Positions 1 to 32,000 of a DNA stretch of 32,000 nt are shown piece by piece. Every line of letters begins with the position of its first letter. The stretch's first letter is position 1. The notes beneath the pieces are model-generated. The model saw only the letters and a list, made by a program, of their open reading frames with translations, was not told where the DNA came from and ran no database searches. Location of the stretch: assembly GCA_054661495.1 (NCBI GenBank), contig BAAFSQ010000026.1, positions 1 through 32,000 of the forward strand, read 5' to 3'. The translations under genes were made by a program, and so were the position numbers. Source of the DNA: Zygophlyctis sp. KS116. Its lineage: Eukaryota; Fungi; Chytridiomycota.

Positions 1-359
1 TTGCTGCTTCACAAACTCCAGGTCCATCTCGAACAAAATCTCGCTTAGAACAAATAAGTGGAGATTCACAATCTTCAAGATTCAGACAAGACTTACCCTC
101 GTTTACCTTGATTGGCAATTTCTGATTATTTGAGGGATATTCTTGACAAATTCCTTACGGATAACCTTCTTTTGTGCACTTTGGTGGTCTGCCTGATGTA
201 GCATCTCTTTGACACTTTCGTACACAAGAGAGTCCATTTTCACATGGAGTAAGTCCGACTATGCAACTTTTCCCTGCAGGTATTGCTGCTTCACAAACTC
301 CAGGTCCATCTCGAACAAAATCTCGCTTAGAACAAATAAGTGGAGATTCACAATCTTCA
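1..359. repeat. Exact 77-nt direct repeat (1-77 = 283-359), period 282 nt = 94 codons
   Basis: Direct comparison of the two segments; the first copy is cut by the window edge. Confidence 0.95.
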
Positions 360-451
360 GATGTAATACATTTATCTCCTGCGCCAAGGATGTCTTGAGA
401 TCTTACTAACTTCAATGCAGATATGAATAACAAGTTGAGCAGAAATTTCAT
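1..451 (-). CDS. Secreted cysteine-rich tandem-repeat protein; runs off the window edge; in-frame TAA at 155-157 (possible pseudogene or readthrough)
   Basis: ATG at 451 gives signal-peptide-like MKFLLNLLFISALKLVRS, then Cys-rich modules (GDKCITSEDCESPLIC...GPGVC). The frame continues past the TAA as GICQEYP...EGKSCLNLEDCESPLICSKRDFVRDGPGVCEAA, a second copy of the module. Confidence 0.65.
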
Positions 452-475
452 TTGTTTTTGGTGCGGCACCTTCAG

Positions 476-527
476 AAACTCTATTTATAGACTGTTTGGC
501 ACTTTGACAAACTCTATTTATAGACTG
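476..527 (-). promoter_or_regulatory. Duplicated 19-nt element containing a TATA box (TATAAATA on minus strand)
   Basis: aaactctatttatagactg at 476-494 and 509-527; the proximal TATA is about 30 nt upstream of ATG 451. Confidence 0.55.
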
Positions 528-659
528 ATGATGCGCAGTTAACTGTTGGACGGTCTATGCTGTTAGGGTCACGGTGTCTTGAAAATGAAATGTCTGATGA
601 TTCAGCCTGGATACAGGATTAACATTATCATTCTTTTTATTATGTAGAGATCTTTACAA

Positions 660-724
660 CCCAGTGATGAAAGCTTTGATCTTGACTATTATTGTATGAT
701 GTCAACTAATCTTCTCTCTGAGGG
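660..724 (+). ncRNA. SNORD7: Box C/D snoRNA, predicted U6 A47 2'-O-methylation guide (mgU6-47/SNORD7-like)
   Basis: Box C GTGATGA 664-670, box D CTGA 718-721, terminal stem CCC 660-662/GGG 722-724, C'-like ATGATGT 696-702. Guide CTAATCTTCTCT (706-717) is the exact complement of conserved U6 AGAGAAGAUUAG (human 43-54); D+5 nt T713 pairs with A47. Confidence 0.85.
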
Positions 725-753
725 GAAATAATTAAATTGCTTTAAATTTATTC

Positions 754-3700
754 TTAGGCAAATTCATCTTCTCGGTCGTTTTCAACATTGGAAGTCGTTA
801 ATGACTCTAGCCCACCAAATGTAATAAAGTGATTAGGCCGGTGAATCTCATGATAGAATTCCTTTCATTTAAATTTTATAATTTCTTACCTTTGGTACAT
901 CAATAGTTAACTGATATTTCATGTCCACTCTATGCTTTGCTCCCATAAAGTTGTAATTCCATATTCCATCTCCATCCGGGACCATAAAGAATCCTAAAAA
1001 TCTGTCGCTAAGAAGTAGCTGAACCTTTTCATAAAAACTAGCAACATATCCTGCTGGGTTGGCTCCAAGATCTTTATTGGTTTTGCCCCATTCAAAACCA
1101 GATGGAGTTAATTTGTATGCTGTCAAGGAACATGATCCAGGAGTAAATGACACAGTGATTATAATCGCCCGATCTCCATCCCAAGATTCTGGATTATCAG
1201 CCATTATCCTAGAGTGCATAGTTACATCTAAAGGACTTAAAGTAGGTAGCTCGTTCGGCTGTGTGTGAATCCATCCTAAAGGTTCATAATCATTGAGGTA
1301 TTCATGATTAGGTAGCATATGAGGTAAATTAACTTGTTGATGTGTACCCCATTGCGGAACTATTACAATCGCACGAATTTCCTTAACTTGTACATTATCT
1401 GAAGGACTAACCCCGTACATATAACCAGCAATTTGAGTTCTTAAATCCGCAGAGCAAATAAATCTTTTTAGAATATTTTTGGGCATGACATACGTGTAAT
1501 TGTTTTCGTTTATATCTTCAGTGCTGACATATATGTGATTGGTTCTTAGATGAAGATTTGTAGAGGAAATAGCTCTTACTCTCCAATCAGTCTTTGACGC
1601 AAATGCTTGAGTTTCATAATTGGAGGTTGTAGTAACAATCATCTCATCTCCATGAACATTTTGAGTTTTGGTAGTGACAGCCGTAAGTTGAGATGAGTCT
1701 CTCCCTTGTTTCTCAATCTCTGCAATCTGCTGTCTCTGTAAAGAAGGCGCTGAGATTTCCATTCCTAAAATAATATCACGAATTTCAGATGATGTTAATG
1801 AGGCTACATTAACGTTATTCTTCTTGCCATAATCCGCCAAAATTAAATCTTTCAATGATACTTCTACTTTCACCCATTCCTCATCAGTCAATGTTGGCCA
1901 AATATGATGAGATTCAGTTATAACTGATTTGTCTGGACGCAAGGTAATTTTGGTTTTTTCGTTGTTAACACTTAATGCACGAAGAATCAAAATAAGTCTA
2001 GAAAAGGCAGTGTAACTAGAAATACTTTTCAGCCATTCGTCATACTAAAGGGTAAGAAAATATAATAGTCTTACCAAGTTAAAGAGAACCATTTGAGGTT
2101 CAGTAGCTTTCAAAATCAAGTCTCCAAACTTTTCCACTTTGAGGCAAGCCTGGAACGGCAATTGTAACTCCGATCCCTTTATTACTATATTAGGGAAGTC
2201 CAATAGATGAACTTCAAGAGGATCCATCATAGCTTTTCGTGTACAAATAATCTGCTTCGGTTGTTCTTCCACTGGGAGAGAGCGAATTAAAGCAGCTACT
2301 TCTTCTGCAGTTTTCCATTTAGCTAATTGACCTAGACGCTTTTGACCAGCCCAAACAGATGTATGGATCACTTTCAAAAATAGCTGTCCTGTTCTAGGGT
2401 TAAATATGAAAATTGCTCCATTAATCGGTTTAGTAGTTAAATTTCCTTCAAACGTTTTATGAATAGTAACACGATACACATTGGTATCATCAACAAACCA
2501 AATAATCTGACTAGAGAATAATTCACCGTAGTTTTGGGAAGATAGATATGGCTCGGCTGGCTCCGATGAGTAAAGTTGCAGACCTTTTCTAATACGCTCT
2601 CTCAATACATACATGGCAGGATTGGCCTTCATTATTTTACCCATTGCTTGCTGTACCAGTGGTTTCAATCCAGGGAACCAGTTACCGAATGAGCTGTGCA
2701 TATTGTATGCAACATCTATTCCAACCATTAGACCAGTAGGTGAAGGATATATGGACATATTATCAGTGGTGTAGTCTAAAAATTTAGCTCTAGTATATCG
2801 TTCAATATCGTGGGAGTCGAAGTCTCCCCAACGGAGCTGAACGTCAACCCAGAACTTTTGTGTTGTAGCAGCCTCAAAGGAATCCTTAGTATCTGTCATT
2901 AACGAAGGTTTTGAAACATTCCATTTATAAGCCGCAAATAAGAGAATATCCGCACAACTGCTGTTCATTTTGTAAGATTTACGTGGATGAATTGTTTCTT
3001 TCTGAACTGTTTCAATTTCAAGGGCTTCTAATTCCTGATCAAATACCTGACATAAATCCATAACAACTGATTCATGGATTTTTTGCCATAAATGAGCCCT
3101 GAATATTTGAATCAGCGAAATTTTGAGGGTCGGGATTTTACCATGCATGAAGATTCCAGTCAAATCAAGCTGTACTTGGAATCCTACGTATACATTTGCC
3201 CTGTTAATAGTGGGCGACCACCACAATGTAAATCGACGATTCGGGATTTGATTTAAACCAGACCGCTGAGCATTGGTGAGTTTTTTGAATTTCATAGACT
3301 CTTCAAATCCAGAAGCCTTCTCCCAAAACAACCCTTCCCATGTGGGGAAATATGTACCTTTGAAAAGCGTATGTTCCAAAATTCCTTCAACGCCACCAAG
3401 CGCTTGAATCATATCAGTTCTGTAATTATTGAGATTCCAAAGTTTTCCATCATGTCTCTGATGAGTCCACCAAAATGGATTGTTCTTCATCATACTGTGC
3501 TGCTTAAAATCAGCTCGGATTCTCCTATAGTTTAAAAGGAAACTGCTTACCATCCTTTGTCATAAGCTAATGTATGTCGGTCTTTTTGGAAAAGAGTGTT
3601 TATCCGGGGAATACCCCTATCCCAACTATCTTCAAGATCTTCGAGAGTAAGCCTACGATTTTGTGCATTAGCCTCCTGACGCTTCAGCGCATATTCTGCC

Positions 3701-6700
3701 CATACCCTTTGTGAATCGATAAACTCAGACTCCCAAGGCTGAATATATCGATAAAGATTAGGTATCGTTTGATCTTCCTCGTGAGACATACCAGAACGGA
3801 AATGACTGATACCAGTATCTGTTTGTTTAGACCATCTTAAATCCGAAGCGGGAATCAGAACATGACCCATTGAAAGCATACCCAGCCCTCCCAATTCTTT
3901 TGGAGTATAAAACACTGCCGGTGGGAAACGAGTAGGCATTTTAGAATTGAAGCCAATTTTGATACGAGTTTGTATTTTGTTCTCGCATTTCACCAAAACA
4001 TCTAAAAGCTCTCTAGTATGAACCACGGCCTCACGATAATAAGTCATTAGTCCAATTAAGGCAGTATTCCACTTGTTTGCAATTTTAGTGAAAGTTGTGG
4101 CACCAGAAGACATTAGAATCTGCCTAACTCGGTTAGAGAATCGTGCAATTGATTCATCATCCACCCTTATGAAAGCCTGCGCAGTTCTTTCCTTTGTTTG
4201 ATCATTAATTAAATTCCACACACCCTCGTTGAGAGTAAACTGCTCCTGGATGGAGCGCATTTTTGGAAGTATGCGAACATCAAATCCACACATACTGAAA
4301 AGAAGATTTGGGTTATCTCGAGAATATACAGAGACAAAACTTTCTTCCCATTCTATGGTAGTGATTGAACGAGGAAGACGATTTTTGATTTCCCAAAATA
4401 CAGCTCGACCCACTTTAAAGTAAAATAAATAAATACTTACAATTAACGTCGTGCTTAATCAATCGCATTCTGCAGTCTCTTGGCCATGCCTTTTTGTTGT
4501 TATAACCAACAACGTTCTCATTGTTTGGGTCTGGATTTTCAGTTAAGTATCTCTGAATTAAATCTCTGGCTTCCTCCGCAGTAAACCGGAAAAATATGTA
4601 AAATTTATCGATGTATCTGCAATATAGTCGTATAGGGTGGCGAGTCTCCGTTTCTAAATCCTTATATTGTAAAAAATCATTGGGTGTAGCTGGAGGCCCC
4701 GCCATGTCAGAAGCTCTTTGAAGAGAAAGCATCAAAATGTCGAGAACAAGTCCATAATACTGAACAATAAATGTAGCAAATTGAAGGCCACGAATGAGAC
4801 CATAAGCATTAACATGATTCATATCTTTAAACGTTAGCGCAACATTATTTTTAGCAGTCATATAATCAGCAATATTATGATCGACAATCAGTCGAAGAAG
4901 TCGATTTAAAAGAGTAAGATCTACTTTTTCATACATCTTACTGAATCCAGTTTCTAGCATAACATTGCACTGACCATCCTCAGTCTCCCATATATCATCC
5001 AAATTATTCAATCCCTGGCACCATTTATAAGCTAACAAAGGAGCTGGCTCGGAATCACTTGGTTTCATCCAGCTTGGGAATAAATGTCGTTTATCTGCTT
5101 CATACCATAGATATTGATCCAAATATGCATCAGTGATCTTTTCCAAAGGTTCAATATCATAAACAGGAATTAAGTGAGTGTACAGATCGGAAAATTCAAG
5201 TCCCACCTCTTTAAAAGCTCTTTGAGTTAACAGTAACCGTTTAATTCTAGAGAGACACTCATGAGGATTGTCATAAGCTTGTTCAATAAGTCCCAATTCC
5301 TCACGCTGACTTTGATTTAAGCGACCTTGCACAGAATATGCCTCTTTCAAACGCTCCAGGGCTAAAATGAGCAATTTAGTATCATGCTTGTAAGATAATG
5401 GCGGAAAAGGAATCGGAGAAAACTTCCTTGATTCTAGCCAATGCACAGTAGCCGTATAGATAGCAACTGCCTCTTCCGGAGTAACATAGGGTCCATCCTT
5501 TAAGTAGTTATGTTGCCTCTCCTGTTCTGCTTTAATCCATAATCGAGTTAACCGACCGAGATTTTTCTTTGCAACTGTTTTATCGATGGTAGCGCCTCGG
5601 CGAATACGTTCTCTGTTATAATGTGCCCCAGAAGTATACCAGTCGGCTTTTGCTTTAACATATCTCAATATCATATTTTCAATAGGGACAGGGAGACCAG
5701 GTACTTTCCATGGAATATTTGCCTTCCAGCACCTCCAGGCTTCCGACAAATGCTGCAGAATAGTTTTAGTCTTATTTGTCTTAATTCCTTCTGGCATCAT
5801 ATCCAAAATATCATGCATTACGGAAGCTCGAAGCTCTAAATCAAAGTGAGATTCAACACGCTGCTTGGACACATTTTTAGCTATTCCCTTCGATTGCCGT
5901 CCCTCAAAGTGTCTTGCTAATAAATTTCCAAGCCATCGCTCCAACAAAGGAAGAATTCCCCTTAGAAAGAATAACCAGACTCGCCATCCTGGCGCCCAAA
6001 ATCCAACTCCAGCACCTTTTCCAACAGCCCCAGTATTGAATCTATACTTAAATATGAATATCATATAATTCTTACATATATAAGATGCTTCACATCCTTG
6101 CACATTCTTATTTGTTTCATGAGCTTATACTTATAACGGTACATTCCAGTTAACTGTCCTACATGAGAAAAGGCGTATTGGATTCCATCTGCTAGCTGAA
6201 AGGCATCAATATTCCCGAGACGATACTGAACATGAGCATCAACTATCAGCTTTGTAAATCGAAGAATTTCACGCAAAAGATGGAAAGCATTCCCAAATCG
6301 AGACTTTTTACGTTCTTTAGTCGTTAAAGTTTTGACTGGCTTCAAGTTAAAGTTATAGTCCAAATGGAGATAATTAAGATTTTTCCTATGAATCAACAAA
6401 TTGAGCATATTAAATCCCTGCCGGCATACTTGCAATCCCGCTTCGACCCAATCAAGTTCCGTGGATTGGAAAAATTTGGTTGCCTTAAGCTGCCTGAACA
6501 AATACTTTTTAGCCATGGGCTTCCCAGGCTTAGATTTAAGTTCATTTAGTACATAGTATTTTAGAAGCTTTTGATATGATACTCTGACTTTCACGGGCTG
6601 ATCTGGAGGACAATGTTCCAAATACCAATTTTTAATCAATGGCACATCAATAGCCCTGACAGTTCTTCCAGACCGTTTATTGAATGGAGCAGGAGCCCAG

Positions 6701-7912
6701 TAGAGAGCAATACCTTGCGCAGTAGTATCCGTAAATAAAGGAGTATCTTCTAAAAATGGCACAACATCTTCCGGAAGTTCAAAACTGTCATCCTCATCAT
6801 CTTCATTAAATTCTAAATCTGGATGAAATGCAGGTCCTGAAACGCCCAAAGATCGAGAAGATATAGGATTAATGAGCGGATCATAGTAAAAAGCAGGTAA
6901 ATCAGGATCTTCAGTTCTAATGTACACATTAATAGGATAATGGTACCATGAAATCGCAACAGATCTAGGACGCTGATTATACAGATATGGAAAAGCCACC
7001 TTTTAATAAGAAATTTATGAAATTTACCTTGTATTCTGTCCTTATAGGCTGCCTTATAATAATCTTATTGATATCATTAAACTCATTCCAATCTTCATCT
7101 TCATCTAAATCTTTATATAAAGGTTCAAATTTTGGTCCACCAGGTATAGCAACATTCAAAGCTTTTGCAGTAAAGAAACTAGCCTTATCAAAAAGATAAA
7201 AATAATTTTTATCTGTTAATTCAGACAATAATTGATGAGCCAATCTATGAAGATTTGCCAAGATTGGTAAATTCAACTTCCAAGTTTTATAAGAAGGACC
7301 ATTAATCCAAGTAGTATCAACCAACGGTTTCCAATCATAAAACCAGTCATAAACTGCCTTATCTTCCTCCTCATCCAAATCCATTTGAATAGCATCTAAT
7401 GGTTCGACATCCAAAATATTATCCCCATAATCTAATGGTGGTTCTTCATCATCAAAGGGAGGAAATCTAATTCTCTTGAAATGTTTTCGATCTCTTTTTT
7501 CTCTTCTCATCATAATCCACATTGTACCCCATTGAGCAGTATATATTGGTTCTACAACCCAAGGAATTTCATTTACAAAAGTAATAGCGCCAGTAATATG
7601 ATAGAGCACATTAACTTCCCTAACTTGCTCCCATGGCATTGGCATATTTTCCAACAATTTTATAATAGCATGAGGAACATACTTTAAGGCTCCTAAATAA
7701 ATTCTCTTATCATGCCGATACTTTTTACCAGACATATCCCCATGATCTTTAATAATCTTCCTGATATGTTCTGGTGGCATTTTCTCTTTTTGCGGAGCAG
7801 CAACTCCAAATCTCTTCTTCACTCCAAACCTTTTATTGTTCAATGCGATCCACTTGTTTGCCTTTTCCGTACATACAGAAGACGACAGTGGTGCCACAAA
7901 ATCTGTAGTCAT
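754..7912 (-). CDS. PRP8: Pre-mRNA splicing factor Prp8 (U5 snRNP), about 2329 aa, 7 exons, no intein
   Basis: Hallmark motifs [46 protein letters not shown]. Introns 7000-7027, 6047-6075, 4413-4440, 3525-3550, 2045-2074, 862-889 (26-30 nt) restore conserved junctions (TEYK|VAFPY, KHLIY|YRFN, VLFNL|YDEW, VPK|EFYHE). Stop TAA 754-756. Confidence 0.98.
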
Positions 7913-8101
7913 TTTTGGATTTTTTAAACCTTGCCCCTGGACACTCTGACCAAGTATTGTCTTTATGAATGCATATAAGTAATATATTTTATAAATGATT
8001 GAATAGTCATAATGTTTGAATTAGATGTAAATTCACAAATAAATGATTAAGATTTGCATAATGATTAATCAAAGTGGCAAAAGTGGCACCGCGTCATAAA
8101 A

Positions 8102-8694
8102 ATGTCCGAATTTGAGTCTGGTCTTTCACTACTACGCAATATTCATAGCAACTTGAACAATAAACACGCTCTACTCCAAGACGAGTTTTCTAAATCCACA
8201 AAATTACAAAATGAAGCTTTATTAAATGCTCAAGAAAAGATTGAAGGCTTAAATTTTAAGTTATCAGAGACTGAAAATGCTCTTTCAGTAGAAAAATCTA
8301 AAAATTATAAACTCTTACAAGAAAAAAATAGTATAATTCAGAAATACAATGAACTCAAAAAAACAGCACAAACTCTGGATTCTTTTAGGAAATCTATTGT
8401 TAATATGGTTCATGAACCATCCTTTTCTCAAGATGTACCACTAGATGTAGTCGAATTACCAAGTTTTAATGATGTAAAAACCTAAAACTAACCCCTTAGG
8501 ATCCATCAGTCCTGTATAAAAGTATTAGAGATCAAGTTTCACCTTCAGATTTTGAAATTTTTGCAGATACAGTCTCCAACTTCAATGCTGGTACACTAGG
8601 ACCCTATGAAACAATCTCAAAAGTAAAACAAATGATTAATGATGAAAAACTAATTCAAGAATTTGAAAGAATGGTAATGGATGCTATTCAATAA
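8102..8694 (+). CDS. Coiled-coil protein, At4g15545-like family, about 188 aa
   Basis: Coiled coil ending TLDSFRKSIVNMV; 26-nt intron 8474-8499 with CTAAC; helical C-terminal domain LYKSIRDQVSPSDFEIFADTVSNFN recalls the At4g15545 C-terminus (from memory, not searched). Confidence 0.65.
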
Positions 8695-9465
8695 TTTTTA
8701 ATAAATTCATTAGCTTCCAAGTAAGATTTATAATCTCCAATATCAAGTTTTTCATTTTCAAGAGAATACGCGATAATTTCAACTTTACCAATTAACCAAC
8801 TAATTAATTGTCCTGATGCATCTACTTTTGATAATTCTCCTCTAGTTTCAATCATAAAATTGTCTATTAATCTTGTAGTTGATGCCTAATCATTAAATCC
8901 TATTAAAAAGAGAAAATACAGGAAAATAGTAAAAACAAGGACATCCAATCCGTGATTTAGTCTCTAAAACACTTGGTTTTTCTAAAAATTTAACTACATG
9001 ATTAGAATCATCTAATTCCAATATTCCACTTTTAGACACATTTTCATCCTTGATCTTGTATGAAAGAACAATAACTGACTCGCAACTTTTACAAAATTCC
9101 AAATACTTTTCTAGTTGAAATCCTGGAAAGAATGTATCAGATGCAATCACTAGTAGATCATCAGAGTAAAGATTAAATTCCTTGATTGCTAATTGTAAAT
9201 CCCCAATAGATCCTAAACGATCCTGATTAGATCTTGTATGATTACTTAAAATTCCTCCTTTAAAAGTCTTTGAATACTCTTTAAAGTAGACATCATTTGT
9301 AATAATATACACATTTTCTAATCCCATATCAATCCAATGAGACAATAGAGCCTTTCCATTTAGAGGTAAAAGTCCTTTTGGTAGACTAGCAAGACTAGAA
9401 CCAGCTGGTACTCCCTTTACAAAACGTGTCCCATACCCACCAGCAAGAAATAGTGTATTATACAT
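8688..9465 (-). CDS. Sugar-phosphate nucleotidyltransferase (NTP_transferase family), about 247 aa
   Basis: LAGGYGTR...LPKGLLP signature, FLEKP, terminal DIG motif; 34-nt intron 8886-8919; stop TGA 8688-8690. Confidence 0.85.
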
Positions 9466-9550
9466 TTTTAAAGGACAATCCTAATTTTAGTATAGTATTA
9501 ACCTGGAAGGAAATCTATTAAAAATCTCAAAACTTTCAAAAAACTCTTTA

Positions 9551-9986
9551 TTAATGATCAGCTTCTTCTTGGACATACTGAGTATTAATTATTTTCTAAA
9601 ATTATAATTACCTTGAATACATTCCCACAATGAGGACAACGATCAACTCCCTTGTCTCTAGGACGAAGAGTTAGCCAAATAACTTCATGAGAGTCTGCAG
9701 GGAATCCTGTACATCCAATATATCTTTCAGGATCAACTCCAGTCACTAGAATAGGTTTCTTAACTGTTCCAGGTTCACTCAGAATAATTGGATTCATATC
9801 TTCCCAAGGATCCTTGTTTTCTAATTTCTTCAAATGCTCATATCTCTCTGCTCCTGTTGCTATTTCCCAATTTGTAGCTATTTCAGCAGGTGCTTTAAAG
9901 CCTGGAATGGGTGGAGGTCCTCCAGTAGATCCTCTGAGTATGGGAATAGAGAAAAAGTGTCGTTTTAAGAGAGATTGTCTCCACAT
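9551..9986 (-). CDS. COX4: Cytochrome c oxidase subunit 4 (fungal) / Vb
   Basis: Mitochondrial presequence, ATGAERYE, RYIGCTGFP..SHEVIW, RCPHCGNVFK Zn motif; intron 9578-9611 (34 nt). Confidence 0.92.
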
Positions 9987-10124
9987 TTTAAAATATTTTT
10001 TGACTTTTTTGCGCGTCTTTTTATAAGGGAATAATATTATAGTATTAAATCATTATACCTCGAATAACAATAGGTTTGACGGTTCACTCTTGCAGTTTTA
10101 CAAGAGATAATAGACCATACACAA

Positions 10125-10628
10125 ATGAAATTAGTTGCGACAATCTCAAAAACAATTCCGATTTTTAAAGATCCTTATCCTCCAAGATGGGTTCCAATGG
10201 GATTCTTAAATTCTAGTTTTTGGTTACTCATTATGCTATTCACAACTACTGATCCGAAACATTTGGATCAGATTGAAAAAAGATACTTTAATAATCCAAA
10301 GGCAGATAATGATGGATTCATTCATACCCGACAAATGACTGTATTGGCTGGATGTATTTCTCTCATGAGTCTAGTCTCTTCTATTTTTATGACGTCGAGA
10401 TCTGTAAAGGAATTCAAAAAGGTTGGGGATGCTCTTCAGTTGATTAATTGGAGATCAAAGCCTCTAATTATTCGTAATTTCTATCAGACAGATAAAGGTT
10501 GGCCTTCAAGAGTTCCTGTAGGATTAAGGACGTGGGATGCAGTTGTTGTTGCAAATGGGAAGAAATATCTCGTCAATACAAGGGGAAAGTCTGATTTTTT
10601 AAAGGATTTTACAAGCCAAAATTACTAG
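10125..10628 (+). CDS. Small protein with two hydrophobic segments, possibly TMEM223/DUF1301-like mitochondrial membrane protein
   Basis: 167-aa intronless ORF filling the intergenic space; two TM-like stretches followed by SRSVKE; family call is weak. Confidence 0.55.
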   Translation: MKLVATISKTIPIFKDPYPPRWVPMGFLNSSFWLLIMLFTTTDPKHLDQIEKRYFNNPKADNDGFIHTRQMTVLAGCISLMSLVSSIFMTSRSVKEFKKVGDALQLINWRSKPLIIRNFYQTDKGWPSRVPVGLRTWDAVVVANGKKYLVNTRGKSDFLKDFTSQNY

Positions 10629-10647
10629 TTTACAAACCAATTCACTG

Positions 10648-11674
10648 TTACTTTTTATTGCTAGTGTGATTCAAGACATTTTGTATCATATTTGATACTT
10701 TGAGATCAATCTCAGTTTTGGTATTTGAGGCTTTCTTGTTTGGTCTTGTTAGAGGTTTGAGAGGTCTGTATCCTTGAGGGACGTTTGCAAGGTTATTAGT
10801 AGTATTGTTCAAACTTGTTCCTACTCCAGGAGCAACAGAGGTGGGGAATAATGCCATGTTGGGTGCATTCTGAGATCCTGATTCGGACATTTGTGAAACA
10901 GGCCGATTTCCATCCAAACTAGGATCAGATATTTCCACATTCATGGGAGTACACGGTCGGCTTTGATAGTCCCTATTCTTCCTAAGAGTATCAATAATGA
11001 TACGGACTCTTTCACTTGCAGAAAGATTTGAAGGTAAGATTGGAAGATCCATGTTGCTATCAAGAATGGCGTTTTCATCAGCATAAAGAGATGGTTGTAA
11101 TAATCCAGCTCTATAATTTAAATAAATATTCCTACTGTTTCTCTTTTGCACGCTTTGAATCCATGGAGCGACCACTCGGTTCGGACGATTGTCTCCCTTG
11201 CATCGACATTTTACTAGACGATGGGATGTAATCTGTTGATTTAAGTGCCGCATTTTTGATGGATTCAAAGCTATTGATGAGGCTGTTGTTTTCTAAAGTT
11301 ATTTAAAATGTAACATACCAGAACTAAACCCTTTTTTTCCATTACTCCATCGATACAATAGAATGCCTCCAATAACAAATATTGCACATCCAAAAATAAT
11401 TCCAATCACAGAACCTATAGATAATCCTTCTAAATCTAAGAATGCATAGCCTACCTTGAGGAGGGTCTGACTCATCTGCAGCCGAGTTAGCAGGTGTGTA
11501 TGGACTATAAGGAGAGAAAGTTGCTGCTGGTACTAATGCTGCATTTGAAATCACAACTGCATTTGAATTTAAATTGTTTAGTACTGCAGGGGTTAAATTT
11601 AAATCAGTCACTACTTGCTGCGTTCGGACAACTCCCACGGCTAAAATGATTACATACCAAAAACTCATTATCAT
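10648..11674 (-). CDS. Type I single-pass membrane protein, about 316 aa, function unknown (start could be 11710 or 11668)
   Basis: Signal peptide MIMSFWYVIILAVGVVRT; after intron 11430-11454 a typical TM GLSIGSVIGIIFGCAIFVIGGILLY; introns 11293-11318 and 11111-11135 join it to the low-complexity tail. Confidence 0.75.
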
Positions 11675-11920
11675 GTTCAATTTCTCAGTAGAATGCCCTG
11701 GGACTTTCATTTACGATCTGTTCAAATTATCAATTTGATTCCAATGATCAAAATAAGGATTAGCTCCGGTGCTCCGCCATTTAAGATCGGAACTGAAAGG
11801 AATATTAAAATTGTGCATACAAATATGATTAAATTATAGGCTAAAAGAAACTCCATAATAGGCTTTAAGTATTAGATCGCAGGTACAGGAAAATAGTTTT
11901 TTTCATGGCTAGAAAAATAT

Positions 11921-14706
11921 CTAAAATCCAAAATTGTTTAGCCACTGCGATAATCGATTTCTTGCACGATCTCCCTTCTTGGCTTTTGTCCTAAATTCTT
12001 TTTCATCATCTTCTTTTGCTATTCTTTTCTTGCCAGAAGTCAGAGATATATCAGTGACTCTCAAATCATCCAATGATAAAGCTTCAAGCCCCTTTTCGTA
12101 ATTTTTGTGAAGGTTTTCGAATGATAAGTCTACCATGTTCGTTAGCAAAGGTTGCATTGGCGCCTCTAAAGAAATTATAAGAAATGCATATTCAAAAGCT
12201 AAATCTTCCAAGTACGAATATTGTCCAGAAGGACCACCGTGACCGACATCTTGAATTTTTAGTAAAGTCACCCGATCAGGGTTGGTTGTCGAGATATCTA
12301 CGGTTTATAAAAAATAATTACTATTTTTCTTCAAAATATCCACCCATTTGCTTCTTTCTCCTCTTATTTTCGCCACGAATTTTAGAGGTTCAAAGAAGGC
12401 AACTCTGGGATCATTCATTCCACCAATGACCAGCATATTTGGATACTCATTTTTAGCTAATGATTCACCTGAAATATTTGTATATGGGCAATACGTCTTC
12501 ATCACATCATAAATCTCACGATTTCTTGGATCACCCCATTCCTCAAATTCTAAAGTATCAGTCGCTCATAATCTTACCAAAAGCAGTCCAAGGTATAGTG
12601 GTATCGAACATCGTATTGATCACGTCAACAAAGGGAACTTCGGTTAGTGCAGTCTTAAAAAGATCAGGGCGAAAGTTGACAACAGCTCCAATAAGTAATC
12701 CGCCTGCAGAGCGACCATATATAGACAAATTATCTGCAGTTGTATATCCTTCTTTAATCAAATATTCAGCCACCGAGCAAAAGTCATGAAAAGTATTGGG
12801 CTTTTTGGCAAGTTTTCCCTCTTCATACCATCCGCAACCCATATCTGCACCACCTCGTACATGCGCCGTACAATAGATAAAGCCTCGATCAAGCAATGAC
12901 AGACGCGCACTGGAGAATATAGGATTTGTGAAACTCCCGTAAGCCCCATAAGCATGAAGAAGTACAGGATTATGTTGAGGATCTACCATATTGATCCCCA
13001 AGAGGTCTTTTCGGTAAACAATTGATAAAGGAATGGCGGTTCCATCAACACCAGTAGCATAGAGCCGCTTGGAAAAGTATTTTGATTTATCATATGGTAT
13101 ATAACCACCAACCATCTCTTCATGTACCACAGTCATTACTCCTGAATCCATATCATAGTCAATGACTTGTTTTGGTTGAACAAATGAAGAATAAGTGAAT
13201 CGAAATATGTTACAGTCGTATTGAACCGTATTTATGAGTATATTACCACCATCAAGAACTGTACCGGGCCATATAGAGTAAACAATTTCAGAAAACCCAA
13301 CATAATGATAGTCTGAGAATTCGCCCTCTCTTAAATTGATTATTCTGATATTTTGAAGACAATTAGACCTTTCAAAGACAATCAAATGATTCTTTCTGAC
13401 TTGAAAATCTTCAATTAAAACAAAATCACGATGTTCAATCACAGTCTCTAGAAGCTCTGTCAAATCATTAGTATTTGCTGATAATCCAGAAATTGGTATA
13501 CGAGCAATATAATTATTTTTAGCTCCATCATTTGTCAATATATAAAAGTAGTCATCATGATGCTCACAGTTATACTGAACATTTTCTCTTCTTGGAAATA
13601 ACATATGTGGAATATCTTTAGAATTATCAGCTGATATATACCAAGTCTCTGATGTAATTTGAGCAGATAGTTTGATAAACATGTACTTTTCATCACAAGA
13701 TTTCTTAATAGTGACAAAAAACATTTCATCAGTTTCATGAAACAAAACCTGATCATTTTCCACAGATTGACCAAAAACATGTCTTTTAACTTGAAAAGCA
13801 CGTTCACAGTCATCCAATAGTGTATAATAAACATGATTCCCATCATTTCCATATACAAAATCTTCATAAACCCCTTGAATTTTATCTAAAAGATACTCTT
13901 TTGTTTCCATATTTAAAAAACTTGCAGTATATCTTTCATTTCCCCAATAATCCACCCCCATAGCCACATATTTAGAGTCTGGAGAATGAATCAAGAACCC
14001 AATTCTAAAATAAGATCCTTCTAATGCTTCTGGAGAAGAAGATAAAAGATTTTCATCAATATAAACCTCTTCAATCCCATTTTTTTCTCTACAATGAATC
14101 CTATATTCCTCTCCAGGTCTCTTAGTTTTAAAACTTTGAAAAAAATACATATTTTGAATAATATACCCATCCATCACTCAACAATACTCTTGCCGACTCT
14201 TCATCTTCATGCAACCTTTCAACAAATTCCTTGAATAACAACTTTTGTAAACCTTTTGACGACTCCATATATTTATCAGTATAATCATTTTCACGCTTAA
14301 TATATTCCAAAACTTCTGAATTCGACTTATCATTTAACCAAGCATAATCATCACTCCATTCTTCTCCATGACAATTAATGTATTCATATGGTTTAACTTT
14401 ACATAATGGCGGTTTAAGTTTATGTCTTGGCGTTTCATTTGATAAATCCTTTAATATTTGAAACATTCCCTTCCACACAATTGGACAATATTGCGGATCT
14501 GCAATACAAGCTTCATGCAACTTTGAACATATTCCTGGCAAGACGGAAACCAAATTACTCGGATCCTGCGATATAAACTCATTGACCGCTTGCAGATTAT
14601 CCAAGTCTGGAAGTACAGAAGCCAATGGAGTTCCTGGCGGTACATAGCTTCTAATGGGAGTAATAGACCTATTTAACTCTAGCGTTTTATCCTTTCGCAC
14701 AGACAT
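11921..14706 (-). CDS. Oligopeptidase B / protease II (S9A), about 901 aa, with N- and C-terminal extensions
   Basis: DDYAWL, beta-propeller, HVRGG, catalytic GRSAGG (Ser), NDPRV (Asp), GHGG (His); introns 14121-14148, 12550-12577, 12298-12321. Confidence 0.92.
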
Positions 14707-14810
14707 TTTGAAAGAATCGTTCTCTGTAGTAATTCTCAAGATTTCAACACGAATCGACCATGCCGTTCCATAACCTAGATTTTTGCCGCTTATTTACAGA
14801 ATAAGTTATT

Positions 14811-16221
14811 ATGCAAGAGATACACATACAGGACTTACTGTTTGACTTGGAGCAGTCGAAAGCAAGAGCATTAATTAGAATCAAGGAATTTAGAGCAGGG
14901 CCGGTCGATGTGATCCTGGGGAATCTGAATATGTCTATAGATCCAGTGTTTGCTCTCGATCTGTCTAGCGCTGGGTATGAAATGTCGACTGATCTTTTGG
15001 ATTTATCAAACTTATCAATCGCCGATTTAAATTTAATTCAGTCTGATCTAAAATATCTGCTATTGGATAAATTATTCAAGGAATTTTGGGGGAAAATTGG
15101 GATTTGGATACAAGCAGAAATTGCTAAAAGAGAAACTTTTGGTATGGCTGATTCTATTTTAAATGATTTAAATGAAATGTTTTCAGGGAAATCATTGGAA
15201 GAATTATCAGATTTAAAATTACAAATTACAAAAAAGATTCATTCAGGTGGTATGATTGATTTTGATTATTGGAATGTGGCTCTAAAGTATTTGGAAGTAG
15301 CATTGGCTAAAAGTGATGCTTTTAGGATTTATAATGGGTTTTTTAAAGGTTATACTGAAATGATAAAGAAGCAGAAACGGGCTGTTACTCCAAGAACAAG
15401 TATAACATATCCCTTAAAAAGACCAAAAGCAATACCACAGTCTAATAAACTAGAAGAGACTGAAATTGAAGAGACTATAGATTCTGGGAATATTTTAGAC
15501 AATAATTCTGGTCCTCAAAAGTTTACAATTATACCAAAGGAATTTAAGCATTTACCAATCTTGAAGGAGTCTGAATTTCAAGAAAATTTGTTGAAAATGA
15601 TTAATGAAGCTTGCTTAAGATTTATTCATCCTAAATTACAAGGAGAAGGTGGTGTAGTCGAACACAAGATTAAATCACGAGATGAAGAAGAAAGAGAAGA
15701 AGCATTTCGTAGAAATTCTGAATCAGGAATCACTCCAGAAGAATCTGTTTTTAAAAAAGATGAAGTATTTCTACCTTGTTCTCCGGTAATTCTATTGCAT
15801 TTTAATTTTTTAGAATATTGATATTAAATATAGACTACGGAAGCCTAAATACTACAATTCTATAAAGACTATTGTAGAATGGAACAAATACAATAGCTCT
15901 CATTTTAATGAATTCAATCCACCTCCAAAAATTGTTGATGGCTATAAATTTAACTTGTATTATCCAGATCTAATTGATAAATCAAAGCCTCCAAATTATC
16001 AAATCAGCCCTGATGTTACAGAAGAAACAAGGATATTAAGGTTTAGTGCTGGTCAACCGTATTCGGACATTGCATTTAGAATCGTCAATAAGCCTTGGGA
16101 TATTTGTCATAGAAGAGGTTTTAGAGTGGATTTTGAAAAGTAAGTCTTGATAATACTTACTCAAAGTGGACATTTAAGATTATATTTTGGATTTAAAAAG
16201 GATCCGTTCACTCAGATCTAG
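14811..16221 (+). CDS. CACTIN: Cactin (spliceosomal exon-ligation stage factor), about 451 aa, divergent
   Basis: Cactin_mid-like LEQSKARALIRIKEFRAGPVD and IDFDYW; C-terminal KYRLRKPKYYN..EWNKYN..NPPPKIVDGYKFNLYYPDLID..YSDIAFRIVN; introns 15786-15813, 16140-16166. Confidence 0.9.
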
Positions 16222-16288
16222 ATGCGCCTCACGCCACACGCGATTGTTCTCTTTGTCCATTGTGTGCATTATTGTGACGTTTAATAAA

Positions 16289-17200
16289 ATGAATTCAGTA
16301 GATAACTTTGATATTGATTACCGTTTATTCAAGGAACACTCTCAATCAACAATTATTTCTGATGAAAGCCATTTAAGTTGTGGATCCTCATCAGAAGGTA
16401 AAAAGACCTGGTCTCATCTTCTCAATGATCCTTTACCAAAGACAGACAGCATATATCGAAAGCCAACTCACTCTTACTCTAGCCTCATATCTGAAGCCAT
16501 TCGATTGAGCGTCAAGGGGCAATTAACACTGAATGAGATCTACACTTGGCTCCTAGAAAAGTTTCCATACTTCAAGGCTGCTGGTACTGGATGGAAGGTA
16601 AAGATGATCTATTAATAATATAAGAATTCTATCCGTCATACGTTATCTACAAACCAGAAGTTTGTCCGGGTCCCAAGACCAGCCAAAGAGCCAGGCAAAG
16701 GTGCTTATTGGACCATAAGAGATATCGATCGCCCTGTTGGCAGATTGGGAAGAAAGCCATCATATATTCAAAAGAATGATGATGAATTTAATACTCTTTC
16801 TTCCCAAAGAAACTCTTCAACCAGTAGAAGTAATGAGTACTTTGAAATTATGCCTGACATCACATATTCTCAAGACTTTGATTCATCTTGTATAATGAAT
16901 GACAATCGAGGTTCTAATCATTATCAAAATGTTTATCTTCCTTCTTTCCAATCATCTGATAAGTCTGCGCATATGGCTCTCGGACATACTTTACCTCCTC
17001 CGACGATAGGTCATTCAGATGTGCTTTATGGATTAGATACTATGTATCCAGATTATGGCCATACAAACTATGCACCAACAGTTCCAAGAGTTTCACTATC
17101 CAGTGAATCTTCTGCTTTATTCGATGATTGGACCGCAACGAGCAGTATCAGTAACATCAAGCTCACTCCATTAAATTTAGGATTTTCAAAGGATTTGTAG
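16289..17200 (+). CDS. Forkhead-box transcription factor, about 294 aa
   Basis: [31 protein letters not shown]|[21 protein letters not shown]; 27-nt intron 16598-16624. Confidence 0.92.
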
Positions 17201-17243
17201 ATTCAATTATTCAGAGTTCTAGTTAAATAAAATCTTTATTCTT

Positions 17244-19648
17244 TTAATCTTCTTCCATGATGTTTTGGTCAATGTGTGTTTCCAAGCCGTCATACAAGAC
17301 AGTAGTCCATTTAGGAAATACTCTTTTGTAAAGGTTCATGCATACTGTATCCTGGCCTTTTAAAGGTCCATCAAATACACATTTCATGTAGCCATGAGTA
17401 CCGAGAGATTCTTTAATATGACCAATACGACCATACTTTGTACTCAACTGAACCGGTTTAAAATAGTTAATATCCTCTGGAGTGAAAAACATGAATCTAA
17501 TTGTTGCGCCTCGTTTGTGAACTTTGAACGGATGTCCAGTCAATACGATACGTTTTACAACAATTCTGGAGGGATCAATATCTAAGATAGATCCGGATCC
17601 AATAAAAGGGGTATGAGCTTCTATGTTTAAGATAAGGAAAGTATACCTGCTGTCCAATTCATGCCCTCTTCATCGTATTTAAATAGAAATACGGGGGCAG
17701 GTCCAAACTGAATCGGAGCATACACTGTCCCAACTGAAATTCTGCCATTTTGAAGAAATCTGTCGAATTTGTGGACATTATTAGCTCCTCCTTTTGTAAA
17801 ACTGGAGTATACTGGCTGGACAATATATTTTCTAAAGCCACATACTAACAGTACTCGATCTTTGGATTTAATTGGATCTGTGTATTCAGAATGCCTTTGA
17901 ACGGTAAAGTTAAGCACCGAGAATTTTCGTTCATAAGGAAATAAAGAGAATAGGAAGAACAGTCCTTGTTTCTTTAGAACATCTAACATTATTACATCAT
18001 TAGAGTCTTACCTTGTACACTTTCTGGTACATTTTTTATATAAACTGTCACTCTAGAACCGACTGGAACACCCTCTTTATCCTTAGATCGCAAAGCTTTC
18101 TTCTGAGAATGCTTGAAATTTTCAAACTGAAATATCCGAGAATAGTCAACGGGAAGATTTTCATATGGATCCCAAGGAGAGGTTCGAAAGCTTTTTAAAC
18201 CTCGATACTTTTGAAATCTAACTCTGGCTGGTGAATTTAGAGGTGTATCAACTTCATCTGGGAATGAAAGGTCTTCCTTACTCTTTTTTTGTCTTTCAAG
18301 ATAGTCTTGCAGCCTATTATATTATTCGGATAATGTGAAATACTCTTTTTCCTCTTTCTCGGCATCTATTGTAGAGTCAAACGCTCCAGATCTATCCTCT
18401 AGTTCAACTTCTTCAAACTCTTCATTATAACAGCCGTTAGATTCAGAAGCAGAATCATGTACTGACGTCTCCATATCCAAATCAAATTCTGTACCATTCG
18501 TGTCATCATCATTCTCTTCTTCATGATCAGAATCAATAATCCAAGCAGCTTGATAGGAAGATGTACCTTTTGGGACTCTTCTAGTCCTTTTTTTCATGTC
18601 TCCTGAAATATTATTTTCAGAGGCATGTATCTCTTCATCTGTCGGCCATGTCTGCTCTCCATCCATTGGATCTGGCTCATTTTGTGATTCTAGGCTTTCG
18701 GCCGATTCAATGTCTGGAACATTTAAGATCATAGGCTCTATATCCATTATCTGAGTCAAAAGATGATTCTGCCCATTCGGAAATTCAGAAGTAATTTTCT
18801 CAATTTGAAAATCGCCAAAGTTTTGAAGATGAACCAACCGATTTGCAGATAATGCTGCTCCCCTAACAATTCCCGAAACCTTTAAAACCCCATCATTTAC
18901 TAGATATTCTACATTTTCCGCAATCATATAAGAATGTCTATCTCTCCATTGAACTGATTTCAATCTTGAATCCGAAATAAAACGTAAAATTTTCTGATTA
19001 TTCATTGAAAAAACCTTGTGATCATCAGTAAAATGATGATGCATATAATATTCTATAGACTTTATAATATCTGATTGTGTTTTTACTGAATCTGTATCTG
19101 AAAGAAACTATTTCCTTTAATTTTGAAAATTTTACCTGTATTACAGATGCAGCCGCTGGCATTCCTTGAGCCTTTAACAATGACATGCATTTTTCACCAA
19201 AAGCATCTACTTCTTCTTTTGCAGAGACTATAAACATGACTATATCAGCAACCTTGACAGCATCTAGAATCTGCATCAAATGTCTTTTTGTAGGAATAAA
19301 TTGAATTTTCTGATTATGGAAAGATGCATTCATGATTCCCATACTGTGAGCCGATGCATTAGTCTGTTGACTCATCCATTGCAAAACATTTTCAGCATCA
19401 ACATCTGGACATAGCGGTACCAATGCAACAACTTTTGGGATCCCACAAGCCCCCGAATACAATTTTTTAGTAGAATTTAAATCAGATTTCTTCTTTAATA
19501 AATTCAGCCTTGATGTATTCTTGCGATCAACCTTTGATTGATCTTTTTTAGATTTATGAATTCCCCCTTGACTAATTTTCTTCTTCCCCTTTGCCCCTTT
19601 GAACGGCTTATTGGGCTTTTTCAATGACGATCTGTGAGAGAAACTCAT
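17244..19648 (-). CDS. TSR1: 40S ribosome biogenesis factor Tsr1, about 763 aa
   Basis: GEQTWPTDEE, RRVPKGTSSYQAAWI, FPDEVDTP, SLGTHGYMKCVFD, LYKRVFPKW; introns 19108-19135, 18314-18343, 17983-18011, 17621-17646. Confidence 0.95.
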
Positions 19649-19873
19649 TTTTTGACAATTACGGACAAGAGTTATGGTCAGGGCTTGAACAAATTTCTTA
19701 ATTTTTTAAATTTTCACAAGACTTCACAAGACTAGTTTTACAGACCAGTAAATACTTTTAAAAAAGTATAAACTCAATCTGAATTAAAGTATCTCAAGTT
19801 TTCTAATTTCAAGTCTTAAACATTTATTGAACCCAAACTTCACCCCAACTTCACCCTAAATCCTCTTCCTGTT

Positions 19874-20515
19874 TCAAATAAGTCGTTTTACTTCAAAAAA
19901 TCTAAATTTTCACTTCAAAAAAACTATTTACCTCTTCAAATAATAGACTTGAAAAAGACAAGAACCTGCTACAAGTGAAAATTGTAAAATAGACCATAAT
20001 AAAACACGAGAGTAAGTACTTTCAACAGTTTTAGAGTGTGTAAATGCTCTTTGAACCAAATAAACTTGTTCATCTCTAAAAATATTAATTTGATCTTTTA
20101 AAAATTGAATTTCATCACTTGTACCACGATGTGCTTCATCATGTCTAGTAAAACTCTTTTCATACTTTTTTTGTTCATCTGGTCCATAAATATTAAAAGT
20201 TATTTCTAAATCATTTGAAGAATAACTACTCTTAAAACAAACATCAAATTGTCCATTAGTATTAGATTCTAAAGCTATAGAGCCTGAATTGTCTCTAGTT
20301 ACAGTCTTTACAACATGTCCTGCAGGATGTTTCACGTAAAAATCAATAAAATCATTTGAACTCAAGTGAGTATCAACCGCAAAGGATGCGTCAAAACGAT
20401 CAAATTCAGCTAAATCTTGATAAAAACATTCAACTTGTCCTGGTTGAAGAGTTATAGACGCAGACCCCCAAGAATAGACGGTCAATGCAAACAATGAAAC
20501 AAGAAGAATTTTCAT
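19874..20515 (-). CDS. EMP24: p24/Emp24 family cargo receptor (GOLD domain), about 203 aa
   Basis: Signal peptide, ECFYQ, ESTYSRVLLWS, TM segment, tail QVYYLKR|FFEVKRLI after intron 19902-19931. Confidence 0.88.
19886..19926. repeat. Imperfect 19-nt tandem duplication spanning the EMP24 acceptor
   Basis: ttttacttcaaaaaatcta (19886-19904) vs tttcacttcaaaaaaacta (19908-19926), 17/19 identical. Confidence 0.75.
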
Positions 20516-20583
20516 TTTCAAGATCCTCGACCCTGGCGCTCTGTCACGTAGCAGCGTAGCAGTCGGAGAAACGCTCTTTTAAA

Positions 20584-22991
20584 ATGATTACGCAAAGTCC
20601 GGACAAGTCAAACAATATTCTAGACTATGATGTTTACACGTGGTCATCTTACTCTGCATCATACTTTCCAAGAAATATTAAAATTAATAAACCAACGGAC
20701 CAGTCGTCACGTTGGTCCTCTGGATCAAATGATCAAATGCAATTCCTGACTTTGAAATTAAATCAAACGTCTGTGCTACATTCAATTACGTTTGGTAAAT
20801 ATCACAAGGTTCATGTCTGTAATTTAAAGGAATTCAAAATATACGCGGGAATGACTCCAAATAATATGACTCAAGTTCTACATTCAGGACTTAAAAATGA
20901 TTCAGAAATGGAGACTTTTCAGGTAAAATACAAGGCAAATAGTGTTGTTTTTCCTTGTTTATATATTAAAATTTGTCCTCTATTGGCTTGGGGAGCAAAC
21001 TTTAATTTTTCTGTTTGGTTTGTAGAATTACAGGGGATAAGTCATGTTGAAACAGTTCAAAAGATTTATAGAGATTATATCCAGGTAAAAATTTAATATC
21101 CAAGCAGTAAAATTTTATTACTAAAAAGAGTAAAATTTTATTTGGAATTTTTGAATTTAATGGAATAGTTTCGTGAAACGGAAGTTATTAGACTCTGCTT
21201 AAAACATTTTAGACAAAGAAATTATCAAGATACATTTCATAGTCTTCAAAAAAAGACTCATTTAAAATTAGAAGAAGGTTTATTGACTGAAATTCACGAG
21301 ACAATGGTAAATTTACTCTTTAATATAAAGGTTTTAAATGGTGATTTTGAAAAGGCTGAAAAATTAATTGCAGATGCAGCAAAAACAGGATTATTTGCAG
21401 AATATATTTCATCTTGCGCATATAAGCCAATTTGGACTAAAATTGAAGCAAAAACTTTTGGTAATTGATTGGAAATTTTATTAAAAGGTGATGCACCAAC
21501 TATGAGAGGGGGTCATCAGATGTGTATTGACTCAAGAAAAGGGTTGATTTACATTTTTGGAGGATGGGATGGTTCAAAGGAGTTGTCAGACTTTTGGAGC
21601 TATGATATATCTAGTAATAAGTGGGAATGTATTAGTTCTGACACAAAAAAGTGATTTTAGTATATTAAATATTAGGCAAGGTGGACCAGGTCCCAGATCA
21701 TGTCATAAAATATGTTTAGATGAAAAGAATCGTCTCATTTATGTTTTGGGGAGATATATTGAGCCTGATGGTACTGCTAATAATCCTATTGAAAATGATT
21801 TTTGGAAATATGATACTGTAAAAAAGTCTTGGACATTGATCAGCGCAAATACTCAGGTACTATTATTTATATTTAATATCTAGAATGATGGTGGTCCAGA
21901 ACTAATTTATGACCATCAAATGGTTATTGATTCAACAAAACAAAATCTTTTTGTATTTGGAGGAAGGATTGTTAGTATGGACTCTTCTCAAGTTAATTAC
22001 TCTGGACTTTATGTTTATTCAATTCCAAATGACTCTTGGAAGCTATTAAAAACCGATGGCAGTAATGCAGATGCTCCTTCCTTGCTTAAATCAAGAATCG
22101 GACATACAATGCTTCTAAATGAAGCTTCTAGAGAGCTTTACATATTTGCAGGACAGCGTAATAAGGATTATCTGGCTGACTTTTATTCCTATAATATTGA
22201 TACTGAAGAGTTACGACAAATATCTCGAGACTATAGCAAACAAGGTGGCCCTGATGCTGGATTTACTCAGAGAACTACCATGGATTTTGAATTGGAGGAA
22301 CTCTATGTTTTTTCAGGTCTTACAAAAGAAAAAAACAATACCCAAGAGACTGTTAAAAATTCTTTATGGGTATATAACATTAATATGGAGAAATGGAGTA
22401 AAATTTATCAAAATGAGAATACCGGAACAGAGTATTGGAATAAAATGTGTGCCACTGAACCTTGCCCAAGATTTGCCCATCAGTTGGTCTATGATTCTAA
22501 AAGCAAAATTCAGTACTTGTTTGGTGGCAATCCTGGTGAAAATGGCCAACCTAATTTACGTTTAGACGATTTTTGGAAATTGGAATTGGTTAGGTATGTC
22601 AATTTTTTTATAAATATGCAGACCTCAAATCCAAGATGTTTTAAGAAAAGCAATATTCTGCATCCGTAGACAAGTCTTTCGAGAACTTTGTCAACAGGGA
22701 GATTCTGTCCGAGCCCTAAAGTACCTTCAGATGGAACTTGGCTCAGTTGTGAATCATAATAATGAGGAAGAATCCAGTTTATTTAGAAAATTAACAAGCT
22801 GGTTATTTGGTTGGGATGATTCTATAGACACTGGAATTAAGTCTCCTGATATGCCTGGTACGCGATTGTTATTTTAACTGATAGACTTTTATCCATCAAG
22901 GACTGAACTCTATGAATCTCTTTTAGAATTTTTCCCAGACTCAATGCGTGAGCCCAAAGGAAATATCGTGGATCTTGTTCCCATGATTTAG
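20584..22991 (+). CDS. MKLN1: Muskelin (discoidin, LisH, CTLH, kelch; CTLH E3 complex subunit), about 721 aa
   Basis: DQSSRWSS, FGKYHKVHVCNLKEFK, IRLCLKHFRQ, MRGGHQM, PCPRFAHQLVYD, FFPDSMREPKGNIVDL; introns 21085-21168, 21307-21330, 21461-21487, 21651-21675, 21857-21883, 22594-22621, 22858-22884. Confidence 0.95.
21085..21142 (+). repeat. Three GTAAAA(A/T)TTT donor-like units inside muskelin intron 1
   Basis: Units start at 21085, 21107 and 21130; agtaaaattttatt is exact at 21106-21119 and 21129-21142. Confidence 0.85.
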
Positions 22992-23020
22992 TAACAGAAT
23001 GTTTAGGGGCAACAGGTGGA

Positions 23021-24763
23021 ATGCTGGTTCCTAGTGCTGCGATTGAAGGCGATAATTTCGATGGATTGGCCATATTGTTTCCTAATGTAAATGTTGACTT
23101 TAAGCACTTGAATTCCGCTGTATTGAGTCATTTGGAAGTGGACGATCGACTTGGAAAAGAGCCCATCCTGATAGTTGATGAGAACAGTCCCGGTTCAAGA
23201 TTAGTAATGGGACCCGTCGGTCAGTTGAATGGCGATGTTGATGATGTCCGCCGGTATTCTGAGGCTTCTAGATCGTTATTGAAGTTTTGTTCTTCTGTCG
23301 GTATGAAGAGACCATTGTTCTGGATAGTTGATCCAAACGATTGTTCACGCCTTAATTCCGATTATCGCTATAGATTGATTGTCAGTATGTTGGGGCTTGA
23401 AGCTCAATCATATATCCCACTACAGGCTAGAGAACATTTTTTGAATTTTGCTGCTGCAGAACCTGAAATCGGAATCTATAATTTGTCTCCTTGGATGGCA
23501 TCTTGGGTAGCTGCTGTAGATTCTGGAAGACGATTGGCAAAGGATGTTGGAGGATCTGATCCAGAGAGAATGGCGCCATTTAAATGTGCAAATTATCTTA
23601 TGGATGCATTTAGATCGGATGATAATGTGTCTGTAACAGTCATAAGTGATCCTAAAGTTCTTCAAGCTGAATATCCATTGTTGGATGCAGTTGCGCGTGC
23701 GTCTTATCAAGTTTCTAGACATTCGCCCTGCGTTATTCGTAAGATGAGATATAAGTGATAATAGGACTTGAATATTACTCGCCTGATCCAGATTCTGTTG
23801 TGGAAAATATATTTTTGATTGGAAAAGGAGTTACATATGATACTGGAGGTGCAGATATCAAGTATATTTAGTTAAACTTATTCTAGACACGGTGGGCATA
23901 TGAAAGGTATGTCAAGGGATAAATGTGGTGCAGCAGCTTGTGCTGGATTTATGAAGACTGTGATTTTAATATTTCTGATTATAGGTTGCTGCTCTAAAGC
24001 CAAAAAATGTCAATGTGATTGCATACCTAGGATTTGTTAGAAATTCAAGTGGTGCTGATAATGTATATTTACAAATTCTAAGATTAGTATGTATCTGATG
24101 AGATTATTGTGTCAAGAGCTGGTGTGCGAGTTCTGATTGGAAATACTGATGCTGAAGGAAGAATGGTTATGGGAGGTAATTTATTAGTTTAATTCATTAG
24201 ATTTATTGGCTCAAGCAAAAGAGGTGTCATTGACAATGAAAAAACCTTCACGTTTAATGACTGTTGCAACATTAACTGGGCATGCTATTCGTGCAGTTGG
24301 GTGTGGTTATTCTATTTCTTTAGATAATGGACCAGCAATAGCAGAAGGTATATCAAAACGGTTATTTGAGGCTGGACATTTGATCGGAGAACCTTTTGAA
24401 ACTTCTACTTTGAGACGTGAAGATTTTAAAGTATTTAAAGTATTCTAAATCTACTAGTTTATCAAACCTACAGCAATCACTGAAGATGTTGTTCAGGCAA
24501 ATTCTGAGCCTTCTACAATGACTTCTAGAGGTCATCAATACCCAGCAGCCTTTTTATCTGTCGCTTCAGGATTAGTAGATCACGGTATTGACTCTAAAAA
24601 CCCCATTTGTTATACTCATGTAGATATAGCAGGATCTGCTGAAGAAGGAGGAGGAGGGTAATTATAGATATTTCTAAATTCAAGTTTATCTTTACCATCC
24701 GTTACCGGTGCGCCTATAGCAGCATTGTCATTGGCGTTTTTAGGAATCAAGGAAAAATACTAA
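23021..24763 (+). CDS. M17 family leucyl aminopeptidase, about 520 aa
   Basis: GKGVTYDTGG, MSRDKCGAA, NTDAEGR, HVDIAG; introns 23739-23764, 23862-23886, 23960-23984, 24063-24087, 24176-24200, 24431-24457, 24658-24684. Confidence 0.93.
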
Positions 24764-24918
24764 TATTTTTTACTGTTTATTCCATTATTTAGAATATCTG
24801 AGATCATTAAATCATAAATCTTTTCAATAAAAACTCAAGAAAGAGATTCTTGTAAATCTAAAATTATAGATTTGTGATTATTCTTCTTACACATGAATTG
24901 AACCAAATTCCATAAAAT

Positions 24919-25590
24919 CTAAGATATAACTGAAAAATTCCCTTTAAAAAAGATTTGTAGAGTATAAGTTTTTGTTTCTGGATTCCAATGAGACCATAAC
25001 TTGTCCTTATCACGATCAATTTCCTTTGATTGTATTTTAAAAGCAATAATTTCATAAGGTTCTGCAGCTACAAGTAAATACTGATACATTTTAGAAGGAG
25101 GTTCAATTTTTTGTTCAAATGCCGACATAAACCGATGTCTTGGCTTATCAGCAATAATTTCAGGATAAAGAATTTGAAACAAGAGTCCGAATTGTCTTGA
25201 TGCAGGATCTTTTACTTTTGTAACTTTATATCCAGGTCTTCCTATTTTAACAGCAACTTTTCTGATTGGAACTTTACGAGCAGACGCAATATGAGTTGGC
25301 AGAGCTGCTTCACCTTCTTTCGACTCTTTCATAGCCCTGTGACTTAGATTCATCTGATGCTTCTTCCCCTGTGTATGTGCAAGATAACTACCTTCAGACG
25401 GATGTATAGTTAGACATAATTTGCATTCAAACGATCCCAAATGATTCTTTAGAAAATAAGGATCTCTAGACAAATCAATAGTTTCCAAGGCTAATTTTCT
25501 TAGTCTTTCTCTTCGCTCAATATTAGACTCATCCACAGATGCCACTCCTCCCGATCCAGGCTTTGATCCAACTCTGTTTTGACGATCCAT
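24919..25590 (-). CDS. SF3A2: Splicing factor 3a subunit 2 (Prp11/SAP62), U2 snRNP, intronless, no Pro-rich tail
   Basis: RRERLRKLALETIDL, ECKLCLTIH..EGSYLAHTQGKKH Zn finger, KIGRPGYKVTK, PRHRFMSAFEQ. Confidence 0.97.
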   Translation of the reverse strand: MDRQNRVGSKPGSGGVASVDESNIERRERLRKLALETIDLSRDPYFLKNHLGSFECKLCLTIHPSEGSYLAHTQGKKHQMNLSHRAMKESKEGEAALPTHIASARKVPIRKVAVKIGRPGYKVTKVKDPASRQFGLLFQILYPEIIADKPRHRFMSAFEQKIEPPSKMYQYLLVAAEPYEIIAFKIQSKEIDRDKDKLWSHWNPETKTYTLQIFFKGNFSVIS

Positions 25591-25679
25591 TCGTTTTCTT
25601 CAAAAGTAGGTCGAGGTGTCAACTCATGATACAAAACTATTAGATTCGGACAATCTAAAACTATATATTTACTTATTCG

Positions 25680-28600
25680 CTAAAATGTAAAGCCACGTAT
25701 TGATATAGGCTCAGTCTTTATTGCAGTTATCACATGTTTGAGAATTTCAAAAGAAATAGGCTTGGATAATACATCATCAAATTCTTGGATTTGTTCAAAG
25801 GTGTGTTGAGAGGAAGTGATGCAAATTGTAGGAGAGTGTTGGTTAAGATTAGATACAGTTTTTATAAACCGAGAGACTTGGTGACATGATACTAGAATAA
25901 ATTTATAGGAAATTACCAATGGAAAGTTTAGAATCAAGTAGTATCAAGTCAAATTTAATATCTGAAATAGATAATGCTAGAGCCTCAGGTCCAGAATCCA
26001 CTTGGATTACTCGGCATCCAAGTTTACGTAGAAAATCTGGTAATAAACCGGCTTTAGAATCCTAATGTAAAATAAATAAAGATTACAGCAACCAACACAT
26101 CTAAAGATTTTGATTCTAGTCCAGAATTACATGAGCGTTGATTAAGTGTGGACTTTGTCATTGCCAAGGTGGCATATGGTGACATGTTGGGGCGTTTTCC
26201 AGAATCACTCCCCTTACGACTTCTAAGTGGGACAGAGGCTTGGCGAGAGCGACGATTTGATGATCCAATATTAAATTCACTAGTGTCAGATTCAGAGTCA
26301 ATTCCAGATCGAGAGCCTGAACGGAAAGAGCCTCTACGGATGTTATTCAGGGATGAAGCTTCAGAGGAGACTGTTTTGCGGAATTTAAGAGATTTCAATC
26401 TGTCAGCGCCAGTAAATCCAGATTGTAATTTCTGGACTAATTTTTGATTTGCTTTCTCTAGAAGAGGTAGATTTCGGTACATAAATCCTCCAAAATCAGC
26501 ATCCTTTTTCCCGGAAATTCTTGGTAAAAGAGAAATGTCGTCCATTTTGACTTTATGAGGGAGTTTACGGTTCTTGGAATCATCCAAGTATAAATCTTCA
26601 TTATCTTCATCTTCAAAATTTTGAGATATAGCACCACGATCGTCAAAATAATTTGTGTCGGTGGCTTCTGGAGGGCGAGGAATAAATGAAGCTTCCTGAA
26701 GATTGAGATCTTCCCAAACAACATCTTCAAACCATGGATGCTGCTTTATTTCTTCGGGGCCTTGAGATCCAAGGCGTTTTTTGGAATCCATTTCTAGAAA
26801 TTTTTCCATTACATTTCGCGCATTGACTGATATATCCAACAATCCTTCATGCCAATTCATGTTTTTATGCAAAATATTTTCAAAAACCTTTTGAGCTGTA
26901 TCAGCATTGAAAGGTGGATATCCAAACAAAAATTCATACAAAATCACACCGACTGCCCACTACATTATTAAGGTTTTGCAACTTACCCAATCAACCGGGG
27001 CATCCTGATATTCACCCATAATTGATTCAGGGGCTACGTAATCTGGAGTTCCCAAAAAAACATTAACTTCTTCCTTATCTTCTGGAGAAGACATATCCGT
27101 ATTAGAGCAAAAACTTTTAATACTACTGATACTAGCCATTGAATCTCTACGATGATGAGTCCTAGGGAATACAAGCTGCCCAAAAGGAGATATCGGCGAT
27201 GGTGAAAGAGACGGTTGATAACATATTGAAGCTGTTTTGACTTTACTATCTGGAAATAAACTAGCTTTTGCTGGCTCGAACATATACTTCGGGCGCCTTT
27301 CAGAGTAGAAGCCACCATCTCCTGTAGATTCAGCATTATCTGGTATGGTTTGAGTATCAGACGGCTTTTGTGATACAGTAAAGGACCGAGGAGAAATAAA
27401 GCCCATTCTGGAGAGTCCAAAATCAGTAATCCTCAGATGACCTTTTGAATCTATCAATAAATTATCTGGTTTCATATCCCTACAGTTAAGTAAAAATAAA
27501 AATACCGATGAACTACTCCTTTCTCATGCAGAAATTCTAATCCGAGGACCATTTCGGAAACGTATTGCCGTGCCCACTTTTCATCGAGTGACCCAACAGC
27601 TTTAAGCAAGGACGCACAGTCACCGCCATTTAGATATTCCATAACTAAATACAGATGATGTTTACTTTGGAAACTGTAATAAAGTCTAACAACATATGGG
27701 GAATCAAGCTGTGTTAAGATCATCCTCTCCGCCCGCACATTCGTCACTTGATTTTTGGCAATCATATCAGCTTTCTTCAATACTTTAATCGCATAATAAT
27801 CACCATTAACTTTTTTCTGTGCGAGATAAACTGAACCATACGCTCCTTTAGAAATCGGCTTGACTATTGAATAATCCTTGATTGTTGGCTCCATTCTGGG
27901 CATTATAGAAGAAAAATTTCCACTTGGGGGAGATTTGATTGAAAAATCTATAAAATCGACCAACGGAGACTTGGGGAAATCTGATTTCTGGACAGGGAGC
28001 GTTTTCTCTGTATTTACAACAATTCTAGAAACTCTGGAAGCCTTTTTCTTCTGTGCGGACTGAGACTGAACAATTCTAGATTTCAGAGCTGCATTGTGAA
28101 CATTATCAGTAGTTTCTAAATTCAAATTCTCCAATCCAATATTTCTTTCCTCTCGATTTGAAATAATATTTTCAATTGGATCTAAATAATCAGTGCACAA
28201 AAGTTACCTGACTTCAATCCGATTTCGAATTTTAAATTTTCTTCTTGCAAAAAGGCCAGCTGGAAGAAATGTGCGGAATCTCGCAAAAAGCGCATCTTGG
28301 TTTTCAACTCTGGTAGAGAAGCTCTAAATGCACAAGCAATGGTCCATAAGTTATTACCTATAGCGAATAATTGATCTTTGACCATCTTCATGTTCTCGGA
28401 ATTAAATTGAACTTCTGTTGAAACGAAAAAGTCCGTGTTTTGAGGCATGTCCCAGTCCACTAACTTTTCGATGGAGTCCAATTCTTCAGTATCACCTCGA
28501 CTCTTTGCTATGCTTATTTCTTTTCCGATAAGCTTTAGCCGAGAATCAACCTTTTCCATCATACTCTGAGATATTCTGGAGAGATTGTTTAGAGATTCAA

Positions 28601-30889
28601 TATAACGTTTCTGTTCATTCAAGATTTCTGGATCATTTTCTTTTTCCAAAAGTTCCATTTTGACCTCTTCATTTAAAAATTCATCCTGCGTTATGAGTTG
28701 GGTTTTTATGTTATCGAGAGAATCTTGGATAGTAATTATTTCCATTTCCGCTCGATGAACATTTGTACAGACTATGTTATGGTGTTCAAAGAGAAGCGCT
28801 GGTATCGTTCTCTCGCAAATATTGCACAGAGCAAGATCATTATTCAGAGATTCATTAGATTCACCTAGGACTAAGCAATTGGAAATTTTGGGGCTGCATT
28901 CAGGCGAAGAATTCAGTGCGTAATCTTCCGTGCCAAAATCCTTCCACTGATGTCCAAGAAGAGCAACAGGTCTAACTAACCAAATAGAGCCATTATTCCC
29001 TTCTGACCTGATACCTTTTGCTTCCATCAAGAGTGCTAAATTATCTGATCGCCGGGCTTTAAATAAAACCTCGATAAAAATATTATCCATTTCATACAGC
29101 TTTTGAAGTGCAGTTTGAAACATATGATGCCCTGATGTATTTGGTGGTAGAAATGGTAATTCATTTGTCCCAACAATATCATTTTCATCAAATCCTATAA
29201 ATTAGAGTGCTAAATAATACCAAAAACCGAATTTACTGACGGGGAAATGAAAGATATTTCTCCAGACTTTAAAAAGACAATCACGATATTCAATAGCTTG
29301 CTTTCTTCTGCTACATCATTCAATTCTTCCAAAGTCCATTCAAGTTGCATTATTCCATTTACATTTGGCAGCTGTCCAAAAGATGGTCTATACAAGACCC
29401 GATCCTCTAAAACACTATTAGAGTCCTGAAAATTGAAGTTTAAAGAATCTGTTTCAGATTCCATGTTCCCTTTTGTAAATATAGCAGGTTCATCATTTGC
29501 GTGTTCAATAATATTTAAGACGCCCGAAATAGCCATTGATGTCTGTATTCCAAACCATCCAGTAGCACCATTCCGTTTATCAGTTAGTTTTGACTGAATA
29601 GTCTGTAGTTCTTCCAAAATAGTTTGAATAGTATTTTGTTGAAGAAGCTCATCATAACAAAATGACAAAATTTTCTCAATGAAGAGACATAATTCCTTCA
29701 AAAGTGCGATTGATTCCTCATCCAAATATTTCCTGATGAGTACAGCTCCAGGAGACACATCATCTTCATCATTTAAAACTCCTAATATTTCAGAATGAAC
29801 CGTTTCCAACTGCGAATCACATAAATTTTTAGCATCTATTAACGAATCCTTAAAAGACACTCGTTCATTCAACAATTCTCCTTCTGAGCATAGACGCTTT
29901 AAAATAGAATTATTAGTACTAGTTCTTGATTTTTCAAATTTTATATTGGGTCCATGTGCAATATTTAACCCAAATGGCTTATTTAAAAAAGAATTATTTC
30001 CAGTTTCATAAACACTAGAAGACGCAACTGAAGCATCATCTGCCCCTTCATAATCTTCATCTGTAGGATAATGTAAAGGACTTAAACATGTCGGAGAGTT
30101 TAAAAGACTTTGAGAATCTATCGTCGCACTATACCTATTATTCAATTTAAAAGGATGAAATGGACGATCTAATCTCTTCCTAGTAGTTTTATAACTTATC
30201 CATCTATCTGGTTTCCATTTTTTCCAATAAAAACATTTTGCTTGTCTTGAAGTAGAAATTATTTCATGATAAGCACGATTTTCTGAAGCCAAGAACAGAT
30301 CTGAAAAAACGTCTGATAATTTAAATTTATTATCAGCTATTATGTTAGTTTTGTTAAAAATACCATTCTTTTTACATGATTTCTTTCTGAATTCCCAACC
30401 ATCACTTATATAACCATCATTTAAATTATTTGACCATTTAGGCAATTCCGGCAGACTACACGTTGAATAAAAGTTATTTTTCGATTCATCATTGAGTGTA
30501 CTAATTCTAAATCGTGATAAATCATTTAGAGTTGTAGCATCTGATTCAGTTTCTCTCTTTTTATGAAATCGTGGAGGAGTAACATGTATAAACAAGGAAG
30601 AATTTGGAGAGTTCCACTTAACTCCAGTCTCAGAATCCGATTCAGAGTAAGCGGCTTTGGAATCTGTGGTTGGTAAAAGAATTGGAAGAGTTCCACAGTC
30701 TGAATCTTCCTCATCGTCAAAAGTCCTTGTGAGTCGTAAAAGTCCGGGCGGTAAGCTGCCAGACGGAGTTCTCTTATGATTACCCTCTGCAGAGTATGGA
30801 TTGAGCGGGGAATGCCTGCGTTCTGGCCTTATTGTCCTGTTTAGTAGAATATATGGAGGGACCTTTTTGCTCTCAGAGTCTGATGGCAT
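25680..30889 (-). CDS. RIM15: Rim15/Greatwall-family kinase (PAS, C2HC finger, split AGC kinase, receiver domain), about 1684 aa
   Basis: [14 protein letters not shown]|[41 protein letters not shown], receiver [10 protein letters not shown]; introns 29195-29220, 28182-28207, 27480-27505, 26960-26986, 26062-26086, 25892-25916. Start codon uncertain. Confidence 0.9.
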
Positions 30890-30974
30890 AACTCTTATAA
30901 TGAAACGACGAGCGACAACGCGCAAATTGACTCGGTTAAACTCTCAACTCCATCAAATATTTACTCTAAACAGA

Positions 30975-32000
30975 TTAGATTGATATTTTCTCTGCTTGAA
31001 ATTCATGCATGATTTTTATCAATGCATCAACTCCATCAACAGACATTGCATTATAAAGTGAAGCTCTAATTCCTCCAACAGACCGATGTCCAGCCAATCC
31101 AACGAGTCCGGACTTTTCACAAATCTGTAAAAATTCTTCTTCAAGATCTTGATTAATTTGTCCATTTCGCCATATTCTAAATGGAATATTCATTCTAGAC
31201 TGATTTTCTTGAGTAACTGGACATTTATAGAAATTTGAGATTTGAATTGCTTCATATAGTTTAGAAGCTTTAATTCTATTCTTGACTGAAATTTTTTGTA
31301 ATCCACCAGACTCTAATATCCATTTAAAAACAAGTCCAGACACATAAATTGGAAAAGTTGGCGGTGTATTATAAAGTGATTTAGAATCAGCAAAAGTCTT
31401 GTAATCCAGCATTAAAGGAGGTATAAGTGGATTAACGCCTGAATTTTCTGGAATTAAATCTTTTCTAATTATAACTATTGTAACTCCTGCAGGACCGATA
31501 TTCTTTTGTGCACCTGCAAATATTACTCCAAAGTTTGATACATTTACAGGTCTGGAAAGAATATTAGAACTCATATCACATACTATAGGTACATTACCTT
31601 TTAAAGTACGTATTTGAGTTGAGAAATCACTAGGAAATTCAACACCATGAATCGTTTCATTATCACCTAATTGTTAAATCTAATAGTCTTCTTTGTGTTT
31701 ACCACATCAAAGTGACTAGAAATCTAATAAACTTACAATAGTAAATAAAAGCAGGATCACTAGAAAACGTCATTTCAGATATCGGTGGTATTTGACCAGT
31801 ATGTCCAGTTGATTTAGTAGTAAAAACTACATTTCCATCAACTCCGAGCCGTTTAGATTCATCGTACGCCTTTTGAGACCAGGCGCCCGTTATCAAGTAA
31901 TCAATCCGCTGGTTCTTATCACAAAGTAAATTATAAATGACTGCAGAGAATTGGGCAGTAGCTCCTCCTTGCATAAAAAGAATCTCATAATTATCAGGAA
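30975..32000 (-). CDS. SER1: Phosphoserine aminotransferase, 5' end outside the window
   Basis: MQGGATAQF, YYC|DNETIHGVEF, DMSS, GAQKNIGPAG (PLP Lys), GHRSVGGIRASLYNA; 70-nt intron 31667-31736. Confidence 0.96.

Follow-up and report, generated by a model that had tools for sequence, protein, structure and literature searches.

A compact predicted box C/D snoRNA with a U6 ACAGAGA-box guide, convergent with PRP8 in a chytrid fungus

We describe an element of about 65 nt at positions 660-724, plus strand, of the window (the whole 32,000-nt stretch of chytrid DNA analysed here) that is very probably a minimal box C/D snoRNA and the chytrid counterpart of snoZ30/mgU6-47/SNORD7, a reading based on its motifs, its match to the snoZ30 model and its homologs. 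The snoRNA itself is newly recognised and unannotated, whereas the family of U6-Am47 guides is already known. A preliminary description had proposed a guide for the U6 ACAGAGA box equivalent to mgU6-47/SNORD7, and three lines of sequence evidence argue for that equivalence: the match to the organism's own U6, the rank of snoZ30 as the top Rfam match, and two homologous loci, here called L003 and L065.

Predicted structure and U6 target

Box C, box D, a CCC/GGG stem and a 12-nt guide before box D had all been assigned in the preliminary description, and each was found in its assigned place. Read from 5´ to 3´, 660-724 has the order CCCAG-UGAUGA-AAGCUUUGAUC-UUGA-CUAUUAUUGUA-UGAUGU-CAA-CUAAUCUUCUCU-CUGA-GGG. 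Box C (GUGAUGA, 664-670) contains a UGAUGA that is invariant in a three-way alignment with the homologs, and box D (CUGA, 718-721), together with both halves of the terminal stem (CCC, 660-662; GGG, 722-724), is read directly from the sequence and likewise invariant in all three. Pairing of C660-C662 with G722-G724 leaves A663-G664-U665 as a 3-nt bulge ahead of the GA in box C; the box C/D kink-turn requires such a three-base bulge. G725 is a possible fourth base on the 3´ side of the stem, which has 3 bp in the window, 4 bp in L003 and 3 bp in L065; because the stem does not vary among the homologs, it gives no covariation support. The folding energy of the window RNA was not better than that of shuffled sequence (z = -0.08), and unremarkable folding energies are usual for C/D RNAs.

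Both internal boxes are present and both are degenerate, as is common among C/D RNAs. Box D´ (UUGA, 682-685) belongs to a YUGA that follows box C by exactly 11 nt in all three homologs (UUGA, CUGA and UUGA), and the 11-nt spacer itself (671-681) is a possible second guide position. Box C´ (UGAUGU, 697-702) has the equivalents UGAUAA in L003 and UGAUAC in L065 and stands 15 nt before box D.

The D guide, CUAAUCUUCUCU at 706-717, adjoins box D and forms 12 Watson-Crick pairs with U6 AGAGAAGAUUAG. The organism's own U6 gene lies at G000:C436:156-268 on the minus strand and scores 61.3 bits against a cut-off of 44 bits with the Rfam U6 model, which finds one such gene in the 12.7-Mb assembly; a TATA-like stretch lies upstream of the gene and a T run at its end. 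Its sequence includes GAUACAGAGAAGAUUAGCAUGG and within it the guide complement, so that the exact complementarity claimed earlier holds at 12 of 12 positions, and the case that had been named as telling against the guide, an own U6 lacking the complement, does not apply to the C436 gene. The fifth guide base back from box D is U713, and it faces the last A of ACAGAGA in the own U6, in agreement with the earlier choice of A47 by the D+5 rule. In the Rfam alignment the targeted adenosine is approximately A43 of the own U6 and corresponds to human A47 and S. pombe A41, an equivalence taken from the U6 sequence conservation described in PMC5855946. Among the organism's own U2, U4, U5 and U6, only U6 gives the D guide 12 contiguous Watson-Crick pairs, and the second-best match has 6.

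The genome also encodes fibrillarin (PF01269), with two exons on G000:C43 scoring 208.9 and 133.6 bits. In the mechanism we propose, boxes C and D would form a kink-turn closed by the CCC/GGG stem, the folded RNA would assemble with Snu13, Nop56, Nop58 and fibrillarin, the 12-nt guide would pair with its U6 complement, and fibrillarin would then 2´-O-methylate the U6 adenosine that faces guide base five, counted back from box D.

Some features of the spliceosomal RNA genes themselves were also noted. The own U6 (L001:156-268) has an extra GGCUUCGGCC hairpin before the T run, an AU-rich 5´ stem-loop and a somewhat unusual 3´ domain. U5 genes stand in tight tandem arrays, with three copies within about 500 nt at G000:C456:220-712 and two at G000:C51:52195-52520, and U2 is present in two full copies of identical sequence, along with a split match on C912.

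Relation to known U6-Am47 guides

At Rfam gathering thresholds the whole window gave no match. At relaxed E-values, the best same-strand match among 4227 families was snoZ30 (RF00288, SNORD7/mgU6-47) at all three loci, with 25.0 bits (E 0.0086) for window positions 660-725, 40.8 bits (E 5.6e-7) for L003 and 26.0 bits (E 0.0046) for L065. The comparison with SNORD7/mgU6-47 models that the preliminary description had suggested thus returned the expected family as the top same-strand match, at 25-41 bits, and none of the three loci reached its gathering threshold of 50 bits. The window RNA is absent from automatic annotation because its score lies below the Rfam cut-off. A minus-strand match to plasmodium_snoR16 (670-795, 26.7 bits against a 70-bit cut-off) spans the PRP8 stop codon and aligns poorly, and we took it as chance. 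A C/D-like motif farther upstream (CUGAUGA at 525-531, CUGA at 598-601) was set aside; it has no terminal stem, Rfam match or conservation.

In the RF00288 consensus the guide has the same sequence and likewise adjoins box D (UUAAUCUUCUCU-CUGA), and the stem of the chytrid RNA has the geometry of the model: two bases remain unpaired ahead of box C. L003 also resembles the 5´ half of the model (GAGU..GUA.A.UCUGA), a likeness that speaks for common descent and against convergence on the guide alone. The model, however, has 97 positions, and the window RNA lacks about 30 nt of its interior. Vertebrate mgU6-47 genes are intronic, whereas the chytrid gene is independent and intergenic.

Among fungi, a close parallel is S. 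pombe snoZ30, encoded by mgU6-47 (work of Zhou et al., 2002, cited by bioRxiv 10.1101/2023.01.27.525755 and PMC5855946), which is likewise a box C/D snoRNA with a guide to the ACAGAGA-box region and the same adenosine, Am41. Its deletion abolishes U6 Am41 and causes only a mild cold-sensitive splicing defect; vertebrate Am47 is guided by mgU6-47, and S. cerevisiae U6 has no 2´-O-methylation (bioRxiv 10.1101/2023.01.27.525755; PMC5855946). Compared with S. pombe snoZ30, the chytrid RNA has only about 65 nt, scores below the Rfam family cut-off, and has a function that is predicted. It also lies 9-29 nt from the PRP8 stop codon, a placing not known to have been described for S. pombe. In N. crassa, CD11 is the predicted guide for U6-Am47 and was described as partially similar to mgU6-47 (PMC2780460). 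It differs in being 79 nt long, intronic and multi-functional: its D´ guide serves U6 and 18S and its D guide 26S (PMC2780460), whereas the chytrid RNA would address U6 with its D guide, and no further target emerged for it. Drosophila snoU6-47 (RF01221) shares the guide and box D in a local match at 705-721 (16.9 bits), but only 17 of the 132 model positions match and there is no full-length similarity.

Archaeal C/D sRNAs are 50-70 nt long and have short fixed box spacers. The chytrid RNA resembles them in overall size and in its short fixed spacing (11 nt from C to D´, 15 nt from C´ to D), but differs in its eukaryotic host, its spliceosomal RNA target and its sequence affinity to eukaryotic snoZ30.

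Longer C/D RNAs were also seen among metagenomic contigs. Several of them (L016, L019, L027, L029, L053 and L082) carry the same U6-A47 D guide and, before D´, the sequence AUGCGUGUCA(U). This second sequence complements U6 AUGACACGCA, and the base it selects would be the C that corresponds to human C77. These would be single snoRNAs with both guides on U6.

Homologous loci and gene neighbourhood

Relatives were sought with the last long PRP8 exon only (window:890-1990, minus strand). The closest match to this exon was L003, in which a 64-nt homolog (L003:4230-4293, minus strand) lies 13 nt past the PRP8 stop on the opposite strand and has the order CCCCA-AUGAUGA-GUCUGUAAAAU-CUGA-UUUAGAAA-UGAUAA-UCUU-UAAUCUUCUCU-CUGA-GGGG. 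Metagenome contigs were also scanned for a pattern of box C, 28-58 nt and then UAAUCUUCUCUCUGA, which yielded at least 80 loci. One of these, L065, has a 61-nt homolog (1926-1986, plus strand) that is tail-to-tail with PRP8 and 9 nt from its stop. The PRP8 proteins of the three lineages are 95-96% identical. Third-codon identity is 55-58% between the window and L003 or L065, which indicates that neutral sites are close to saturation, and 77% between L003 and L065.

Against this divergence, CCCA, UGAUGA, the YUGA at its fixed distance of 11 nt, UAAUCUUCUCUCUGAGGG and the end of the PRP8 coding region are all retained in the three-way alignment, with the guide core UAAUCUUCUCU invariant in all three homologs; the interior of the snoRNA and the upstream spacer have diverged. 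Between the window and run X4, which represents a second strain, there are seven differences in the 176 nt of 484-659 and none in 660-752 (P ~0.02 at the upstream rate).

In the window, the last PRP8 exon (754-861, minus strand) ends in ...EDEFA with a TAA stop at 754-756, 29 nt from the snoRNA end at base 724, the distance given in the preliminary description; its picture of a compact intergenic snoRNA tail-to-tail with PRP8 is borne out by the sequence and by both homologous loci. An AATAAA directly past the PRP8 stop on the minus strand could let the window PRP8 mRNA end near base 725. Since the gap to the PRP8 stop is only 9-29 nt, a convergent overlap of the snoRNA gene with the PRP8 3´ UTR is likely, and in L003 and L065 the 3´ UTR almost certainly runs antisense across the snoRNA gene. 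Upstream in PRP8, the intron at 862-889 (minus strand, 28 nt, GTAAGA...AAAG) is spliced out, exactly 28 letters being missing in one metatranscriptome contig (X15), which directly supports the ultra-short introns of this genome. Metatranscriptome contigs from two runs cover PRP8 from 841 upward and none falls in 201-800; such libraries and assemblies miss 65-nt RNAs.

On its other side, the snoRNA is separated from a divergent gene by a spacer of 208 nt (452-659), the presumed promoter region. The neighbour in the window is a minus-strand gene (ATG 449-451) whose product is small and cysteine-rich and begins like a signal peptide (MKFLL...). In L003 and L065 a class-Ib tRNA-synthetase gene, also divergent, takes its place, with a start codon about 65-75 nt away. 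We considered an intronic origin and rejected it: there is no conserved upstream 5´ splice site, and L003 and L065 have no room for host exons. These two features indicate that the snoRNA is an independent gene. It probably uses a short bidirectional promoter region, being driven from the spacer that it has in common with the divergent neighbour while converging at its other end on PRP8, whose 3´ UTR probably lies antisense across it.

Within the spacer, an exact 19-nt direct repeat, AAACTCTATTTATAGACTG, occurs at 476-494 and 509-527, 33 nt apart; it has a TATA-like core, TATTTATA, and may be a promoter element. The telomere-like TTAGGG at 563-568 recalls the Tbf1 sites at yeast snoRNA promoters but is unsupported as such a site: its position is not conserved (about 22 nt upstream in L003, TTAGGT in L065), and it is altered in the X4 strain. 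At the contig start, inside the gene for the cysteine-rich secreted protein, a 77-nt repeat (1-77 and 283-359) is 100% identical between its copies. Contigs from runs X3 and X4 break or differ at this repeat, and it is a domain repeated in tandem or else an artefact of assembly. As to the source of the DNA, the best named relatives of the prolyl oligopeptidase encoded in the window belong to Chytridiomycota, at 60-64% identity (Entophlyctis, Clydaea, Rhizophlyctis, Blyttiomyces, Gorgonomyces and Dinochytrium), and window DNA was found almost only in freshwater metagenomes. Both observations point to an uncultured chytrid of fresh water.

The preliminary description had also pointed to synteny with PRP8 in relatives as a check, and had inferred a physical link between a U6 modifier and the protein that holds the U6 catalytic core. 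This synteny is present in the window, L003 and L065, where it has been kept despite the changed upstream neighbour, but not more widely. PRP8 loci at a greater distance, seven in all (L005-L007 and L091-L094), are 77-86% identical over the C-terminal exon, and a U6-complementary guide was found nowhere in the DNA fetched for them. Among the loci with the pattern, 75 were counted that extend 400 nt or more past box D, and PRP8 is adjacent there only in L003 and L065, L003 being among the 75 via the PRP8 search and not via the metagenome scan; and of the metagenomic guide-bearing contigs listed, at least 80 in number, all but one are without PRP8 linkage. The linkage is confined to a small clade. 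Since it is absent from the distant PRP8 loci and from the other guide contigs, a functional tie between the snoRNA and PRP8 is unsupported. The 9-29-nt gap is a tiny target for rearrangement, where a break would damage either gene, and retention of the linkage therefore needs no functional explanation. One of the distant loci (L005:1-2955, 82% identity over the C-terminal exon) carries a Hom_end_hint in the precomputed Pfam list, which suggests an intein; the PRP8 of the window, unlike that of L005, has no obvious intein.

Alternative readings and significance

We weighed three other accounts of the element. The conserved block might be mainly a signal of the PRP8 3´ UTR on the minus strand, either a 3´-end-formation element or a U6 look-alike (CAGAGAGAAGAUUAG), with the plus-strand C/D likeness secondary or coincidental. 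The block starts 9-29 nt past the PRP8 stop in all three lineages and so lies very probably inside the 3´ UTR, and the X4 strain is without differences in 725-752 as well, so that conservation of the block could partly reflect constraint on the opposite-strand UTR. A UTR signal, however, has no need of a UGAUGA 47-54 nt away, a YUGA exactly 11 nt further on, a CUGA and a stem in kink-turn register, all of them retained as the interior diverged; each of the three loci has snoZ30 as its top same-strand Rfam match; and the seven other PRP8 loci have no such element past the stop codon. We therefore consider this account very unlikely. A chance motif without function would draw on AT-rich sequence and short motifs, and the 13 C...D motif pairs in the window (both strands) are surely mostly spurious. 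Scaled to the 12.7-Mb genome they correspond to about 5,200 pairs, but with a composition-adjusted probability of 1.2e-7 for the guide 12-mer at the guide position the chance expectation is only ~6e-4 per genome, and two diverged lineages have the motif at the orthologous site, with conservation confined to particular elements. Chance is thus strongly disfavoured, to the point of being barely credible. The guide 12-mer has seven genomic occurrences, U6 and the snoRNA site included, and its reversed control four.

A genuine box C/D RNA could also have its main target elsewhere, at an rRNA site via either guide, or act as a dual guide that includes U2 G25. We think this unlikely. The D´ spacer has CUUUGAU in common between the window and L065 (7 of 11 bases) and is unrelated in L003. 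Bases 676-684 form nine pairs with U2 UAAGAUCAA (eight Watson-Crick and one G-U). The corresponding second guide for U2 G25 (675-702) was nevertheless rejected: it needs a D´ box at 686-689 (CUAU) that has no GA and overlaps the positionally conserved UUGA, and the pairing does not exist in L003 and is interrupted in L065, where C has changed to A opposite G25. With UUGA as D´, no target exceeds 8 contiguous pairs in the own U2, U4, U5 and U6 (best 6-8, wobbles included), and a whole-genome search for the D´ complement with one mismatch allowed gave 482 matches and was uninformative. An rRNA target gains some room from the absence of rRNA genes: 5.8S rRNA was not found in the 1175-contig assembly, from which the rDNA unit thus appears to be missing. 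Against any other main target, it is the D guide that forms the invariant part of the RNA and matches U6 exactly.

With the element taken as a U6 guide, the convergent overlap might itself be functional and couple PRP8 expression to U6 modification. The antisense arrangement has outlasted near-saturating synonymous divergence and a rearranged upstream neighbour; even so, we hold such coupling to be distinctly improbable. If true, PRP8 mRNA would contain the exact antisense of the snoRNA, and with it 12-15 nt that copy the ACAGAGA-box region of U6. Coupling could run through transcriptional interference, 3´-end definition at the snoRNP, an mRNA tail of PRP8 that the snoRNA pairs with or has methylated, or recognition by Prp8 of a U6-like element in its own message. 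Apart from any coupling, the PRP8 adjacency may be of interest for studies of convergent-gene overlap.

As a very probable U6-Am47 guide, the chytrid RNA would show that a eukaryotic C/D guide can shrink to 61-66 nt, with near-archaeal box spacing, and be fitted in with a gap of 9-29 nt to its neighbour in a compact genome. An RNA of this kind falls below the Rfam cut-off and goes unannotated, and reduced genomes therefore need guide-aware searches. The finding would extend the U6 Am47 guide, known in mammals, flies, fission yeast and Neurospora, to the early-diverging Chytridiomycota, and it speaks for an ancestral methylation of the U6 catalytic core in fungi, one that budding yeast has lost.
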